Source: Candidatus Parcubacteria bacterium
GTDB taxonomy: Bacteria; Patescibacteriota; Minisyncoccia; Phycocordibacterales; CAIJYI01
Assembly (NCBI GenBank): GCA_026395595.1
Contig: JAPLYL010000005.1
Coordinates: forward strand, 12,853-76,852
Direction of reading: 5' to 3'
Length of the DNA: 64,000 bases
Positions 1 through 64,000 of the stretch are shown in pieces. The position numbers and the translations under genes were made by a program. The notes under the pieces were generated by a model. It was given only the letters and a program-made list of their open reading frames with translations. It did no database searches and was not told the DNA's origin. Position 1 is the stretch's first letter. Each line of letters opens with the position of its first letter.

Positions 1-1259
1 ACATGATAAATTCCAAAGTAAAAGGCGTGGAATTCATCGTCATGAATACTGATGCGCAGGATTTGCATCACTCGCTCGCTTCAAAAAAAGTTCACATCGG
101 AAAAAATCTCACGAGAGGACTCGGAGCCGGAATGAATCCCGATATCGGCAAACGCGCCGCCGAAGAAACAAAAGAAGAAGTGCAGAGTGTCGTCAAAGGA
201 GCAAACATGATTTTCGCAACTGCGGGAATGGGCGGAGGCACAGGAACAGGTGCAGCGCCAATCATTGCTCGTACCGCAAAAGAACTCGGCATTCTCACCA
301 TCGCTGTCGTCACCAAACCATTTTTCTTTGAAGGAGCGCAAAGAATGCGCATTGCCGAACAAGGCCTTGCCGAACTTCGAGGAGAAGTTGACGCCATGGT
401 CGTTATTCCGAATGACCGTCTTCTCGGAACGATACAAAAAGAAACCACTCTCTCCAATGCCTTCGCTCTTTCCGACGAAGTTCTCCGCCAAGCGGTTGAA
501 GGAATTTCCGACCTTATCACTATGCCGGGTATTATCAACGTAGACTTCGCCGACATCCGCGCCATTATGGAAAACGCCGGCCCGGCCCTTATGGGTATCG
601 GTATGGGCACGGGAGACAAACGCGCCGCCGAAGCGGCGAGATGCGCCATCAATTCACCCCTTCTTGATATCTCCATCAACGGAGCGCGAGGAATTCTTTT
701 TGCTGTTGCTGGAGGAGAAGACATGACCATGTTTGAAATCCAGGAAGCCGCTAAAGTCATTACCGAATCAATAGACAAAGACGCCAAGGTTATCTTCGGA
801 GCCATCAAAGACGACAAACTCAAAAAAGGCGAACTCAAAGTTACCGTTATCGCGACAGGATTTCCTCAAGATTCAAACGGAAGACCTATTGCTTCCCCTA
901 TTAGAAGAGAAGAAACACCAAGGGAGGAAAAAAGAGATGAACCGATAGTGGAAAACAAAACTGCTCCTGTTAAAACCTACATAGAAGCAAAAACAGAAGA
1001 AAAACTCGCTCCGGCAAAAGAATACGGCGAGTCAAAAGAAGAACCAAAAAGAGGACGCATCTACAATAACCTCGGCTTCTCAGGACTCCGTGATCGCCAC
1101 GAAAAAGAAGAAGAACCGATTCATATTGAAGTAAAGGAAGCCCCCGTACAAAATTCAAAACCGTCTTATGTTCCGCCCCTCCCCGAGATAATAGATGATG
1201 ACGAGGAGGACAACGAATGGGGTGTCCCGGCATTTCTTCGAAGATCAAAGTTGAAATAA
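1..1259 (+). CDS. ftsZ: Cell division GTPase FtsZ. The 5' end lies outside the window and the C-terminal tail is long and charged.
   Basis: Translation contains the tubulin/FtsZ signature GGGTGTGAAPIIA and the N-terminal GTPase core. A Glu/Lys-rich C-terminal linker follows. The ORF runs to the window edge with no start codon. Confidence 0.93.
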   Translation, partial: MINSKVKGVEFIVMNTDAQDLHHSLASKKVHIGKNLTRGLGAGMNPDIGKRAAEETKEEVQSVVKGANMIFATAGMGGGTGTGAAPIIARTAKELGILTIAVVTKPFFFEGAQRMRIAEQGLAELRGEVDAMVVIPNDRLLGTIQKETTLSNAFALSDEVLRQAVEGISDLITMPGIINVDFADIRAIMENAGPALMGIGMGTGDKRAAEAARCAINSPLLDISINGARGILFAVAGGEDMTMFEIQEAAKVITESIDKDAKVIFGAIKDDKLKKGELKVTVIATGFPQDSNGRPIASPIRREETPREEKRDEPIVENKTAPVKTYIEAKTEEKLAPAKEYGESKEEPKRGRIYNNLGFSGLRDRHEKEEEPIHIEVKEAPVQNSKPSYVPPLPEIIDDDEEDNEWGVPAFLRRSKLK

Positions 1260-1274
1260 AAAAAATAGAAGGAT

Positions 1275-1338
1275 AATAAAATAGCAAAATAGAAAAATTA
1301 TTACCGGCGTAGTAATCTTTCTATTTTGCTATTTTATT
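1275..1338. terminator. Perfect 21-bp inverted repeat (aataaaatagcaaaatagaaa / tttctattttgctattttatt) with a 22-nt loop, followed by T-runs. Likely the ftsZ terminator or a cruciform.
   Basis: Read directly from the sequence between the ftsZ stop and the trxB start. Confidence 0.55.
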
Positions 1339-1416
1339 ATTTTTTCCTGATTCGGCTTTTTTTTCTTTTTATATTATAATTGACTTAACCTATTTATTTT
1401 TTAATTTTTCACCTCT

Positions 1417-2340
1417 ATGTACGACCTCATTATCATCGGCGGCGGTCCCGCTGGCGCATCAGCGGCCATTTACGCAGCCCGCAAACAACTTAAAACACTG
1501 GTTATCGCCGGAGAATTCGCCGGACAGTCAGTCGTTTCCGAAGACATTCAAAACTGGATCGGAACCATTTCCATTTCAGGAAAAGCTCTTGCTGATAGTA
1601 TGCACGCGCAGATGCTCGCCTACTCCCACGGATTCGTAGAAGAAAAAATCGGGCAGAAAGTTACTGCCGTCAAAAAACTTCCGGAAGGATTTTCCGTTGA
1701 AACCGATGACGGAAAAACATACACCGCAAAAACGGTATTCATCGGAGTTGGAAGCAGCCGCCGAAAACTCGCCGTTCCGGGAGCTGATCAATACGAACAT
1801 AAAGGCATTACGTACTGTGCTTCATGCGACGGCCCTCTTTTTGAAGGACAAGATGTTATCGTCGTTGGAGGAGGAAATGCCGGTTTTGAAACCGCTTCCC
1901 AGCTTCTCGCTTACGCCAAAAGCGTTACCCTCATCAACAACGCCAAAGATTATTTCGCCGATCCCGTAACCATACAAAAAGTCCTCAATCATCCCAATAT
2001 GAAAGGGATTACCGACGTTACACCGATAGAAGTGAAGGGCGATAAATTCGCGAATGTTTTAGTTTACAAAGACAACAAAACAGGAGAAATAACGGAACTC
2101 CCGACCGGAGGCATCTTCGTAGAAATCGGTTTAGCCCCCGCGACAGGCTTTCTCAAAGGAATCGTGGAAATGACCGAAGGCGGACAAATAAAAGTTGACC
2201 CGCGCAGCGGAAAGACCCTCACCCCCGGCATCTGGGCCGCCGGCGATTGCACTGACCTCCCTTATCATCAAAACAACATAGCCGTAGGCGATGCGGTCCG
2301 AGCCCTGGAAGACCTCTACATCTACCTCAAAACCAAATAA
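1417..2340 (+). CDS. trxB: Thioredoxin-disulfide reductase
   Basis: N-terminal FAD motif IIGGGPAG, redox-active CASCDGP (CxxC), and a second NAD(P) motif VVGGGNAG. Confidence 0.9.
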   Translation: MYDLIIIGGGPAGASAAIYAARKQLKTLVIAGEFAGQSVVSEDIQNWIGTISISGKALADSMHAQMLAYSHGFVEEKIGQKVTAVKKLPEGFSVETDDGKTYTAKTVFIGVGSSRRKLAVPGADQYEHKGITYCASCDGPLFEGQDVIVVGGGNAGFETASQLLAYAKSVTLINNAKDYFADPVTIQKVLNHPNMKGITDVTPIEVKGDKFANVLVYKDNKTGEITELPTGGIFVEIGLAPATGFLKGIVEMTEGGQIKVDPRSGKTLTPGIWAAGDCTDLPYHQNNIAVGDAVRALEDLYIYLKTK

Positions 2341-2373
2341 AAAAATCACTTGACGGTTTCACCGCCAAGTGAC

Positions 2374-2401
2374 TTGACGAAAAGAGTATTCGCTATATAA
2401 T
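2374..2401 (+). promoter_or_regulatory. Sigma70-like promoter TTGACG-16-TATAAT upstream of ORF 2441.
   Basis: Hexamers read directly. An AAGGAG RBS sits 8 nt before the ATG at 2441. Confidence 0.45.
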
Positions 2402-2440
2402 CAAGCTCAGACAGCAACTCTGGACAAAGGAGCTTGAAAA

Positions 2441-2941
2441 ATGAAAGTAAAATACAGAAAAAACGGAAAACGCGCTTTTCGCTGCATAAAAATACCAAAA
2501 CAACTCATACCAGTAAAAGAAACTGTTACGACTGAAATCACGACGTTGCCGGCGGTGCCCTTCACGCCGAAAAAGAAAAAAAGTTTTTTCAGAACAAACA
2601 TTCTTTTTTTCTTTCTGATAGCCCTTTTGCTTGTCATCACCTTCGGGACTTGCTTTTCTCCGAAGATGATACAACAGGAAAATCAGGCTTACGTCGCTTC
2701 GGTGGAAAAAGTCACCAAGGACATTGTCATGATTCCTTCAGGAAGATTGGTATTCTATGAAAATGCTTGGAAATTTCCAACAGTACGAGCCGTTATTATC
2801 GATGATTTCAGTTATGATCTCAAAGACGGCCGTTGTATTTCATTTCATAAAGTCTTCACTGACACAAAGTCAAAAGAATGTTTTGGTACCATAAACAGAA
2901 CAGACGCCGAAAAAATAAATAACGTTCAAGAAGAACAATAA
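2441..2941 (+). CDS. Hypothetical protein with a single N-terminal transmembrane segment
   Basis: Good AAGGAG RBS and a hydrophobic stretch FFFLIALLLVITFG. A rho-independent terminator follows immediately. Confidence 0.6.
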   Translation: MKVKYRKNGKRAFRCIKIPKQLIPVKETVTTEITTLPAVPFTPKKKKSFFRTNILFFFLIALLLVITFGTCFSPKMIQQENQAYVASVEKVTKDIVMIPSGRLVFYENAWKFPTVRAVIIDDFSYDLKDGRCISFHKVFTDTKSKECFGTINRTDAEKINNVQEEQ

Positions 2942-2948
2942 AAACAAA

Positions 2949-2975
2949 CTCCGCGATAATTCGCGGAGTTTTTTG
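2949..2975 (+). terminator. Rho-independent terminator: ctccgcgataattcgcggag followed by a T-run.
   Basis: Perfect 8-bp stem plus TTTTTTG. Confidence 0.7.
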
Positions 2976-3020
2976 TGAGCAGTAGAGGAATTTCGCTCAT
3001 TACATGAGCAGTACAGGTTT

Positions 3021-3074
3021 CACCACAAGAGTACTTCCATTTTAATAGTCGCTTTGCTCCTTTAAAATTAGGTC
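3021..3074 (+). repeat. Copy A of the dispersed 54-bp core repeat (caccacaagagtacttccattttaatagtcgctttgctcctttaaaattaggtc).
   Basis: Near-identical cores at 32879-32932 and 43105-43158, and inverted at 39189-39242. Confidence 0.8.
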
Positions 3075-3170
3075 GCGTGTCTCGTTTCGCCGACCTTGGC
3101 TCACTACGACACTCTCAACCTCTTCGAATCCTCCCGCAAGTAAAGCGGTTCACTTGCTTACCGCCCACAA

Positions 3171-3200
3171 ATAAAAAAGCCTCAACGGGCTTTTTTATTT
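3171..3200. terminator. Bidirectional terminator hairpin (aaaaaagcc tcaac gggctttttt) downstream of tRNA-Val.
   Basis: Palindromic stem with A-run and T-run on either side. Confidence 0.65.
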
Positions 3201-3201
3201 G

Positions 3202-3274
3202 TGGGCGGTAGAGGATTCGAACCTCTGACATCTACAACGTCAATGTAGCGCTCTACCAACTGAGCTAACCGCCC
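3202..3274 (-). tRNA. tRNA-Val (anticodon GAC)
   Basis: The reverse complement folds as a cloverleaf. Acceptor is GGGCGGT/ACCGCCC, D-arm GCTC-AGTTGGTA-GAGC, anticodon loop TTGACGT, T-arm AGAGG-TTCGAAT-CCTCT. Confidence 0.9.
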
Positions 3275-3476
3275 TTATTCAATTGTACTCACTCGGCGTT
3301 ATCAGCCAAAATTCTTTTGTAACCTTTCAAGAGGCTACACAGTTGATAGTATCATACCCACAGAGAAATTTCCAGAGGATTACAGTGAAAAGTCTCTTTA
3401 CTCCAAACTATTGCATTTATAATATATCTATGGTATAATGAGAACAAGCTTAAAAAGCAAATAAACATACATCTTT

Positions 3477-4220
3477 ATGCCAACACAGCAAAAAAAGACG
3501 AAGCATGTTCCCAACTCAAAAACAGGCGCGCCAAAAGACGTCGCAGACTTTCGCGGGTCATTCCCTTGGAGAATCTTTCGCATTATGTCCGAATTTGTTG
3601 ACGGTTGGCAATTTCTTGCCGACTTTGACAAGACCGTAACTGTTTTCGGTTCTGCAAGAACAGGAGAAGATGATCGTTGGTACAAAGAAGCGCAAAAACT
3701 TGGAAAAATACTCGCCAAAGACGGTTATTCTATCGTCACCGGCGGTGGTCCCGGAATAATGGAAGCAGCAAACAGAGGCTCTTTTGAAAACGGGGGCGGA
3801 TCCATCGGTTTGGACATCAAACTCCCCTTTGAACAGAAAGAAAATCCGTACGTCAGAAAAGGAGTTGGTTTCTACTACTTCTTTGTCAGAAAGGTTATGC
3901 TCGCTTACTCAGCCCGCGCCTATATCTATTTCCCGGGAGGATTCGGAACTTTGGACGAACTCTTTGAAATCGTCACTCTTATCCAAACCAAAAAAGTCAC
4001 TCAGACTATTCCGGTCGTTCTCATCGGAAAAGAATTCTGGACCCCGATGCTTAAATGGATAAATGAAACAGTCATTGATAAATATCAAGCCGCCAGCGTT
4101 GAAGACAAAGCCATCTATCGGGTAGTAGATACTGCGGAAGAAGCTTACGAGATTATCAAAAAAGCTCCTGCTCGTCACGAATTTGAAGAGTACGTTACCA
4201 CCCACAAATCACACGCTTAA
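3477..4220 (+). CDS. LOG family protein (cytokinin riboside 5'-monophosphate phosphoribohydrolase-like; TIGR00730 type)
   Basis: Motifs TGGGPGIMEAANRG and PGGFGTLDELFE. Confidence 0.85.
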   Translation: MPTQQKKTKHVPNSKTGAPKDVADFRGSFPWRIFRIMSEFVDGWQFLADFDKTVTVFGSARTGEDDRWYKEAQKLGKILAKDGYSIVTGGGPGIMEAANRGSFENGGGSIGLDIKLPFEQKENPYVRKGVGFYYFFVRKVMLAYSARAYIYFPGGFGTLDELFEIVTLIQTKKVTQTIPVVLIGKEFWTPMLKWINETVIDKYQAASVEDKAIYRVVDTAEEAYEIIKKAPARHEFEEYVTTHKSHA

Positions 4221-4243
4221 AAGTTTACAAAAAAAAGAATAAA

Positions 4244-4272
4244 CCCCGACCAAACAGCCGGGGCTTATTCTT
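4244..4272 (+). terminator. Terminator hairpin ccccgaccaaacagccgggg followed by cttattctt.
   Basis: Read from the sequence after the LOG stop codon. Confidence 0.55.
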
Positions 4273-4354
4273 GTCTAAAAATCCCCAACATATATTTCCG
4301 TTTACATGAATAATCCGATATAATCAGAGATACCGATTAAAAAATTCCGGAATC

Positions 4355-6193
4355 ATGCAAACCATACTAAAAAAACATTTTGGATACGACGAATTTAGAC
4401 CTCACCAAAAAGAAGTCATAGAACAGGTGCTTGCGGGTAAAGACTGCGTTGTCCTTATGCCGACGGGCGGAGGAAAATCATTGTGTTTTCAAATTCCCGC
4501 GCTCATGATGGACGGGCTCACTATCGTTGTTTCCCCTCTTATTTCTCTCATGAAAGACCAAGTGGATGCGCTTCAAATGAACGGCATCGCGGCCGATCTC
4601 TGGAACAGCACTCTTTCCCGCGACGAAGTCATTAGTGTGGCGCAGCGAGTAAAAAGCAGAGAGCTCAAGATTCTTTACGTTGCCCCCGAACGTTTCGCTG
4701 TCGCCGGTTTTGATACGTTCCTGCATACTTTAAAATTAAGTCTGATTGCCGTAGACGAAGCGCACTGCATTTCCGAATGGGGCCACGACTTCCGACCCGA
4801 CTATCGCAATCTTAACCTCCTTCGCGCAAAATTCCCAAATGTTCCCGTTATCGCTCTCACCGCAACCGCCACCGAGAAAGTCCGCGAGGATATCATAAAA
4901 CAATTGGATTTGAAAAAACCGCAGATATTCATTTCCAGTTTTAACCGCCCGAATTTATCCTACGAAGTTCTGCCAAAAAAAGATTCCTTGCGAACGGTTC
5001 TCTCGCTTTTAAAAGAATATCAAGACGAAAGCGCGATCATTTATTGCTTCTCCCGCAACGATACGGAAAAGCTCGTCGCCAATCTCAAAAAGAACGGCAT
5101 AAAAGCCGCCCCGTATCATGCAGGACTGAACGCCGATATCCGAAAAGAAAATCAGGAAAAATTCATTCAGGACAAAGTAAACGTCATCGTCGCCACTATC
5201 GCTTTCGGTATGGGAATAGACAAACCCGACGTGCGTTTGGTTATCCATCACAGCATGCCGAAATCCGTTGAAGGATACTATCAGGAAACGGGACGTGCCG
5301 GCCGCGATGGATTGCCTGCCCGATGCGTTCTCCTTTTTTCCTACGCCGACAAATTTAAACACGACTATTTCATTCGTGCCATGCACGGAGCCGAACAGTG
5401 CTCGGCGCAAGAAAAACTGGAACACGTCATTTCTTACGGAAATCATGCCGGTTGCCGACGCCGTTTTTTGCTCCGGTATTTTGACGAAAACTACGAACCC
5501 GATAATTGTGAAAACTGTGATGGATGCATCGGAAGAACATTCACGGAAATTTTTGAAGACGATGCGCCGATCAAAATGAAAAAACGTCCGACCGCCCCGG
5601 ATGTTGAGTACGATACCGCACTCTTTGATGAACTCCGCGCTGTTAGAAAACAACAAGCGGAAAACCTCGGCGTTCCGCCCTACATTGTTTTCGGCGATAA
5701 AACTCTCCGTGAGATGGCAATCCATTATCCTCAAACCGAAACCGCCTTTTTAGAGATTAGCGGAGTCGGCCATCAAAAACTGGAACAATTTGGTGAACCG
5801 TTTATTTCCGCCATCTGCCAATACGTTGAGTCGCACGATATTCATACTAACCACAACCCTGTCCCGACCGTCGCAAAAAAAGCCAAACCCATCTACGAAG
5901 GTTCAACCTTTGACGAAACCAAAAAATTCCTCAAACAAAAAATCGGAATAAACGCCATCGCCGAAATCCGAGGACTCGCACCCGCCACCATCATCAATCA
6001 CGCAGAAAAACTTTCCACGGAAGACCCAACGCTGGATATTTCCTACCTCAAACCCGAACCGGAGCGATTCGCAAAAATCGCTGAAGCCTTCCAAAAAACC
6101 TCCAATTCCGCTCTCTCCCCTGTCCGAGAAATTTTAGGCGAAGAATACTCCTTTGACGAGATACGCCTCGCCAGAATCTTTTTGGATCAATAA
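4355..6193 (+). CDS. recQ: ATP-dependent DNA helicase RecQ
   Basis: Walker A MPTGGGKS, DEAH box VDEAHCISEWGHDFRPDY, a zinc-binding Cys cluster, and a C-terminal HRDC-like region. Confidence 0.92.
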   Translation: MQTILKKHFGYDEFRPHQKEVIEQVLAGKDCVVLMPTGGGKSLCFQIPALMMDGLTIVVSPLISLMKDQVDALQMNGIAADLWNSTLSRDEVISVAQRVKSRELKILYVAPERFAVAGFDTFLHTLKLSLIAVDEAHCISEWGHDFRPDYRNLNLLRAKFPNVPVIALTATATEKVREDIIKQLDLKKPQIFISSFNRPNLSYEVLPKKDSLRTVLSLLKEYQDESAIIYCFSRNDTEKLVANLKKNGIKAAPYHAGLNADIRKENQEKFIQDKVNVIVATIAFGMGIDKPDVRLVIHHSMPKSVEGYYQETGRAGRDGLPARCVLLFSYADKFKHDYFIRAMHGAEQCSAQEKLEHVISYGNHAGCRRRFLLRYFDENYEPDNCENCDGCIGRTFTEIFEDDAPIKMKKRPTAPDVEYDTALFDELRAVRKQQAENLGVPPYIVFGDKTLREMAIHYPQTETAFLEISGVGHQKLEQFGEPFISAICQYVESHDIHTNHNPVPTVAKKAKPIYEGSTFDETKKFLKQKIGINAIAEIRGLAPATIINHAEKLSTEDPTLDISYLKPEPERFAKIAEAFQKTSNSALSPVREILGEEYSFDEIRLARIFLDQ

Positions 6194-6235
6194 AAAACCT
6201 TCAACGTTTAGATATTGAAGGTCTTTAATCGCATT

Positions 6236-6260
6236 GCAAGGTCTTTCCTTAAGGAGGAAG
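6236..6260 (+). repeat. Copy of the short repeat gcaaggtctttccttaaggaggaa, also found at 32825-32848.
   Basis: 24/25 identity between the two sites. At 32.8 kb it forms the left end of a composite repeat element. Confidence 0.6.
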
Positions 6261-6366
6261 GGAAAGTATGAAAACCGTAGGTTTTCATCATGCGTAGCGA
6301 CCCGCGGGAGCGTCGTGAAAAATTGACTGCCCTTAGGGCTATTAAACTCTGTTAGCATCTTCGTTG

Positions 6367-6403
6367 CCGGAGCGGGTTTGTAACCCGCTCCGGAACATTT
6401 GTA
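6367..6403. repeat. GC-rich hairpin with a TTTGTAA loop (ccggagcggg tttgtaa cccgctccgg) followed by aacatttgta. REP-like.
   Basis: It shares loop and flank motifs with the hairpins at 18948-19067. Confidence 0.5.
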
Positions 6404-6426
6404 TAACCAAACAAACTTAAAACTTT

Positions 6427-7167
6427 TTACTTTACCGTCCATCCGCCATCAACCACGAGCACTTGCCCGGTAATATAGTCCGCTTTGTCCGAAGCCAAAA
6501 ACACGACCGCATTCGCGATATCCTCCGGCTGTCCGTATCTTTTTGCCGGTATGCCCGCAATCATTTGCTGTTTCGTTTCCTCCGCCATCGCTCCTGAAGC
6601 TCCAGGGGTTTCAATCGCGCCCGGAGCAACCGCATTCACATTTATCTTTCTCGGCGCCAATTCCAAAGCCAGCGCGCGAACCATACCGTTTATTCCTCCC
6701 TTGGAAGCGCAATAATGAACGAGTCCTTCAAATCCGACGACAGAAGCGATAGAAGAAATGTTTACGATCTTTCCTCCCGATTGCATCACCTTTGCCGATG
6801 CTTGAGACGTAAGAAAAATACTTTTCAAATTGACATTCATCACTTTATCCCAATCGCTTTCCGTCATCTTTTCAAAAGGAACAAAAGGATAAATGCCCGC
6901 GTTGTTCACCAAAATATCCAGCTTCCCGAACTCCTTCATCGTCCCCGCAATCAAAGCGTCAACCTCCTCTTTTTTGGAAACGTCGCATTTTATTCCAATT
7001 GCTTTCACCCCTTCACTTTTTAATTTTTCCGCGACCACATCGCAATCGTTCTGATCAATATCGCTCACCACGACATTACACCCTTCTTTTGCGAGCGCCA
7101 AAGCAATCCCCAACCCAATCCCCTGTCTCCCTCCGGTAACAATAGCCACTTTATCTTTTAACATCAT
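6427..7167 (-). CDS. SDR-family oxidoreductase (3-oxoacyl-ACP reductase FabG-like)
   Basis: TGGRQGIG Rossmann motif, NNAG, and the YxxxK catalytic region; 246 aa. Confidence 0.85.
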   Translation of the reverse strand: MMLKDKVAIVTGGRQGIGLGIALALAKEGCNVVVSDIDQNDCDVVAEKLKSEGVKAIGIKCDVSKKEEVDALIAGTMKEFGKLDILVNNAGIYPFVPFEKMTESDWDKVMNVNLKSIFLTSQASAKVMQSGGKIVNISSIASVVGFEGLVHYCASKGGINGMVRALALELAPRKINVNAVAPGAIETPGASGAMAEETKQQMIAGIPAKRYGQPEDIANAVVFLASDKADYITGQVLVVDGGWTVK

Positions 7168-7310
7168 GTTTGTATGGTATTAGTAATAATTCCCCTTCAT
7201 TATATCACGAAGAAAAATCAAAACAAAAAACCGCCCATGCGGTTTTTTGTAATGTGATTCGTCTCGAGATAGTAGCAACTTCAATTTTTATATTATTTAC
7301 TCTTTATTCG

Positions 7311-9437
7311 TTATTTTCCCTCAAACTGTGTCTGAATTTTTCGTCGGATTTCGTCCATTTGCTCCTCTTCCATTGTTTGTGTTTTTTGTCGAATTGATTC
7401 AATTTCCATTTTTCTTCGTTCTTCCCTGAGATTTTCAAGCTGTTTTTGCGTCTCAGCTCCATTATCCAACATTTTTTGAATTTTTTGTGAATTTTGAAGT
7501 ATTTGTTCTGAGAGAGATTTTATTTCCTCAGATGATTTTCCTTGGAAAAAATTCATTTTTACCAAACCAGCTTCATTCACACCTTCTTCTCTCGCTGTTT
7601 TTATTATTGTTTCAAAGTCGGCACTCCCTCCAAGTTTGTCAATCATTTTAATCATATAAGCGGCAACTTTTTCATATTCTATTGCATTTGACAAATCTTC
7701 CGCCTTGTTTGAATAGGTACTCTGCTTTTCTTTTTCGGTTTGAGATATTTCTTGTGCCCCGTCAATCTCCGCAATCTTGTTTTGAATAAGCGGGTCCGGA
7801 TTTTCTTGAGATTCAATTACTTTTTTGATTTCAACGATCCTTTCTTCCAGACTAAGATTCCTTTTGTTTGATAACGCTTCTTCCTGTGTTACTTTATTGA
7901 AATCGTCACTGAGAAGATCAATAATTTCTCCATTTGGTTGAATATTGTATACAGGAAGACCGAACTCTTTCCCAATATCAAAAGCCTGCTTCATTGCTTC
8001 CTTTGCGTTGGAAAAACCGGATAGACGTGTGGTATCAATAAAAACTCCGGCAACCTTTGGTTTTTCAACGACTATCTCGTTCCATTCTCCAACTTGTATA
8101 TCCCAATCACCGCGTTCTCTTTTTAACGCTTTCTCCGTGTTTTTCTCTATATTTTCTTGGACTGATGACTTTAAATTTTTATCATATGTTGAACGGCGAA
8201 TAAAAGGATTATCAGCGTAGGTTCCCGCGTCTGATCCGTATGCGCTCAAAACAGTTCCTTCTCCGACAATTAAGCCTATTGGGGTAAACGTTTTTGATTC
8301 CGTATCTTCTCCAGAGAGATTGACGGTTGAAACCGATATTGTCGGTTCAACACCCATAACCATTCTTGCTCTATCCATTGCTGTGACCTTTATTTTTCCA
8401 AAGTTTGCCGTGTCAGAGTCATACTGTAAGGTATGCAGAAATATCACATTTTTTTCTTGAGAAAGAGAGTTAATATCTCTTTCTTTACTTTTTTCTTGTT
8501 CAAATTTTTCTTTTATTCCAGATTGTTCTTCATAAAATTTACGGAGTTCGTTTTTTGCTTCGTCCGCCTCGTTCTCGTCAAGCACTACCTCGCCGAATTC
8601 ATTGATTATTTCTTTTTTCTCTGCAATGTTTTTTTGAAGATTCTCAGATTTGATTTCCAGATCGGAAAGTCCCGGCTCTCCCGGCAACTCTTTTTTGATG
8701 CCAAAAAAGTTCGCAATTTTATACGTTATTTTATTTTTTTCTTTTTCAAGTTCTCCTTGTTTTACCTCTATGTTTTTTTGTATTTCGCCGGCTGAATTTT
8801 CAAGGTTGGCAATTTCAATTTCTGTTGCTTCTTTTTTTGTCGTATTTTCTAAATTTTGGTTTGCGATGGAAGCTTTTTTCTCCCGTACGCTTGCACGTAT
8901 TTCTCTAATTTTTTCAGCCATTTGGTCACGCCAGAAACCTGAGTATTTCTTGGTGAAATCATACGCCTCTTCTTTAGGTGTCGGGGGGATATCTTCTTTT
9001 TTAGAAATAGCATTGATTTCTTCTTCGCTGAGTTCTGTTGAAATTCCGGATTGTTCATTCTCTTTTGTTTGGATAGCGGTTTCAGATTCTTCTTTCTTGC
9101 TCTCAGCGAGTTTTTTCCACTGAGAAAAAGAGTATTCTGAAGACCCCCAATTTTCTTTATTGTTTAGCGCAGGAACTCCGATACTGACATCTTGTTCTAC
9201 CGCGTTATTAACAAGTTCGCTACGAATTTTTTCAGTAGCGGGCGAGGCGAATATCTTTCCGTTTTCATCTGAAAAAACAATAACCCCATTTGTTTCATTC
9301 CATGTGTTCGGTTGCATATGCATATTCTCCGTTGATTGGCCGATAATTTGCAACTGTCCAATATCCATCGCATTTTCTTTTAGTTTATTTAAAACAGCAG
9401 CGGATGTGTTTTCTCGTTGAGGGAATAATTCTTTCAT
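7311..9437 (-). CDS. Large (708 aa) acidic coiled-coil protein of unknown function
   Basis: Long unbroken ORF with extensive Glu/Lys heptad-like stretches, no transmembrane segment, and no recognisable enzymatic motif. A strong terminator lies at 7228-7252. Confidence 0.7.
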   Translation of the reverse strand: MKELFPQRENTSAAVLNKLKENAMDIGQLQIIGQSTENMHMQPNTWNETNGVIVFSDENGKIFASPATEKIRSELVNNAVEQDVSIGVPALNNKENWGSSEYSFSQWKKLAESKKEESETAIQTKENEQSGISTELSEEEINAISKKEDIPPTPKEEAYDFTKKYSGFWRDQMAEKIREIRASVREKKASIANQNLENTTKKEATEIEIANLENSAGEIQKNIEVKQGELEKEKNKITYKIANFFGIKKELPGEPGLSDLEIKSENLQKNIAEKKEIINEFGEVVLDENEADEAKNELRKFYEEQSGIKEKFEQEKSKERDINSLSQEKNVIFLHTLQYDSDTANFGKIKVTAMDRARMVMGVEPTISVSTVNLSGEDTESKTFTPIGLIVGEGTVLSAYGSDAGTYADNPFIRRSTYDKNLKSSVQENIEKNTEKALKRERGDWDIQVGEWNEIVVEKPKVAGVFIDTTRLSGFSNAKEAMKQAFDIGKEFGLPVYNIQPNGEIIDLLSDDFNKVTQEEALSNKRNLSLEERIVEIKKVIESQENPDPLIQNKIAEIDGAQEISQTEKEKQSTYSNKAEDLSNAIEYEKVAAYMIKMIDKLGGSADFETIIKTAREEGVNEAGLVKMNFFQGKSSEEIKSLSEQILQNSQKIQKMLDNGAETQKQLENLREERRKMEIESIRQKTQTMEEEQMDEIRRKIQTQFEGK

Positions 9438-9523
9438 AATGAAATTATATTAATTCTTTGTTCTCCTTCATTATATCTTTTTTAATTATTTTTGAAAAAG
9501 AAAAAACCTATTGAACCGGACCC

Positions 9524-9565
9524 CAAAAAGTGGACCCGAAAGTGTCCACTTTTTGGGGTCCGGTT
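9524..9565. terminator. Perfect 18-bp stem hairpin (aaccggaccccaaaaagtggac ... gtccactttttggggtccggtt) with a T-run on the minus strand.
   Basis: Read directly. It could terminate minus-strand transcripts from 9818..10138 or the tRNAs. Confidence 0.45.
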
Positions 9566-9817
9566 CAGCCTGGTAGTTTTTGTACATGAGGTGACGATTG
9601 GCGGAACTTTGAACCAACAAGTAGGTTAAATTCCACCAAGCTTAATAAAAGTATACAAAAACTGAGGAAAATCTACAGAGAAAATCCTGCGTATTTTGAA
9701 ATTTCGGAGTTTGCACAGAAAACCTACTAAACATCAAAGCGTCCGACCGAACCGACAATTTTTCTCTGTCCTATTATATTATACAACAAACTTTCCGTTA
9801 TTATCCGCTACAATCGG

Positions 9818-10138
9818 CTACACACCTTGAACCTTTTTATTTTTTAACTTCCGAACAAGGAAAAAAGCTAAAACAAAAAAGACTTCCCATATAGCAGCAG
9901 ATAAAATTATCCCGCTTGTCGTGGGTAGTGACCAATAAGCAGTTACATACATACCTAATCCTTTAAGCAGAGGAGTAAATGGTAGAGTAGGTAAAATTAC
10001 CGACATGGCTAAAATTTCTGATAGCGTTCTGACTACGCTCGGCAATTGCATGTCGAAATTGTTTAGAAGGAATGAAGCTAGGAAAGTTAAGCACATGTAG
10101 ATTGGAAAAGCTATAGCTAGAAATCTAAAAAATTTCAT
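9818..10138 (-). CDS. Small hypothetical membrane protein (3 predicted transmembrane segments)
   Basis: Hydrophobic composition and ORF integrity only. Confidence 0.4.
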   Translation of the reverse strand: MKFFRFLAIAFPIYMCLTFLASFLLNNFDMQLPSVVRTLSEILAMSVILPTLPFTPLLKGLGMYVTAYWSLPTTSGIILSAAIWEVFFVLAFFLVRKLKNKKVQGV

Positions 10139-10294
10139 ATTTTGTGATTAATTTAGTTAATGATTTTATTTTAGCATATTTTATACAACTGACCTTCGGT
10201 TCGAATCCCTTGCAGGTAAGCATATTTTATCAAATTTTGTTTTTAAAATGTGCCGTAAAATAAGGATTTTTACTTGCTCATTTTTCAAAACCAT

Positions 10295-10385
10295 TGGCGG
10301 AGAGGAAGAGATTTGAACTCTTGAGGCAGTTTCCCGCCTGCCGGTTTTCGAAACCGGTGCCTTAGACCAACTCAGCCACCTCTCC
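10295..10385 (-). tRNA. tRNA-Ser (anticodon CGA), with a long variable arm and an encoded CCA.
   Basis: The reverse complement folds as a cloverleaf. Acceptor GGAGAGG, anticodon loop TTCGAAA, long variable stem CAGGCGGGAAACTGCCT, T-arm AAGAG-TTCAAAT-CTCTT, and 3' GCCA. Confidence 0.88.
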
Positions 10386-10472
10386 AAGATTATTTGAGAT
10401 AATCCACAATATAATAGCATACCCCCTTTGATTTTTCCAGACAAATATGATATATTCTAACCATAGCCAACA

Positions 10473-10544
10473 GGCCCTATCGTCTAACGGTTAGGACGGA
10501 AGCTTTTCAAGCTTTAAATCAGAGTTCGATTCTCTGTAGGGTCA
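10473..10544 (+). tRNA. tRNA-Glu (anticodon TTC)
   Basis: Acceptor GGCCCTA/TAGGGTC, D-region TCGTCTAACGGTTAGGAC, anticodon loop TTTTCAA, T-arm CAGAG-TTCGATT-CTCTG. Confidence 0.85.
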
Positions 10545-10590
10545 CAGCAGAAAACACCGCTTTAATAGGCGGTGTTTTTTGTGGTTTGTA
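10537..10590 (+). repeat. Last 8 nt of tRNA-Glu (3' acceptor strand plus discriminator) plus a terminator hairpin (aacaccgctttaataggcggtgttttttg). This is copy A of a thrice-repeated module.
   Basis: Closely similar sequence at 11491-11541. A related 5' portion occurs at 12323-12395. Confidence 0.7.
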
Positions 10591-10695
10591 AGGCTCTAAA
10601 AATGTTTTCAGAACCAAAAAAAAACGAGCGAGCTTGACAAATTTTTATTTTTAGTTTAGTATAAAAACTGCATCTAATTCGGATGGAATTATGGG

Positions 10696-11229
10696 GTGGA
10701 TACCCCAAGGGGCAAACAAATGATTAAGTTCTTTAAAAACGCGAAAACTAATCAAGATAAAGATTTCGATGACTGGAAACAGCAAAAAAATGCCGTTGCC
10801 AAAGGGCTATTGCGAGACTTTCCTTGGCTCTGGGCTATTAGAAACCATCATTCTTGGGATGACGGTGAGTACACCAAGGTTAATCAAAATATGGAAGACC
10901 TCAAATCGGTTCTTAGACAATCATCAGACAACTCCAGATTCTCCGTTTGGGGAATAACAAGTCAGGCGTGTGGAGTCTTCAATGTGAGAGCAACATGCTT
11001 TAACCGTTCAGAAGGAAGTATGTGGGCTGAGGCTATCATGCAACAAAATGAATTGTTATCGGATATTCTTTATCTGGTTATTGTTGATCCACTATGGGGA
11101 GAATCACACCCAACTCGTCGTATCACTATTTTTCGTCACACTGAAAAAAAACGATTGAACGAATTGATTGAACATGTGTGTCAACTTCATGGTAGTAATG
11201 CTCATTGGCTAATTTCCTTAGGCGAATAA
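10696..11229 (+). CDS. Hypothetical protein (177 aa)
   Basis: Intact ORF between the tRNA-Glu-end repeats. No recognisable motif. Confidence 0.5.
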   Translation: MDTPRGKQMIKFFKNAKTNQDKDFDDWKQQKNAVAKGLLRDFPWLWAIRNHHSWDDGEYTKVNQNMEDLKSVLRQSSDNSRFSVWGITSQACGVFNVRATCFNRSEGSMWAEAIMQQNELLSDILYLVIVDPLWGESHPTRRITIFRHTEKKRLNELIEHVCQLHGSNAHWLISLGE

Positions 11230-11472
11230 TTAAATTACACAACCGCTAAACAGGAAACTGTTTAGCGGTTTCTTGTTTTTAGGCAATATCACAACACTAC
11301 ATGGACATAATAAACCTCTTCATTGTGCTACTGCAAATTGACTCAGGGTCAAAAGACTAACAGGTTTTTCAAAACAGCGACTCGGAGTACCGAACCGCTG
11401 TTTTATTTGACACCATATATAAAAAACGAGAATGTTTCTATGGCACTTTTCATACAACTCCGTTGCGGAACA

Positions 11473-11541
11473 AGTTCTGAAAGCCACGCAATGGGGTCAC
11501 AACAAAAAGCACCGCTTTAATGGGCGGTGTTTTTTTGTGGG
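11473..11541. repeat. Copy B: agttctgaaagccacgcaatggggtcacaacaaaaagcaccgctttaatgggcggtgttttttt. A tRNA-Glu-3'-end-like motif plus a terminator.
   Basis: Aligns with 10537-10590 at its 3' part and with 12323-12350 at its 5' part. Confidence 0.7.
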
Positions 11542-11558
11542 AAAGTTGCAAAGTAAAT

Positions 11559-12218
11559 TTAAAACAGGTTTTCTAAATCTTTCAACTTTAGTTCTTTAAA
11601 ATTTGAAAAAATATAATCAGCCTCAAAAAAATCTTCTTTAGGATGATTTTCTGTTACAAATGCAACGGATTTCATGTTTGCATTATTTGCAGCCTCAATC
11701 CCGTTCACGGCATCCTCAATAACGACACAATCCTTAGGTGATACACTAATCCTTTTTGCGGCCTCTAGAAAGACTTCTGGGTTCGGTTTATGACTATTAA
11801 CATCATCGGCTGTTACCAAAGCATCTAATTGGTCAAAAATCCCAAGTAATTTTAAGAAAATTTCAGCTCTATACTTAAAACTCGACGTCGCTACGGCAAT
11901 TTTCATTCCTTTATCTTTGGCTTCTTTAATTAAATTTAAAACTGTGATATCTGGTACTAATCTTTCTTTTAATAGTTCCAACTGATAAGAGAAAGCCTCC
12001 TTTGAAAATTGATCTATGTCTAAATCTTTTGGGATATTTGGATACTCTTCTTTCCACATCTCTAACTGGTCTCTTAATGAGCGGCCTAAATATTTTTTCT
12101 TATCCTTCGAACCTATTTCGACGTTGTATTTTTCCAAAGCCATATTAAATGACCTAGAGATTACCCCTTCTGATTTTATCAGTACTCCGTCCATATCAAA
12201 AATAATTGCTTTTAGCAT
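11559..12218 (-). CDS. HAD-IA family hydrolase (beta-phosphoglucomutase-like)
   Basis: N-terminal DxD motif IIFDMDGVL, plus the conserved HAD motifs III/IV region VIEDAVNGIEAANNANM. Confidence 0.8.
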   Translation of the reverse strand: MLKAIIFDMDGVLIKSEGVISRSFNMALEKYNVEIGSKDKKKYLGRSLRDQLEMWKEEYPNIPKDLDIDQFSKEAFSYQLELLKERLVPDITVLNLIKEAKDKGMKIAVATSSFKYRAEIFLKLLGIFDQLDALVTADDVNSHKPNPEVFLEAAKRISVSPKDCVVIEDAVNGIEAANNANMKSVAFVTENHPKEDFFEADYIFSNFKELKLKDLENLF

Positions 12219-12322
12219 AGTATATACTTTATATCATAAAATATGATTATACTCTATTTTATGCGTAGTTTAAACTAAAAACGGGTAACTTTTGAATCGC
12301 AAATTTAATATCATTTCGATTC

Positions 12323-12395
12323 AGTTCTGAAAGCCATGCTATGGGGTCACACTAAAAAATCACTTGGAGGCTTCGCCTCCAAGTGATTTTGTTTT
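12323..12395. repeat. Copy C: agttctgaaagccatgctatggggtcacactaaaaaa followed by a different hairpin terminator (tcacttggaggcttcgcctccaagtga).
   Basis: The 5' half matches copy B. The hairpin has a perfect 11-bp stem. Confidence 0.65.
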
Positions 12396-12396
12396 A

Positions 12397-12819
12397 CTAC
12401 TGCGGTTTTACACTTGAGTGGTGATGGGCAATCTTCCATTCACCGTTCTCATCTTGCGTCCAGAGAAACGTAAATCTTGCTTCAACGGTTTTTCGTTCGC
12501 CGTCTTGGTCAACCGTAAAGTCGTACATTCCCGAGTGCAAATAGCTGTTCGGAGAAAGCGTTTGGACTTTTTCTTTCACCACTTTCCCTTCGGGGTTTTT
12601 CTGCAAAAAATGTTCAAAATACCCTTCCGTTTCTTCCTGTCCGAATTTGAAATCGGGTGAAAGCGTCGGCAAGAACGTCGCGTCTTCCGTGTACATCTCC
12701 GCCACTTTTTTCGGATCTCGGCTCAAAAGCGCTTCGTTCCAGCGATTAAAATTTTCGGAAACAACTTTTTGTTCTATCGTATTTTGTTGCATAAGCATTT
12801 CTTCTTTTTGTTCAGACAT
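12397..12819 (-). CDS. NTF2-like / SnoaL-like (DUF4440-type) small protein
   Basis: 140 aa, with a pattern typical of the ketosteroid-isomerase-like fold (WNEA...D, FTFLW...W.IAHHH). Weak family assignment. Confidence 0.5.
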   Translation of the reverse strand: MSEQKEEMLMQQNTIEQKVVSENFNRWNEALLSRDPKKVAEMYTEDATFLPTLSPDFKFGQEETEGYFEHFLQKNPEGKVVKEKVQTLSPNSYLHSGMYDFTVDQDGERKTVEARFTFLWTQDENGEWKIAHHHSSVKPQ

Positions 12820-12918
12820 GAATAAAAATTTACATAATAAAGATTTTTTACCAGTCTTTATCTTAACACTTTTTCATATTGTGTCAAACTCTCATCTATG
12901 GTATCATAATTCGCACGT

Positions 12919-13305
12919 ATGGATGAAGAATTATACAAAGAAAATATCCTTGACCGGTACAAAAACCCGCGCAACAAAAAGGCTCCCGAAAAATACGATA
13001 TTCACGAAGGAGGCGCCAATGCGAGCTGCGGGGACGCGTTGGTCGTATTCCTTTCTTTTGACGAGAACGGGGTTATTACTCAAGCCCACTGGGATGGCGA
13101 AGGATGCGCGGTAAGCCAAGCGGCCGCCGACATGCTTATGGAAAAACTTATCGGAAAAACCATGGAGCAAGTCGGTCTGATCGGAGAACAAGATATTCGG
13201 GATATGCTTGGCATTTCTATCGGCCCTTCCCGCGAAAAGTGCGCTTTCTTGCCGATGAATACCCTCCGAAGATGGCTCGGTGAACCGCAATTTGGACCAC
13301 TCTAA
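12919..13305 (+). CDS. sufU: SUF-type Fe-S cluster scaffold SufU/IscU-like (NifU N-terminal domain)
   Basis: NPRN motif, conserved Cys in GDAL..CGD context and C..GC..S, plus C-terminal KCAFL. Confidence 0.8.
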   Translation: MDEELYKENILDRYKNPRNKKAPEKYDIHEGGANASCGDALVVFLSFDENGVITQAHWDGEGCAVSQAAADMLMEKLIGKTMEQVGLIGEQDIRDMLGISIGPSREKCAFLPMNTLRRWLGEPQFGPL

Positions 13306-13383
13306 AAGAAAAAAAAGAAATAAGCAAAAAGGAAAAAAGGACGGCAAAAAAAATAGTAAAATAGAAAAATAGCAAATAATAAA

Positions 13384-14109
13384 ATGAAACTGGAAATTAA
13401 AAATCTTTCCGTAACAGCCGAAGAGAAGAACGTCGTGAACGATGTTTCTTTTACTATGAAATCGGGTGAAGTACATATCCTTATGGGTTCCAACGGTTCA
13501 GGAAAAAGTTCCCTCGTGAACGCGCTCATGGGTCATGCGAAATACAAAATCACGAGCGGAAATATCATTCTGGACGAAGAAGACATCACTTCCCTTTCCA
13601 CCGACAAAAAAGCAAAAAAAGGATTGTTTCTTTCTCTCCAGCACCTCCCCGAAATTGACGGCGTTTCTTTCACCAATTTCCTTTACCGCGCCTACAAAGA
13701 AATGAAAGGAAAGGATATCACTCTTTTGGAATTCAATACGTTCGTAAAAGAAGAAGCGGCAAAATACGGACTGGAACCGACTTTTCTCAGACGAAGCGTA
13801 AACGCGGGCCTTTCCGGAGGAGAAAAGAAACAGAGTGAAGCCTTTCAACTGGCTTTCTTTGAACCCGCTTTTGCTTTCTTGGATGAAATCGATTCAGGCG
13901 TAGATATTGATGCCGTAGAAAAAATCTTCAGTGTTATCCGCACTCTGAAAGAAAAAGGAACGAGCTTCCTCCTTATCACTCACTATGGAAAGATACTGGA
14001 AAAAATAACTCCCGATTTTGTTCACATCATGAAAGACGGAAAAATCATCAAAAGCGGAGGACCAGAACTCGCCGAAGAAATTTCAGCGCACGGTTTTAAC
14101 AACAACTAA
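13384..14109 (+). CDS. sufC: Fe-S cluster assembly ATPase SufC
   Basis: Walker A GSNGSGKSS, ABC signature LSGGEKK, Walker B FLDEIDSG, H-loop ITHY. Confidence 0.88.
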   Translation: MKLEIKNLSVTAEEKNVVNDVSFTMKSGEVHILMGSNGSGKSSLVNALMGHAKYKITSGNIILDEEDITSLSTDKKAKKGLFLSLQHLPEIDGVSFTNFLYRAYKEMKGKDITLLEFNTFVKEEAAKYGLEPTFLRRSVNAGLSGGEKKQSEAFQLAFFEPAFAFLDEIDSGVDIDAVEKIFSVIRTLKEKGTSFLLITHYGKILEKITPDFVHIMKDGKIIKSGGPELAEEISAHGFNNN

Positions 14110-14110
14110 T

Positions 14111-14398
14111 ATGCTTGCAGAAAAAAACATTTTGGAATCTCTCCGCAAAGTCAAAGACCCGGAAATAAATCTTGATATCGTAGAACTCGGACTCATCCGC
14201 AAAATCACTCTTGATGAAGAAGGCGTGGAAATTCTCATGACCCTAACTTCCCCTTTCTGTCCGTTCGCTGATACTCTCATCGGACAGGTAGAAAAAGAAG
14301 TGGGAAAGTTAGACGGCGCCGGACTCGTGCGGGTGGAAATAACGTTTGACCCGCCATGGGAACCGACACTCGAATTGAAAGAAAAACTCGGACTCTAA
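14111..14398 (+). CDS. sufT: DUF59 / SufT-family Fe-S assembly protein
   Basis: 95 aa. V.DPEI..DIVELGLI and conserved Cys in TLTSPFCP; the start overlaps the sufC stop. Confidence 0.8.
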   Translation: MLAEKNILESLRKVKDPEINLDIVELGLIRKITLDEEGVEILMTLTSPFCPFADTLIGQVEKEVGKLDGAGLVRVEITFDPPWEPTLELKEKLGL

Positions 14399-14404
14399 AA
14401 AAAG

Positions 14405-14436
14405 AAAATCCCGCTACGGCATGCCGCAGCGGGATT
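14405..14436 (+). terminator. Hairpin atcccgctacggcatgccgcagcgggat followed by a T-rich tail.
   Basis: 12-bp stem with a single mismatch. Confidence 0.55.
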
Positions 14437-14442
14437 TGTACG

Positions 14443-14898
14443 TTATAAGGTCATACGAAAGACTAAAGGTAAAAAAACAAAGTCGTCATCATCATAAAGT
14501 ACATCGTCGTAATCATAATCAGGCAGATATTCAACCATCCAATCCCTGTCATCGCAATCATAGTCACTGCCGTCATCTGGATCATCTTCAACCCAACTCC
14601 AACCGCCCCAATAACCATTACAATCACAACCGTCCCATGGGTCAAAGTAGTATTCCCCTTCCCGTGATTCCCACGAATAATCCCACCACTCCCAATTTTC
14701 TTCGGTGTCTTCCGTTGACCATCGCAAAGCGATTTCCTTATCAACAATAACAGAATCCGCTTCATTTGGCAGAAGCGTTGCCCTAAAACCTTGTATGCTC
14801 ACGGTAATACCCTCTTTTGAGTGTATGAAAACAACAACCAAACCGGAATCTAGTATAGCATAATGTAGATATAATGTCAACAAATTTTTGTTTTTCAA
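14443..14898 (-). CDS. Acidic Trp/Asp/Tyr-rich small protein. The ORF track starts at the ATG at 14898, but the probable real start is the GTG at 14802.
   Basis: A consensus promoter (14852-14880) lies inside the annotated N-terminus. An AGAGGG RBS sits 7 nt before the in-frame GTG at 14802. The C-terminus is extremely acidic (WEWWDYSWE, DDPDDGSDYDCDD). Confidence 0.45.
   Translation of the reverse strand: MKNKNLLTLYLHYAILDSGLVVVFIHSKEGITVSIQGFRATLLPNEADSVIVDKEIALRWSTEDTEENWEWWDYSWESREGEYYFDPWDGCDCNGYWGGWSWVEDDPDDGSDYDCDDRDWMVEYLPDYDYDDVLYDDDDFVFLPLVFRMTL
14852..14880 (-). promoter_or_regulatory. Consensus sigma70 promoter TTGACA-17-TATACT on the minus strand.
   Basis: Hexamers read directly. 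It is positioned to drive the acidic protein from the internal GTG start. Confidence 0.55.
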
Positions 14899-14966
14899 AC
14901 CCTCTTTTCCTTTTCACAAAAACGAATATGTGGTATAGTAGAGACAAGAGATAAAATCTCTTTTTT

Positions 14967-15587
14967 ATGACAAAAGATCAACAAGACTCAATAGCAAATT
15001 CAAACGTCGGAACAAGAGACTTATACCGATATTCAAAAGAATTGAATACCAGTTACATTGATGTTGAAATAGATTTTTATCGCGAACTCTACAACGAATG
15101 GGATTTCTCCCCTATCACCAATCGCGATCTGGATGAAGAACTTTTTGAGTTCTTGGAATCCTGCGTGGCGGAAATAAATCGCAGACACAAAGTATCTATC
15201 GTTTTCCATATTCCTGAAAGCCTCAAAGACCACGAAAAGGAAGAAAAAAGCATTCAAGGTTTTACCAACTACTTCAATTACGAGATCAGAAAACAGAATA
15301 ATAAAATCCGTGCGATAACAAAGAATGCTCTCGTTTCCGGCTTATACGGTTTGATGTTCCTCTTCGCGGGTACATGGTCAATCAATTTTGTAGATACCCA
15401 TGAACAATTTTCCAACCTCGCCTTTTTAACGGAAGGAATTCTCATCGGCGGATGGGTGCTCGTCTGGGAACTGGTTCATACCGTGTTCTTTGAATCAAAA
15501 GATTTGTTCCACCAAAAATGGATATTGGAACGCCTCCGCGATGCTAAGATAGAATTTGAATACACGGACAAACCGACCTCTTACTAA
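14967..15587 (+). CDS. Hypothetical membrane protein (2 C-terminal transmembrane helices)
   Basis: Intact 206-aa ORF with a strong terminator (15590-15640) immediately after. Confidence 0.55.
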   Translation: MTKDQQDSIANSNVGTRDLYRYSKELNTSYIDVEIDFYRELYNEWDFSPITNRDLDEELFEFLESCVAEINRRHKVSIVFHIPESLKDHEKEEKSIQGFTNYFNYEIRKQNNKIRAITKNALVSGLYGLMFLFAGTWSINFVDTHEQFSNLAFLTEGILIGGWVLVWELVHTVFFESKDLFHQKWILERLRDAKIEFEYTDKPTSY

Positions 15588-15677
15588 ACCGCCATCAAAA
15601 AATATCGCCTTTCCGCATTTACGGAAAGGCGATATTTCTGATATACTAAGCGTATTATTTAGGCATAAATCATATCT

Positions 15678-16133
15678 ATGACGATACAAGAACAAATACG
15701 AGAAGAGATAAAAAAAGCGATGTTTGCCAAAGACCAGCTTCGGCTTGAAACCATGCGCGGTCTTCTCGCCGCTTTTACCAACGAACTGGTCGCGACCAAA
15801 CGCACTCCGCAAGAACCGCTCCCTGATGAAGATGCGCTCAAAGTCATTAAGCGCGCATCCAACCAAAGGAAGGATTCCATAGACCAATTTGAAAAAGGCG
15901 GACGAAAAGAACTCGCCGACAAAGAACGTGCGGAACTGGCCATCATAGAAACCTTCCTCCCAAAGATGATGAGCAAAGACGAAATCCGAAAAATAGCCGA
16001 AGCTAAAAAAGCGGAACTCGGAGTGAACGACAAATCCAAGATGGGCGTATTCATGGGCACGGTTATGAAAGAACTCAAAGGAAGAGCCGATGGAACAGAT
16101 GTAAAAGAAGTCGTGGAAAGCTTATTTATTTAA
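15678..16133 (+). CDS. GatB/YqeY domain protein
   Basis: About 150 aa with the characteristic MK..D..R...LR pattern and a C-terminal GatB-like segment. Confidence 0.8.
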   Translation: MTIQEQIREEIKKAMFAKDQLRLETMRGLLAAFTNELVATKRTPQEPLPDEDALKVIKRASNQRKDSIDQFEKGGRKELADKERAELAIIETFLPKMMSKDEIRKIAEAKKAELGVNDKSKMGVFMGTVMKELKGRADGTDVKEVVESLFI

Positions 16134-16210
16134 ACCTTTACAAAAACTAATTTGTATTGTAAACTAAAAGCAAACACAAATTGATTTTTGACACATAAAA
16201 GGAGAACTTT

Positions 16211-17125
16211 ATGGAAAAAACATCATCATTAGACAGGGTCGTCGGAAAAGTTTCAGAGGAAGAAAAAACAAATATCTTTGCCAAATTCAAAACAAGATTT
16301 GAAACAACCGATATTCCAAAGCTGAAAGAATTGGAAAGAGAGAAAACCCCCAAAGAACAACAAATACTTCATGAAATAAATGAAGCAACAAATGCGATCC
16401 GCAGGAAATTCGGTCTGGAAGATTTTAACATTCCTGAAGAGATCATGCACATTATCCCCAAAGAAAACTGGGCGACGGAAGGCGAAACCGCCGTATCTCT
16501 CCCAGAACTACAACGTGTTTTGCTTCGCGAAAGAGATCGCGATATTCACTTTGCCGAGAGCGCTTTTCATGAAGCGGTTCACTTCAAATCATACAATGCC
16601 GTTCAAAAACTGACCGACTGTGATGAAGTTGTGAGTTATCGCCACGGTCTGCGTATATGGCCCCGTTCCAAAGAAAAAAGAAATTCCCTTCCGAACGGCG
16701 ACCCGTTGAGTTATTTTACCGACCTGAACGAAGCGGTAACGGAAGAGCTCACCAGACAATACATCATGATCCAAAAAGAGAATCCACTCTACAAAAAAGA
16801 TTTTGATGAAACGAAAGAGTTAAAAGAAGAAGCGTTAAAAAAGGGACAGTATAAACTTCTACTGGATCAGGAAATTTTTTCTCTGTTCAAAGACCCCGGC
16901 GATGAAACAATACGATATGCGAAATTTGCCTACCCAGCAGAACGTTTCTCTCTCTTCCAGATCAGAAACGACCTCTTCCAAAAAAATCGTGATATTTTCA
17001 AAACCTCGGAAGAAGTCCTTGATGTTTTCGCCAGAGCGATGTTCACGGGAAATATGATGGAACTTTCGCACCTCATGGAAAAGACCTTCGGCAAAGGAAC
17101 CATGCGAGCCGTCGGAACGCCGTAA
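16211..17125 (+). CDS. Hypothetical protein with an HExxH motif (FHEAVHF); possible zinc metallopeptidase-like
   Basis: AGGAGAA RBS and an intact 304-aa ORF. HEAVH is the only catalytic-looking motif. A perfect terminator sits at 17135-17172. Confidence 0.55.
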   Translation: MEKTSSLDRVVGKVSEEEKTNIFAKFKTRFETTDIPKLKELEREKTPKEQQILHEINEATNAIRRKFGLEDFNIPEEIMHIIPKENWATEGETAVSLPELQRVLLRERDRDIHFAESAFHEAVHFKSYNAVQKLTDCDEVVSYRHGLRIWPRSKEKRNSLPNGDPLSYFTDLNEAVTEELTRQYIMIQKENPLYKKDFDETKELKEEALKKGQYKLLLDQEIFSLFKDPGDETIRYAKFAYPAERFSLFQIRNDLFQKNRDIFKTSEEVLDVFARAMFTGNMMELSHLMEKTFGKGTMRAVGTP

Positions 17126-17327
17126 AATACCACTCAATGTAAAAGCAAACGCATCCCTAATAGGGATGCGTTTTTTTGTAAAAACAATGTCTTTACAAAA
17201 TCAGATTTGCGTTATAGTCTAAAAACAGATAGGTATTGATTTTCACGTAAACTCGCCTACGCCAACCCTCCTTTGCTAAAGTTACGGCAGAGCAAGAGGC
17301 TACGGCGAAGCGAAGAAGGAGGTTCTA

Positions 17328-17921
17328 ATGAATACCGCGCTGTTTTTCTCTCTCCTCTCCGGAGTTCTTATTTTGTTCGGGTATATCATCTATAACCGCG
17401 GGATATTTCTTGGGACATGCCGTCCTAATGCCGTCTCTTGGGCGGTGTGGACGATGACATCAATTCTCAACTTGATGAGTTATTTCGTCATAACAGATGA
17501 CATTCTCAAAGTTGGCATGTCTGCGGTCTCCACCCTCGCTTGTCTTCTTACTTTTATTTTCTTACTCGGCAAAAAAAGCTACGGACCATTATCCCTCGTT
17601 GAGAAAATAACAATCGGTATCGGGATTATCTCCGCTTTCGCCTGGTGGCAATTTCATTCCGCCGTATCAGGAAACTTGATACTGCAATTCGCTATTATCG
17701 CCGGTTTTATTTCCACATATCGGAGTATCTGGAAAAACCCGTCAGGAGAAAGCCTTCTCTCTTGGACGCTATTCACCCTCGCTTATGCTTCTCTGGCGAC
17801 TACGGTCGTTCTTTGCGGGAACGAAAGTTTACCTGAACTGATATATCCCTTCTTGGGTCTGTTCCTGCACTTCACTTCGGCTTTTCTTATCATAATGAGA
17901 AGAAGGTCCCATAAGGCTTGA
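17328..17921 (+). CDS. Polytopic membrane protein (about 6 transmembrane segments), paralogous to 51339..51980
   Basis: Shared blocks with the 51.3 kb ORF (YxNxFLRGGxxP/N, AxxWWQ/R, a C-terminal RRR/RRK stop-transfer). The AGGAGG RBS is part of a leader with anti-SD complementarity. Confidence 0.65.
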   Translation: MNTALFFSLLSGVLILFGYIIYNRGIFLGTCRPNAVSWAVWTMTSILNLMSYFVITDDILKVGMSAVSTLACLLTFIFLLGKKSYGPLSLVEKITIGIGIISAFAWWQFHSAVSGNLILQFAIIAGFISTYRSIWKNPSGESLLSWTLFTLAYASLATTVVLCGNESLPELIYPFLGLFLHFTSAFLIIMRRRSHKA

Positions 17922-17946
17922 CATTATTAAGAAAGTAGCGTATAAT
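17918..17946 (+). promoter_or_regulatory. Perfect consensus sigma70 promoter TTGACA-17-TATAAT
   Basis: Read directly. It overlaps the stop codon of ORF 17328..17921 and lies 55 nt upstream of the small ORF at 18001. Confidence 0.7.
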
Positions 17947-18000
17947 AGATATTAGGTTCATCACAGACCTCCCTCAAACAAACCAATAGAAGGTTATAGT

Positions 18001-18138
18001 ATGAAAGGAAGAGACAAGCAAGGCCGAGAAAAAGGCAAAAAGCCACTTTTGACACCGGAAGAAAAACGTCGTCAAAAACGCGAACGTAAGCAAGAAAAAA
18101 CTACTGGCGAACGTTTTAAAGAACAAATGGGTCACTAG
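18001..18138 (+). CDS. Unannotated 45-aa highly basic small protein (MKGRDKQGREKGKKPLLTPEEKRRQKRERKQEKTTGERFKEQMGH)
   Basis: Not in the ORF track (shorter than 60 aa). It is preceded by the consensus promoter and a GAAGG RBS, and followed directly by a perfect terminator (aaagccccac tct gtggggcttttttt). Confidence 0.55.
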   Translation: MKGRDKQGREKGKKPLLTPEEKRRQKRERKQEKTTGERFKEQMGH

Positions 18139-18168
18139 ACCCCCAAAGCCCCACTCTGTGGGGCTTTT
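18139..18168. terminator. Bidirectional terminator shared by the small ORF (+) and truB (-)
   Basis: 10-bp GC-rich stem with flanking A-run and T-run. Confidence 0.7.
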
Positions 18169-18169
18169 T

Positions 18170-18856
18170 TTATGGGAGAATGACCGATGGATCTTCTGCT
18201 GAATACTTCCCTATCTGAATACGTCGCAACCCAAAAAGCATCGCAGGGACACCAAGGCGACTCCCTAATTCCTCCGCAAGTGTGCGGATATACGAACCGC
18301 TTGTTACTTCCATCTTTACTTTTATGGTCAAATTTTCACCGTTCCTCTCTATTTCCAAAAGTTCGGCGGATACTACTTCCATCTCTTTTATAGGAGGAGC
18401 CGTGTTCATTTCTTTTTCCGTCAATTCCTTTCCCGCTTCTTTTTTTCGTGCAATAGAGTACAGAGTTTTGCCACCAACTTTTATAGCGGAATACATCGGC
18501 ACAGCAAGCAAATGTTTCCCTGTAAAACCGACAACAACAGACCGTATCATTTCATCAGTAATATGTTCGGTGTCTTTTTCTTCCAAAATTTTTCCTTCCC
18601 TATCGCCCGTCTCCGATTTGTTCCCCAGTAGAATATCCGCAACATATATTTTCGGCAACTTCAAAAACTCCGACATTTTTTTCGTCCCTTCATTCACCCC
18701 GATAATCATAAGCCCCGAAGCCAGCGGATCAAGCGTCCCCGCGTGTCCCATTTTCCAAATCCCCATTTTTTTCCGCAAAAGCCGAATAACATCAAAAGAG
18801 GTGATGCCAGTAGGCTTATCAACTAACAAGATATTTTCAAGTAATGTATTGTCCAT
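18170..18856 (-). CDS. truB: tRNA pseudouridine(55) synthase TruB
   Basis: LLVDKP.G.TS, catalytic Asp in HAGTLDPLASG, and the overall length. Confidence 0.88.
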   Translation of the reverse strand: MDNTLLENILLVDKPTGITSFDVIRLLRKKMGIWKMGHAGTLDPLASGLMIIGVNEGTKKMSEFLKLPKIYVADILLGNKSETGDREGKILEEKDTEHITDEMIRSVVVGFTGKHLLAVPMYSAIKVGGKTLYSIARKKEAGKELTEKEMNTAPPIKEMEVVSAELLEIERNGENLTIKVKMEVTSGSYIRTLAEELGSRLGVPAMLFGLRRIQIGKYSAEDPSVILP

Positions 18857-18947
18857 TGCTTTATACTATACAAAAATAGGAAAATAGAAAGATTAAAGAC
18901 AGGAACGCGTATTTCCTCACGCCTTATAAAATACCTCTATATTTATT

Positions 18948-19067
18948 GCCGGACCGAGGTTGTACCTCGGTACGAAACATTTGTGTGACAAAATAAATTT
19001 TAATTTTTAAGCTGAACTTTATTGTGTTATCCAAATGTTTCGGTTCGGAGCACAACTCCGAACCGGC
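18948..19067. repeat. Imperfect 36-bp inverted repeat pair. Each arm carries a GC hairpin with a TTGTA/TTGTG loop plus cgaaacatttg, flanking a 48-bp AT-rich spacer. It lies immediately upstream of parB.
   Basis: Arms are gccggaccgaggttgtacctcggtacgaaacatttg and caaatgtttcggttcggagcacaactccgaaccggc. Confidence 0.6.
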
Positions 19068-19116
19068 GACAGAGGTGTGATTAGTTAAAAGAAAACCTGC
19101 CAATCTTTCTATTCAT

Positions 19117-20259
19117 CTAAATACTGAAATTTCCGATGGAATACAAATCTTCCTCTTCTTCCTCCTCTTTTCTCAATTCTTCCGGCGATTTGTCATTCAT
19201 GGCGAGCTTTTCTTCCTCGGCGGATTCTTCGGCAATTTTCATGGCGAGCGCTTCGGCTTTGGCGAGTTCTTTATCATCCCTTTCTTTCTGCAAATCGGAA
19301 ACCGCTTCTTCCACCGTCACCTGTACATGAACAACCGGTTCTTTCGGAGGGGCATTTTTTTGGTTCTCAATGAATTTATCCATGAGCTCCGTTCCGCTTC
19401 TCGCTTTCGTTTGTTGCATCAATTCCAAAATTCCACGAAGGTCATCATTGGAAAAGAAATCAATGACCATTTTTCCGCCGTCGTCTTTTTTCTCAATGCG
19501 CACGCGCGTACCAAGACGCTCGGTAAATTTCGTTTCAAGGTCGGCAATTTCAGGGTCTTGGAAAAGCGATTTTTTACGGACTCTATCGTAAGCGATTCGG
19601 CGAGCGATTCCTTCGGTTTCGCGAACAGTCAGTTTTTTGTAGAGTATTTCTTTAAACAAAACGAGCTGTTCTTCCGGCCGGTCGGCAAGCATGAGTATCG
19701 GGCGGGAATGTCCTTCCGAGATTTTTCCGACCGCAATCGCATCCAAAATATCTTGAGGCAAAGCAAGCAATCTGATGGTGTTGGAGACATACTCGCGGCT
19801 TCTTCCGACCCGTTTCCCGATATCCGTATGTTTCAATCCAAACTCGCTGGCTAACTGCCCGAAAGCGCGCGCACGGTCAACCGGGTTCAGGTCCTCTCTC
19901 TGAAGATTCTCAATGATAGCCAATTCCAATTTGACGCGGTTATCGTCCTCGCCGGTTCGTATCACCGTCGGCACTTGTTTGACTCCCGCCAGCTTTGAAG
20001 CGCGCAGACGGCGTTCTCCCGAGATGAGTTCGTATTCAACCCCCATTCCTCCTTCTTCCTTCTCAAACTCTTTACGCGTCACCACAAGTGGTTGCAACAC
20101 CCCATACTGCCGTATGGAATCAGCCAATTCGCGCAATCGCGACTCGTCAAATTCCCTTCTTGGCTGGTAAGGATTCGGCTTTATTTTCTCCACCTCAATC
20201 CAGAAGATAGAATCGTAGATTTTCGGCTTAGCGTCATCATTGATGTTTTCCTGTGTCAT
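19117..20259 (-). CDS. parB: Chromosome partitioning protein ParB/Spo0J, with an acidic C-terminal extension
   Basis: ParB box GERR, the N-terminal KIKPNPYQPR motif, an HTH region, and an EEEEEED tail. Confidence 0.9.
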   Translation of the reverse strand: MTQENINDDAKPKIYDSIFWIEVEKIKPNPYQPRREFDESRLRELADSIRQYGVLQPLVVTRKEFEKEEGGMGVEYELISGERRLRASKLAGVKQVPTVIRTGEDDNRVKLELAIIENLQREDLNPVDRARAFGQLASEFGLKHTDIGKRVGRSREYVSNTIRLLALPQDILDAIAVGKISEGHSRPILMLADRPEEQLVLFKEILYKKLTVRETEGIARRIAYDRVRKKSLFQDPEIADLETKFTERLGTRVRIEKKDDGGKMVIDFFSNDDLRGILELMQQTKARSGTELMDKFIENQKNAPPKEPVVHVQVTVEEAVSDLQKERDDKELAKAEALAMKIAEESAEEEKLAMNDKSPEELRKEEEEEEDLYSIGNFSI

Positions 20260-20360
20260 GCCTCTATCTTATCACGAGAAAGCACCGCGAGCAAAATGGG
20301 GATTATTGTAAAAAAAAGTCTCGTTCCTTTCAGAACAAGACTTTAAACGCGACTGCGTCT

Positions 20361-20678
20361 TTAAAAATTTCCGTATTCCGCCCAAGCACGTTCTTCATCG
20401 TATTGCTTATCCACAAAAGAATGTTCTTCCCATGCCAGTTCTACTTCTGTTTCCTTGTCGTAGCCGACAAGACCCCCTATCCCCCATTCTTCGGGAATTG
20501 GATCGCCCGCGGAATAGCCATACAGCCAGTCGGGAACTTCTTGAAAAAGCCAAGCTTGATTTTCCCGATCAAAATAAGCTGTCCCGCCGCCTTGTGTTGC
20601 ATAAAATGCTTTCATGTCATCTCCCCGGTTGATGTAATTTCTGTGCTTTATTATACACAAAGATATGATAAATGTCAA
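20361..20678 (-). CDS. Small acidic Trp/Tyr-rich hypothetical protein (start uncertain; possibly the internal MKAFYA)
   Basis: Intact ORF. Its composition resembles the 14443 protein (W, Y, D, E rich). Confidence 0.4.
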   Translation of the reverse strand: MTFIISLCIIKHRNYINRGDDMKAFYATQGGGTAYFDRENQAWLFQEVPDWLYGYSAGDPIPEEWGIGGLVGYDKETEVELAWEEHSFVDKQYDEERAWAEYGNF

Positions 20679-20744
20679 GGACAGACAAGCAAATCAAAAC
20701 GGCGATTGATTTTTTCGCAAAAACACGATATTATATGCTGGTAA

Positions 20745-20826
20745 GCCGGAGTGATGAAATTGGTAACCATGCACGACTCAAAATCGTGTGCCGTAAGGCT
20801 TGGGAGTTCAAGTCTCCCCTCCGGCA
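20745..20826 (+). tRNA. tRNA-Leu (anticodon CAA), with a long variable arm
   Basis: Acceptor GCCGGAG/CTCCGGC, anticodon stem CACGA/TCGTG with loop CTCAAAA, T-arm GGGAG-TTCAAGT-CTCCC. A terminator hairpin follows at 20831-20858. Confidence 0.85.
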
Positions 20827-20984
20827 CAAGAAAACACACCCTTTGGGTGTTTTTTTGTGCCGGAAAAAAAAAGCAAACTGCTTTGCTTTTTGCGGGAGAC
20901 TTGAAGGTCGGAGTCATGTCCCTGCAGGGACAGACGAGACGGGGTCGCGGAAAATTTTGTCGGGACAAAATATTTATCTGTGAC

Positions 20985-21005
20985 CAAGTCTCCCCTCCGG
21001 CACAA
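20985..21005 (+). repeat. Direct 21-bp duplicate of the tRNA-Leu 3' end (caagtctcccctccggcacaa), 176 bp downstream of the original.
   Basis: Exact match to 20809-20829. An inverted partial T-arm copy (gggagacttgaa) lies at 20894-20905. Confidence 0.75.
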
Positions 21006-21039
21006 AGAAAAATCGCCCCAACGGGCGATTTTTTACTCT

Positions 21040-21723
21040 CTATTTCGTAACAAAAACTTGCGATGCCGGCTTTCCATTTTCCATAACCAAAATATCCGTC
21101 TTCGTACTGAATTGATGGTCTCCATTATCAACATAGAGCACCGTGTAGTACTTCCCCCCTGACTGAGTATTGCGAAGAAGTTCTACCGAAACATTCTCAT
21201 TCGTTCCCGTCGGGAACCATGCTGCTCCGAGAATCCTTCCGAATTCCCCCTCCTCATCTTCGCGTATCGCCACCCAGCCGTCTTTCACGATCTTTACCTT
21301 TGAGAGAGCAACTGAGCTTCCAGCCGCCTGTCCCGAAACCGAGACAAAATTTCCTTCTGTTTTTTTCTGCGCAACAACAGGGGTTTCTTTTTTAGGAACG
21401 ACCTTTACCGGAACAGGAATCTCTTTTTTCACGGCAATAACTTTTTTCACAGGAGCAGGGGTTTCTTTTTTAACCGCAACAACTTTCTTCACCGGCGTCA
21501 CGGTTTTTTTCACAATCTTTTCGGTTGTCGCCGAAGTAACGGCAGCGGCCAGGGTCGTTGTAGCAACTTTGTTATTTTTCACGGCAACTTCCACGACTCC
21601 GCGTCTCGTCCACATACGCCCGGCGCTAAACCCAAAAAGGAGTCCTGCGATAATGGTAACGATAAGAATGTTGCGTTGTTTATTCTGATCTTCCGCAACG
21701 ACTTCTGTTTTTTTATTCTTCAT
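21040..21723 (-). CDS. Membrane-anchored protein with tandem VKKxxTPxPVKKV repeats and a C-terminal globular domain
   Basis: N-terminal transmembrane segment, a Lys/Val/Pro-rich repeat block (about 33-bp DNA repeats at 21380-21500), and a conserved-looking C-terminal domain. Confidence 0.65.
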   Translation of the reverse strand: MKNKKTEVVAEDQNKQRNILIVTIIAGLLFGFSAGRMWTRRGVVEVAVKNNKVATTTLAAAVTSATTEKIVKKTVTPVKKVVAVKKETPAPVKKVIAVKKEIPVPVKVVPKKETPVVAQKKTEGNFVSVSGQAAGSSVALSKVKIVKDGWVAIREDEEGEFGRILGAAWFPTGTNENVSVELLRNTQSGGKYYTVLYVDNGDHQFSTKTDILVMENGKPASQVFVTK

Positions 21724-21848
21724 GAGTTTTTTCGTATTTTTAGCCAGTAGTACTTCTATCTTCTTAAAATTTCACACAAAAGTCAACGTTGCCGTTTTTG
21801 AGTTTTTCTTTCTTTGACGAAACCACTTATCGCTTATATACTCCAAAG

Positions 21849-22748
21849 ATGGAAAAACTTCCGAAAATCATCGCCATTCTCGGGCCCACCTCGTCAGGAA
21901 AAAGCGACCTGGCGGTTCTTCTCGCGCAAAGATATAACGGCGAGATTATTTCAGCAGACTCCCGCCAAGTCTACCGCGGGCTTGATATAGCGACCGGAAA
22001 AGTTACCAAAGAAGAGATGGGAGGTATTCCCCATCACTTGCTTGATATTGCAGACCCAAAGGAACAGTACACCGTCTCCCATTTCAAACGCGATGCGGAA
22101 AAAATAATTGACGATATTTTATCGAAAGGAAAACTCCCTATTATTTGCGGAGGCACCGCGCAGTACGCCGATGCCGTAACGGAAAATTTTATCACGCCGG
22201 AAATTCCTCCCGACAACGAACTGCGAAATGAACTTGAGAAAAAAAGCACCGAAGCGCTTTTTTTCGAACTCCAAAAACTTGATCCGAACCGTTCAGAAAC
22301 CATAGACCGAAACAACCGGCGTCGCCTTGTTCGCGCCATAGAAATCGCAAAAGCGCTCGGCTCGGTTCCTCAAATTCCCGATGTCCCTAAAAGATATGAC
22401 GTTCTCAAAATTGCCATTTCAACCGACAAAGAAACCCTCCGCAACCGCATAAAAAATCGCGTAGAAAAACGCATGCAGCAAGGCATGGTAGAAGAAGCCA
22501 AAAAACTTCACGAAGACGGTCTCACTTTTGAACGCATGAAAGACCTCGGACTTGAATACCGATACCTCGCCGATTTTTTGGAAGGAAAAATATCCGAAGA
22601 AAAATTAAAAGAAGAAATCTTTTTCAAAGACTATCAATACGCCAAACGCCAAATGACCTGGCTCAAACGCGACCAAAAAATCCATTGGTTTGATCTCGCT
22701 CAAAAAGAAGAAATCCTCACCCTCGCAAAAAACTTTTTAAAGAACTAG
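21849..22748 (+). CDS. miaA: tRNA dimethylallyltransferase MiaA (start moved to the internal ATG)
   Basis: P-loop GPTSSGKS close to the N-terminus and DSRQVYRGLDIATGK. The ORF-track extension upstream of MEKLPK does not look like real protein. Confidence 0.88.
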   Translation: MEKLPKIIAILGPTSSGKSDLAVLLAQRYNGEIISADSRQVYRGLDIATGKVTKEEMGGIPHHLLDIADPKEQYTVSHFKRDAEKIIDDILSKGKLPIICGGTAQYADAVTENFITPEIPPDNELRNELEKKSTEALFFELQKLDPNRSETIDRNNRRRLVRAIEIAKALGSVPQIPDVPKRYDVLKIAISTDKETLRNRIKNRVEKRMQQGMVEEAKKLHEDGLTFERMKDLGLEYRYLADFLEGKISEEKLKEEIFFKDYQYAKRQMTWLKRDQKIHWFDLAQKEEILTLAKNFLKN

Positions 22749-22783
22749 AAAAAACGCCCCGATTATTCGGGGCGTCTTGTATT

Positions 22784-23656
22784 TTACTCTTTCGGAAGTT
22801 CTCTGTCCAAAAATTTGTTAATTACCGTATTGGGCACAACGAGAGCAATATCGGTAAGCGAACTTTGTTCCAACATTACCATGGATACGACTCCGATCAT
22901 TTTCATATCGCCGAGCGTCAAGACTGGACCGCCGGAATTTCCGGGAACAATGGGGGCGACGAGATACAAGTAGTCGCCATCCTTCATTTTCTCAAGATCT
23001 TTGCGCGCAATCTTTCCGTCAGTAATAACATTTTTTACTCCGAGAGGAGACCCTATCGCGATAATGCTTTCATCGGAAAAGAATTTCTTACGCGACACTT
23101 CTATCGGCGAGTAGTGGAAACGTTCCGGGTTCTTTACTTTCAAAAGAGACAGATCGTTTTTATCAACAGCAACGAGAGAAGCAAGAAAACTTTTCCCTTT
23201 GCTGTCAACTAAAGAATACTGAGTAATGACTTTCGCGTCTATATATTTTCCGGGATTATCTTTTTCCGTGCCGGCGGTCATTTTTTTTAATTTTTCTATC
23301 ACCTCAGTGTCATCGACAAGATGTTTTACGGATATCAGATACCCTTCCGCGATAACCGTTCCCGCTCCAGTGCTCTGTTTAATTACTTTCCGCGAGTGGA
23401 ACAATGGCTTCCCTGTTTTTTCGGGGTTATCAAATATCTGAAGATCAGCCGTTACGGTCGTTTCCACCGCAAAAACCGAATTAGCCCGATGTTTCCGAGC
23501 CCAAGCATGAGCGGAATCAATATCCTGAATCGTCTGCTGTCCAGGGTACAGATACTGTTTCGATGACCCGGTGTCGCGCAGAGGCATAACGCAAGAAAAT
23601 AAAAGCACGATGAACAAAATAGCCCCGATAAACGGTATTTTTATGTATGTTTTCAT
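22784..23656 (-). CDS. Trypsin-like (S1 family) serine peptidase, secreted/lipoprotein-like
   Basis: Catalytic Ser motif GNSGGPV and a His context VKHLV. Start set at the Met preceding the signal peptide (MKTYIKIPFIGAILFIVLLFSC), which has an AAGGAG RBS. Confidence 0.75.
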   Translation of the reverse strand: MKTYIKIPFIGAILFIVLLFSCVMPLRDTGSSKQYLYPGQQTIQDIDSAHAWARKHRANSVFAVETTVTADLQIFDNPEKTGKPLFHSRKVIKQSTGAGTVIAEGYLISVKHLVDDTEVIEKLKKMTAGTEKDNPGKYIDAKVITQYSLVDSKGKSFLASLVAVDKNDLSLLKVKNPERFHYSPIEVSRKKFFSDESIIAIGSPLGVKNVITDGKIARKDLEKMKDGDYLYLVAPIVPGNSGGPVLTLGDMKMIGVVSMVMLEQSSLTDIALVVPNTVINKFLDRELPKE

Positions 23657-23845
23657 AGAACAAACTCCTTGAAAGGAAAAGACCTGTCTCCACCAAGGGT
23701 AGCCGTTTTTGAGGTTTCGGTCAATTTTACAACAAGGAAATAGCATGGTAAAAAGGAGGTTTTTCCGTACCCCTTGATTTTACTTGATTTTTTTATTGCT
23801 TCGTATTATACTCTAGGACACAGTAAATAAAGCAAAAAACATTAT

Positions 23846-24004
23846 ATGTCACAAGATCACTTGATTAAACTCGCCTGCGGAAAATGCAAAAATGTCAATT
23901 ACATGACTACCCGCAACAAAAAACAGGTTGAAAAGAAACTTACGCCGAATAAGCATTGTTCCGCCTGCCGAAAACACACGCCTCACAAAGAAGCGAAAAA
24001 ATAA
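23846..24004 (+). CDS. rpmG: 50S ribosomal protein L33 (not in the ORF track)
   Basis: The 52-aa product is MSQDHLIKLACGKCKNVNYMTTRNKKQVEKKLTPNKHCSACRKHTPHKEAKK. It has the four-Cys zinc ribbon and the L33 C-terminal KHT.HKE.K pattern. A perfect terminator follows at 24020-24050. Confidence 0.8.
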   Translation: MSQDHLIKLACGKCKNVNYMTTRNKKQVEKKLTPNKHCSACRKHTPHKEAKK

Positions 24005-24238
24005 ACCCCATCATAAAAAGTCCGTCGCATTTGCGACGGACTTTTTATGATAATTTCCAATATCAAATATCAAATTTCCAAAAAATGACATCGGTTTTTT
24101 AAAGTCTCTTTTTTAAGTTTTAGATTTTCATTAGGAATTTGATATTGGGAATTTGGAATTTTTATATAGCGTTTCTCTTTTTTTTATGCTAAACTTTCTC
24201 ACAGAGAAAAAGTTTGTTAATGATATTCCATATATTAT

Positions 24239-24309
24239 GGGAGCTTAGTTAAATGGTATAACAGTGGTCTCCAAAACCACTATCAGGGGTTCGATTCCTC
24301 TAGCTCCCG
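24239..24309 (+). tRNA. tRNA-Trp (anticodon CCA)
   Basis: Acceptor GGGAGCT/AGCTCCC, anticodon stem GTGGT/ACCAC with loop CTCCAAA, T-loop TTCGATT. Confidence 0.82.
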
Positions 24310-24333
24310 CCCATAGTATTTTTTATCGGACAT

Positions 24334-24852
24334 ATGTTTAGACCCCTCAGCGCCAATCCGTTTGAAAAAATTTTAAACAAAGAAAAATATCAAGTCTTTC
24401 TTTTTGCGTGCCCGGCAAACATACCTTTTAGTTTCGCAGCACACCCGTGGTTTGTTATTAATAAAAAAGGAACACTGTCGCGGTGGGAAGTAACATTTCA
24501 ACAAAAAAAGAGGGATCAGAGCTGGGGATACTTAAGCAAAAACTTGTATCCTTTGTTTAGCGGGATTGAAACATTCCCGTTTCAGAGCAATTTTTTTTGG
24601 AAAGGAAAACTGCTGAATTATATCGAGGGAGGAGAAGGGTCAACGGCTCAGTCTATGGCAGAATTTATTGAACATTCGCCGGAAAATTACCCGCACAATC
24701 AAAGGTATTCCTTATCAAAAATAAACTCCAATACATATGCGCAGTGGGTTTTGAATCATTTTAGGGAAACAAAACTCGCTTTACCGTGGAATGCGCTTGG
24801 AAAAAAATCCCTCTATGCGGAGATCTCAATAGATCAAAAGAAAAAGAACTAA
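24334..24852 (+). CDS. Hypothetical protein (172 aa)
   Basis: Intact ORF directly downstream of tRNA-Trp. No recognisable motif. Confidence 0.5.
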   Translation: MFRPLSANPFEKILNKEKYQVFLFACPANIPFSFAAHPWFVINKKGTLSRWEVTFQQKKRDQSWGYLSKNLYPLFSGIETFPFQSNFFWKGKLLNYIEGGEGSTAQSMAEFIEHSPENYPHNQRYSLSKINSNTYAQWVLNHFRETKLALPWNALGKKSLYAEISIDQKKKN

Positions 24853-24859
24853 GATATCC

Positions 24860-25936
24860 TTAAGTCTCATTGCTGGGTTTATCAAGCGAAAGCATTTCAA
24901 TACCGGTTCCGTTTCCGGTAATCTTCACGACGTCTTTATCTATCTTATTGAGTTCCTTTGCTCCGCTATTGTAATGTCCGACAACCGTTCCGAGAGAATT
25001 TCCGAGCTTTTTGTAATACTCGTCATACGCTTTCAAATGCTTCCCGAGTTCTTCAACTCGTTTGGAAATATCGCGCGCAGACTCTTCTATTTTAAAAGCG
25101 CGGAAACCATACAAAACAGAACTCAAATAAGCAGAAAAGGTTGTCGGAGAAACGATAATGACATGCTTGTCTTTGTAAGCGTAATCTATCAAACTTCGCG
25201 TATTGGATTTTATCGCCCCCACCTCGTTCACGAGCAAATCATAATAAATTCCCTCTGCCGGAATATACATCATCGCGAACGGCAGCGTCCCCTCTGACGG
25301 ACGAATATATTTCGCCGTTTCATCTATGCGCTTTTTCAAATCGGCAATAAAATCTTTTTCCAGTTCCGCTTTTCTTTCAGGATTCGTTTCATTGATGATG
25401 CGATTATAATTATCCAGTGAGAACTTCGCGTCTATCGGTATCATGCCATCTTTGGTCTTAATGACCGCGTCCACTTTATCATTATCAGCAAAAGGATATT
25501 GCAGCTGATAGGCATCGGGAGGCAAAACATTTCCCAAGATAAGCTCCAGACTCGCCTCACCCAAACTTCCGCGATGCTTTTGATTGGTTAAAATTTTCTG
25601 AAGATTGTGCAGTTCCTCGGTAATTCCCAAAACCTGCTTGCTCCCCTCGTTCGTTTCCGTCACCGCTTTCGTTACCTCAGAAAGATGCCGTTTCATTTCG
25701 CTGTTGATATCCTGCATGAATTTCTGCGATTCCGAAAACTGCCGAAGCGTCGCATTCTGAGACTCGCCAAGTTTCTTATCCACTACCTGCATAAGAGAAT
25801 CCAGTCGGTGCTGAAGCATGAGCATACCTTGATCAGACCCTGCTGTCTTTTTCTGCCCCCGTAAAAGAAGAATGGCGACCAGTCCTCCGATAATAACCGC
25901 GAGGATTACAATAATGACAATAGAGAGAGTATTCAT
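24860..25936 (-). CDS. rmuC: DNA recombination protein RmuC
   Basis: An N-terminal transmembrane helix, then a coiled-coil, and a C-terminal RmuC nuclease-like region (MIPIDAKFSLDNY, VIIVSPTTF). Start placed at MNTLSIV. Confidence 0.8.
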   Translation of the reverse strand: MNTLSIVIIVILAVIIGGLVAILLLRGQKKTAGSDQGMLMLQHRLDSLMQVVDKKLGESQNATLRQFSESQKFMQDINSEMKRHLSEVTKAVTETNEGSKQVLGITEELHNLQKILTNQKHRGSLGEASLELILGNVLPPDAYQLQYPFADNDKVDAVIKTKDGMIPIDAKFSLDNYNRIINETNPERKAELEKDFIADLKKRIDETAKYIRPSEGTLPFAMMYIPAEGIYYDLLVNEVGAIKSNTRSLIDYAYKDKHVIIVSPTTFSAYLSSVLYGFRAFKIEESARDISKRVEELGKHLKAYDEYYKKLGNSLGTVVGHYNSGAKELNKIDKDVVKITGNGTGIEMLSLDKPSNET

Positions 25937-26028
25937 TTGTATAGTATACCGCAAACACAAAAAATTTCTAATTTCAAAAAACCGACGTCGTCTTTCATTG
26001 GAAATTAGAAATTGGATATTAGAAATTT

Positions 26029-26607
26029 TTATACTGTCTCTTCTATTTTTTTCAGTACTTCGGGAATTCCCATATTCTTTTCGGCGGAGAACGGAATAAA
26101 TGGGACATCGCCGACCTTTGCGATAATTTCTTTCAACTGTTTCGGTCTCGCGGTTTTATTGATACGATCAAATTTATTTCCCACCACCACAAAAGGAACT
26201 TTGCCTTGAGTAAGCGCTTTTATCATTTCAAGATCTCGGTCGCTCGGACCCACATAAGCATCAATCAACACAAAAACGAGAGCAATCGGCGCCCCTGATT
26301 CAAAAAGATACCAAGTAATATGCTTCACGAGTTTTTCTTTTTCCTTATCGCGAACTTGAGCATAACCGTACCCGGGCAAGTCCACGAAATAGAAGGCATC
26401 ATTTACTAGAAAGAAATTTATCTCTCTGGTTTTTCCCGGAGAGGAACTGGAGCGCGCCAAATTTTTGCGAGAAAGAAGCGCATTGATAACGCTTGATTTC
26501 CCCACATTGGAACGCCCCACAAAAGCAAATTGCGGTTTTGAGGTATCATTCAGTATGGAATCCGTCCCCTTAATCCCGCGGGCGAACTCGGCAGATGTTA
26601 TTTTCAT
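26029..26607 (-). CDS. engB: Ribosome biogenesis GTPase EngB (YihA/YsxC)
   Basis: G1 GRSNVGKSS, G3 DLPGYG, G4 NKFD. Confidence 0.88.
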   Translation of the reverse strand: MKITSAEFARGIKGTDSILNDTSKPQFAFVGRSNVGKSSVINALLSRKNLARSSSSPGKTREINFFLVNDAFYFVDLPGYGYAQVRDKEKEKLVKHITWYLFESGAPIALVFVLIDAYVGPSDRDLEMIKALTQGKVPFVVVGNKFDRINKTARPKQLKEIIAKVGDVPFIPFSAEKNMGIPEVLKKIEETV

Positions 26608-26758
26608 ACGATTGATTATGCCACAAAATAAGTGTTTTTACAAGTGGACTCCCTTTTTAAAAGAATAAACCCCCGACAGTCCATAATGGTGTGTCGGGGG
26701 TTCAATGCCCGATTGGAGCATTCTTGGTATTTTTGGAATTTAATCCGATACTTTTACT

Positions 26759-26959
26759 TTATTTACTGTCCCACTCCAGCGCCTCTTGGCGGCTGAGCAC
26801 TTGTCCTTGGAATACGGCATAGACCGGAGTCTCAACCGTTTTTTCCGCTTCCGGTGTTTCTTCGGTTACATGGGTGGTATCTTTTTCAGCCTCGGTAATC
26901 ATGATATTCTCCAATTGGGGTAAATAAAAATGAACAAACTTACTGTGATATATTATCAT
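26759..26959 (-). CDS. Small acidic hypothetical protein
   Basis: Only ORF integrity and a downstream hairpin terminator (26690-26722). Confidence 0.3.
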   Translation of the reverse strand: MIIYHSKFVHFYLPQLENIMITEAEKDTTHVTEETPEAEKTVETPVYAVFQGQVLSRQEALEWDSK

Positions 26960-27016
26960 TTATCATAGCTTTTGTCAAGTGTTTCCAGTCCCCTTTTTTT
27001 AAGGTAAAATTTTGAG

Positions 27017-27907
27017 ATGGAAAACAACAAAAAAATAATTCTCGTCACCGGTGGCGCAGGCTTCATCGGCTCGCACTTGATAGAGCGTTTAGTTGCAGAC
27101 CCTGACAATCAAGTCATCTCTCTGGATAATTATTTCACCGGCAAAACCGAAAATCATATCCCGGGCGCCGAGTATCGCAAAGGTCATACCAAAGACATTG
27201 AAACGCTTGTTCCTGAAAAACCTGACATCATTTACCATCTCGGCGAATACTCGCGGGTTTTCAAAAGCATGGAAGAGCCGTATCTCGTGTGGGATTTGAA
27301 TATGGACGGCACGTTCGGCGTTCTTGAATTTTGGAGAAAACACGGAGGAAAACTCGTCTATGCCGGTTCTTCTACCAAGTCTGCTTCCCCCCGTCCTTCC
27401 GATTCCGTCCTTGGACGAGATCTTTCCATGTACACATGGACAAAAGCGGCAAATTCCGAACTCGTCGCAAACTATGGACGATGGTTCAACCTTCCTTACG
27501 CCATTACTTATTTTTACAATGTTTACGGCCCGGGAGAAAGAGATGATATTAACCACTACGGAACGGTGATAGAGATATTCAAACAAAAATTTCTGCATGG
27601 AGAACCTTTCCCGGTAAAAAGTCCGGGAACCCAAACGCGCGCTTTCACCCATGTAGAAGATACGGTCTCCGGCATTCTGCTTGCCGGAGAAAAAGGCGAA
27701 GGCGATGAATTCGGCATTTGCTCCAAAGAAACTTTTTCGCTTCTTGATGTGGCCCGCATGTTCGGCGGTGAAGTTGAAATGCTTCCGCCTACTCCGTCCA
27801 CTCGTTCAGTGGAAGCCATAGATCCGGTGAAAATAAAAGCTCTCGGATGGAAACAAGAACATACCCTTCCGGAGTATATCGAAAAAATTAAAAAAACAAA
27901 ACACTAG
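27017..27907 (+). CDS. NAD-dependent sugar epimerase/dehydratase (UDP-glucuronate decarboxylase / UDP-glucose 4-epimerase family)
   Basis: GGAGFIGSH Rossmann motif and YxxxK (YTWTK). Confidence 0.85.
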   Translation: MENNKKIILVTGGAGFIGSHLIERLVADPDNQVISLDNYFTGKTENHIPGAEYRKGHTKDIETLVPEKPDIIYHLGEYSRVFKSMEEPYLVWDLNMDGTFGVLEFWRKHGGKLVYAGSSTKSASPRPSDSVLGRDLSMYTWTKAANSELVANYGRWFNLPYAITYFYNVYGPGERDDINHYGTVIEIFKQKFLHGEPFPVKSPGTQTRAFTHVEDTVSGILLAGEKGEGDEFGICSKETFSLLDVARMFGGEVEMLPPTPSTRSVEAIDPVKIKALGWKQEHTLPEYIEKIKKTKH

Positions 27908-27910
27908 AAC

Positions 27911-29137
27911 ATGCCGAAAAAAATTCTTATTTTTTCTCTCGCTTATTACCCGAACTTTGTGTCGGGAGCGGAAGCGGCAATCAAAGAAATCACCGACCGC
28001 ATTAGTTCCGAAGATATTGAATTTCACATGGTAACGCTTCGTTTTGATTCGACGCTCCCGCGCATGGAAAAAATCGGAAATGTTATCGTTCACCGAATCG
28101 GCTGGGGAAATGTCGCAACCGCAAAAGAGGCATCAAGCCCGCTTTTTTATCTTTCAAAAATTCTCTTTGTCCCGATGTCCGCAGTGAAGGCTATTTCTTT
28201 GCATCAAAAAAACCATTTTGATGCGCTCTGGGCGATGATGACTTACATGCTTTTCCCCGTTGTTTTTATGCATTTCCTTGGAGTAAAAATCCCGCATATT
28301 CTCACCTTGCAAGACGGAGATCCATACGAAAAAGTTTTTCTGAGGTGGAAAATACGGCTGTTTACACCATTACTTGATTATGGCTTCAGAACAGCATCGC
28401 TTATACAGACTATTTCAGTTTTTCTCGCGGAATGGCCGAAAAAACGCGGATATAAAGGAGACGTAGAACTTATCTACAATGGAGCCAATCCTCGCGATCT
28501 TAAAGATGCCGTTTCTTTGGAAGAAGTTGAGGCGATGAAACAAAAACTTAATAAAAAACACGGGGATATTTTTCTGGTAAACACCTCGCGTCTTGTGCGT
28601 CAAAAGGGATTTGATACAATAATCCGCGCGCTGACAAACCTGCCGACAAATATCCGTTTCCTTGCCGTCGGCGAAGGTGGAGATGAACCGATGCTGAAAG
28701 CCCTGACAAAAGAATTGGGACTGGAAGACCGTGTTATCTTTACCGGCAGAGTAGACCGAAGCGTCGTGACGCTGTATCGCCGAGCTGCGGACATCTTCGT
28801 CGCGCCGAGCCGTTCGGAAGGACTCGGAAATGCTTTTATCTCCGCTCTCGCTTCCCGTCTTCCCCTTATCGCCACGCAAGTCGGAGGGATGGCAGACTAT
28901 GTTTTTGATGAAAAGCACAATCCCGACAAACAGCCGACCGCGTGGGTAGTAGATCCTGATCAGCCGGAACAGATTGAGGAAAAGGTAAAAGAGATTATCG
29001 CCAATCCGGAAAAAGCAAAACGCATTTCCGAATATGCCCGCAAAATGGTGGAAGAAAAATATGATTGGGATAAAATTGCACAGCAAATGAAAACAAAAGT
29101 ATTTGATTCCGTCATTTCCAAAAAACTTGCTAATTAA
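27911..29137 (+). CDS. Glycosyltransferase family 4 (GT-B)
   Basis: Conserved GT4 C-terminal motifs RLVRQKG and EGLGNAFISALASRLPLIAT. The start lies 4 nt after the epimerase stop. Confidence 0.85.
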   Translation: MPKKILIFSLAYYPNFVSGAEAAIKEITDRISSEDIEFHMVTLRFDSTLPRMEKIGNVIVHRIGWGNVATAKEASSPLFYLSKILFVPMSAVKAISLHQKNHFDALWAMMTYMLFPVVFMHFLGVKIPHILTLQDGDPYEKVFLRWKIRLFTPLLDYGFRTASLIQTISVFLAEWPKKRGYKGDVELIYNGANPRDLKDAVSLEEVEAMKQKLNKKHGDIFLVNTSRLVRQKGFDTIIRALTNLPTNIRFLAVGEGGDEPMLKALTKELGLEDRVIFTGRVDRSVVTLYRRAADIFVAPSRSEGLGNAFISALASRLPLIATQVGGMADYVFDEKHNPDKQPTAWVVDPDQPEQIEEKVKEIIANPEKAKRISEYARKMVEEKYDWDKIAQQMKTKVFDSVISKKLAN

Positions 29138-29142
29138 CTTAA

Positions 29143-30249
29143 TTAGTGCAAACCTCTTTGCCGGTCTTTTTCATCTTCCGTGCGTAATCGGTCGCGGGTA
29201 TTTTTGTAGTTTTCCAAAGCCTCTCGCGGAATCAATTTGTCATCAAGCACTGCCTCAAGCACGTGAGTCCAAAAAAGAATCCGCGCTTTGTTGAGGACTA
29301 AAAGGTTTCCTGAACTTTTTGAAAGAGTATTGACATAATACCAGATGATCTCGCCCAAACGATAAACTCTCATCAAACGAAGAGAAAGCGTTTCTTCTTC
29401 CGTACGGTTATCTCGCACATATTGTATCAAAGCCTGTTCTATTGCCGGATTATATAATGCCATAAAGTTGATGCAGCGCGCCCATCCCTCATATTTGTTT
29501 CCGAAACGAAGCGCCGAGCTATCAAGCAAATAGATATTTTCCCCGACAATTCTGATATTATGCGGAACAAAGTCAACGTGCGTCAGAAATCCGGAATACT
29601 GTTCTATGGTATATTTTTCACGAGAAAGAAACTCTCTTGCACGCAAAAGCGTTTTTTCCAAAGCCGCATCTTTCATTCGGTCGTTGATTTTATTTTTGAA
29701 TTCATCAAACGATTTCAAATACCCTTCCGCGTCTATGGAACCGAAATTTTTTCGAGCAAATCGAAAATGCTCATAGGTAGCGGCCCGCGCTCCTTCTTGA
29801 GCTTTAAAAGATTTAAGGAGAAGACGAAACTGCTCCGCATTCGTACGTTCCAAAAATGAGCAATCCTGCTCTATGAATTTTTGGATAAAAATCATTCTTC
29901 CCGCCTTTTTGACAAACAAAATTTCTTCAGGAGAGAAAAAAACGTGATAGGCGAATTTCATTTTCTTAAGCGCATGGCGGCATTTGCGTTCACGCAAAAT
30001 CTCTCTCATTCCGGATATCTGTTCTGTCGTTTTTATAATAACGCGGGTCCCATCTTTCCTACGACCGACAAGGATCAGTTTTTTTCCGCTCTCGGTCGTT
30101 ATCGCCTGCATAAGATATCTTTCGCCTCCAAGATGAGGCTGACGTTCCTCCAGAGTAAAACCGAATTCAGAGAGAATAGTCCGAACTATTTCAAGCTCGC
30201 GTTTACAGTATGTCTCCCATTCATGTTTAATGTCTTCCTGCATGTTCAA
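29143..30249 (-). CDS. Phosphotransferase/kinase-like protein (APH/CotS superfamily)
   Basis: Catalytic-loop-like HVDFVPHNIRI and a D..G region YLLDSSALRFGNKYEGW. Confidence 0.55.
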   Translation of the reverse strand: MNMQEDIKHEWETYCKRELEIVRTILSEFGFTLEERQPHLGGERYLMQAITTESGKKLILVGRRKDGTRVIIKTTEQISGMREILRERKCRHALKKMKFAYHVFFSPEEILFVKKAGRMIFIQKFIEQDCSFLERTNAEQFRLLLKSFKAQEGARAATYEHFRFARKNFGSIDAEGYLKSFDEFKNKINDRMKDAALEKTLLRAREFLSREKYTIEQYSGFLTHVDFVPHNIRIVGENIYLLDSSALRFGNKYEGWARCINFMALYNPAIEQALIQYVRDNRTEEETLSLRLMRVYRLGEIIWYYVNTLSKSSGNLLVLNKARILFWTHVLEAVLDDKLIPREALENYKNTRDRLRTEDEKDRQRGLH

Positions 30250-30778
30250 AATTTTCTAAAAGTTGTTTGATATGTTGATTCCAAGAAGAATCATATTCGT
30301 CTTTTGTCCCCTTTGACGGCAATCCGAAAGGCAGTATCTCCGGCCGTTCCATCGGCGTTTCCAAAATTTCCCGAACCGCTTGCTTCTTTGCAAAAGAACG
30401 GATCTTCCTTAGAAAAAAATTTTTTGACAAACGAGTTTCAACCGCCTTATCTCCCAAATGAATAAAAAACGGACGATGAAGCGTAAAAGAAACAAGGGAG
30501 GAAGGCAATTCAGTAGAAGCTCCATTTTCAGAATACAAAACGTCTGATTTTTTCAGAACAAAGAAAAGCGTTATCGTATAGAGAACGAGACGGACGGCGA
30601 GCGGCCATCGTTTGTCCACTGAAAAAATACGGACGCCGACAGTTTTTTCTGGAAACCGTGAATAAGCGACAACGGTAACATCGTGTTTTTTACCGAGCGT
30701 TTCGGCCAGTTTTTTGGCGTACAACGCCATCGGTTCCGTATCCGGAGGATAAAACGGTGTGGCAATAACAATCTTCAT
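30227..30778 (-). CDS. Glycosyltransferase-4 N-terminal-domain-like protein (short, 183 aa)
   Basis: MKIVIATPFYPP... resembles the GT4 N-terminal Rossmann half. No C-terminal catalytic half is present. Confidence 0.45.
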   Translation of the reverse strand: MKIVIATPFYPPDTEPMALYAKKLAETLGKKHDVTVVAYSRFPEKTVGVRIFSVDKRWPLAVRLVLYTITLFFVLKKSDVLYSENGASTELPSSLVSFTLHRPFFIHLGDKAVETRLSKNFFLRKIRSFAKKQAVREILETPMERPEILPFGLPSKGTKDEYDSSWNQHIKQLLENFEHAGRH

Positions 30779-30886
30779 ATGCCGAATTATAACATGAGGT
30801 GAAGAGATAAGGAAACATTATTTTTGTGGCGGTATAATTTCCTCTATGGTAAAATGAATGGATTACAAATTATTTAAAGCGTTTTT

Positions 30887-31732
30887 ATGAAAAATAAAAA
30901 ACACAACGGAAAACCCGTCCACCACGAAGAGCATCACGAGCATGAACATCGAGAGGCTCATGAGACTCAAGAAGAAAACGTGCCGCTCGTGGCTTCAGAA
31001 AGCAATCCTATTATGATTCCTGTTGCCATCGTTATCGCGGGTATCATCATTGCGGGAGCAATTGTCTGGAGCAGTTCACGAACCTCAACTCCGCCCCCGG
31101 CGCCGGGGTCTCCTGCTGCTCAGCTCAAAAAAGGAACCATCGCGGAAGAAATCGGATTGAACAAGAAAAAATTTGCCGAATGTCTCGCGAGCCGAAAATA
31201 TCAGCCGGTCGTCCAAGCAATGGTTGATGCCGGAGTAAAAAACGGAGTCCAAGGAACGCCTTTCACGGTCATTGTCGCCAAGAATGGCGCCATGCTTGAG
31301 ATCAATGGTGCGCAATCGGCGGAAGATGTGAAAAAGGTCATTGACCTCGCTTTAAGCGGCAAAGCGGAAACAGGGATCAGTTCAAACACCGGAAAACTTT
31401 TAACGGAAGATCCGGTTACGGCAAAAGATCATATTCTCGGAAATCCGAATGCTGACGTAAAGATTATTACTCACGCCGACCTTGAATGTCCGTTCTGTAA
31501 ACGATTCCATGCCACCATGGAAGACGTTATGAAGCAGTATCAAGCGGAAGGAAAAGTCGCCTGGGTAATCAGACACTTCCCTCTTACTCAACTCCATGAT
31601 AAAGCTCCGCTTGAGGCCGAAGCGTCTGAATGCGCGAACGAACTTGGAGGAAATGCTAAATTCTGGGAATACGTCAGTCTCTTGGAAAAAATCACTCCGG
31701 CAAACAACGGTCTGGATTCTTCTCTCTTATAA
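30887..31732 (+). CDS. DsbA-family thiol:disulfide oxidoreductase with a His-rich N-terminus and a transmembrane anchor
   Basis: Thioredoxin CPFC motif, a membrane-spanning segment, and an N-terminal HHEEHHEHEHREAHE stretch. Confidence 0.75.
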   Translation: MKNKKHNGKPVHHEEHHEHEHREAHETQEENVPLVASESNPIMIPVAIVIAGIIIAGAIVWSSSRTSTPPPAPGSPAAQLKKGTIAEEIGLNKKKFAECLASRKYQPVVQAMVDAGVKNGVQGTPFTVIVAKNGAMLEINGAQSAEDVKKVIDLALSGKAETGISSNTGKLLTEDPVTAKDHILGNPNADVKIITHADLECPFCKRFHATMEDVMKQYQAEGKVAWVIRHFPLTQLHDKAPLEAEASECANELGGNAKFWEYVSLLEKITPANNGLDSSLL

Positions 31733-31762
31733 ACAAAGTTATTATCACTAATAAGCATTTTT

Positions 31763-32332
31763 ATGACCGCAGATTATTCAATGGAGAAATTCAACAAGGT
31801 AAGCGAAGAATCTCTAAAACCGGAAGATAAAGAGAAATTGGAAAAGTTCCGAGCGCTCAAAATGAGATGGCTGGAATTAAGCAAAGACATTGACCCGAAT
31901 GCAAGCGCCATGGAAGCGGTCGCTGAAGAAATTGTTGCTCTCATAAAAGAATTTAGAGAACTTCTTCGTCCGGAGCAACTGGAATACGTATTGGGCGTCG
32001 GAGAAGAAGCTCATGACAAACTGGAAGAATCCTACTCGGAAACAAAAGAAGGACAATTGGAAATCGCGCATATGGAAGCCCATGTTTTTAATGAAGCATT
32101 TGACTCCCGATATAACCGGCTTCAAAAAGCGATAGAAAACAGGAAGAACGACCCGCAAGAATTTATCGCCGCGCTTACGCATTTTGACTCTTTTGTAAAA
32201 GAACTGAACGAAGGAGATCTCCGAAGCTATGGCGATGCGGTCAGAAACAGAAAGGATAACCCCGGCAACCCCTTCAACAAAAAAGAACCCGAGGATATAA
32301 AGCCGACGAATTCAGCGGTAATGTGGGGCTAA
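31763..32332 (+). CDS. Hypothetical helical protein
   Basis: ORF integrity only. Confidence 0.5.
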   Translation: MTADYSMEKFNKVSEESLKPEDKEKLEKFRALKMRWLELSKDIDPNASAMEAVAEEIVALIKEFRELLRPEQLEYVLGVGEEAHDKLEESYSETKEGQLEIAHMEAHVFNEAFDSRYNRLQKAIENRKNDPQEFIAALTHFDSFVKELNEGDLRSYGDAVRNRKDNPGNPFNKKEPEDIKPTNSAVMWG

Positions 32333-32417
32333 AAAAGACCCTTTACAAAAATAATACTTTGTAGTATACTGTATCTAGGAGTAGAAGGCTCCTTACAGTA
32401 GAAAAGGAGACACAATC

Positions 32418-32702
32418 ATGTCTTTTAAAGAAAAACCGTGGCTCGGCGCATCGGCCCCGAAACCCACGACGAAACAAGAAAATCCGATACAAAGCCCCGA
32501 AGTTGTCGCTGTACATGAAGCCCAAAAAGCTTTCATGAAAAAATACATCGGCCCCGAAGGTTCCGCTATGGCGAAGCATGAGTTTGAAACATTAGCAAGC
32601 CATGCCCGCGCAGCGTCAAAATCAAAATCTGTCACGGCAAAAGAACGAGAAGAAATGAAAGACCTCGCCAAAACCGTGGATGAACTTTGGAAAAACAGAT
32701 AA
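32418..32702 (+). CDS. Small hypothetical protein
   Basis: AAGGAGA RBS at the correct spacing. Confidence 0.5.
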   Translation: MSFKEKPWLGASAPKPTTKQENPIQSPEVVAVHEAQKAFMKKYIGPEGSAMAKHEFETLASHARAASKSKSVTAKEREEMKDLAKTVDELWKNR

Positions 32703-32824
32703 GGAGAACAAATGTCCGAAGACGAACATACCTAATGAGCCTTTCTTATCCACAGAAAGGCTCATTTTTCATTTTAGATATTTCCCGTTAACAGGTACAA
32801 TAGACATAAGAGATTTCACTCTAT

Positions 32825-32944
32825 GCAAGGTCTTTCCTTAAGGAGGAACGTAGCGAAGCGGAGTGACGGGGAAAGGAGCACCACAGGAGTATTTCCATTT
32901 TTATAGTCGCTCCTCTCCTTAAAAATTAGGTCAGACCTTGGGGC
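32825..32944 (+). repeat. Composite repeat element. The short repeat (gcaaggtct...) and the 54-bp core (32879-32932) are bounded by inverted caaggtct/agaccttg termini.
   Basis: Left end identical to 6236-6260; core as at 3021-3074 and 43105-43158. Confidence 0.75.
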
Positions 32945-33040
32945 TATTTCGCTGCATCAGAATCACTTACCCTTATCCCTATATTTGCATAAATCGCTCA
33001 TTCGTGCTACTTATAGAAAAACATACTATATAATACATCC

Positions 33041-35218
33041 ATGAAATTACTTATCGTAGAATCCCCTTCAAAAGCAAAGACTATTTCCAAATATCTCGGC
33101 GGTGAATACACCGTCGTTGCTTCTGTTGGACATATTCGCGACATCCCAAAAAGCAGCAAGAACGCCATTGATATTCCGGGGGGGTTTATACCCCATTACG
33201 AAATCTCCAAAGGCAAAGAAAAAGTCGTTGCGGATATACAGAACCTCGCCAAAAAAGCCGATGAAATTTTGCTGGCGACAGACCCCGACCGTGAAGGAGA
33301 AGCCATCGCTTGGCATATCGCGGAAGCCGTCAGTATCAAAAAAGCAAAACGTGTTGCTTTCCATGAAATTACGGAAAAGGCTATCAAAGAAGCGATAAAA
33401 CATCCGAGAGGAATAGACCAGAATCTCCGCAAAGCGCAGGAAGCTCGCCGTGTGCTTGACCGTCTCGTCGGTTACGGACTCTCCGGCCTGCTCTGGAAAA
33501 AACTCCGCTATGGCCTTGGCGCCGGGCGAGTACAGTCCCCCGCTCTTCGTCTTCTCGTAGAACAAGAAGAGGAAATCCGCGCCTTCATCCCGGAAGACTT
33601 CTGGGTTATTCACGCCGATACAGACACGGCAAAAAAAGAACGCATCTCGCTTGAATGTTCCGAAAAACCGCGCGAGAAAAAAATTGTTGACGATATTCTT
33701 GCAAAAGCAAAATCTGAAAAATGGAAAGTAATTGACGTGAAAGAAACACAAGCAAAACGATCCCCCAAAGCGTCGTTCACCACTTCCACTCTCCAGCAGT
33801 CAGCCAGTACTCAGCTTGGTTTTTCACCGAGCAAAACGATGAGCGTCGCGCAGAAGCTCTACGAAGCCGGTCACATTACCTACATGCGTACCGACAGCAC
33901 TAACCTCGGAGAAGAAGCGATCGCGGAAATTAGCGCCATCATCACAAAACTCTACGGCAAAGATCTTCTTGAAGTTCGCGCATACAAAACCAAATCAAAG
34001 AACGCGCAAGAAGCCCACGAGGCCATCCGTCCGACTCACCCCGCAAAAAAAGACGCGGGATTAACCTCTGAACAAAAAGAATTGTACGCTCTCATCTGGA
34101 GAAGAGCTATTACCTCGCAAATGAAAGACGCGAGTATTTTACGCACAAAAATTGTCGCAAACATTGAGAGTGAAAACATACCTCCTTTCCATGCGAACGG
34201 TTCCCGTCTCATCACTCAAGGCTGGCTTTCCGCCGATCCGAAAGCGCGCGAAGAAGATACCGAACTTCCAAAAGTCGCCGTCGGAGATACCCTTACTCTC
34301 ATAAAAATAGAGGAAGAAGCCAAGCAAACCGAACCGCCCAACCGATATTCTGAAGCCGGGCTGGTCAAAAAATTGGAAGAACTTGGCATTGGACGTCCGA
34401 GTACCTATGCCTCCATTATTAAAACGAACATTGACCACGGGTATGTATTGAAAGAAGGAAAAGCCCTCCGACCGACCGATACGGGCGAAGTCGTCATCAA
34501 CAAATTCTTGAAACCTCATTTCGGTGATATTATTTCCTATACCTTCACGGCTGAGATGGAAGAAAATCTTGATGAGATTGCTGATGGAAAACGCCAATAC
34601 GAAAAAACACTCCGTGATTTTTACACGCCGTTTGCCAAACTTTTGAAAGAAAAAGATAAAATAGAAAAGATCACCAATGTCGGCGATGCGCCAAAAGAAA
34701 TGCGTTGTCCGGTCTGTGGGGGCGACATGGTCATCAAACTCGGCAAGAACGCCAGCTTTTTGAGTTGCGCGAAATTTCCGGAATGTAACGGCGCCAGAAT
34801 GTTGGACGGACGAGAATTGGAAGGCCCGAAACTCTTGGACGAAAAATGTCCGAAATGCGACGGTGCTCTCATGGAAAGAGATGGTCGCTTCGGTAAGTTT
34901 ATCGCCTGCAGCAATTACCCGAAATGCAAATTTATCAAATCCGACCCGACCGAAGAAGCCAAGAAAAATACCGGCGTCAAATGCGGAAAGTGCGCCGACG
35001 GAGAAATGACCGAACGTCGCGGCCGTTTTGGAATTTTCTACAGCTGCACGAATTACCCCGATTGCAAACACATCATCAAAACCAAACCCACCGGCAGCCT
35101 CTGCAAACTCTGTGGAGAACTCATGATGGAAGGAACCAAAACCATTCCAGAGAGATGCTCGGATAAGAATTGTCCGAATCATAATCCGCATAAATTAGAA
35201 ACAAGCAAAAAGGAATAA
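33041..35218 (+). CDS. topA: DNA topoisomerase I with C-terminal zinc ribbons
   Basis: Toprim N-terminus (LLIVESPSKAKTI), catalytic Tyr region (HITYMRTDS), and multiple CxxC zinc fingers at the C-terminus. Confidence 0.93.
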   Translation: MKLLIVESPSKAKTISKYLGGEYTVVASVGHIRDIPKSSKNAIDIPGGFIPHYEISKGKEKVVADIQNLAKKADEILLATDPDREGEAIAWHIAEAVSIKKAKRVAFHEITEKAIKEAIKHPRGIDQNLRKAQEARRVLDRLVGYGLSGLLWKKLRYGLGAGRVQSPALRLLVEQEEEIRAFIPEDFWVIHADTDTAKKERISLECSEKPREKKIVDDILAKAKSEKWKVIDVKETQAKRSPKASFTTSTLQQSASTQLGFSPSKTMSVAQKLYEAGHITYMRTDSTNLGEEAIAEISAIITKLYGKDLLEVRAYKTKSKNAQEAHEAIRPTHPAKKDAGLTSEQKELYALIWRRAITSQMKDASILRTKIVANIESENIPPFHANGSRLITQGWLSADPKAREEDTELPKVAVGDTLTLIKIEEEAKQTEPPNRYSEAGLVKKLEELGIGRPSTYASIIKTNIDHGYVLKEGKALRPTDTGEVVINKFLKPHFGDIISYTFTAEMEENLDEIADGKRQYEKTLRDFYTPFAKLLKEKDKIEKITNVGDAPKEMRCPVCGGDMVIKLGKNASFLSCAKFPECNGARMLDGRELEGPKLLDEKCPKCDGALMERDGRFGKFIACSNYPKCKFIKSDPTEEAKKNTGVKCGKCADGEMTERRGRFGIFYSCTNYPDCKHIIKTKPTGSLCKLCGELMMEGTKTIPERCSDKNCPNHNPHKLETSKKE

Positions 35219-35405
35219 GCAACAAGAAGAACAACGAACAGTCGCCGTCGTGTCCCTCCTCCCCTTTAAAAAGGGGAGGACTGAGGTGGAGTTGTTCTCA
35301 TCACAGAACTCGACACGACATACCCCCTTTTTACAGAGATAGAGAACCCCCCCATGACAAAATATTCAAAAACTCCCGCAACGTTTCCGTTGCGAGGGTC
35401 CAAAA

Positions 35406-35645
35406 TTATTCCGCTTTGAACGGATTGTTCCACCAATATCTTTTATCAAGCCCGTATCCGGAACGAGATTCTTCAACCAAGCCATACGCTTCTATGCGTT
35501 GCAAGTAGGCTCTTATAGGCTGAGAATTTACTTCTTCATCGGGATATTTCGTTTTGATTTTTTCAACAATATCTCGCAGCAAAAAAGATTCCTGTTCTGC
35601 TGTTTCAAATACGGCACTTTTTATTTCTTCAACCGATAGACTCAT
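35406..35645 (-). CDS. Small hypothetical protein
   Basis: ORF integrity only. Confidence 0.35.
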   Translation of the reverse strand: MSLSVEEIKSAVFETAEQESFLLRDIVEKIKTKYPDEEVNSQPIRAYLQRIEAYGLVEESRSGYGLDKRYWWNNPFKAE

Positions 35646-35762
35646 TTTTTCAACCCTCCAATAGACAATTGAACGATGCTAAACAGAAGTATATATAATC
35701 CTTCCAAATTTGCAAACTTTACTTTTCTTCCAAAAAACTCAAAAATGTGTTATAATAAAATC

Positions 35763-37223
35763 ATGTCCAGCAACGTCGAAGATCTCATTTCCGCCATAAA
35801 AAATCCCACCGAGGAGGATAAAGCGCTTATCAAAAAAGCGTATGATTTTGCTGCGCTCGCACACAAAGATCAGGCGCGTTTTTCTGGTGAACCCTACTTC
35901 GTCCATTGTTTCGCTGTCGCCATGAATCTGGCCCAATTTGGTATGGAGACTAAAGTCATCGCCGCGGGTCTTCTTCATGATACTCTGGAAGATGCCGACA
36001 TCACCCAGAAAGAATTTGAAGCAAAGTTTGGAAAAGAAATACTCTTTTTAGTTGAAGGCGTTACCAAACTTGGAAAACTCAAATACCGCGGTGAACAGCG
36101 CCACGTGGAAAGCCTGCGAAAACTTTTCATCGCGACTACGCGTGATATCCGCGTCCTCATCATCAAACTGGCCGACCGTCTGCATAATGTCAGCACGCTT
36201 GAATTCGTCCGTCCCGACAAACAAAAAAGAATTGCCTTAGAAACCCTTGAGATCTACGCTCCCCTCGCCTACCGTCTCGGTATGGGTATCATTCGTCATC
36301 GGTTGGAAGAACTCGCCTTTCCTTACGCCTATCCCGAAGAATATAAAAAAGTAAAAGAACTTTTAAAGGCGCGCGAAGATGAAATACAAAAACGTCTGGA
36401 GAAATTCTATCGAACACTCAAAAAAGAAATCGCCCAAGCGGGATACAAACAATTCCGCACTTCCAATCGGATGAAAGGAACGTACAGTCTCTACAAAAAA
36501 CTGGTGGAGAAAAAAATGGATATCACCAAGATCTACGACATCATGGCGATACGCGTCATCGTACCGACGGTTGCAGACTGTTACGGCGTGCTCGGCATCG
36601 TCCACGCCAACTGGCGCCCGCTTCCCGGACGCATCAAAGATTATATCGCCTTTCCGAAACCGAACGGCTATCAAAGCTTGCACACGACGGTCTTCACCGG
36701 CGACGGTGGTATTATAGAAGTACAAATCAGAACAGAAGAAATGCATCAGGAAGCCGAATACGGTATCGCCTCGCACTTGGGATACAAGGAGGGTATCATG
36801 AAAAACAAAACGCGCATTGAAGACATCGGCAAAAAATATGCGTGGTTCAAACAACTGGTGGAACTCCAAGAAAATGTATCCCAGACGGGAGAATTCTTAA
36901 ACCATCTCAAAGTGGACTTCTTTGAAAACCGCGTTTTCGTCTTCACTCCAAAAGGCGATGTCATTGACCTGCCCGAAGGTTCCAGCCCGATAGATTTCGC
37001 CTACGCCGTCCATTCAGATATAGGAAGCCATGTCTCCGGCGCCAAAGTAAACGGGAAATTCCTTGCGATTACAACCACTCTCCATAACGGCGATATCGTA
37101 GAAATAGAAACCAAAAAATCTGTCTCTCCCACCAGAAAATGGCTGGAAGGTTCCAAAACGACATTAGCCAAACGACACATAAGAATTGCTCTGCAAGAAA
37201 ACGCAACCAAAAATACAAAATAA
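35763..37223 (+). CDS. rel: Bifunctional (p)ppGpp synthetase/hydrolase (RelA/SpoT family, short form)
   Basis: HD domain (HD..ED), synthetase motifs (RVIV.T..DCY, G.YQSLHT) and a TGS-like C-terminus. Start moved to MSSNVEDL. Confidence 0.88.
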   Translation: MSSNVEDLISAIKNPTEEDKALIKKAYDFAALAHKDQARFSGEPYFVHCFAVAMNLAQFGMETKVIAAGLLHDTLEDADITQKEFEAKFGKEILFLVEGVTKLGKLKYRGEQRHVESLRKLFIATTRDIRVLIIKLADRLHNVSTLEFVRPDKQKRIALETLEIYAPLAYRLGMGIIRHRLEELAFPYAYPEEYKKVKELLKAREDEIQKRLEKFYRTLKKEIAQAGYKQFRTSNRMKGTYSLYKKLVEKKMDITKIYDIMAIRVIVPTVADCYGVLGIVHANWRPLPGRIKDYIAFPKPNGYQSLHTTVFTGDGGIIEVQIRTEEMHQEAEYGIASHLGYKEGIMKNKTRIEDIGKKYAWFKQLVELQENVSQTGEFLNHLKVDFFENRVFVFTPKGDVIDLPEGSSPIDFAYAVHSDIGSHVSGAKVNGKFLAITTTLHNGDIVEIETKKSVSPTRKWLEGSKTTLAKRHIRIALQENATKNTK

Positions 37224-37253
37224 TCCCCAAAGGTCGGACCTTCGGGGATTATT

Positions 37254-37520
37254 TTACCTTTCTTTGACTTCGCTCGCGTTTAAGTATCCCGATTTGAAAT
37301 TATATTGAAGCTGTTCAAGAAATAAAATGCCATCTTTCGGGAATAACTTTTTTCCACTGTCATCCGAGTAATTTTGTATTCCTTCATTTGTAACAAAATC
37401 TATAAATTTCTGATCGCCTTCAAAAGTAACGATGTCTCCCGAAAGATGAGCGGTGGCGAGAACCGTTTGAGAGCCGTCATTTTGCAATTTGTAAATTTGT
37501 ACGTACCACATAAGTAACAT
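37254..37520 (-). CDS. Small hypothetical protein; its start overlaps the stop of the upstream gene
   Basis: ATGA overlap with the 37520 gene suggests translational coupling. Confidence 0.45.
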   Translation of the reverse strand: MLLMWYVQIYKLQNDGSQTVLATAHLSGDIVTFEGDQKFIDFVTNEGIQNYSDDSGKKLFPKDGILFLEQLQYNFKSGYLNASEVKER

Positions 37521-38413
37521 TAAAAACTTGTAAAATTTTTCGGCTCTTCCGGTATTTTTTTATCTTTTATTATTATACTTCCGATTTTATTTACACGTCC
37601 AAAAAAAGCGTCAACTTCTTCTTCCGACAAAAGCTCTAAAAGCAACCCTCTTAATGCCTGTTGAGATTTTTCATCCCCGGAAAACTTTTTTACCTTTTCT
37701 GCTAGTTCGTCGGGAAGTTCCTTGCCAAAAGGATAACCGATGGAATTCTGATAAGAATCTCGACTAAATGAACATCCGTTATCAATGGCATGAACTTTGA
37801 TGTCAGAGTAATATCCGGTATGAAGCTCTGAAAACAAGAGATTTCCCATATGGCGGTCGCTGTTATGAATGAGAAAATCAAAAACCCATAAGGTTTTTAT
37901 CTGATCTTCAACCTCCTTTTCTTTTATAACAGTCGTATTGAATACATCCCAGTAAGAAGCCGTATCGTTAATAAATTTCTGAACGCTTCCCACCTCATTA
38001 CCAATCTTTTTTATAACTGTCGGGGGAACAATTCCGAAATCAAAAAACTGATCCACCAAATACGCGGCTCTTTCCCTCTTGCAGAGCGTCCCTTTATCAA
38101 TATAACGCCTTAATCCCTCAGCTTCTCCGGACGCTGGTTTAAAAATACCGATCTCTCCGTTTGTGAATTCAACAAAGAGTGTTTTATTCGCGCTCGGACT
38201 GCCATCCAAAGTCTTTGAACTTTTTTCTTCTGCCTCCTCTAAATTTTTAGGAGAGGTCTTATCTCTCCATGATTCTATTTCTTTTTGCTTTTCCTCTTCT
38301 TCCTTATCAAACGCTTTCAGGAGTTCTTCTTCTGTCATTACTTCTTTAGATGACGGTTTGAATTCGCCTTCCTTGGAACCGACCACCGCTTCAAAAAAAC
38401 CTTCAAGACTCAT
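37520..38413 (-). CDS. PI3/PI4-kinase-like protein kinase-fold protein. Start placed at the ATG 8 nt after the rnc stop, rather than the ORF-track ATG at 38575.
   Basis: Catalytic-loop-like DRHMGN and activation-segment-like HAIDNGCSF, with a Lys-containing IGIFKP upstream. The 38575 start would overlap rnc by 155 nt. Confidence 0.55.
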   Translation of the reverse strand: MSLEGFFEAVVGSKEGEFKPSSKEVMTEEELLKAFDKEEEEKQKEIESWRDKTSPKNLEEAEEKSSKTLDGSPSANKTLFVEFTNGEIGIFKPASGEAEGLRRYIDKGTLCKRERAAYLVDQFFDFGIVPPTVIKKIGNEVGSVQKFINDTASYWDVFNTTVIKEKEVEDQIKTLWVFDFLIHNSDRHMGNLLFSELHTGYYSDIKVHAIDNGCSFSRDSYQNSIGYPFGKELPDELAEKVKKFSGDEKSQQALRGLLLELLSEEEVDAFFGRVNKIGSIIIKDKKIPEEPKNFTSF

Positions 38414-38420
38414 AAAATAA

Positions 38421-39128
38421 TTATTGTTTTTTACCTTTTTTCCATTCGTGCTCTGACAGCACTTTCTTCGCAGCCATCTGTTCGGCGTCTTGTTTGGAAT
38501 ACCCCTCTCCTTCACCCATGAGCTTATCTCCCAAAAATAACCCCACACGGAATTTTTTATCGTGGTCAGGTCCAATTTCCTCCAGCACTTTATAGTTCGG
38601 CGTTATGCCGTAAAAATCCTGCGCTTTTTCTTGGAACAAACTTTTTGAATCCTGCCAGAGTCCTTTCCCGACCACTTCGTCAGCAAAACAAAGAATATAT
38701 TTGGCGATAAATTCTTTTGCGGTTTCGTATCCTTGGTCAAGATAAATAGCGCCGATGACGGCTTCAATGGTATTGGCGAGAATGTACTGGCGCGCTTTGC
38801 CAATGTCTTTCGCTTCACCCTTGGAAAGCAGGAGCATCTCGCCGAGAGAAAGATTCATCGCGATGTCGGAAAGAAAATTTGCGTTCACCAATCCTGCGCG
38901 ATAGGCGGTCAATATGCCTTCGGGTTCATTCGGATATTTTTTGAAAAGAAAATCGGTAGAGACAAGTTCAAGCACCGCATCGCCTAAAAACTCAAGCCGT
39001 TCATTATGCGTGAGTCCTTTTTCTTTCGCTTCATTGAGATATGAGCGATGAGTGAATGCTTCTCGGAGGATGTCTTTGTTTTTGAAGACGATGCCGGTAA
39101 AAGATTCGAATTTTGAGAAGTCAGGCAT
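38421..39128 (-). CDS. rnc: Ribonuclease III
   Basis: RNase III signature ERLEFLGDAVL plus a dsRBD C-terminus. Confidence 0.93.
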   Translation of the reverse strand: MPDFSKFESFTGIVFKNKDILREAFTHRSYLNEAKEKGLTHNERLEFLGDAVLELVSTDFLFKKYPNEPEGILTAYRAGLVNANFLSDIAMNLSLGEMLLLSKGEAKDIGKARQYILANTIEAVIGAIYLDQGYETAKEFIAKYILCFADEVVGKGLWQDSKSLFQEKAQDFYGITPNYKVLEEIGPDHDKKFRVGLFLGDKLMGEGEGYSKQDAEQMAAKKVLSEHEWKKGKKQ

Positions 39129-39173
39129 GAAATTAAATTTCTGAATTATATTGTAGTAAAAACTCTTATTATT

Positions 39174-39303
39174 GTCATTCCGGCCTTAACCTAATTTTTA
39201 ACGACAGGAGGGAGTATAAAAATGGAAATACTCTTGTGGTGTGATCCAGAATCCAGAGTTGGTGCATAAACCCTAGATCCCGGGTCGTTGCCCGGGATGA
39301 CAG
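39174..39303 (-). repeat. Inverted-orientation copy D of the MITE-like element. Core at 39189-39242 with hairpin-containing termini (gtcattccggcc ... cccgggtcgttgcccgggatgacag).
   Basis: Its reverse complement aligns with 43055-43192. Confidence 0.75.
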
Positions 39304-39308
39304 ATTGA

Positions 39309-40217
39309 TTATTTTTCTTCTTTCTCTCCCGATAGTATTTTCACCCCCTTCGTAATAATCGGCAATATATCATCATAAAAATTGAGTTCGGCGATATCTC
39401 CCATCAAAAACCATCGCACATCATCAAGTCCGCCTTTATCGGCTTCAAGTTTGAGCGGGATGTAAGGAGCTTCAGCAAGGAAGTAAGCGACGTTCTTTCG
39501 GTACCGTCCGATCTCGGGATTATTGGCGACATATTCGTTTTCTCCCAATTCTTCTTTTACGTCTATTTCGGCATCTATCTCTTCTTTTATTTTCCTCTTC
39601 ACTCCTTCTATTTTGTCTTCGCCTTCGGTAAGTCCGCCTTTAGAAAGCGTCCAGTGTCCGAAAATGTCGTGAACGAAAGCAAGATAGGTTTCGCCCTCAT
39701 GTTTAGAGTAGACCACGGCTCCGACGAGCTGTTTGACTGGCAATTGTTCGCGAGGTACGTTCTGATTCTTTTTCTTGGCGATATCGTCTTTTCCGGGTTC
39801 GCCGAGTTCTTTGTAGACAGCGCCCAGCACTCCGTTTACGAATTTACCGCTCGTCTCTCCTCCAAATGTCTTGGCGAGTTCAATCGCTTCATTGATGGCG
39901 ACTTTCGGCGGCACGTCGGAATGATCAGAAAAAAGCAGTTCAAAAAGTCCGATACGGAGAATGTTTCGGTCAATGACGGATATACGGTCAAGAGGCCACT
40001 CGGGAGCAGCCTCATGAATAATAGAATCAAGTACTTGATTCTTCTTAACAACACCTTCGGTAAGATTTTTTATAAAAGAAAAATCGGAAAGACCCGGAGC
40101 GAATTCTTCAATATCGCGCGCCAGAATCTCATCTACGGATTCGTCTTTTTTATCGCGAAAGTCCCACTCAAAGAGAGCTTGAAGGACGATCGATCTTGAA
40201 AGGTGCCTATTTGCCAT
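39309..40217 (-). CDS. nusB: NusB antitermination factor fused to a C-terminal NUDIX hydrolase domain
   Basis: The N-terminal ~140 aa are NusB-like (RSIVLQALFEWDF...). The C-terminus carries a Nudix-box-like GGLTEGEDKIEGVKRKIKEEID. Confidence 0.7.
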   Translation of the reverse strand: MANRHLSRSIVLQALFEWDFRDKKDESVDEILARDIEEFAPGLSDFSFIKNLTEGVVKKNQVLDSIIHEAAPEWPLDRISVIDRNILRIGLFELLFSDHSDVPPKVAINEAIELAKTFGGETSGKFVNGVLGAVYKELGEPGKDDIAKKKNQNVPREQLPVKQLVGAVVYSKHEGETYLAFVHDIFGHWTLSKGGLTEGEDKIEGVKRKIKEEIDAEIDVKEELGENEYVANNPEIGRYRKNVAYFLAEAPYIPLKLEADKGGLDDVRWFLMGDIAELNFYDDILPIITKGVKILSGEKEEK

Positions 40218-40279
40218 AATTTAAATACACGTAAAAATGTAAAAAAACATCAAAAACGCTCACTCGCTACTGCTTCGGT

Positions 40280-40507
40280 TTATTTTGCCGCTTCTTTCTT
40301 GGCTGCCGTTCTTTTGGTCTTCTTTTCAACTTCTTTCATGACATTGAGAACTTCTTTGCCTCGGTAAGTGCCGCAAACTCCGCAAGCGTGGTGCTTAACG
40401 TGTGATGATTTGCATTTCGGGCATTCTGTCAAACGAGGTCCGTCAATGTGATGATGGGACCGTCTGTTGGCGGTATGCGCTCGTGTGTGTCTCATTCGTA
40501 CTACCAT
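40280..40507 (-). CDS. rpmF: 50S ribosomal protein L32
   Basis: N-terminal RHTRAHTANRRSHHH and a Zn-ribbon CPKC...CGVCG. Confidence 0.8.
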   Translation of the reverse strand: MVVRMRHTRAHTANRRSHHHIDGPRLTECPKCKSSHVKHHACGVCGTYRGKEVLNVMKEVEKKTKRTAAKKEAAK

Positions 40508-40646
40508 AGTGAATATAATATAGCGTAATTTTCAACAAAATGCAAGGGGAAAGGAAAAAAGCTTGCAGAAAAGCCGTTTTTTGCCAGGTTTTAGAGCCAA
40601 AAAGACAAAAGAAAGGCGGAGAAAATCCCCGCCTTTTAGCTCTTAT

Positions 40647-40988
40647 TTACTCATTAACCGCCTCCTGCTCTTTCTTATTCTGTTTAAGGATTTCCGCTTC
40701 TTCCGGAAAGGATTCTGCGAATGCTTTTAATGACTTCGTTTTTCTCTGTTCTCGCCATAGTGTGTTTCCCTGATTCCAAAGAAAAAGAAAAGCGAGAACA
40801 AACATCGCATACTTCGCCGTTTGATTCCACCCGGAAATCAGAGCGATAACAGCAAAAAATAAGTCCGAGACAAAGAGAACAAAAATAAAAAGTAGAATGC
40901 GATCAACCAGAACATCCGCTTTTTTTACAAATTCCTGACGAAGCTCGGAAGCTTTTTTAACCCTGTTTATATAATCGGTGTGTTCCAC
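40647..40988 (-). CDS. Hypothetical membrane protein
   Basis: Two transmembrane helices and a downstream hairpin terminator. Confidence 0.45.
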   Translation of the reverse strand: MEHTDYINRVKKASELRQEFVKKADVLVDRILLFIFVLFVSDLFFAVIALISGWNQTAKYAMFVLAFLFLWNQGNTLWREQRKTKSLKAFAESFPEEAEILKQNKKEQEAVNE

Positions 40989-41116
40989 GTAAAAGTACCT
41001 CTCTTGTTGTTATGAACCAGCTTTAATTATACATATTTTTACAATTATGTCAACAACATAAACCCGCCGCAAGTCAAAACTTGGGCGGGAGTGTCTATAT
41101 GAAAGCATTCAAATTC

Positions 41117-41410
41117 TTATTCTGAATTCCACCATGATACCGCTTTTTTATACAGGTAGTACGGCAAAAACATCATAAAAAGCAGTGCAGCAAGAATGGA
41201 GAGGATAATAAAAAGAGGAGTAACGCTCAAAAAAAGTTCCGACGCCAACCCGACAGAGCACAAGGAAAAAGCCCATAAGACAAAAATGAATAATAAAACG
41301 ACTCCGATTCCAAAAGTGGCAACCATATGCCCGTCAGGATAATTATTCTTTTGTCTGTCGTCTTTTTCCTCACTTAAATCTTTCTCAAGATCATATTCGT
41401 ACTTGCCCAT
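41117..41410 (-). CDS. Hypothetical membrane protein
   Basis: Two transmembrane helices. Confidence 0.45.
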   Translation of the reverse strand: MGKYEYDLEKDLSEEKDDRQKNNYPDGHMVATFGIGVVLLFIFVLWAFSLCSVGLASELFLSVTPLFIILSILAALLFMMFLPYYLYKKAVSWWNSE

Positions 41411-41500
41411 TTCAAAGTGCTCCTTCGTGAAATTCGTCTATATAGACTATATATAAAAAGTGTGTTTTAGTCAATTTCCGCCAAGGTAACTCCTCACTCC

Positions 41501-41582
41501 CGTCATTCCCGCGAAGGCGGGAATCCATGATTTATCGCACCTATTCTGGATCCCCGCATTCGCGAGGATGACGATGAGTTAT
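41501..41582 (+). repeat. Solo copy E of the MITE-like element: both hairpin termini (gtcattcccgcgaaggcgggaatcc ... ccccgcattcgcgaggatgacg) without the 54-bp core.
   Basis: The right terminus is identical to 43171-43192. Confidence 0.7.
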
Positions 41583-41625
41583 TTTAGCAAGTCTTTAAAT
41601 GAGGTTTTTTGAGGGGTGTGAGGAG

Positions 41626-42234
41626 TTACCCGCCAAGAAAACTTTTCCGATGTACGCCTTCCAAAATTCCATGTTTTTCTATCATCTCATAATGTTTTTT
41701 CGTTCCATACCCCTTATGCCGTTCAAAACCATATTCAGGATATTGCTGTGAAAGCGTGATCATTTTCCTGTCGCGAAGAACTTTTGCTCCGATGCTCGCG
41801 AGAGAAATGACCGGCTCAATGTCGTCGCCATGAATAATGGTTTTTTGAAAAAGATATTCTTTCGGCGCGTAAAGCGAGCCGTCCAACAAAACAAGCGTGC
41901 TCTCGGGAGGACAGGCCAATTTTACCAATGCTTCCGCGAGCGCGTTTCGTATAGCAAAAGAAAGTCCGCAATCGTCTATCATTTCAGAAGAAGAAAAAGC
42001 GACGGCGAAAGAAATTTTTTCTTGAGACTTTTCCTTTTCCATTTTCAAAAACCACTCTTCCCTTTTCTCCGCCGTAAGTTTTTTTGAATCCCTTACTCCG
42101 AAAGAAAACTTTTTGAACCGCCGAATATCGCGTAGAGAAAAACAAACCGCCCCCACGGAAACCGGTCCCGCCAAAGGCCCTCGCCCTGCTTCATCTACTC
42201 CAACGACATATTGAATATCTTTCGGTATTCTCAT
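41626..42234 (-). CDS. rnhB: Ribonuclease HII
   Basis: GVDEAGRGPLAGPV active-site motif near the N-terminus. Start moved to MRIPKD. Confidence 0.85.
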   Translation of the reverse strand: MRIPKDIQYVVGVDEAGRGPLAGPVSVGAVCFSLRDIRRFKKFSFGVRDSKKLTAEKREEWFLKMEKEKSQEKISFAVAFSSSEMIDDCGLSFAIRNALAEALVKLACPPESTLVLLDGSLYAPKEYLFQKTIIHGDDIEPVISLASIGAKVLRDRKMITLSQQYPEYGFERHKGYGTKKHYEMIEKHGILEGVHRKSFLGG

Positions 42235-42301
42235 GTCTCCATCATACACAAAAATATCCCATAAAAAAACCGCCCTCAGTAATAGGGCGGCTGGCGGGAA
42301 A

Positions 42302-42955
42302 TTATTGATTTCCCAGACAGTTTGAATAGTCTTGTACGGCATTTCTTGTTTCTTCGGGATACCAGTTATCCAAACCTTGTTTCAAAAAGGTGTACTTGTT
42401 CCAGTCATGAGTATCACGATAAAACTGTTCGGCACTGTTTGATTTTGCCTGATATAAAGCTTTTGACTCTTTCAGACGGACATCATACTGCACCTTGCAA
42501 TCAGTTTTTTCCGGCGCTTGAACTTGCGATTGCGCTACCGGAGCTTGATTTTGGTATCCTTGCTCTGTGTATGGCTGGTACACCTGCGTCTGCGTCGGGT
42601 ATTGTTCTACCATACGGTTTTGCTGATACCGTTCCAAATAATATGCAGTGGGCGTTTGATCTTGAAGATAAGAATAATTTTCCGTTCCTCGGTATATCGG
42701 TTCGGAAGGATACATCATTCCGGCTATGCCAGCGCCAAGGAAGATACCTTCCATAGGCCGACCGACCGCCATACCTACAGCGCCGCCTACCGCCGCGCCA
42801 GTTGCCGCACCGGCAATTTTCCCTATGTTCACTTCAGGTTTTGAACCCTGATAACGTCCATAAATGTCATACACGGGGACGGTTGTACACCCAGTAATAA
42901 TCGGTATCGCCAGCACTAAACCGGCGAGAGTTCGTAATAAAGTGTTCATAAACAC
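42302..42955 (-). CDS. Lipoprotein with a glycine-zipper segment and a Gln/Tyr-rich region
   Basis: Lipobox ITGC after a signal peptide, a GxxxG repeat segment (GAATGAAVGGAVGMAVG), and a GGAGG RBS. Confidence 0.7.
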   Translation of the reverse strand: MFMNTLLRTLAGLVLAIPIITGCTTVPVYDIYGRYQGSKPEVNIGKIAGAATGAAVGGAVGMAVGRPMEGIFLGAGIAGMMYPSEPIYRGTENYSYLQDQTPTAYYLERYQQNRMVEQYPTQTQVYQPYTEQGYQNQAPVAQSQVQAPEKTDCKVQYDVRLKESKALYQAKSNSAEQFYRDTHDWNKYTFLKQGLDNWYPEETRNAVQDYSNCLGNQ

Positions 42956-42993
42956 CTCCTCTAAAAATGTAAAATATCAAAATAACTTATATT

Positions 42994-43021
42994 ATTCTAC
43001 ATTATATACAGTATTTGTCAA
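42994..43021 (-). promoter_or_regulatory. Candidate promoter TTGACA-16-TAGAAT for the lipoprotein gene
   Basis: Hexamers read on the minus strand about 40 nt upstream of the start. Confidence 0.4.
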
Positions 43022-43054
43022 GTACAAAAACCGTGAATCCAAAAACTCTTCGTT

Positions 43055-43192
43055 CGTCATCCTCGCGAATGCGGGGATCCACGTCGTTAAGCCATACTCT
43101 GGAACACCACAAGAGTATTTCCATTTTTATAGTCGCTTCGCTCCTTAAAAATTAGGTCAAAATTAGGTCGCCCCGCATTCGCGAGGATGACG
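43055..43192 (+). repeat. Full copy C of the MITE-like element: perfect 22-bp terminal inverted repeats (cgtcatcctcgcgaatgcgggg / ccccgcattcgcgaggatgacg) around the 54-bp core.
   Basis: Read directly; related copies as listed. Confidence 0.8.
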
Positions 43193-43280
43193 ATTTTGGG
43201 ATATTTTAGTCCAAGGAAATGAGTTTTTGGATTCACAGCAAAAAACTCCCCAAAACACGGGGAGTATTCTATTGAAAATG

Positions 43281-43832
43281 TTATCTGCACACCCAGACCA
43301 ACCGAGGAAAATACTCTCCGGTCCGAAGATCGTGCAAACCGCCGATATCAGCGTACCCGCAAACGAGCTGACGTTGAGGAACAACGCGATACGTATGCTG
43401 TCCGTAAAATCGCGGGTAGATATTTATGCTAATTCTTGGCTGTGGATTATTATAGACAAACGGTCGATAAGCAAAGTGCGGTGCTGCCTGTGGATTATTA
43501 TAAGCAAACGGTCGATAGCCAAAGTGCGGTGCCGTCTGTGGATTATTATAGGCAAACGGATGATACGCAAAGTTTGCCCTCGGTTGAGGATTATTAAAAG
43601 TAAAATCCCGATAACCAAAACTCTGAGCAGACTGCGGGCTATTAAAGGTAAACGGGCGATAACCAAAATCATGATAATCGAAATTTTTGTAAGAAAAATC
43701 GCGATAAACAAATCCTGAACCCGCCTGCGGATTATTGTAATTGAAACTATTGTACGTAAAAGGGCCGCCGAATCCCGATGCCGCAAAAATCACAGACAAG
43801 ACAAAACACAAAATTTGAAAGAACTTTTTCAT
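43281..43832 (-). CDS. Secreted tandem-repeat protein (F/Y-R-P-F-x-Y-N-N-P-Q repeats)
   Basis: Signal peptide MKKFFQILCFVLSVIFAASG with a GGAGG RBS; about 8 copies of an 11-aa aromatic repeat encoded by 33-bp DNA repeats at 43440-43700. Confidence 0.65.
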   Translation of the reverse strand: MKKFFQILCFVLSVIFAASGFGGPFTYNSFNYNNPQAGSGFVYRDFSYKNFDYHDFGYRPFTFNSPQSAQSFGYRDFTFNNPQPRANFAYHPFAYNNPQTAPHFGYRPFAYNNPQAAPHFAYRPFVYNNPQPRISINIYPRFYGQHTYRVVPQRQLVCGYADIGGLHDLRTGEYFPRLVWVCR

Positions 43833-43944
43833 TATAACCTCCAAAAAACAAAAATGAATATATTGAATCAAAGTACATAGTACTCATTATTATCATTTCT
43901 GTCAAGGCTACACCAAAACCTCCGCAAACGGTATAATAAAACGC

Positions 43945-46900
43945 ATGTCTGACACCCCAACAAAAAGATTCGTTCATCTTCACACCCACACGCACTATTC
44001 CCTTCTGGACGGTCTTTCAAAAATAGAAAATCTCATCAAAGTTGCCAAAGAAGACGGGATGCCGGCGATTGCCGTCACTGATCACGGCAACATGTACGGA
44101 GCCATAGAACTCTACAAAAAATGTACGGCGGCGGGAATAAAACCAATTATCGGAGTGGAAGCTTACATCGCCAACCGCACGCGTTTTGACAAAGAACCGG
44201 GCGTGGACAACAAACGCTATCACCTTACCCTTCTCGCAAAAAACAACACCGGTTATCGCAATCTTATCAAAATGGTCACGGCGTCCAACCTTGAAGGATA
44301 CTACTACAAACCGCGCATGGACAAAGACCTGCTCCGCGCGAACAGCGAAGGTATCATCTGCCTTTCGGGTTGCTTCGGAGGAGAGCTCGCGCGCGCCATC
44401 CGCAATAAAGACAAAGAAAGAGCGATTGCCATCATTCGCGAGCATCAGGAAATTTTCGGTGTGGAAAATTACTTTTTGGAAATCCAGCGCCACTCCGGAA
44501 TTGAAGGACACAACCAATGGGAAAAAGATGTCGTAGCGCTCGGCAAAGAACTCGGCATTAAGGTCGTCGCTTCCCAAGACTCTCACTACACCAAAAAAGA
44601 TGATAAAAGAGCGCATGAGACTTTGCTCGCCGTCGGTACGGGAAACCCCGTTGGAACCGACACGAACCTCACCTTCGGATCGGACGATTATTCTTTCATT
44701 ACCACCGCGGAAGCTTACGCCTATTTTAAAGACACACCCGAAGCAGTAGAAAATACATCGTTCATCGCGGATATGTGCGACATTCAGATAGAACTCGGCA
44801 AATGGACTTTTCCCAACTATCTTATTCCTGAAGGAACCACCTACGACAGTGAACTTCGCCGTCTCACTTTTGAAGGTATCGCCAAACAAGGAATGAAAGA
44901 AACGAAGCAAGTCATAGACCGCATAGAATATGAATTAAACATCATCAAAACCAAGGGGTATTCTCCTTACTTCCTGGTTGTCTCCGACTTGCTCCGATTT
45001 GCCAGAGAAGCGGGAATTATGACCAACGTCAGAGGTTCGGGAGCCGGTTCTCTTTGTTCGTATCTTATCGGCATTACGCTTGTGGATCCGTTGGAATACA
45101 AACTTCCTTTTGAACGTTTCCTTAACCCAGAACGTCCATCGGCGCCGGATATAGATATGGACTACGCCGATAACCGACGCGACGAAGTCATAGAATACGC
45201 CAAAAGAAAATACGGCGCCGATCATGTCGCGCAGATTGGTACGTTCGGTACTATGGCGGCGCGCGGCGCGGTAAAAGACGTCGCGCGCGCGCTCGGTTAT
45301 CCGTACGCGACCGGTGACAAAATTTCAAAAATCATTCCGATGGGATCGCAGGGCTTCCCGATGACTATTGATCACGCTCTGGACATCGTTCCCGAACTGA
45401 AAGAAATGTACGACCGCGAATCGGACGTGAAAGAAATTATTGATCTCGCCAAAAAATTAGAGGGCTGTGTCCGCCACATCTCCGTCCACGCCGCGGGCGT
45501 CGTTATTTCCCCTACCATTCTCTCTGATTTCACTCCTTCGCAAATGGATCCAAAAGGAGGAAAGATTATCACCCAATACGAAATGCACGCCGTGGAAGAC
45601 GTCGGGCTTCTCAAATACGACTTTCTCGGAATCAGAAACCTCGCCATCCTTGCCGATGCCGTGCGTCTCGCCAAAAAATATCACGGGATAGAACTGGATA
45701 TTCAAAAAGTCCCCCGCAATGATAAAAAAACTTTTCAAATGCTCGCAAAGGGAGAGACCATTGGACTCTTTCAACTGAACGGTTCCGGCATGACCAAATA
45801 CCTAATGGATCTCCGCCCGACAACCATTCACGATATCAACGCCATGGTCGCGCTCTACCGTCCGGGCCCGATGGAATCCATTCCCGAATATATCAAACGC
45901 AAACGCAATCCGAAACTCGTTACCTATCTTGACCCTCGTATGGAAGATATTTTGGATCAATCATTCGGCGTTATCACCTATCAGGACGACGTCATGATGA
46001 TCGCGATCAAACTCGCCGGGTACTCTTGGTTGGAAGCCGACAAACTCCGCAAAGCCATGGGAAAAAAGATTCCGGCAGAAATGGAAATTCAGAAAAAGAA
46101 ACTCTTGGAAGGATTCCTGAAAAACGGCCTGTCAAAAGAAAAAACAAAAGAACTTTGGGCGCTCATAGAACCGTTCGCCGCGTACGGATTCAACAAAGCG
46201 CATGCCGCCAGTTACGGTTTGGTCGCCTATCAAACCGCGTACATGAAAGCAAACTTCCCTGCCGAATACATGGCGGCCGTACTCACGGCCGAGTCCGGCG
46301 ACGTGGAAAAGATTTTTGAAATCATCACCGAATGCAAGCACATGAATCTCCCCGTTCTTCCGCCGGACGTCAACGAAAGCATGGGGGACTTTGCTGTCAT
46401 CAAAGGAGAAACCCCGGATAAAGACAAAATACGTTTCGGACTCCACACTATAAAAAATCTCGGAGAAGAGATCAGTGATTATATTATTGAAGAGAGAGAA
46501 AAGAACGGCAGATATAAAACCTTCGCGGAATTTCTGGAAAGAGTCAAACACAAAAACTTAAATAAAAAATCTCTTGAGGCGCTCGTAAAGTGCGGAGCGA
46601 TGGACGAACTCGGCGAACGAGGACAGATTATTTTCAACATGGAAGATGCGCTGGCATACAGCAAAGGTCTGGTGAAAGAAAATAAGGCGCAAACTTCCCT
46701 GTTCGGGCTCATGTCCGCGGAGACATCGCTTCCGGCCCTCAAACTCAAACCCTGCGAGCCGGCGAAACCGTTTGAAAAACTTGTCTGGGAAAAGGAACTT
46801 CTCGGTCTCTACATTTCCGGACACCCGCTGGATAAATACCGCGAAAAAATGGAAGCGCGCGAATGGAATAATGCGAAGCTCAAAGAAAACGGAAAGGACA

Positions 46901-47148
46901 ATATGCCGATAACTGTCGTCGGTCTGATAGAAGAACTGCGCGAGGTCATCACCAAGAAAAACGAAAAAATGGCCTTCATAAAAGTGGCCGATTTGAACGA
47001 TACGATAGAGGTCGTTGTTTTCCCCCGAACCTTTGAACTCTGCAAAGAATTCCTCGTCGCTGAAAAATGCGTCGCCATCAAAGGCAAATTCTCCAAAAGA
47101 AACGGCGAACCGAGCGTCATTGCCGATGCCATGAAATTGCTTGACTAA
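43945..47148 (+). CDS. dnaE: DNA polymerase III alpha subunit
   Basis: N-terminal PHP domain (HLHTHTHYSLLDG), the polymerase core, and an OB-fold C-terminus; 1067 aa. Confidence 0.93.
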   Translation: MSDTPTKRFVHLHTHTHYSLLDGLSKIENLIKVAKEDGMPAIAVTDHGNMYGAIELYKKCTAAGIKPIIGVEAYIANRTRFDKEPGVDNKRYHLTLLAKNNTGYRNLIKMVTASNLEGYYYKPRMDKDLLRANSEGIICLSGCFGGELARAIRNKDKERAIAIIREHQEIFGVENYFLEIQRHSGIEGHNQWEKDVVALGKELGIKVVASQDSHYTKKDDKRAHETLLAVGTGNPVGTDTNLTFGSDDYSFITTAEAYAYFKDTPEAVENTSFIADMCDIQIELGKWTFPNYLIPEGTTYDSELRRLTFEGIAKQGMKETKQVIDRIEYELNIIKTKGYSPYFLVVSDLLRFAREAGIMTNVRGSGAGSLCSYLIGITLVDPLEYKLPFERFLNPERPSAPDIDMDYADNRRDEVIEYAKRKYGADHVAQIGTFGTMAARGAVKDVARALGYPYATGDKISKIIPMGSQGFPMTIDHALDIVPELKEMYDRESDVKEIIDLAKKLEGCVRHISVHAAGVVISPTILSDFTPSQMDPKGGKIITQYEMHAVEDVGLLKYDFLGIRNLAILADAVRLAKKYHGIELDIQKVPRNDKKTFQMLAKGETIGLFQLNGSGMTKYLMDLRPTTIHDINAMVALYRPGPMESIPEYIKRKRNPKLVTYLDPRMEDILDQSFGVITYQDDVMMIAIKLAGYSWLEADKLRKAMGKKIPAEMEIQKKKLLEGFLKNGLSKEKTKELWALIEPFAAYGFNKAHAASYGLVAYQTAYMKANFPAEYMAAVLTAESGDVEKIFEIITECKHMNLPVLPPDVNESMGDFAVIKGETPDKDKIRFGLHTIKNLGEEISDYIIEEREKNGRYKTFAEFLERVKHKNLNKKSLEALVKCGAMDELGERGQIIFNMEDALAYSKGLVKENKAQTSLFGLMSAETSLPALKLKPCEPAKPFEKLVWEKELLGLYISGHPLDKYREKMEAREWNNAKLKENGKDNMPITVVGLIEELREVITKKNEKMAFIKVADLNDTIEVVVFPRTFELCKEFLVAEKCVAIKGKFSKRNGEPSVIADAMKLLD

Positions 47149-47215
47149 AATAGTAATTCATGATAAAATAAACACTAGATTTGTGATCAACCGCAAGAAG
47201 GTAGAAGGTGAAGAT

Positions 47216-47440
47216 ATGAACATACAAGTTTTTTATGAAGAAACAGACGTGAGTCTGCAAATAACAGGAAAGAATATTGAGCTCGGAGAAATATGCAGAG
47301 TTAGCGTCTTTTCGGGAGCAACTGAGCCTGCTCGTCGCGTGGCTCTAGTTGACACGAAATCCTTTTACATGGACGAAGAAAGTATGGTTATCATTAGTAA
47401 AATTGGTGGCGGTGTAGTGGCCGAGATACGTCACAATTAA
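47216..47440 (+). CDS. Small hypothetical protein (internal start with a GAAGGTGAAG RBS)
   Basis: A strong terminator follows (47449-47490). Confidence 0.4.
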   Translation: MNIQVFYEETDVSLQITGKNIELGEICRVSVFSGATEPARRVALVDTKSFYMDEESMVIISKIGGGVVAEIRHN

Positions 47441-47724
47441 AAACAAAGAAACAGCGGCGAGGTTTGACCTCGCCGCTTTATTTTTTTACCATTTAATCGG
47501 TATCATCGTATTGGCACCGATATTTTATGCTTGGCGCTCTTTTTTCCAAAAAGTCATTTACAAAATGACATAACCACGTTAAAAACTTCTTTTTCATTGT
47601 TCACTCCCTTTGTGTTTGTACAACTTTATTCATTGAATTTATAGCACGAAATTAAAAAATAAACAAACTTTCAAAAAACCGCGTTTTCCTGTAACCTATA
47701 TATCATCAATAAGTTATATTTAAC

Positions 47725-48576
47725 ATGAAAAACACAAAACCTCTCATCGGATTTATCGGACAAGGATGGATCGGTAAAAATTACGCCGACAACTTTGAAG
47801 AGCGCAGGTACGAAACTGTGCGATACTCGCAAGAAGAACCCTATATCAAAAACAAAGAAAAAATAGCGAAGTGTGATATCGTCTTTATCGCCGTCCCCAC
47901 CCCCACTACCCCGCAAGGTTTCAGCGATGCCATACTCCGCAAAGTGCTTCCTCTCATCGGAAAAGGAAAGATTGCCGTAATCAAATCAACGCTTCTTCCC
48001 GGAACAACCGCAAAACTTCAGAAGAAGAATCCCGATATCATCGTTATGCATTCTCCTGAATTCCTTGTGGAAGCGACGGCAAAATACAACACGACCAATC
48101 CGGAAAGAAACATTATCGGCATTCCTTACTTCACCGATAAATACAAAAAAGCAGCCAAACGCGCGATGGAAGTTATGGCGAAAGCTCCCTATGAACTTAT
48201 CTGTTCCGCAGAAGAGGCGGAGCTGGTAAAATACGGAGGAAATTGTTTCTTGTATGTGAAAGTGGTATTTGCCAACCTGTTCCACGACCTCTCTCAAAAA
48301 TTCCCGAACGTAAAATACGAGACGGTACGAGATGCCGTGAGCGCAGACCCTCGCATCGGCGCTTCCCATTTGGACCCGATACACAAAAGCGGACGAGGCG
48401 CGGGAGGGCATTGCTTCATTAAAGATTTCGCCGCCTTCGCTTCCCTTTATGAAAAACTGGCAAAAGATCCTCATGGAACCGAAGCGCTCCGAGCTTTTGA
48501 AAAAAAGAACAATCACCTTTTAAAAACCAGTAAAAAAGATCTTGATCTCCTCCGCGGAGTATACGGGGAAGATTAA
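47725..48576 (+). CDS. UDP-glucose/GDP-mannose dehydrogenase family protein (short form)
   Basis: N-terminal GxGxxG (GFIGQGWIG), IAVPTP, and catalytic Cys motif GGHCFIKD. Only 283 aa, apparently lacking the usual C-terminal nucleotide-sugar binding domain. Confidence 0.6.
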   Translation: MKNTKPLIGFIGQGWIGKNYADNFEERRYETVRYSQEEPYIKNKEKIAKCDIVFIAVPTPTTPQGFSDAILRKVLPLIGKGKIAVIKSTLLPGTTAKLQKKNPDIIVMHSPEFLVEATAKYNTTNPERNIIGIPYFTDKYKKAAKRAMEVMAKAPYELICSAEEAELVKYGGNCFLYVKVVFANLFHDLSQKFPNVKYETVRDAVSADPRIGASHLDPIHKSGRGAGGHCFIKDFAAFASLYEKLAKDPHGTEALRAFEKKNNHLLKTSKKDLDLLRGVYGED

Positions 48577-48610
48577 GAAATGGTATAATGATGAAATAAA
48601 ACTCATCATT

Positions 48611-51265
48611 ATGAATAATCATTCCAACTCACAATCGCTTTCGGAAATTTTTGAGACGCTCCGCACGAGAAAAAACGGTCTCACCGGAGAAGAAGCAAAA
48701 AGAAGACTGGACGAATACGGACTGAATAAGTTACCGGATGCCAAGGCTGATAGCCTTGCGGTTATTTTCTTTCGTCAATTCCAAAGCCCTCTTATTTATA
48801 TATTGCTCGGAGCAAGCGTTCTCGTCTTTTTTATCGGCGAAAAAACTGACAGTTTGATCATTCTTGCCGTACTTTTTTTCAATGCCATTATAGGAACCGT
48901 TCAAGAAGGAAAAGCGCAAAATACACTGATTGCTCTTAAAAATTTTGTGGAAACCAAAGCCACCGTTCTTCGCGATGGAATAGAAATTATTATTTCAGGC
49001 ACCGAGATTGTTCCCGGCGATATCATTGTTCTTCAGGAAGGAGAAAAAATCCCCGCAGATGCCCGAATAACCCTCTCCAAGAATCTTACTATTGATGAAT
49101 CAGCTCTTACCGGAGAATCAGAACCGGTACACAAAACATCCGAAAATATGCCGGACTCAGAAGAACAAAATTTGCTTTTCAAGGGAACTCATATCGTCGC
49201 GGGACGAGGAATGGCGGTAGTTACTGCCACCGCGCTTAATACCAAAATTGGAAAGATCGCCGAAGAAATCACCACGGTTGAATCAGAAATTCCTCTCAAA
49301 ACAAATATCCGCGACCTCTCCCGCCTTATCGTCATCGTCGTAGCCGTTACCTGCATATTTCTTTTTATTGCCGGGACTTTATCGGGAAAATCCCCTACAG
49401 AAATGTTTACCACAGTCGTAGCTCTTTCTGTTTCCATTATTCCCGAGGGTCTCCCTATTGTTATGACGCTTGTTCTTGCGAGCGGAGTTTGGAGAATGTC
49501 AAAACAGGGAGTACTCATAAAAAAACTTCAAGCAGTTGAAGCCTTGGGACAAGCAAAGGTTATTGCCGTAGACAAAACAGGAACCATTACCAAAAATGAA
49601 ATGGTCGTTCAAAAGGTATATATTGACGGAAAAACTTTTGAGATAGGAGGTATCGGTTATGAACCGAAAGGAGAAATTTCTTTAAACAAAACAGCTCTTG
49701 ACTCAGCCAACCACCCGGAACTTTTGTTCATCGGAAAGATTGCCTCACTCTGTTCCAATGCCAGCGTAAAATACTCGGAAGATGCCAAAGAATGGAGGGT
49801 AAGCGGAGACCCCACAGAGGCTGCCATCCTCGTCATCTCTCAAAAACTTGGCTTCCGCAAAGAAGAATTATTCCGCGAATCGCCGCTTCTTTCAGAGATT
49901 ACGTTTGATTACCGAAACAAATACCGCGCCACACTCAATCAAATCGGCGATAAAAAATTTATTTCTGTTATAGGCGCTCCGGAAACCATACTCCGTGAAT
50001 GCAAAAAAATATGGAAAGATGGAAAAGAACATGCGATAACGGAAAACGATAAAAAAGAAATTAACTCGGTACTTCTTTCTCTTTCTCAAAAAGGATTGCG
50101 GGTTGTTGCAGTTGCCGAACGGCACAGCTCTCACGACACAATAAACAAAGAAAACATCCGAGATATAACCTTCGTCGGATTCCTCGGAATGAAAGACGCT
50201 CTCCGGTCAGAAGTCGCCGATGCCATAAAAAAAACGACTGAAGCGGGAATACGAGTGGTTATGATTACGGGAGATTATGAAATTACCGCGATGGCAATTG
50301 CGCAAGAAGCGGGTATTTACCATGAAGGAGATATTCTTCTGACAGGAAAAGAAATTGATCAACTTTCAGAAAAAGAACTTTCAGAAAAACTTGGTAAAAC
50401 CTCGGTATTCGCCCGAGTAACCCCAGAGCATAAACTTCGCATTATCCAAGCATATAAAGCGAGAGGAGAGATTATCGCTATGACAGGAGACGGGGTGAAC
50501 GACGCGCCGTCGCTTGTCGCGGCAGATCTCGGGGTGGCCATGGGAAAAGTCGGAACAGAAGTAGCAAAAGAGGCTTCCGATATCGTGCTTCTTGACGACA
50601 ATTTTGGAAGTATCATATCGGCAGTAGAGGAAGGCCGGGGAATTTACAAAACCATTAAAAAAGTCATTCTTTATCTATTTTCTACGAACGTCGGAGAAGT
50701 ATTCACTATTGCCGGAGCTATTTTTATCGGTTTTCCTCTTCCTATCCTTCCCGTGCAAATCATTTGGCTCAATTTCGTAACCGACGGTTTCCTTGATGTT
50801 GCGCTGGCAATGAGCCCAAAAGGAAAAAGGATTCTTTCCGAGAAATTTCAACACCCGCAAAAATATCTGGTAGATAAACTCATGTCATTCCGGATAGTCC
50901 TCATGGCAGTACCGATGGCTATCGGAACACTCTGGCTTTTTTCCAAATACTATCAAACGGATATGACAAAAGCGTGGACGATGTCGCTCGTAACTCTCGC
51001 GGTCTTCCAGTGGTTCAACGCATGGAATTGCCGATCAGACAAAAAATCCATTTTCACCAGTAACCCGTTCTCAAACTTATACCTCGTCGGAGCGACCGCT
51101 ATCGTCATATCCCTCCAATTTTTTGCCATATACAACCCTTTCATGCAAAAAATTCTCCATACTGTTCCCCTCCAGTCGAATGAATGGATCATGATTATTT
51201 TTGTCGCATCTTCTATTGTAGTAATAGAAGAAATACGAAAATTCCTTTATCGGAAACAAAATTGA
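48611..51265 (+). CDS. Cation-transporting P-type ATPase (P2-type, Ca/Mg-like)
   Basis: DKTGTIT phosphorylation motif, TGES, MTGDGVNDAPSL, and 10 transmembrane segments. Start placed at MNNHS just before the conserved LTGEEAKRRL segment. Confidence 0.9.
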   Translation: MNNHSNSQSLSEIFETLRTRKNGLTGEEAKRRLDEYGLNKLPDAKADSLAVIFFRQFQSPLIYILLGASVLVFFIGEKTDSLIILAVLFFNAIIGTVQEGKAQNTLIALKNFVETKATVLRDGIEIIISGTEIVPGDIIVLQEGEKIPADARITLSKNLTIDESALTGESEPVHKTSENMPDSEEQNLLFKGTHIVAGRGMAVVTATALNTKIGKIAEEITTVESEIPLKTNIRDLSRLIVIVVAVTCIFLFIAGTLSGKSPTEMFTTVVALSVSIIPEGLPIVMTLVLASGVWRMSKQGVLIKKLQAVEALGQAKVIAVDKTGTITKNEMVVQKVYIDGKTFEIGGIGYEPKGEISLNKTALDSANHPELLFIGKIASLCSNASVKYSEDAKEWRVSGDPTEAAILVISQKLGFRKEELFRESPLLSEITFDYRNKYRATLNQIGDKKFISVIGAPETILRECKKIWKDGKEHAITENDKKEINSVLLSLSQKGLRVVAVAERHSSHDTINKENIRDITFVGFLGMKDALRSEVADAIKKTTEAGIRVVMITGDYEITAMAIAQEAGIYHEGDILLTGKEIDQLSEKELSEKLGKTSVFARVTPEHKLRIIQAYKARGEIIAMTGDGVNDAPSLVAADLGVAMGKVGTEVAKEASDIVLLDDNFGSIISAVEEGRGIYKTIKKVILYLFSTNVGEVFTIAGAIFIGFPLPILPVQIIWLNFVTDGFLDVALAMSPKGKRILSEKFQHPQKYLVDKLMSFRIVLMAVPMAIGTLWLFSKYYQTDMTKAWTMSLVTLAVFQWFNAWNCRSDKKSIFTSNPFSNLYLVGATAIVISLQFFAIYNPFMQKILHTVPLQSNEWIMIIFVASSIVVIEEIRKFLYRKQN

Positions 51266-51338
51266 CTTTGACTCTAAAAATAAGTACAGTTATGACTGAA
51301 TAAACCTACCGTTCTTTTACTCTCAAGGAGAAATATCA

Positions 51339-51980
51339 TTGGAAATTTATCATATCTTTACAGAATTTATCTTTGCCAACAGTAAGATTATTTTGGGAAG
51401 TATCGGCGCACTTCTCGGCTTTGCGGGTTATATCCATTATTATATAAATATCTTCCTCCGAGGAGGAAATAAACCGAGTCTTTTTACTTGGGTCCCCTTA
51501 TCGCTTGTCGTCGGTTTCGGGTTCTACGCGCAATTAAAAACAGGCGGTCTCTGGGGATCGGCAGTAACCGGAGCTACTGCGCTTAACGTCTTTATCGTTG
51601 CAATCATCTCTCTTTTTTGTGAAAAACAAAAACCTCTATGGAGTGATTGGGTATGTTTTATCGGTGCCCTCATTGCGATCATCTGGTGGAGAACTTCATA
51701 TGGACTGATCATGCCCGTGGTTATCGTTTCTTTTACCAATATTATCGCTTTTTACCCTACATGGAGAAACGGATACCGAGACCCATTCAAGGAAACGCTC
51801 TGGATGTGGTTTCTGAATTGCATAAAATTCGTTTTCGGGATAGCTGCGATTAAGACATACAGCATCACTACGCTACTCTTTCCTCTCTCCATCGCAACGA
51901 TAGACGGCGCTTTTTTCCTCGCTATTTTCTTTCGGAGAAAATATCTCCGTTTCAAAAAAAATTCTGTCATAGCAGAATAA
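51339..51980 (+). CDS. Polytopic membrane protein, paralog of 17328..17921
   Basis: Shared sequence blocks with the 17.3 kb ORF. A strong terminator follows. Confidence 0.6.
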   Translation: MEIYHIFTEFIFANSKIILGSIGALLGFAGYIHYYINIFLRGGNKPSLFTWVPLSLVVGFGFYAQLKTGGLWGSAVTGATALNVFIVAIISLFCEKQKPLWSDWVCFIGALIAIIWWRTSYGLIMPVVIVSFTNIIAFYPTWRNGYRDPFKETLWMWFLNCIKFVFGIAAIKTYSITTLLFPLSIATIDGAFFLAIFFRRKYLRFKKNSVIAE

Positions 51981-52023
51981 GAAAAACCCCGCAATCGCGG
52001 TAGCGATTTTACGGGGTTTTATT

Positions 52024-52377
52024 TTATGACTTTGCGGTCAATAGATAGTATTCATCCAAAGCATCAATAAGTTCTGCACTAGAGGTCATTGCGGGGCCTC
52101 CGCCCATAACCATGGCCACTTCATAGACGCTCATGATTTCTTCGCGTGTTACGCCGAGTTTTTTGCAGGCTTGCACATGCAGAATAATGCAATTATGACA
52201 GCGAACGGAAAGAGCGATTCCGAGAGCAATCAGTTCTTTTGTTTTGGCGTCAACCGCTCCCGAGGCCATGGCTTTTTCATGAAATGCGCCCCATGCTTTC
52301 ATCGTATCCGGCAAAGCGGTTCGAGCTCCTCTCATGCCTTTTTTAATACTTTCAAATTTTTCAGCTGCTTGCGTCAT
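52024..52377 (-). CDS. Carboxymuconolactone decarboxylase (AhpD-like) family protein
   Basis: The CMD-family core includes the RCHNCI motif. Start moved to the Met with a perfect AAGGAGG RBS. Confidence 0.75.
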   Translation of the reverse strand: MTQAAEKFESIKKGMRGARTALPDTMKAWGAFHEKAMASGAVDAKTKELIALGIALSVRCHNCIILHVQACKKLGVTREEIMSVYEVAMVMGGGPAMTSSAELIDALDEYYLLTAKS

Positions 52378-52471
52378 GCTTCCTCCTTTGGTTTGAGAAC
52401 ATAACCGTTCGTACTCTACCACAAAAGGCAAAAAAGAAAAGCTCCGCAAAAGCGGAGCTTTTCTTTTTGTA

Positions 52472-52783
52472 TTAGACGGTCTCGGCTTTCACTTCCGTGA
52501 AGTTTTGGCGATGACCTCTTTTTTTGAAGTAACGGCTTTTTTGTTTGTATTTGATGGTGGTAACCTTTTTAGCTCTTCCGTTTCCGATAAAACCGCATTC
52601 AACGGTAGCTCCTTCAATATACGGAGTTCCAATTTCAATCTTTCCGTCTTCCGAAGTCAAAAGAACCTTGTCAAAAATGACCGTTTCTCCTTCCTTGGCT
52701 TCAGCAAGTTTTTCAACCCGAAACGATTGTCCCGGTTCAATTCTATATTGTTTTCCTCCTGTTTCTATAATGGCGAATTTCAT
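52472..52783 (-). CDS. rplU: 50S ribosomal protein L21
   Basis: MKFAIIETGGKQY... is the canonical L21 N-terminus. Confidence 0.9.
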   Translation of the reverse strand: MKFAIIETGGKQYRIEPGQSFRVEKLAEAKEGETVIFDKVLLTSEDGKIEIGTPYIEGATVECGFIGNGRAKKVTTIKYKQKSRYFKKRGHRQNFTEVKAETV

Positions 52784-52889
52784 AGTTCCTCTATCTTACA
52801 GGAAATCTCAAGAAAAAGCAACCCTTTTCGTCCTTTCCATGTGTTTACCATTAAATGGCTTAAAATAAGGATAAATTACGCCAAACTGG

Positions 52890-54287
52890 CTATTTTACCA
52901 GTTTGAACCACGTTTTCTTCCCCGCTTTGACAATATCGCCGTCTTTTACAGAAAGCTTCTCGTGGATGTCGGAAACCTTTTCTTCATTCAAGCTTATTGC
53001 CCCTTGGTCAAAAAGCCGGCGTATTTCCGAGTTGCTTTTATCTTCCCCCTCAAAGCATTTCTGCAGAAGTTCCAACGCTTCATACTTTTTCTCAGATACA
53101 TTCACTTCCGGCATATTCTCGGGCACCCCTCCTTTTTGAAAAGTATTCACGAATTCTTCTTCCGCCTCAATGGCCTTCGCTTCTCCATGATAAATGGAAA
53201 CGATTTCTTTCGCCAAACGCATCTTGGCATCGCGCGGATTCCCTCCCTTTTCTATCTTTTCAAAAATTTCTTTTACCATGTCTAACGGCGTGTACGTGCA
53301 AAGCTCAAAATAGGTTTTCAGCGCCGTATCAGGAACAGACATGATCTTCCCGTACATATCGGAGGGTTCATCAGTAATGGCAACATAATTATCCAAGCTC
53401 TTACTCATTTTTTCTTTTCCGTCTGTGCCGACGAGCAATTCAAAAGAGAGTACTGATTGTTCCACTGCTTTGTTCGCTTTCATAACATCGCGTCCCATCA
53501 GCATGTTGAACGTCTGATCGGTTCCTCCGACCTCCAAATCGCAACTGCCGTATAAATGAGAAATGATAAGCGAGTCTATTCCCTGAATGACCGGATACAG
53601 CATTTCGTGCATATAAAGTTCCTCGCCGTTTTCTATCCTCTCCTGAAACATATCGCGCTGAATAAGCCTGCCGTGAGTAATATGTTTGAGCGTCCAGAGC
53701 AATCCCTGAAACGTGATGCTTTCAATTCCCTCTTTATGAAGGTGCGTTCTCTGCATTCTCGTCTGGTCAAAAATAGCGGCCTTGGACAAAAATGAATTTG
53801 CCGGAAAGGTCAAAGATTTTCCTTCTTGCGTTACGGTAACGGCATTCGGAGAAAAAATATCGGCAACACCGTAGAACCAATCGGAATTGCGAATCCAAGA
53901 AAACACCTTTTCGTCCGTGCGAAGAATTTTCCCCACCTGATCCAAATAGGTTTTCATATTCGCTTCCACTTCTTTCTGTTCCACTTCCGGGCGGACTTTA
54001 CTCTTGCCGGTCGGGTCTCCTATTTGCGCGGTGTAATCGCCGATAAGAAAAATGATCTTGCAACCCATGTCTTGCAAGCTCCTCAATTTCCGCAGAACAA
54101 CCGAATGACCCAAATGAATATCGGGCCGCGTCGGGTCAACGCCGAATTTTATAATAATATCTTGAGGATATTCCCCTTTCGCTTTTGCCAGCAATTTCTT
54201 CCTGAAAGCGTCGTCCGGGTCCACAAACTTCCCCACCCCTCGCGAGAAAATGTCCCCAATCTTCTTCTCAATTTCTTTAGTTTCCAT
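52890..54287 (-). CDS. tyrS: Tyrosine--tRNA ligase
   Basis: HIGH motif (HLGH), TyrRS-type IGDPTGKS, KMSKS, and a C-terminal S4-like domain. Confidence 0.82.
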   Translation of the reverse strand: METKEIEKKIGDIFSRGVGKFVDPDDAFRKKLLAKAKGEYPQDIIIKFGVDPTRPDIHLGHSVVLRKLRSLQDMGCKIIFLIGDYTAQIGDPTGKSKVRPEVEQKEVEANMKTYLDQVGKILRTDEKVFSWIRNSDWFYGVADIFSPNAVTVTQEGKSLTFPANSFLSKAAIFDQTRMQRTHLHKEGIESITFQGLLWTLKHITHGRLIQRDMFQERIENGEELYMHEMLYPVIQGIDSLIISHLYGSCDLEVGGTDQTFNMLMGRDVMKANKAVEQSVLSFELLVGTDGKEKMSKSLDNYVAITDEPSDMYGKIMSVPDTALKTYFELCTYTPLDMVKEIFEKIEKGGNPRDAKMRLAKEIVSIYHGEAKAIEAEEEFVNTFQKGGVPENMPEVNVSEKKYEALELLQKCFEGEDKSNSEIRRLFDQGAISLNEEKVSDIHEKLSVKDGDIVKAGKKTWFKLVK

Positions 54288-54385
54288 ACTCTATAATTTA
54301 ACACAAACCGACGTTTTTAGCCAAAAAAACGTCACCTGAATAAATGTGGATAAAACTCTTGATTTGAATACCCAATTGACAGTAC

Positions 54386-55384
54386 CTATAGAATTATTCT
54401 TTTTTCAAACTCTTCATAATTTTTTAAAAGATACCCAATCCGGTAATTATCCATTTTCAAAAACAAGTCTACTCGTTTATTATTTTTCAAATAATGCTCG
54501 CTCTCAACCCATACCCTGTGAAAAGATTTTGTGTAAAACATTTTTAGCCCCCTCGCAAGTTCATCTTTTGGAATAGGGTATATATCCGAATATGAATCAA
54601 TATATCGTCTCGCATTTTTAAAACCTTTTTCATTAATTCCGCCGTTGAAAAAGATATATATCATAGACCGAAGCAACTCTTGCGTTCTTGGACAATACTC
54701 GGCTTTCTCAAAGTCAAAGACATGAGAAACCTTATTGTTTTTATCAAAAAAGACATTATGCTCCAAATAATCACCATGAATAAGATGGTCGCTCGGCAGA
54801 TCAAAATCTTCATAAACAAGAGAGTCTTTTAAGATAAGGTTCTTTTTTACTTGTATGCCTTTAAGAGCATCAGTGTCAAAGCCTGAAGGTTGCGATATTT
54901 TTTGTATTTCCGTCTCAATCAAAGATATCTCCTTAAGTGTTTTTTCTTTATCCCACGGTTTGAATATAGATTTTAAAGGAAGTTCTGAACTCTTTCCCAA
55001 AAGATGCATTTTCCCGAGCATCTCGGCCAAAGAAATAATGTCGGAATCAGTGAGGTTTTTCCCTTCTGTTTGAATATCCGAAATAAAAGGGAAAATTGCG
55101 TAAAACTCTCCATCAAAATGAAAAAAGGTTCTTCCCTCCTTCGTTGAAAGAGGAAGAATAACCGGAACCCCTCCGTCAGAAAAATACTTTTTAACAGAGT
55201 GGACTTCCAAAACCTTTTCTTCGTTGTCAAAACGATATTTCTTCAGAAAGAATTTAATATCTCCGTCATAAAGTACATTATTTTCAGACAAATACCCCTT
55301 CTGCACTCGTTCAAGAAACAAGAGCTTGATTCCATAAAGTTCATAGATGCGCCCAAGCAAGTTTTCCATATTAGTTTTCAGCAT
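54386..55384 (-). CDS. Phosphotransferase/kinase-like protein (APH/choline-kinase fold)
   Basis: Catalytic loop HGDYLEHNV and metal-binding D in VFDFEKAE. Confidence 0.6.
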   Translation of the reverse strand: MLKTNMENLLGRIYELYGIKLLFLERVQKGYLSENNVLYDGDIKFFLKKYRFDNEEKVLEVHSVKKYFSDGGVPVILPLSTKEGRTFFHFDGEFYAIFPFISDIQTEGKNLTDSDIISLAEMLGKMHLLGKSSELPLKSIFKPWDKEKTLKEISLIETEIQKISQPSGFDTDALKGIQVKKNLILKDSLVYEDFDLPSDHLIHGDYLEHNVFFDKNNKVSHVFDFEKAEYCPRTQELLRSMIYIFFNGGINEKGFKNARRYIDSYSDIYPIPKDELARGLKMFYTKSFHRVWVESEHYLKNNKRVDLFLKMDNYRIGYLLKNYEEFEKRIIL

Positions 55385-55441
55385 ATCACAAAAAACCGCT
55401 TGAAAAAAGCGGTTTTTTGCAGATTATTTTTTTCTAAACTT

Positions 55442-57067
55442 TTACTCCTCGCTCATTAATTCCACGAAAAACGTGGCGCCTTTGCCTTCACCCTCGGATT
55501 CGGCCCAGATTTTGCCGTGGTGGGACTTCATCATTTCTTGGGCGATGTATAAACCGATGCCGTTGCCGTCGGCATAGGTTTTTTGCACGTCTTTGGCGCG
55601 GTTGAATTTTTGGAAGAGATTGCTGATGGTTTCCGGAGACATTCCGATACCGCTGTCGTGGATGGAAATGCGCGTTTTGTTCGTCATGAAATCTTTTGTC
55701 AAAGAAACTTCAACGGACTGCCCTTCTTTGCTGTATTTGATCGCGTTGTCTATCAAGTTTGAAAGCACCTGACGGATTTTATTGTCGTCCGCCGTAACAT
55801 TGTAATTCCCGTTGCCGTCATCAGTAAAACGCAGTTCTTTCTTCTCGTTTTTCGCCCGCGTGGAAAATTCTTCAACCATTCCGGAAAGAAGTCCGCGCAT
55901 TTCCACGGTGCTAAACGTATACACCATTTTCCCTTGTTCTATATGGCTGATGGTCAAGAAGTCATCAATTGTTCCCGCAAGCCGCCGACTGGACTCATAC
56001 ACCTTATCCACCACTTCCGCCGCCTTGTCGGAAAGTTTCCCGTAAGACCCCTCCAACAGCATGGAAGAATATCCGATAATAGCCGTAAGCGGAGTCCTCA
56101 ACTGATGCGAAGCAATGGAAACAAATTCCGATTTCTGCTTGTCCAAAACACGAAGGTGTTCATTGGCAAGTTCAAGTTCCTTGGCAAGCTTTTCAGCGTA
56201 TTCTCTACTTTCAACATCTTTGAGAACACCCTTCACCAACAAAAAAGAGAAGAATGTTACCATACCCAATAAAGCAATTCGTATAGCGATTTCTTTTCCC
56301 GATTGAGAAAGGAATACTTCTCCAAAAAACACAGAAACAATAAGGAGGGCGAATATCTCTGTCGCAACAATTTTAATATCCAGCAGGTGATGTCTCACTA
56401 TCGCGTATGCGATCGTAAGCGACATGGCAATAGAAGTTACGGGACCAAGCCAAAAAAAACGGAAAGAACCAAGGGCGGGAGCGATAAGGTTCACAGAAAG
56501 ACCGCTTACCGTGGTGATTAAAGTCCCCACCAAAACATAAGCGATTTGAACTTTAATTATTCCGTCATTCTTAAAATACTTGCGAATCAACCTAACATAA
56601 CCCCATAAAAAATAAAAAACGATATATGCCCCGTACGATAAATATCCTTCGCCGAAGGTGATGATTTTATATCCTGAAAGAGATTGGTTTATCTCCCGAA
56701 TAATAAACCCATCCATCATAACCAAAAACATTATCAGCAAAGCGGGCAAAGAAATAAGGAGGCTGTTTCTATAATCCAAAACAGCCTCTTCTTCGGGAAA
56801 TGTGTAGGTAAAAAATACAAAAAAAAGCGGTATTAAACAGGCCACAACATACAAACTTTCTGTAACAATACGAAGGTAGACACTTTGAACAGAGATGGTT
56901 TCAAAAAAGAATCGAACAAGCGCCCAAAGAGCGACAGAAAAAGAGATGGAAGAAAAGAAAAAACCGTTTCTTTTTGCTTTTGCATTTGCATATATAATAA
57001 AACCCAAAACCAAATCCACCGCCACAGCAGCAAGCAAACTTATACTTGAAAAACTAATTATTGGCAT
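55442..57067 (-). CDS. Membrane sensor histidine kinase
   Basis: Six N-terminal transmembrane helices, an H-box HQLRTPLT, and HATPase N/G1/G2 boxes (NLIDNAIKY, DSGIGM, GIGLYIA). Confidence 0.88.
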   Translation of the reverse strand: MPIISFSSISLLAAVAVDLVLGFIIYANAKAKRNGFFFSSISFSVALWALVRFFFETISVQSVYLRIVTESLYVVACLIPLFFVFFTYTFPEEEAVLDYRNSLLISLPALLIMFLVMMDGFIIREINQSLSGYKIITFGEGYLSYGAYIVFYFLWGYVRLIRKYFKNDGIIKVQIAYVLVGTLITTVSGLSVNLIAPALGSFRFFWLGPVTSIAMSLTIAYAIVRHHLLDIKIVATEIFALLIVSVFFGEVFLSQSGKEIAIRIALLGMVTFFSFLLVKGVLKDVESREYAEKLAKELELANEHLRVLDKQKSEFVSIASHQLRTPLTAIIGYSSMLLEGSYGKLSDKAAEVVDKVYESSRRLAGTIDDFLTISHIEQGKMVYTFSTVEMRGLLSGMVEEFSTRAKNEKKELRFTDDGNGNYNVTADDNKIRQVLSNLIDNAIKYSKEGQSVEVSLTKDFMTNKTRISIHDSGIGMSPETISNLFQKFNRAKDVQKTYADGNGIGLYIAQEMMKSHHGKIWAESEGEGKGATFFVELMSEE

Positions 57068-57113
57068 AGGTACAGTGGTACAGGATTATTTGATAATGAA
57101 AACGTAAACTTTT

Positions 57114-57788
57114 TTATTTTAAAATTTCTCCTACCCCCCCCATAACTTTTTCAGTAGCAATTTTTTTATAGTCTTGAGGAACCGGATTTTCATATCCTTC
57201 AAACAGTTCTTCCGGATAAATCGGTTTTCCGAATCGTATCGTCACGAAACGCTTTCGCAAAAGAAATTCTTTCAAGGTTATATGCAAAATTCCCGAAACG
57301 GCAACTGGAACGATTGGAACATTTGCCGCTTTTGCCAAAGCGACAACACCGCCCTTTGCTTCGGACAAACCCCCATCTTTACTCCTGTGTCCTTCGGGGA
57401 AAATAGCAACATTTTTCCCTTCTTTCAAAAGTTTTATATGCGAAGCGAGCGATTTTTCATAATCTTTAACTCCGAAAACAGCAGAATAAACACCAAAACA
57501 ATGCAAAACTGTTTCCGTGTAAAAAAATGAACCGGATAAGCCTTCTTTATAAAACTTTTCTTCTCGAGCGATAAAATAGAGAGGCAGTATTCTTGAAAAC
57601 AAATTAAAACTCCCGGAAATCAGTAGCCCGTCCCCCTCGCTTACATGATTAGCCGCGAAGATAATACCGTTTTTCAATCCTTTCAAATTTTCTTTTCCGC
57701 AGACCTGAAAATGCAGAAAAAAGGCAAACAGGGGTCTCCCGATAAGCCAAGCAAGACGTTGTGATAGTGAAGCGATAATATGCATCAT
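57114..57788 (-). CDS. plsC: 1-acyl-sn-glycerol-3-phosphate acyltransferase (LPLAT family)
   Basis: HxxxxD motif NHVSEGD and FPEGHRS. Start placed at MMHII because an extended -10 (TGGTATAAT) lies immediately upstream. Confidence 0.75.
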   Translation of the reverse strand: MMHIIASLSQRLAWLIGRPLFAFFLHFQVCGKENLKGLKNGIIFAANHVSEGDGLLISGSFNLFSRILPLYFIAREEKFYKEGLSGSFFYTETVLHCFGVYSAVFGVKDYEKSLASHIKLLKEGKNVAIFPEGHRSKDGGLSEAKGGVVALAKAANVPIVPVAVSGILHITLKEFLLRKRFVTIRFGKPIYPEELFEGYENPVPQDYKKIATEKVMGGVGEILK

Positions 57789-57846
57789 AAAGGTATATCT
57801 ATTATACCAACAAAAAGCACAAAAGCCCATAAGACAGTCTTCTGTC

Positions 57847-58160
57847 TCAACTTCGGTAAACTTCGGAGATTTTTGTCATTACTTTTTCATTCGCGATTTT
57901 TTTATAGTCCTTTTCTGTCGGATTTTCATATCCTTCAAAAAGTTCTTCGGGATAAATCGGTTTTCCAAAACGAACAACGGCTTTGTGTCTTCTCAGTAAA
58001 AAGTCTTTCAATTTTATTCTGTAAAGTCCGGAAATGGCAACAGGAATAATGGGCAGACCTGTTATTTGAGACAATGCTACGATTCCTCCTTTTGCTTCTC
58101 CCATTTTTCCATCTTTGCTTATTCCTCCTTCCGGAAAAAAACCGACATTTCTTCCCTTGC
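57847..58160 (-). pseudogene. Truncated duplicate of the plsC 3' portion (about 105 codons, in frame). It is bounded upstream by the left end of the transposon-like unit.
   Basis: The translation RNVGFFPEGGISKDGKMGEAKGGIVALSQITGLPIIPVAISGL...FGKPIYPEELFEGYENP aligns with plsC residues about 130-230. There is no HxxxxD N-terminal half. Confidence 0.65.
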
Positions 58161-58175
58161 GGGGAATCCGGGACA

Positions 58176-58958
58176 GGAATCCGGGACAGTCACGATTATT
58201 TCATAAAATCTGTGTCATAATATACTAAAACTACATCTTTCTTGGTCTTCCTGAACATCGCTTGGTTGATTCAAGATGATGGTTGGCAATCATCGTATCA
58301 ACCCAAGCATCCCTTCCATAAGGAACCCCTTTATTGATTGAAGTACGAATTAAAGAAATCTCTTCTTCTTTTTCCGGAGTATTTACCCATTGAGAATAAG
58401 CATCGGGAATTGGCGTAGGAGAATCATCTAAGAGTTTTTGTTCTTCCTGTGTTCCACTTACTCGTCGCCATGAGCTTCCCCACCGCCAATCTTCACATCT
58501 TTCTGAAAGCTTTGCACGAACAGGATTTCTTTCCACGTATTTGATTAAAGAGAGAAGGTAACTATCATTATCCACCAAAAAAGATTTGTATCTTCCTTGA
58601 TACAGATGACCTGTCCCAATCGTTTTTGTCTGCACATGATAGTTTCTGGTATGAGAGTTGGAAAGACGATGCATAAAAATCCCCATGTCCCCGTCATTTT
58701 TCGGAGAAAGAACAAAGTGCCAATGATTCGGCATTATTGTGTAAGCTATTATGCTCATACCAGTAAGTTCTTTTGCTTCCGATATTAATTTCTCAAAAAG
58801 TTGGTAATCTTCTTTGGTGCGGAAAATAGTCAAACGTCCATTGGCGCGATTGATGACATGATATACTTCATTGGCGAGATCAACTCGAGCAAGTCTTGGC
58901 ATAAACTTTTATATTATATCATAGATTTCAGAAAAGAACCGTGACTGTCCCGGATTCC
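58176..58958 (-). mobile_element. IS200/IS605-like or RAYT-like transposon unit: a single HUH-Y1 transposase gene flanked by 19-bp inverted repeats (ggaatccgggacagtcacg / cgtgactgtcccggattcc).
   Basis: Inverted repeats at 58176-58194 and 58940-58958. An extra direct copy of ggaatccgggacag lies at 58163-58176. Confidence 0.7.
58231..58902 (-). CDS. HUH-superfamily Y1 transposase (IS200/IS605 TnpA-like / REP-associated tyrosine transposase-like)
   Basis: HuH motif PNHWHFVL and catalytic-Tyr region GHLYQGRYKS; 223 aa. Confidence 0.75.
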   Translation of the reverse strand: MPRLARVDLANEVYHVINRANGRLTIFRTKEDYQLFEKLISEAKELTGMSIIAYTIMPNHWHFVLSPKNDGDMGIFMHRLSNSHTRNYHVQTKTIGTGHLYQGRYKSFLVDNDSYLLSLIKYVERNPVRAKLSERCEDWRWGSSWRRVSGTQEEQKLLDDSPTPIPDAYSQWVNTPEKEEEISLIRTSINKGVPYGRDAWVDTMIANHHLESTKRCSGRPRKM

Positions 58959-58979
58959 GCGGATTCAACGGATTTCCCG

Positions 58980-60266
58980 TTATTTTAGCATATCATCAAG
59001 TTCACAAGATAAAAGAACCGATTTCGTAAGAACAATCTCTTCTTTTGAATTGAAATTATCCGCAGTCGCTCGGATTATTTTTGTCGTTATGCTGTCACCA
59101 AACATCGTCCGGTTTGTTTTTTTGAAATATGCCTCGGTTTTTTTGTAAAACAAATCAGCATACCGAAGAAGTTTTTCTTGAGATGCCGGCGGATGGCTGG
59201 TTCCGTTTGAGGTAAATTCAATTTTATTATCGAGGTGTTTGTCTATTTCTCGTTCAGTTATGACCATGTCGTTGAAAATAACCCAATAGTCGCTCAATAT
59301 GAATTTTATCAGAATTTGCACATCGTCATCTGTCTGATAAAGAAATGAAAAATAAAAACGATCATTGAGTAAATCCTCAAAAACTTTTACTCTTTCCAAT
59401 CCCATGACTGTTCTTATTTTATATTTTCCAAGCAAGTAAAGATAACTTTCTCGCCAGTTCGCCAGCCAATCTTCAATAAAATTTCGATTCAAAAATAACG
59501 GAGAAAGATCCTGTTTGAGATTCGCATCACTCACTTTATTCATTTTCAAAGTTAGTTTATCAAAGAGCGAACGCAAATCGGTTACGTCTATCTTTTTTGC
59601 GATAAGATAATCCAAATCGGGAACGGCGGCTTTTCCCATATACCAAAGCAAGTCATAAATATCACGCCCTTTTTCTTCATAGAGAGCTTCTCCGACCCCG
59701 CGAGTTCCGCGCGTAAAAATAGCAGCAATCTTGCTCGCCATAAGCGAAGACATATTGTATGTGATGATAACAAACGACAACTGCCCGCGATTGATCGGGA
59801 TACGTTCGGTAACGGTTTTCGGAGCGGTAAAATGATTAAGATCAATCTTCACATAGATCTGCTTTGACGGGTGACCGATACCGAGCGTCTCACCGATATG
59901 GAATTTTAATGTGAGCCCGCGTTCGCTTGTGATTTTTATGGAAAGAAAATCATCGCTTGCAGCAAATGAATTTGAAAAATACGAAAGAATTTCATTCTTA
60001 AGAGTTTCCAAAAAGGTATCGGTAACTTTTTCCGGCACTTCAAAATCCAGATCAACCGACATTCGATCGAGACCGTGACAAATGCGAAGCGCCGAACCGC
60101 CGTACATAATCCATTTGCCATATTCCGGATGATGGTAAATAAAATTGAGAACATAAAACTGCAATTCTTCCTTCAGAACATTGCGCTCCGTTTCAACGTC
60201 AACCGACTGCCCGCTCGAAATTTCGCTCAGTTTATTCCTAAGATTTGCGAGAATAATTTCACTCAT
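58980..60266 (-). CDS. AbiEii/AbiGii-family nucleotidyltransferase toxin (type IV TA / abortive infection), long form
   Basis: DUF1814-like N-terminal motif YGGSALRICHGLDRMSVDLDFEV. It overlaps the upstream antitoxin gene by 8 nt. Confidence 0.65.
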   Translation of the reverse strand: MSEIILANLRNKLSEISSGQSVDVETERNVLKEELQFYVLNFIYHHPEYGKWIMYGGSALRICHGLDRMSVDLDFEVPEKVTDTFLETLKNEILSYFSNSFAASDDFLSIKITSERGLTLKFHIGETLGIGHPSKQIYVKIDLNHFTAPKTVTERIPINRGQLSFVIITYNMSSLMASKIAAIFTRGTRGVGEALYEEKGRDIYDLLWYMGKAAVPDLDYLIAKKIDVTDLRSLFDKLTLKMNKVSDANLKQDLSPLFLNRNFIEDWLANWRESYLYLLGKYKIRTVMGLERVKVFEDLLNDRFYFSFLYQTDDDVQILIKFILSDYWVIFNDMVITEREIDKHLDNKIEFTSNGTSHPPASQEKLLRYADLFYKKTEAYFKKTNRTMFGDSITTKIIRATADNFNSKEEIVLTKSVLLSCELDDMLK

Positions 60267-60879
60267 GGTCGTAATGTTTTTTTAGCATTAAATAAAACTT
60301 TTCTTTTTCCTCATCACTCATTTCATTCATGTCTACCCGCAATTCATCGATGAGTCTATCTATTTTTTCAAGAGAGACATCGCGAAACTGTCGCGTTTTA
60401 AAATAGAGCATATCAAAAAGCGCTTTGGAAGGAGTAGCGATATAGAAATCGAACTTTCCATGTACAAGGGAAAAATCGGAAAATAGTTCTTTTTTAATGG
60501 TGTGATAAGAAAAACTGCCGGCTTTTGTTTCCCGGCTTCGCGTTCCTTTTGCCGTTACCGAAGTAATGGTGCGAATCGCTTCGGTCGCGAGATTATAATA
60601 CTGCAAAGCGCTCCATGAACTTATGTACGATGGAGAACGTAAGATGTTTGCCAAAAAAAATGTATACGAAATATCATTGGAATTTTTTACATAAAAGTCC
60701 GTTGAAACATACATCCCGTTTTTCAACTGAAAGATATCCTTGCGCTTCAAATATCGGCTGATATACGTATCAACCGTTTTTGGCGCCAATCTGCCCGACT
60801 CCCCCAGACGATATACGGTCTGTTTATCAAAATATGGCAGAGTTTTTAACTGCTCAATGAGATTATATGCTCGTTTCAT
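60259..60879 (-). CDS. AbiEi-family antitoxin / transcriptional regulator
   Basis: About 200 aa, located directly upstream of and overlapping the AbiEii-like gene. N-terminal wHTH-like region. Confidence 0.55.
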   Translation of the reverse strand: MKRAYNLIEQLKTLPYFDKQTVYRLGESGRLAPKTVDTYISRYLKRKDIFQLKNGMYVSTDFYVKNSNDISYTFFLANILRSPSYISSWSALQYYNLATEAIRTITSVTAKGTRSRETKAGSFSYHTIKKELFSDFSLVHGKFDFYIATPSKALFDMLYFKTRQFRDVSLEKIDRLIDELRVDMNEMSDEEKEKFYLMLKKHYDHE

Positions 60880-61017
60880 AATTATGACACTATTGTATCA
60901 AAAGTGAAACGTGTTGTCAATATCAGAGTTTTCCACAACCATCTCCCTCCTCAATAATCGCCATTCAAGCATCGTCCTATGCTCGGAGCAGACAAAAGAG
61001 AGTCGATATTTTATCAC

Positions 61018-62106
61018 CTATTTCGCGTGAGAATGGAAGCCGTAGGATTGGGCGAGTTCGGACATTTTGGGGATGTTTTTGTAGTCTACTTTGCCGACAA
61101 AACCGCCATTTTTGGTTCTTTCTCCGGCAAGTATCATCGTTTCAGTCAGGCAAGAAAACAGTGCTCCTTCCGGCAGACCGATGTTGAATTTATAGGTAAT
61201 CTGCGGAGCGGAGATTAACCCGCCGTCCATAAAAATGATATCTTTTCTTTTTTCAAGTAATTCTTTCGGGGTATTTTTCGGCTGAGTGAGGTCGTAAATA
61301 ACGACGCCTTCTTTCAGAAATTCCGATTTCATCACCGCCCCCTCCGCGCTCGTCGTAACGACGACCATATCGGCCTCCCATACTTTTGTGATATCGTTCG
61401 TGCCGATTATTTCCATTTTTATTTTCTCCGGCAACGCTTCAATTTCTTTTTCCAACGTTTCTATATTCGCCAGCGTTCGGCTCATAAGAATAAGCCGGTT
61501 CACGCTGTGTTTTGTGTTCGTGGCAATTTCCTTGGCGATAGCGCTTCCGATGGAACCGGTGGCGCCAATAACGGCGATCGTTTTTATGGCGGATCCGGCT
61601 TTTGCGAGATAGGTTTCTATGTCTCCGACGGCGATCGTGGCGGTAAGAGTATTTCCGGAAGTAACCGATATTTTTGTTTTTCCGATAACGTCTTTCCCTC
61701 CTTCGGTAACACTGGAAGTAAAAGCACCCAGACCGACAATTTTTGCCCCCATTTTTTCCGCAAGAGCAACCGCCTGCAGAACTTTTTTGCGCGCCGAATC
61801 TTTGTCTTCCAGCATTTGTTTTCCGGTAAGAGGGACGGCGATCATCCAGCCTCGGACAGGCGCGCCGTCAATCCGACTTTGCAGACCTCGGATATCGGTA
61901 ACGACCATCGGCCAGTGATGACGCAGAAAAAATTCAACAACCTTTTCCGGAAAAATTTTCAAGAACGGATATTTTTCCAGCACGTCGCGCATATTCCTCG
62001 GATGAACGATGAAAGCGAAATTATATTCTTTCGGATCAGAACGATCCGGAAGAAGGCGAACGAATAAATCGCGAATATCCCGAGCAATAAGTTTTATGAT
62101 TTTCAT
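61018..62106 (-). CDS. Acyl-ACP reductase (AAR)-like NAD(P)-dependent oxidoreductase
   Basis: Blocks shared with cyanobacterial long-chain acyl-ACP reductase: LGAFTSSV, TSGNTLTA, IAVIGATGSIGSAIA, YDLTQPKN. Confidence 0.55.
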   Translation of the reverse strand: MKIIKLIARDIRDLFVRLLPDRSDPKEYNFAFIVHPRNMRDVLEKYPFLKIFPEKVVEFFLRHHWPMVVTDIRGLQSRIDGAPVRGWMIAVPLTGKQMLEDKDSARKKVLQAVALAEKMGAKIVGLGAFTSSVTEGGKDVIGKTKISVTSGNTLTATIAVGDIETYLAKAGSAIKTIAVIGATGSIGSAIAKEIATNTKHSVNRLILMSRTLANIETLEKEIEALPEKIKMEIIGTNDITKVWEADMVVVTTSAEGAVMKSEFLKEGVVIYDLTQPKNTPKELLEKRKDIIFMDGGLISAPQITYKFNIGLPEGALFSCLTETMILAGERTKNGGFVGKVDYKNIPKMSELAQSYGFHSHAK

Positions 62107-62183
62107 AGTTTTATTGGATTAGCTCAACAATAGAAGTCTTTATTATACCACAAAATCACCTAAAAAGCGAAAACAAAAGATTC

Positions 62184-62537
62184 TTATCTCCAAATTTCCG
62201 ATTTAAAAAACTGTTCTTGAAAATTTGTGGATTTTCGTATCTCTTCGTCTGAAATTTTCGTACCATCGGGAACAATGACGAGTTTATCATCATCGTCATT
62301 CGTTCGGTGGAGTATAGCGACGCATCTGCCGGTAAATTCAGGAACCGGTTCGTTTACTCCGAGCAGATAGGCGTCCAATTCCTCGCCGTCCGGAGCTTTG
62401 GTATCGGGAACAAATCCATAATTGATCTCGTAGACAAAACCATGTTTCGGGTGTTGAGAATGCAAGGGCCGGTCAATTTTAATCGTTACCGTCTGACCAA
62501 GGTATGGGGTTGAATAACTTTTATTTTTTTCTTCCAT
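62184..62537 (-). CDS. ppa: Inorganic pyrophosphatase (short form)
   Basis: Core motif EINYGFVPDT...DGEELDAYLL. Only 117 aa. Confidence 0.6.
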   Translation of the reverse strand: MEEKNKSYSTPYLGQTVTIKIDRPLHSQHPKHGFVYEINYGFVPDTKAPDGEELDAYLLGVNEPVPEFTGRCVAILHRTNDDDDKLVIVPDGTKISDEEIRKSTNFQEQFFKSEIWR

Positions 62538-62552
62538 ATTTTTATGGTTTAC

Positions 62553-64000
62553 CTACTCCTCTAGTCCAATATGGTGTTCATACATCGCTCGGTATCTTCC
62601 GTTTTGGATTTTCATGAGGTCTTCATGAGAGCCGGATTCTATGACTTTTCCCTCTTCCACCACGAGAATTTTGTCGGCTTTTCTTACCGTAGAAAGACGA
62701 TGGGCAACAATGAAGGTGGTTCTTCCTCGCATCAACTCTTCCAGAGAAATGGAAAGCTCTTTTTCGGTTTTTGAATCAAGCGCGCTTGTGGGTTCGTCCA
62801 AAATAAGAATCGCAGGATTTCGCAAAACGGCGCGCGCAATAGCCACCCGCTGTTTTTGCCCGACGGAAAGTTTTACCCCGCGTTCGCCGACTTTCGTTTC
62901 GTAACCGTTCATAAATTTTTCAATGAATTGATCCGCTTGGCTTATTTTTGCCGCCGAAACAACCTGCTCGTGCATCGCATCAAATGTTCCGTATTTTATA
63001 TTCTCCTCAATGGTGTCATTAAAGAGAGAAAGTTCTTGCGGGACAACGGCGATATGAGAACGAAGTTCTTTGAGGTCAAGTTCGCGCGTGTCTTTTCCGT
63101 CAATTTTTATACTCCCCGAAGTCGGAAAGTAGAGGCCCGAGATAAGGCTGATAGTCGTGCTTTTCCCCACGCCGGATTCGCCGACGAGCGCTACGGTTTC
63201 ACCCTGCTTGGCCGTAAAAGAAACGTTATCCAGAATAAGCGCGTCGTCCGTGGCATACTGAAAAGAGACATTTTCAAAAGAGACTTCCCCGCGAATATCT
63301 CCAAGCGGTACCGCATTTTCGGGAACATATATTTCTTCCGGCTGATCAAGTACCACTTCGTACAAAAGTGCTGCCGCCGCAAATCCGGCTTGAAATTGCT
63401 GCCACTGCATACCAATGCGAACGACAGGAGAAAGAAACATGGCAGAATATCCATTGAAAGCCATAAGGGTACCGATAGTTATTTCTCCATTTACAACAAG
63501 TCCGACCGATAAAACAAAAGTCGTTCCTTGAACAACAAAAATCATTGTTCTTTGAAACCCGTCCAAGCGAGACCAAACATGCTCCAGTTTCCGCCAGATT
63601 CCGCGCGCTTCGGTAAATTCTTTCGTACGCCTTTCGTCTTCATACTCTTCAGACGTTGAAATTTTTACGATATTTATTTGAGACACGGCGCTTCCCGCAC
63701 GTCCGTACGCTTTTCCATAAGCGGCAATACCTTCCTTATGTATACTTGCCGTCATCTGAACATTGCGAAGCATCATGACGACATAAATGAGCGCACCCAA
63801 AAGAAGAACAAACGCCAGTTTTACATTAAGGGTAAAAGCGATGGCGATACCGAAAAAAACAGAAAGGAGATCCGGAAAAATACTCAGAGATTGGTTGACG
63901 ATACTCGGCACTCTTCCCGCCGCGCTATGGCATATTTCCCTAATTTCCGATTGGTGGTGTTCTTTATGAAAAGAAAGAGGCAAACGAAGGAGATGATGAT
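62553..64000 (-). CDS. ABC transporter permease/ATPase fusion (MsbA-like exporter); the 5' end lies beyond the window
   Basis: Transmembrane domain followed by Walker A GESGVGKST, signature LSVGQKQR, and Walker B ILILDEPTSALD. The ORF is open at the window end. Confidence 0.85.
   Translation of the reverse strand, partial: HHLLRLPLSFHKEHHQSEIREICHSAAGRVPSIVNQSLSIFPDLLSVFFGIAIAFTLNVKLAFVLLLGALIYVVMMLRNVQMTASIHKEGIAAYGKAYGRAGSAVSQINIVKISTSEEYEDERRTKEFTEARGIWRKLEHVWSRLDGFQRTMIFVVQGTTFVLSVGLVVNGEITIGTLMAFNGYSAMFLSPVVRIGMQWQQFQAGFAAAALLYEVVLDQPEEIYVPENAVPLGDIRGEVSFENVSFQYATDDALILDNVSFTAKQGETVALVGESGVGKSTTISLISGLYFPTSGSIKIDGKDTRELDLKELRSHIAVVPQELSLFNDTIEENIKYGTFDAMHEQVVSAAKISQADQFIEKFMNGYETKVGERGVKLSVGQKQRVAIARAVLRNPAILILDEPTSALDSKTEKELSISLEELMRGRTTFIVAHRLSTVRKADKILVVEEGKVIESGSHEDLMKIQNGRYRAMYEHHIGLEE

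Follow-up and report, generated by a model that had tools for sequence, protein, structure and literature searches.

The small, structured intergenic repeats of bacteria include the BOX, Correia and ERIC families, which are not known outside a single genus or family, Correia elements having terminal inverted repeats (TIRs) and BOX elements a fixed order of modules. Transposition of the IS200/IS605 type, which uses single-stranded DNA (ssDNA), shows a replication-strand bias, and the geometry with which guide and cleavage site pair at the ends of these elements is said to have been worked out on the IS608 TnpA by Barabas and colleagues in 2008. Other mobile elements target hairpins or REP sequences; e.g., IS1397 and ISKpn1 insert into REP loops, IS110/IS1111 elements into REPs and attC sites, and class C group II introns after terminators. 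The genomes of CPR/Patescibacteria are generally described as small and tightly packed, and proliferating non-coding elements are therefore unexpected in this group.

Closest to what we describe here are the REPINs, which by their published definition consist of two short palindromes in convergent orientation, set apart by a variable spacer, and the dRS3 repeats of Neisseria, 20-bp units of the form ATTCCC(N8)GGGAAT that, when inverted around other repeats (RS), bracket them as NIMEs. TIGR arrays, which occur in CPR, consist of regular tandem 36-nt units with unpaired spacers A and B and box C/D motifs, next to a Tas gene. We analysed a 64-kb stretch of DNA from a Patescibacteria MAG (the window; ~43% G+C, with negative GC skew throughout), in which the original prediction had placed a single modular MITE, its hairpin-bearing TIRs wrapping a 54-bp core. 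Loci from other genomes are given L numbers where they have to be told apart.

Results

A search of the window with a 32-nt core pattern, allowing up to three mismatches, gave exactly four matches (from 3021, 32879 and 43105 on the plus strand and from 39241 on the minus strand) as against none in 100 dinucleotide shuffles of the window, which bears out the four predicted copies. A covariance model scored at every window position found the same four cores at 80-85 bits, the next best position reaching 12.9 bits, and a repeat finder recovered the family at 81-93% identity. All four copies are placed between long ORFs and so are intergenic, as had been predicted. Copy A (3021-3075, plus strand), identified by both pattern and model, is C-type (GAGTAC...GGTCG) with a hairpin of subtype 1, and is flanked by a terminator-like hairpin of gene 2441-2941 and by a hairpin adjoining tRNA-Val. 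Copy B (32879-32933, plus strand) is a T-type, subtype 1 pattern match that scored 81.8 bits with the model, and copy C (43105-43159, plus strand), which reads CACCAC...GGTC followed by A as its purine, is T-type with hairpin subtype 1, has no mismatches and scored 84.7 bits. Copy D (39187-39241, minus strand) is T-type with hairpin subtype 2, has two mismatches, scored 80.0 bits and carries GGTT in place of GGTC as its 3' box. Two divergent candidates at 26184-26243 and 24416-24486 were discounted (E-values of 0.36-0.75), the first of them lying inside ORF 26029-26607.

Outer modules, including a short repeat shared with position 6236, had been attributed to both A and B; we found the shared 25-nt repeat to belong to B and not to A. 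The left part of the B module (32824-32848, plus strand; TGCAAGGTCTTTCCTTAAGGAGGAA) has an arm, caaggtct, that pairs with agaccttg at 32933-32940, the inverted repeat of the module being 13 nt at 85%. A solo copy of the module, without core, is present at 6235-6259 (plus strand) with 25/25 identity to 32824-32848 (E=1e-8), and the composite of outer module and core was also found in one further locus (L072).

Beyond the window, a 21-mer core scan of species-representative genomes found at least 117 stretches, so that the further copies to be looked for in related CPR genomes do exist. Among the first 80 loci listed, all titles were those of Patescibacteria or unclassified-bacterium MAGs, and the core-bearing MAGs listed included Paceibacteria/Parcubacteria, Nomura-, Taylor- and Kaiserbacteria, Minisyncoccia and MAGs labelled Saccharibacteria. 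There were no core matches on viral contigs. Against Rfam 15 only 4 tRNAs exceeded the gathering threshold in the window and the core matched no family, a permissive Rfam search around copy C returned chance matches only (E >1), and a literature search found no paper with the core sequence or describing CPR repeats of this kind. The core is spread patchily through the Patescibacteria and is apparently undescribed; its boxes are conserved across many lineages, and such conservation together with patchy presence is an unusual combination.

The core begins with CA-CCACARGAGTAYTTCC, continues with ATTTT...AAAAT around a variable insert and ends in T(A)GGTC plus a purine; as RNA it would read CA-CCACARGAGUAYUUCC, a covarying hairpin and then U(A)GGUC-R. 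Its modal length is 50-55 nt (range 50-57 nt), and its two ends, CACCAC and GGTCR, are not inverted repeats of each other. Conservation of the 5' box is in part a matter of ascertainment, because the search pattern had fixed that box. The start of the tail, CACCACARGAGUA, resembles the 3' end of a tRNA, and in one locus (L021) a core starts exactly at a tRNA CCA end, an anecdotal case. We rejected a reverse-strand mini-ORF (MEILLWC), as neither its Shine-Dalgarno spacing nor its length is conserved and copy A stops after 6 codons, and an internal promoter was rejected as well, the sole match (9/12, in one copy) being within chance.

In a base-anchored count of the main stem the five basal pairs were invariant, and the next two covaried (depth 6: TA 49, CG 32, AT 5; depth 7: AT 45, CG 20, TA 18); many copies add a G+C-rich upper stem with AGUA-like loop caps, in which the changes are fully compensatory. 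The covariance model, built from 17 register-homogeneous copies, found 136 copies in 100 sources. In the alignment fitted to this model, which leans towards structure, 96.4% of cells were paired vs 80.9% in shuffles, double-sided changes occurred in 208 cells vs 54, and controls with slid partners brought pairing down to 49-71%; the base-anchored count, which is independent of the model fit, agrees with these figures. RNAalifold, run on 85 copies in a plain MAFFT alignment, returned no structure, since hairpin subtypes differ in the register of the stem. We also observed a long-range pair, Y18-R142, between the Y of GAGTAY and the purine after GGTC (C-G 66, T-A 55, 10 exceptions; MI 0.73), and this association holds within each of four hairpin subtypes, both types co-occurring in single genomes, even if two old sublineages could mimic a base pair because each site has only two states. 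With the invariant CC/GG, the Y-R pair extends the helix to YUUCC[hairpin]U(A)GGUCR and leaves CACCACARGAGUA as a near-invariant, single-stranded 13-nt 5' tail. The selection on structure that had been proposed is supported by covariation of the core stem and of the Y-R pair. The window copies fold marginally (z about 0 to -1.1).

We compared 80 orthologous loci (887 kb) around the gene adjoining copy D, which together held four cores, in two loci, vs four in this 64 kb; with the covariance model, no core was found in the orthologous loci of relatives at 80-92% protein identity. The gap that holds copy D is ~40 nt long and empty in L119 and L120, so both empty and filled alleles of the site exist, and across 68 relatives its median length is 62 nt, which is about what remains of the 180-nt gap of the window once the 130-nt composite is removed. 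In two other relatives (L096 and L156) the D gap also holds cores, and since these are of another subtype or strand, the gap is a permissive or targeted landing site that was hit independently; unrelated AT-rich elements with TIRs occupy it in L118 and L121. Among loci selected for their cores, a search for filled/empty pairs yielded only an inversion (L062 vs L095).

Cores were also found nested in other cores with exact edges and no duplication, as in L031 (CTCCTT / CACCAC...GGTC / AAAAAT) and similarly in L050; tandem cores occur in L018, L081 and L102, and in L026 and L047 nesting is triple, a third element lying in the core's own loop. Around the core, sequence information is gone within 3 nt of each edge, and the 5' flank has a weak T-Y-G with no conserved 4-5 nt target beyond that. 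Orientation relative to the flanking ORFs is random (25, 23, 17 and 16 in the four classes), and relative to local GC skew it is 46 vs 49, i.e., there is no replication-strand bias. Some cores interrupt palindromes: the core splits a terminator-like stem in four loci (L002, L005, L009 and L089), a forward gtcat hairpin in L036, L048, L117 and L026, and an inverted gtcat hairpin in L001, L016, L031 and at D in the window. Complementary flanks (duplex <= -15 kcal/mol) were found at 29% of 116 copies vs 11% of mismatched flank pairs, and the preference of the core for hairpin loops is real, although not universal. The core is gained and lost as an exact-edged unit, with no TIR and no apparent target duplication. 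It is not followed by a U-run after its hairpin, and we rejected roles as a cis-regulatory leader or an intrinsic terminator on account of this and of the random orientation. A search for an autonomous long version (5' box, 0.1-6 kb, 3' box) found only nested or interrupted copies, clustering of the ORFs near cores gave housekeeping families only, with no recurrent neighbour or transposase, and an exact-protein look-up of an RNase III-like neighbour returned no record.

The hairpins around copies C and D follow a plan of their own, YYGTCAT-hairpin-ATC, a spacer of 7-23 nt and GAT-hairpin-ATGACRR, which gives doublets of ~70 nt made of two REP hairpins with conserved heads (GTCAT ... ATCC), inverted around a short spacer. 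A strict census gave 6 matches in the window, 4 of which are REP hairpins, vs ~0.3 in shuffles, and recovered those of C, D and E; core-rich loci had 39 vs 5 in shuffles and the core-poor orthologous loci 18 vs 2, and in the latter set all but two were in convergent doublets with spacers of 7-23 nt. Doublets without any core are present in the core-free close relatives L118, L119 and L122, and core-free doublets amount to 15 cases overall. Element E is one such doublet (41501-41573, plus strand), with its forward hairpin at 41502-41525, a 23-nt spacer and an inverted hairpin at 41549-41572. The left hairpin of E (ATTCCCGCGAAGGCGGGAATC, 41505-41525) agrees at 20/21 positions with the Neisseria REPIN/dRS3 master 21-mer ATTCCCGCGCAGGCGGGAATC, the mismatch being one loop base, and 41505-41524 fits the dRS3 pattern ATTCCC(N8)GGGAAT exactly. 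E and 14 further doublets, with their conserved GTCAT/ATC heads, are REPINs by the doublet definition, and in C and D such hairpins bracket another repeat, as in NIMEs. The full doublet was matched in Neisseria (>36 places per record), Cupriavidus, Azospirillum, sphingomonads, Legionella and Photobacterium, and in 12 places in Microcystis phage MaAM05, and the REP hairpin pattern had matches in at least 120 viral or proviral contigs. The hairpin termini are an independent REPIN-type doublet family, of the same REP type as the Neisseria dRS3/REPINs; they are separate from the core because doublets occur without cores, including in Proteobacteria and a cyanophage.

The original prediction had C and D wrapped by hairpin TIRs and E as an empty shell with both termini and no core. 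The termini of C are indeed perfect 23-nt inverted repeats (43054-43076 and 43171-43193), each with an internal hairpin, and E does have both termini without core; the supposed right TIR of D is only half a hairpin, and E is an intact doublet, not a core-less shell, because the doublet family exists without the core. The left REP hairpin of C (43055-43080, plus strand; cGTCAT-CCTCGC-GAAT-GCGGGG-ATCc) has a perfect inverted copy in the right one (43171-43192, minus strand). The right hairpin of E is identical to the right end of C at 24/24 positions and complementary to its left end at 28/28. Compensatory change in the hairpin arms, also part of the prediction, was confirmed for the window as well as for 15 doublets of other genomes. 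The spacer of doublet C (acgtcgttaagccatactctggaa, 43081-43104, plus strand), delimited by comparison with E and 15 doublets elsewhere, ends in tgga, which normally precedes the inverted hairpin. In D the forward REP hairpin is intact (39276-39302, minus strand; tGTCAT-CCCGGG-CAACGA-CCCGGG-ATC), and the inverted one is parted by the core into a 5' half (tggattctgg, 39246-39255, minus strand) and a 3' half (ggccggaatgac, 39174-39185, minus strand); since the two halves sit on either side of the core, the core interrupts the loop of this hairpin. The same type of split hairpin (tggattctgaatcg, core, agttcagaatgac) occurs in L001, L016 and L031. E is therefore an intact doublet; in doublet D a core occupies the loop of the inverted hairpin, and in doublet C a core sits at the foot of the corresponding hairpin.

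Between core and right hairpin, C has an orphan 3' core fragment (43160-43171, plus strand), which with A43159 reads AAAATTAGGTCGC (43159-43171) and is identical at 13/13 positions to 3064-3076, the 3' end of core copy A. L031 and L050 preserve an intact nested core at the same point, CTCCTT^AAAAAT, and the fragment in C is presumably the remnant of a nested core pair of that type, collapsed by recombination between the two 5' boxes.

Discussion

We think that the locus probably combines, nested in each other, two unrelated families of DNA elements that are very small, non-coding and presumably non-autonomous. One family would be the REPIN-type doublets, E being a doublet of this type and C and D invaded ones. 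The other would be the sharp-edged 55-nt core, with its near-invariant 5' tail, a short outer helix (YUUCC/GGUCR) and an AU-rich main hairpin whose upper part may vary freely so long as it stays paired. Cores insert into intergenic DNA, whichever way genes or replication run, and disproportionately often into the loops of existing hairpins, be these terminator-like stems, REP hairpins or other cores.

The single modular MITE of the original prediction, with TIRs and core as one unit, E as a core-less derivative and A and B with other outer modules, would account for the perfect inverted repeats that bound C and for the recurrence of the composite of doublet and core in L001, L016 and L031. However, gtcat hairpins are lacking near most of the 136 cores, with any found in only 16 of 117 core loci, doublets occur in core-free genomes and loci and far outside CPR, and the core does not keep to one position: D, L001 and L016 have it in the inverted hairpin's loop, L036, L048 and L117 in the forward hairpin's loop, and C at the foot of the hairpin. 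With the termini forming a doublet family of their own and the core having no TIRs and mostly none of those hairpins, we hold the single MITE to be very improbable. That the copies arose by one local segmental duplication or by chance could be suggested only by C, D and E lying within 4 kb of one another, but the absence of matches in shuffles, the unrelated flanks and the at least 117 further stretches in other genomes leave this reading a negligible probability, and the segmental duplication that might have overturned the prediction is excluded. A more serious competitor, which we nevertheless consider doubtful, is that the core is a functional structured RNA or a structured nucleic-acid site used by the host, present in many copies, with the 13-nt tail as a seed or protein-binding platform on a generic hairpin and dispersal being secondary. 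The strong conservation of the boxes and covariation of the stem across many CPR lineages speak for it, as do the 5' mini-hairpin, whose variation is only from G-C or A-U to G-U and would be strand-specific, and the well-structured subtype, which folds far better than shuffles (z -2.7 to -3.0). Against it, the cores are random in orientation to genes, have no conserved upstream promoter, lose flank information immediately outside their edges and have no Rfam family; copy A sits between two terminator-like hairpins, nested and tandem insertions disrupt other core copies, and the core is nearly absent from the orthologous regions of 80 relatives, close ones included.

We rate as slightly less probable again, and unlikely, the reading that core and doublets are both substrates of the RAYT-like Y1 protein encoded at 58231-58902 (minus strand), i.e., a REP/RAYT system in CPR. 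This protein has a Pfam match to Y1_Tnp (E=3.8e-15), scores best in NCBIfam with the REP-associated tyrosine transposase model, and has the E. coli TnpA-REP (4ER8) as its only PDB relative, although the NCBIfam score of 65.7 bits is below the cut-off of 80. Its family comprises 1,691 proteins at E <=1e-20, and the best 120 of these are 62-79% identical, nearly all of 222-228 aa and, where source names are given, all from CPR taxa or unclassified bacteria; such conservation and fixed length would be expected of a domesticated gene. In L099 and L100 a core with the same orientation lies 230-360 nt upstream of the homologue, a suggestive but weak hint at a link, and Y1 homologues numbered 4 in core-rich loci vs 0 in core-poor loci, a contrast confounded by the core-poor set being a single syntenic region. 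On the other side, the Y1 genes are flanked by inverted repeats of their own. The prediction had raised the possibility that the ends of this gene match the gtcatcc TIR; the ends, GGGGACAGYCACSATTG, are conserved and match neither gtcatcc nor the core, the gene's own end being GGGGACAGTCACG. One conserved inverted repeat, GGGGACAG(T/C)CAC(G/C)ATTG..., with short outward reiterations, borders the gene of 6 homologues in 9 further contexts; the window gene carries a variant of it, and the homologues in L099 and L100 have unrelated, genome-specific flanking repeats in the same arrangement. Neither core nor gtcat REP was present at the Y1 flanks in the window, in the 9 further contexts or in L099 and L100, and the flanking repeat is not dispersed in the window. 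A single-copy cognate RAYT flanked by gtcat REPs was not found at the window Y1 gene or at the 11 homologues examined, and this Y1 gene cannot be tied to either repeat family.

Returning to two separate families, we infer that an enzyme acting in trans, its gene lying elsewhere, would recognise the core in folded, single-stranded form, be it extruded or replicative ssDNA. The most natural candidate for this mover would be of the HUH/Y1 type, since the base 5' of the hairpin foot covaries with the 3'-edge base, as in the geometry of guide and cleavage site described for IS200/IS605 ends; a ssDNA mechanism of the IS200/IS605 type is disfavoured by the lack of replication-strand bias. The near-invariant 5' and 3' boxes across many CPR lineages would be unusual for a MITE, and a host function could be involved. 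A further possibility, which we put forward tentatively and rate well below even, is that the core is the cis module of an undescribed system widespread in Patescibacteria, either a new kind of hairpin-loop-targeting mobile element moved by some enzyme or a multi-copy structured RNA or ssDNA with its invariant 13-nt tail read by a conserved host factor. For an uncultivated group the core would provide a marker of genome dynamics that is new and easy to search for, and it could lead to the enzyme by which it moves, which may be a new recombinase specific for ssDNA or hairpins. A hairpin nearly identical to that of the Neisseria REPIN/dRS3, common to CPR, several Proteobacteria and one cyanophage, points to a very widely shared REP type, and the composites caution that what looks like a TIR-bounded element with a core in a MAG can consist of independent repeats nested in one another.

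Compared with known systems, the doublets are closest to the REPIN/dRS3/NIME repeats of Neisseria, with which they share convergent palindromes and, in C and D, the NIME architecture. They differ from them in their Patescibacteria host, in that no cognate RAYT was found flanked by these REPs, and in their stems, which vary between the hairpins of one doublet and between copies, whereas Neisseria REPIN copies are near-identical. The core, like BOX, Correia and ERIC repeats, is small, intergenic, structured, modular or mosaic and multi-copy, but it is without TIRs and keeps its boxes across many CPR lineages. With IS1397/ISKpn1, IS110/IS1111 and class C introns it shares a preference for palindrome loops and nesting into repeats; those elements are 1-2 kb and encode their own enzyme, in contrast to the 55 nt of the core, and ~70% of core copies show no flanking palindrome. 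It is not a TIGR array, being dispersed, 50-57 nt long and self-complementary in its variable part, with no recurrent neighbour gene. Its asymmetric ends, the hairpin near its 3' end, the lack of TIR and of apparent duplication, and the covariation between the base at the hairpin foot and that at the 3' edge all recall IS200/IS605 ends. Unlike these, it has no replication-strand bias, no conserved 4-5 nt 5' target and no matching Y1 transposase that we could find, and its hairpin sequence varies within a genome. In the same way it departs from classical MITEs, having no TIR, no target duplication (as seen in L031 and L050) and no autonomous parent IS that was found. The core thus differs both from MITEs and from IS200/IS605 derivatives; the doublets belong to a known kind, the REPIN/dRS3 repeats, and the core is best filed as a small, structured, non-autonomous element that is apparently undescribed.

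Surroundings of the core and doublet elements

Composite C (43055-43192), which joins a REP doublet (a REPIN-like pair of inverted gtcat hairpins) to the 55-nt structured core, is flanked by a sigma-70 promoter match on the (-) strand at 42994-43021 (11/12; TTGACA, 16 nt, TAGAAT). Since this match lies 33 nt beyond the left end of C and a terminator-like hairpin lies on the other side (43245-43265), the composite sits between the two. Just past it, five 48-nt tandem repeats (43437-43676, 65-100% identical) are enclosed by overlapping ORFs at 43227-43718 (+) and 43281-43871 (-), and may encode a repeat protein.

The core-less doublet, element E (41501-41573), has 13-nt inverted repeats (ggtaactcctcac / gtgaggagttacc) on either side and belongs to a window segment of ~1.07 kb (40551-41636) that is missing from close relatives, the corresponding gap being 12-50 nt in the orthologous loci L119, L122 and L120. 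The same segment holds two small (-) strand ORFs, at 41117-41410 (97 aa) and 40647-40988 (113 aa), whose translations both look hydrophobic. In two other orthologous loci, L118 (7190-7400, 14390-14500 and 5790-5900) and L121 (7820-7950), the intergenic gaps that hold core copies B and D and element E in the window are occupied by AT-rich TIR elements (aatttctaatatctaatt...), which are similar to AT-rich palindromic elements of the window (1273-1340 and 24046-24166).

Nested elements and tRNA ends

At two core-bearing loci of other MAGs, L026 (1470-1570) and L047 (4150-4350, - strand), the hairpin loop of the core itself contains an insertion from a third family of small elements, TCTACGAGATCTGTCCACTCATTGGAT...CTCAATGAGTCTTGCG, so that REP hairpin, core and third element form a threefold nest; this family also occurs beside L018 4790. 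The invariant start of the core resembles a tRNA 3' terminus, and at L021 (3830-3860) one core starts exactly at a tRNA gene's 3' end, the discriminator and CCA of that tRNA coming from the CACCA of the core. Adjoining the window's tRNA cluster are terminator-like hairpin modules, GGGTCACA.CA.AAA.CACCGCTTTAAT.GGCGGTGTTTTTT, near-identical (89-90%) and recurring ~1 kb apart (10539-10580 and 11494-11535; also 11473-11508 and 12323-12358).

The Y1 gene and its homologs

The RAYT-like Y1 transposase gene (58231-58902, (-) strand) is bounded by an inverted repeat, GGGGACAGYCACSATTG (58163-58224 and 58910-58958), which is conserved around the gene in nine further contexts (among L198-L208) and is accompanied by short tandem reiterations directed outward. 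The Y1 genes of L099 and L100 have other, unrelated repeats in the same arrangement. Despite 62-79% protein conservation, the gene neighborhood differs from genome to genome, and L199 and L200 each carry two tandem Y1 genes. Directly beside the end of the window's Y1 gene, two adjacent (-) strand ORFs (57114-57830 and 57847-58104) carry a 54-nt direct repeat (57183-57236 and 57919-57972, 93% identical), which may reflect partial gene duplication.

REP doublet in a cyanophage

The genome of Microcystis phage MaAM05 (MW495066.1) matches the doublet of the type found in CPR and Neisseria at 12 places with ~95% identity, e.g., around 207338-207443.

Follow-up and report, generated by a model that had tools for sequence, protein, structure and literature searches.

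What brought an AbiE toxin-antitoxin pair, a tyrosine "transposase" and part of a phospholipid acyltransferase gene together at one position in a Candidatus Parcubacteria genome? The gap between two lipid-metabolism genes is 3.2 kb long here, and it contains three unrelated kinds of accessory DNA: the AbiE pair, a TIRYT-type "transposase" gene flanked by inverted repeats, and the dead remnant of an apparently foreign plsC gene (plsC'). An earlier reading of the sequence alone had proposed a mobile defence module that duplicated part of plsC on insertion, or was captured with it. We compared the locus, within the 64-kb stretch of DNA analysed (hereafter the window), with related genomes and with known systems. 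All features of the islet listed in that reading are present in the sequence; coordinates are summarized in Table 1.

Table 1. Features of the variable slot and its flanking genes, by window position.
Feature	Position	Strand	Remarks
Native plsC, lysophospholipid acyltransferase, 224 aa	57114..57788	-	PF01553 E 1.6e-18; lower slot flank
Spacer, plsC' stop to plsC start	57789..57846	-	promoter-like sequence and hairpin
plsC', 3' remnant of a diverged plsC, 104 codons plus stop	57847..58161	-	open frame
Extra tandem copy of the repeat's outer 13 nt, GGAATCCGGGACA	58163..58175	+	at plsC' junction
TIRtron, one HUH-Y1 gene between inverted repeats	58176-58958		783 bp
Inverted repeat downstream of TIRYT gene	58176..58224	+	outer 19 nt perfect; core cGGGACAG
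TIRYT gene, HUH-Y1 enzyme, 223 aa	58231..58902	-	PF01797 E 3.8e-15
Inverted repeat upstream of TIRYT gene	58910..58958	+	outer 19 nt (58940-58958) perfect
Degenerate short repeats of outer inverted repeat (CGGATTC, CGGATTT)	58959..58979	+
abiEii ORF, 428 aa	58980-60266	-	YGGSALRICHGLDRMSVDLDF at residues 55-75
AbiEii C-terminal extension, aa 273-428 plus stop codon	58980..59450	-	conserved alpha/beta domain
AbiEii N-terminal nucleotidyltransferase region, aa 1-272	59451..60266	-	motifs I-IV
abiEi antitoxin/regulator gene, 206 aa	60259..60879	-	PADLOC AbiEi E 2.6e-37
AbiE cassette leader, conserved	60880..60990	-	promoter-like TTGACA-17-TACAAT (60920->60892)
Acyl-ACP-reductase-like gene, 362 aa	61018..62106	-	upper slot flank; TIGR04058 E 5e-25, below cutoff

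A slot with changing contents

The slot extends from the stop of the acyl-ACP-reductase-like gene (61018) to the promoter and start of the native plsC (about 57830/57788). An open frame of 238 aa reaching 57830 is only a mechanical extension of plsC; the NCBI call (MCX6736122.1) and the relatives agree on the start at 57788. The closest relative found (L084) has the same gene order, reductase-slot-plsC-kinase, with amino acid identities of 92% for plsC, 83% for the kinase and 92% between the C-terminal end of the reductase and the start of L084. Its slot cargo is entirely different, comprising a 58-aa ORF, a His_Phos_1 gene, a NUDIX gene and a gene for a 459-aa protein, and its homology to the window breaks off where the reductase ends and at the ATG of plsC. 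Slot contents turn over fast between genomes that are ~80% identical at the nucleotide level. Four sisters (L015-L018; reductase 77-78% aa identity, and plsC 73% in L015 and L016) have the order plsC->reductase and contain none of the islet genes, and the islet is wholly absent from sisters more distant than L084. With absence in the sisters and other genes in the L084 slot, the view of the region as accessory is supported. A compositional signature, also raised in the sequence-only reading, is present only weakly: GC content is 38.8% in the slot against a window mean of 42.6% (SD 2.8% for 2-kb windows). No empty site for the inverted-repeat unit alone or the AbiE cassette alone was found among the relatives compared.

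The inverted-repeat unit and its Y1 gene

The 783-bp unit has the ends previously described for it, namely perfect 19-bp inverted repeats (GGAATCCGGGACAGTCACG) at 58176-58194 and 58940-58958 and an extra direct copy of their outer part. The repeats lengthen to 49-nt arms with 84% complementarity, and the inner part of the upstream arm carries a TATAAT-like sequence before the TIRYT start codon. The extra copy of GGAATCCGGGACA stands in tandem with 58176-58188; at the other end, degenerate repeats occupy the entire gap to the abiEii stop codon. Of 41 TIRtrons, 11 have additional copies of the repeat core immediately outside the repeat, at 2.63/kb compared to 0.14/kb in control sequence. Within the window the repeat 14-mer has three sites only, all at the unit, and we found no further 14-mer or 15-mer copies of the repeat core beyond chance; the gene itself is present once.

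The unit and the closest TIRtron elsewhere (L003) are homologous exactly from one repeat to the other (window 58965->58178), with limits at 58176-58178 at one end and 58959-58965 at the other, and in L003 the left end is duplicated from exactly the outermost base of the inverted repeat onward. Since about 40 other TIRYT homologues also have equivalent inverted repeats, the unit is more than a chance arrangement. The repeat cores of these homologues are GGGGACAG, GGGGTCAG or GGTGTCAG, at similar distances from the gene, and cores of the GGGG(A/T)(C/G)A(G/C) type flank most homologues from Patescibacteria, Planctomycetota and Acidobacteriota.

The Y1_Tnp profile supports the proposed HUH/Y1 assignment at 56.5 bits (cutoff 23). 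Residues N59-H60-W61-H62 align to H59-M60-H61 of E. coli TnpA-REP (4ER8), and Y122 and N126 lie opposite its catalytic Y115 and its N119, respectively. The segment Y122-V-E-R-N126-P127 conforms to the class 2 motif Y-x-x-x-N-P (YIELNP / Y[IV]HLNP), and S143-S144, the "SS" of the tail, lie within WRWGSSW. The catalytic tyrosine had been placed in GHLYQGRYKS, which is instead the region of the family's "WQ" motif; the alignment puts it at Y122, in KYVERNP. Among 1705 homologues at E<=1e-10, nearly all of the 120 listed are 222-226 aa long.

Taken together, the motifs aligned with 4ER8, the core-bearing repeats of the homologues, the repeat-to-repeat homology and the published class descriptions lead us to classify the unit, from its sequence, as a TIRtron encoding a TIRYT (RAYT group 1, TnpA-Y1 subclass 2.1). 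As these groups are outlined in the accounts drawn on here, the TIRtron/TIRYT class (Di Nocera et al., 2013; PMC3733652) equals TnpA-Y1 subclass 2.1 (Quentin et al., 2018; PMC6006769) and RAYT group 1 (Bertels et al., 2017; PMC5581495). Features in common with the class, as outlined there, are a single Y1-HUH gene of ~220-240 aa with N-H-x-H, Y-x-x-x-N-P and "SS" tail motifs, terminal inverted repeats with core GGGGWSAS about 30-40 nt from the gene, and the lack of REP hairpins; the window contains a single copy. There are also departures. The HUH motif has W as its middle residue, whereas the published consensus has V, Y or F; being aromatic and hydrophobic, this residue was counted as conforming to N-H-[V/Y/F]-H. 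The repeat core, cGGGACAG, matches the TIRYT consensus GGGGWSAS (PMC3733652) at 7/8 positions. The class tail is outlined as conserved serines and a distal HTH-like domain with similarity to Bac_DnaA_C, HTH_23 or HTH_28, whereas in this TIRYT Pfam detects no C-terminal HTH and is silent on the last 88 aa even at E<=10. CPR/Parcubacteria do not appear among the class hosts in the cited surveys (PMC3733652, PMC6006769, PMC5581495), nor do the class descriptions cited here mention ends that carry partial tandem copies of the outer repeat.

Two other types of Y1 element were considered and rejected. The unit resembles the REPtron of E. coli TnpA-REP/RAYT in its alignable HUH-Y1 core and as a lone gene between inverted copies of a cognate sequence. 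However, it scores 65.7 bits against the RAYT model NF047646 (cutoff 80), and it lacks both GTAG-tagged REP hairpins and a dispersed REP/REPIN population in the window; the protein is about 60 aa longer than TnpA-REP in our comparison. The REP/RAYT logic of the sequence-only reading accordingly gives way to the TIRYT class with its flanking TIRs: the window contains no dispersed copies, and folding of the unit ends as ssDNA gives no REP-like hairpin, only 3-7-bp stems (z -0.35 to -2.1). With IS200/IS605 TnpA (IS608, ISDra2) the enzyme shares the family PF01797 and HUH/Tyr chemistry, but its tyrosine motif is Y...NP instead of Y...Q, its length is 223 aa instead of ~150, and the unit has small end stems and terminal inverted repeats in place of subterminal hairpins, no tnpB and no multiple copies in the window.

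The class descriptions cited here report no TIRYT activity (PMC3733652, PMC6006769). The enzyme would nick ssDNA at or close to the repeats, with Y122 forming a 5'-phosphotyrosine link. Processing of the ends in this way may have left behind the partial tandem copies of the outer repeat found on either side.

A self-contained AbiE cassette

The overlapping gene pair beyond the unit had been read as AbiEi and AbiEii, and the profile searches agree. PF08843 covers aa 46-272 of AbiEii with 73.5 bits (cutoff 22.5), and the PADLOC AbiEii model gives E 1e-26. The nucleotidyltransferase motifs I-IV, defined as in PMC3985639, are complete (G56 G57 S58; R68, D72, D74; K179...R186; R201 D202 x x D205), and their residues are invariant in 33 homologues. 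AbiEi has no match in Pfam and only 17.6 bits with NCBIfam TAA_AbiEi (cutoff 150); its identity is supported by PADLOC models and the gene arrangement, and we treat it as a putative AbiEi on that footing. The two genes overlap by 8 nt (ATGAGTGA).

The same pair, 206 aa plus 427, 428 or 430 aa, occurs in unrelated contexts at two other loci (L022 and L023), where the partner gene of the long AbiEii is 82-86% identical to AbiEi in amino acids. DNA homology with these loci is confined to 58980-60990. It reaches 60990 in L022 and 60937 in L023, and in L022 it ends exactly at the abiEii stop codon (58980). A promoter scan of the leader gave 11/12 with an extended TG; no operator-type inverted repeats for AbiEi were found, only a 9-nt palindrome at the start codon. 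The AbiE cassette is a self-contained piece of 2.0 kb with its own sigma-70-like promoter.

The length of AbiEii had been considered unusual, with the suggestion that the C-terminus might hold an extra domain. The first part does not stand, as 428 aa is the standard length of a large subfamily, widespread in more than 120 clusters that are nearly all 427-428 aa. The second part does: the C-terminal ~150 aa are a distinct, conserved, subfamily-specific add-on. It is found only C-terminally in proteins of ~420-490 aa, or in short fragment-like products. Pfam has no match for the extension even at E<=10; its predicted model has pLDDT about 85-93 for most of aa 284-400, and a Foldseek search against the PDB returned no significant fold (best E 0.03, TM 0.24). 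One might guess at a role in substrate recognition or in sensing a trigger.

Among known systems, the cassette is like the S. agalactiae/lactococcal AbiE (type IV TA; Dy et al., 2014; PMC3985639) and the mycobacterial MenAT systems (PMC7450476, PMC10435456, PMC11375011) in its bicistronic, overlapping abiEi-abiEii genes, in a DUF1814/PF08843 nucleotidyltransferase that retains motifs I-IV, and in a promoter-like site directly upstream. Unlike in these systems, its toxin carries the extra C-terminal domain and its AbiEi is recognised by PADLOC models only, with no operator inverted repeats found. AbiEii has no sequence-level match to solved AbiEii/MenT structures, even with a family profile. 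Judged by their counterparts in S. agalactiae AbiE and MenAT, AbiEii would act as a nucleotidyltransferase toxin, blocking growth or translation, and AbiEi would restrain it and repress the operon.

The plsC remnant and the origin of the islet

plsC' matches only positions 89-132 (of 132) of PF01553 (E 2.8e-07) and lacks the catalytic HX4D half, where the native plsC has NHVSEGD. It contains no internal stop, is truncated exactly at the TIRtron end, and is annotated by NCBI as 106 aa (MCX6736123.1); its 5' half is nowhere in the window. Between plsC' and the native gene, ~40 nt of plsC promoter-like sequence (TGGTATAAT) are weakly common to the upstream region of L084 in local alignment, and a hairpin, AGACAG-TCTT-CTGTCT, lies at 57832-57847. 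The GACAGTC of this hairpin is identical to 7 nt of the inverted-repeat core, perhaps by chance.

That plsC' was copied from the adjacent plsC when the islet inserted, as the sequence-only reading suggested, is exceedingly improbable. Its tandem, in-frame placement in the same orientation, starting at the TIRtron end, would fit such an origin, as would a 54-nt stretch 93% identical to the adjacent plsC. The same stretch is conserved in the plsC of the sisters, with 30-nt windows reaching 90%, so it reflects constraint and not recency. Similarity to plsC does exist at the nucleotide level, as that reading expected, but "duplicate" is too strong a word for 65% nt and 60% aa identity, and the 105 codons given are 104 plus the stop; pS is 0.65, dS about 1.5 (near saturation) and dN/dS 0.22. 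plsC' is also further from its neighbor (60% aa) than the L084 plsC is (92%). The remnant would instead be the 3' part of a plsC with a history as a functional gene, whether in a different lineage or as an old paralogue. The latter version, in which a resident tandem copy (plsC2-plsC1) was truncated in place by TIRtron insertion with deletion of its 5' half, seems rather unlikely to us, if less so than any other alternative weighed here. Deletions next to transposases are a familiar phenomenon, the breakpoint falls at the TIRtron end, plsC' lies directly upstream of plsC with an apparent terminator hairpin of its own, and it is slightly nearer to the window's plsC than to those of the sisters (54% aa). 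Against this, there is no second plsC in the L084 slot or in L015-L021, the 5' half is missing from the window, and the fast turnover of slot contents makes an ancient paralogue with an intact frame less likely. We therefore favor import, with plsC' arriving with foreign DNA next to the TIRtron, even though no relatives above 40% aa identity were found in JGI metagenomes; the fragment may have been captured with the islet.

A composite mobile defence element, in which the AbiE pair, with or without plsC', travels as one unit by means of the Y1 enzyme and its repeats, is highly unlikely. The parts do touch, with degenerate TIRtron repeats reaching the abiEii stop codon and plsC' starting at the other end, and every islet gene is on one strand. 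Yet the inverted repeats enclose the Y1 gene only, cross-genome homology runs from repeat to repeat, no copy of the inverted repeat lies beyond AbiE in the window, and the AbiE cassette has conserved boundaries of its own. No AbiE flanks any of the about 60 TIRYT loci examined, and no TIRYT lies beside AbiE in L022 and L023, the closest cassettes; these sequences give no sign of the AbiE pair being moved by the Y1 enzyme, and the single defence module of the sequence-only reading is not upheld. It is also unlikely, though less markedly so, that the Y1 gene is a domesticated, immobile host gene of the RAYT housekeeping kind, with purely regulatory repeats, and not accessory cargo at all. The family is highly uniform in length and retains 62-79% identity across hundreds of clusters, the same protein occupies one conserved position in many samples, and Bertels et al. 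(PMC5581495) call RAYT groups housekeeping-like. However, the same account places group 1 among the two most IS-like RAYT groups, genomic contexts of the gene vary between lineages, the gene is missing from the slot in L084 and the sisters, and the L003 duplication begins exactly at a repeat boundary.

The different cargo of L084, the sisters without the islet and the lack of co-occurrence between TIRYT and AbiE instead argue for the three pieces as independent occupants of the slot. We conclude that this Parcubacteria lineage probably has a variable slot, occupied here by three independent accessory pieces: an AbiE cassette, a TIRtron and plsC'. All three are already known kinds of DNA, and the islet is an accessory one of the ordinary sort rather than a novel composite mobile element; within it, the AbiEi/AbiEii pair would serve as an abortive-infection or stabilisation module.

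Occupants and limits of the reductase-plsC slot

The window belongs to a 169,963-bp contig of a Candidatus Parcubacteria MAG. Gene calls place every gene between 55.4 and 64 kb on the minus strand. Within this region the islet, i.e., the accessory DNA between the acyl-ACP-reductase-like gene and the native plsC, fills a variable slot from about 57830 to 61017, in good agreement with the islet coordinates proposed from sequence alone by a model (the sequence-only reading). We describe it as the occupant of a variable slot because the same position in related genomes holds different cargo or none. Features are summarized in the table below.

Features of the islet and its neighbors, in window positions; genes are listed in order of transcription.
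Feature	Position	Strand	Remarks
Inorganic pyrophosphatase gene	62184-62537	-	1st in transcription order
Acyl-ACP-reductase-like gene	61018-62106	-	2nd
abiEi	60259-60879	-	3rd; 206 aa
abiEii	58980-60266	-	4th; 428 aa; 8-nt overlap with abiEi
TIRYT (Y1-HUH) gene	58231-58902	-	5th; 223 aa
plsC', plsC-like open frame	57847-58161	-	6th; 104 codons
Intact plsC	57114-57788	-	7th
Histidine kinase gene	55442-57067	-	8th
Promoter TTGACA-17-TACAAT	60920 to 60892		near-consensus
Degenerate GAA(A)TCCG units	58959-58979		upstream repeat to abiEii stop
Inverted repeat, complement	58940-58958		perfect complement of GGAATCCGGGACAGTCACG
Inverted repeat	58176-58194		GGAATCCGGGACAGTCACG
Additional tandem repeat copy	58163-58175		13 nt; downstream end; array 58163-58188
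Hairpin AGACAG-TCTT-CTGTCT	57832-57847		perfect, 6 bp; directly past plsC' stop

The closest relative found (L084; plsC 92%, kinase 83% and reductase end 92% identical in amino acids) has the order reductase, slot, plsC, kinase in common with the window. Homology to the window does not reach past the reductase end on one side or the plsC start codon on the other, apart from a weak resemblance of the promoter over about 40 nt upstream of plsC. The roughly 3-kb slot of L084 contains a 58-aa ORF, a histidine phosphatase, a NUDIX protein and a 459-aa protein. The last of these (L084:1607-2986) has an N-terminal GS...DLD nucleotidyltransferase-like motif; its sole Pfam match is weak and NDK-like (E 0.008), and it has no PADLOC match. 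L015-L018 are more distant sisters; in them plsC precedes the reductase gene with a 14-nt overlap (L015:7116-8913 and L016:5605-7405, compared with window 57114-62106), and the two are probably translationally coupled. In L019-L021 an acyltransferase only 35% identical to the window plsC is found upstream of the reductase without overlap. No islet gene occurs in L015-L021, and this comparison, together with the other cargo of L084, identifies the islet as accessory, as the sequence-only reading had supposed.

The intact plsC is 73% identical in amino acids to its counterparts in L015 and L016, a level that matches the reductase (78%) and the kinase (70%), and by this measure it is the native orthologue. 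It is also listed as a 238-aa ORF from an upstream ATG at 57830 (57789-57830), which is probably not the true start, since the relatives and NCBI begin MMHIIASL/MHIIASL (57788/57785). The position and strand of the pyrophosphatase gene also differ between the sisters and the window and L084; with both this and the plsC order changed, the reductase gene sits between two synteny breakpoints. A scan of genome contigs with the reductase protein returned no relatives. A search for compositional bias found a mild drop in GC (38.8% in the slot vs. a window mean of 42.6%, SD 2.8% in 2-kb windows, i.e., in the lowest tenth only), GC and GC3 bias being too weak to settle origin. No RNA family was found by an Rfam scan of 56.9-61.3 kb.

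The TIRtron and the repeats at its ends

The Y1-HUH enzyme matches Pfam Y1_Tnp (E 3.8e-15), which upholds its earlier assignment, and scores 65.7 bits with the NCBIfam model for REP-associated tyrosine transposases, under the cutoff of 80. Aligned with E. coli TnpA-REP (4ER8), its H60-W61-H62 lies opposite H59-M60-H61, Y122 (in KYVERNP) opposite the catalytic Y115, and N126 opposite N119. The sequence-only reading had placed the catalytic tyrosine in GHLYQGRYKS; because the alignment puts Y122 on Y115, that region is instead the 'WQ' motif region. By analogy with TnpA-REP, we infer that the enzyme nicks single-stranded DNA via Y122 with an HUH-bound metal. The class descriptions (PMC6006769, PMC3733652) report no activity for any such enzyme.

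These descriptions (PMC6006769, PMC3733652) characterize subclass 2.1 Y1 proteins by a median length of 238 aa, by N-H-x-H, Y..(L)NP and SS tail motifs, and by terminal inverted repeats with the consensus GGGGWSAS in place of REPs; the enzyme is named TIRYT and the unit TIRtron. The inverted repeats of the window unit were found where the sequence-only reading had described them; they extend as 49-nt arms with 84% complementarity, and their core, cGGGACAG, agrees with the consensus at 7/8 positions. Homologous loci, about 60 in all, were compared from Patescibacteria, Planctomycetota and Acidobacteriota; most of them have an inverted-repeat core of the GGGGACAG, GGGGTCAG or GGTGTCAG type, usually no more than about 60 nt from the start and stop of the gene. 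The closest TIRtron, that of L003 (79% identical in protein), is homologous in DNA to the window unit over precisely the repeat-to-repeat interval (window 58965 to 58178), and on this comparison the Y1 unit is a discrete 783-bp unit (58176-58958).

Folding of the ends as single-stranded DNA gave no convincing hairpin (z-scores -0.35 to -2.1). The repeat 14-mer has no further occurrence in the window, and the dispersed copies that the sequence-only reading had suggested looking for, by REP/RAYT logic, are absent from it. Membership in IS200/IS605 or among REPtrons was rejected because convincing end hairpins and dispersed copies within the window are both lacking. At E<=1e-10 the search gave 1705 homologues of TIRYT; of these, 120 were listed, nearly all of them 222-226 aa long and with 62-79% identity. 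A viral-contig scan (IMG/VR) with the window TIRYT returned no relatives, and exact look-ups of the TIRYT and AbiEii proteins led to a single other assembly (L001), at the same locus.

Additional repeat copies are found at both ends of the TIRtron. The stretch from the upstream repeat to the abiEii stop is made of degenerate units, and a 13-nt copy is added in tandem at the downstream end. Beyond a repeat, at a distance of no more than 70 nt, 11 of 41 TIRtrons have at least one extra copy of the repeat core, at 2.63 copies per kb vs. 0.14 per kb in control sequence (19-fold over background); such short, partly degenerate arrays of the outer repeat also occur in L004, L010, L027, L030-L033, L057, L058, L069 and L072. 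Judged from these counts, extra direct copies at the repeat ends are a family trait of TIRtrons, and such arrays do not figure in the accessible parts of published accounts of the class. In L003 (L003:706-936; also L002), 115 nt of the left end, comprising the inverted repeat, the promoter and the first 19 codons, are directly duplicated with 98% identity, the second copy starting right on the outer base of the repeat. The extra cores and this duplication suggest recombination precisely at TIRtron repeat ends, short of proving current mobility.

Several other TIRYT loci have features of their own. The nearest relative (79% aa; L002:846-6835) adjoins phage-like or cell-wall-lytic-looking genes (Amidase_2, a LysM protein and a 938-aa protein). 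Two separate Parcubacteria lineages have their TIRYT gene beside rnpA-yidC, at 3-6 kb from dnaA/dnaN (L004-L009, L004:6001-6672 with dnaA at 9809-11158; L010-L014, L010:6001-6675 with dnaA at 1032-2372). No dnaA was found in the window or in the short flanks of the other TIRYT loci, and this proximity, seen in two lineages only, was set aside as evidence. Published work notes a DnaA-C-like tail for some subclass 2.1 proteins; the tail of the window TIRYT has no Pfam match at E<=10. In L004 two different TIRYT paralogues stand in tandem (231 aa, L004:5069-5764; 223 aa, L004:6001-6672), an arrangement that recurs in L005-L008; both are flanked by inverted repeats of their own, with the core TGTCAGGTACA in the second type. 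In L031 (Saccharibacteria MAG CAYPFT010000014.1) the 5.2 kb of DNA that flank 3001-3663 contain 10 occurrences of the 9-mer repeat core TGGGGTCAG (<=1 mismatch). These copies, with a partial second TIRYT copy at 2512-2940, suggest that this genome has a dispersed inverted-repeat family.

The AbiE pair as a separate cassette

AbiEii matches PF08843 (aa 46-272, 73.5 bits) and the PADLOC AbiEii models (E 1e-26), in line with its earlier assignment. That of AbiEi stands with PADLOC (E 2.6e-37) and finds a weak NCBIfam score and no Pfam match, including at E<=10. All residues of nucleotidyltransferase motifs I-IV, as defined for S. agalactiae AbiEii (PMC3985639), are present (G56 G57 S58, R68, D72, D74, K179...R186, R201-D202-x-x-D205) and invariant in 33 homologues. 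By analogy, AbiEii would be a nucleotidyltransferase toxin, and AbiEi would neutralise it and repress the promoter. Of the characterised relatives, S. agalactiae AbiEii binds GTP and MenT modifies the tRNA acceptor stem.

A length of 428 aa, which had seemed unusual, is typical of a long AbiEii subfamily of >120 clusters (64-89% identity), nearly all 427-428 aa, from several Patescibacteria groups plus one Pedobacter record. The extra C-terminal domain suspected there is present and conserved. A search with just the C-terminal 159 aa, over 1.84 billion representatives, gave 60 proteins; full-length matches all carry the AbiEii extra domain at the C-terminus (most about 420-437 aa, one 487 aa), and the others are short, fragment-like products. 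AlphaFold predicts a confident alpha/beta domain (pLDDT about 85-93 over most of aa 284-400) with long antiparallel strands, a long helix and a beta hairpin. Foldseek against the PDB gave nothing significant for it (best E 0.03, TM 0.24), and Pfam at E<=10 has no match on this C-terminus. PDB sequence searches with AbiEii, AbiEi and the AbiEii family profile returned nothing meaningful, and a viral-contig scan with AbiEii had no match.

The 206-aa and 428/430-aa pair also occurs in L022 and L023, in unrelated contexts. DNA homology with L022 (84.7%, window 60990 to 58980) begins about 110 nt upstream of abiEi, includes the promoter in a common leader, and stops exactly at the abiEii stop codon. 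This closest cassette (L022:2-1192; AbiEii 89% aa) adjoins a short AbiEii-like ORF (PADLOC AbiEii E 4e-67) and another nucleotidyltransferase-like ORF, a small toxin/defence cluster. No AbiE was found in the flanks of the roughly 60 TIRYT loci, and no TIRYT at either AbiE locus. Because the two never co-occur in the other loci compared, the best reading of their adjacency is that they entered one permissive site independently, by two insertions, and the single mobile defence module of the sequence-only reading is not borne out.

Origin of the plsC remnant and meaning of the islet

The PF01553 match on plsC' covers positions 89-132, the last third of the acyltransferase domain only, and the HX4D half is missing. 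plsC' is 60% identical in amino acids and 65% in nucleotides to the adjacent plsC, 59.6% (aa) to that of L084, and 54% (aa) and 61% (nt) to those of L015/L016. By the comparison with the adjacent plsC (pS 0.65, dS about 1.5, dN/dS 0.22) and a frame free of internal stops, plsC' was still functional while it diverged, and its truncation is relatively recent. The same divergence excludes a duplication of plsC on insertion, as first proposed. Gene conversion of a 54-nt stretch of 93% identity was rejected; sister plsC genes keep that stretch, so its similarity reflects constraint. Campbell-type integration via plsC homology was also rejected; it predicts the order complete gene, insert, truncated gene, which conflicts with a truncated 3' fragment directly upstream of the complete plsC.

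The plsC homology starts a few bases from the outermost repeat copy, at about 58160, which puts the breakpoint at the TIRtron end. The window does not contain the missing 5' half, and a JGI metagenome scan with plsC' gave no relative of more than 40% aa identity. We favor an arrival of plsC' with foreign DNA beside the TIRtron, to which we give about an even chance. Next we rank an old tandem paralogue truncated in place, which seems unlikely; the remaining weight lies with unspecified scenarios. The hairpin past the plsC' stop, about at the slot boundary, includes GACAGTC, 7 nt of the inverted-repeat core, and could be an old plsC' terminator, a coincidence or a pseudo-end.

Read-through to a pseudo-end is how ISCR/IS91 elements and Helitrons pick up flanking genes, and a similar capture can be proposed for an active TIRtron, although we consider it improbable. 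Its end processing would leave footprints and could carry neighbors. Repeated nicking and rejoining by TIRYT would have left the partial tandem copies of the outer repeat as scars, candidates being the doubled 13 nt at the plsC' junction, the GAA(A)TCCG units (three) next to AbiE, and the arrays in about one quarter of TIRtrons. plsC' would come from a donor genome, transduced when read-through carried on past the normal end to a pseudo-end, for which the hairpin is a candidate. If true, this would be the first evidence of activity and gene capture by an uncharacterised, very widespread enzyme class.

Both functional modules, AbiE and TIRtron, are of described kinds, and the islet, whose pieces are observed directly in their identity, motifs, boundaries, divergence and presence or absence, is a typical mosaic; taken alone, it is routine accessory DNA and matters little. 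Mildly new are three points: TIRtrons are abundant in CPR bacteria and sharply conserved in architecture, arrays of end repeats recur among them, and the long AbiEii subfamily has a C-terminal domain that is uncharacterised. Small Patescibacteria genomes have few known defence systems; this subfamily is widespread in them, its conserved domain having no detectable relatives. The reductase-plsC gap is a variable slot in the clade and could mark strain-level cargo turnover. The TIRYT/TIRtron class is very common in CPR/Patescibacteria, as its number of homologues indicates, and its sharp conserved ends and recurring arrays are concrete substrates for a first biochemical test.
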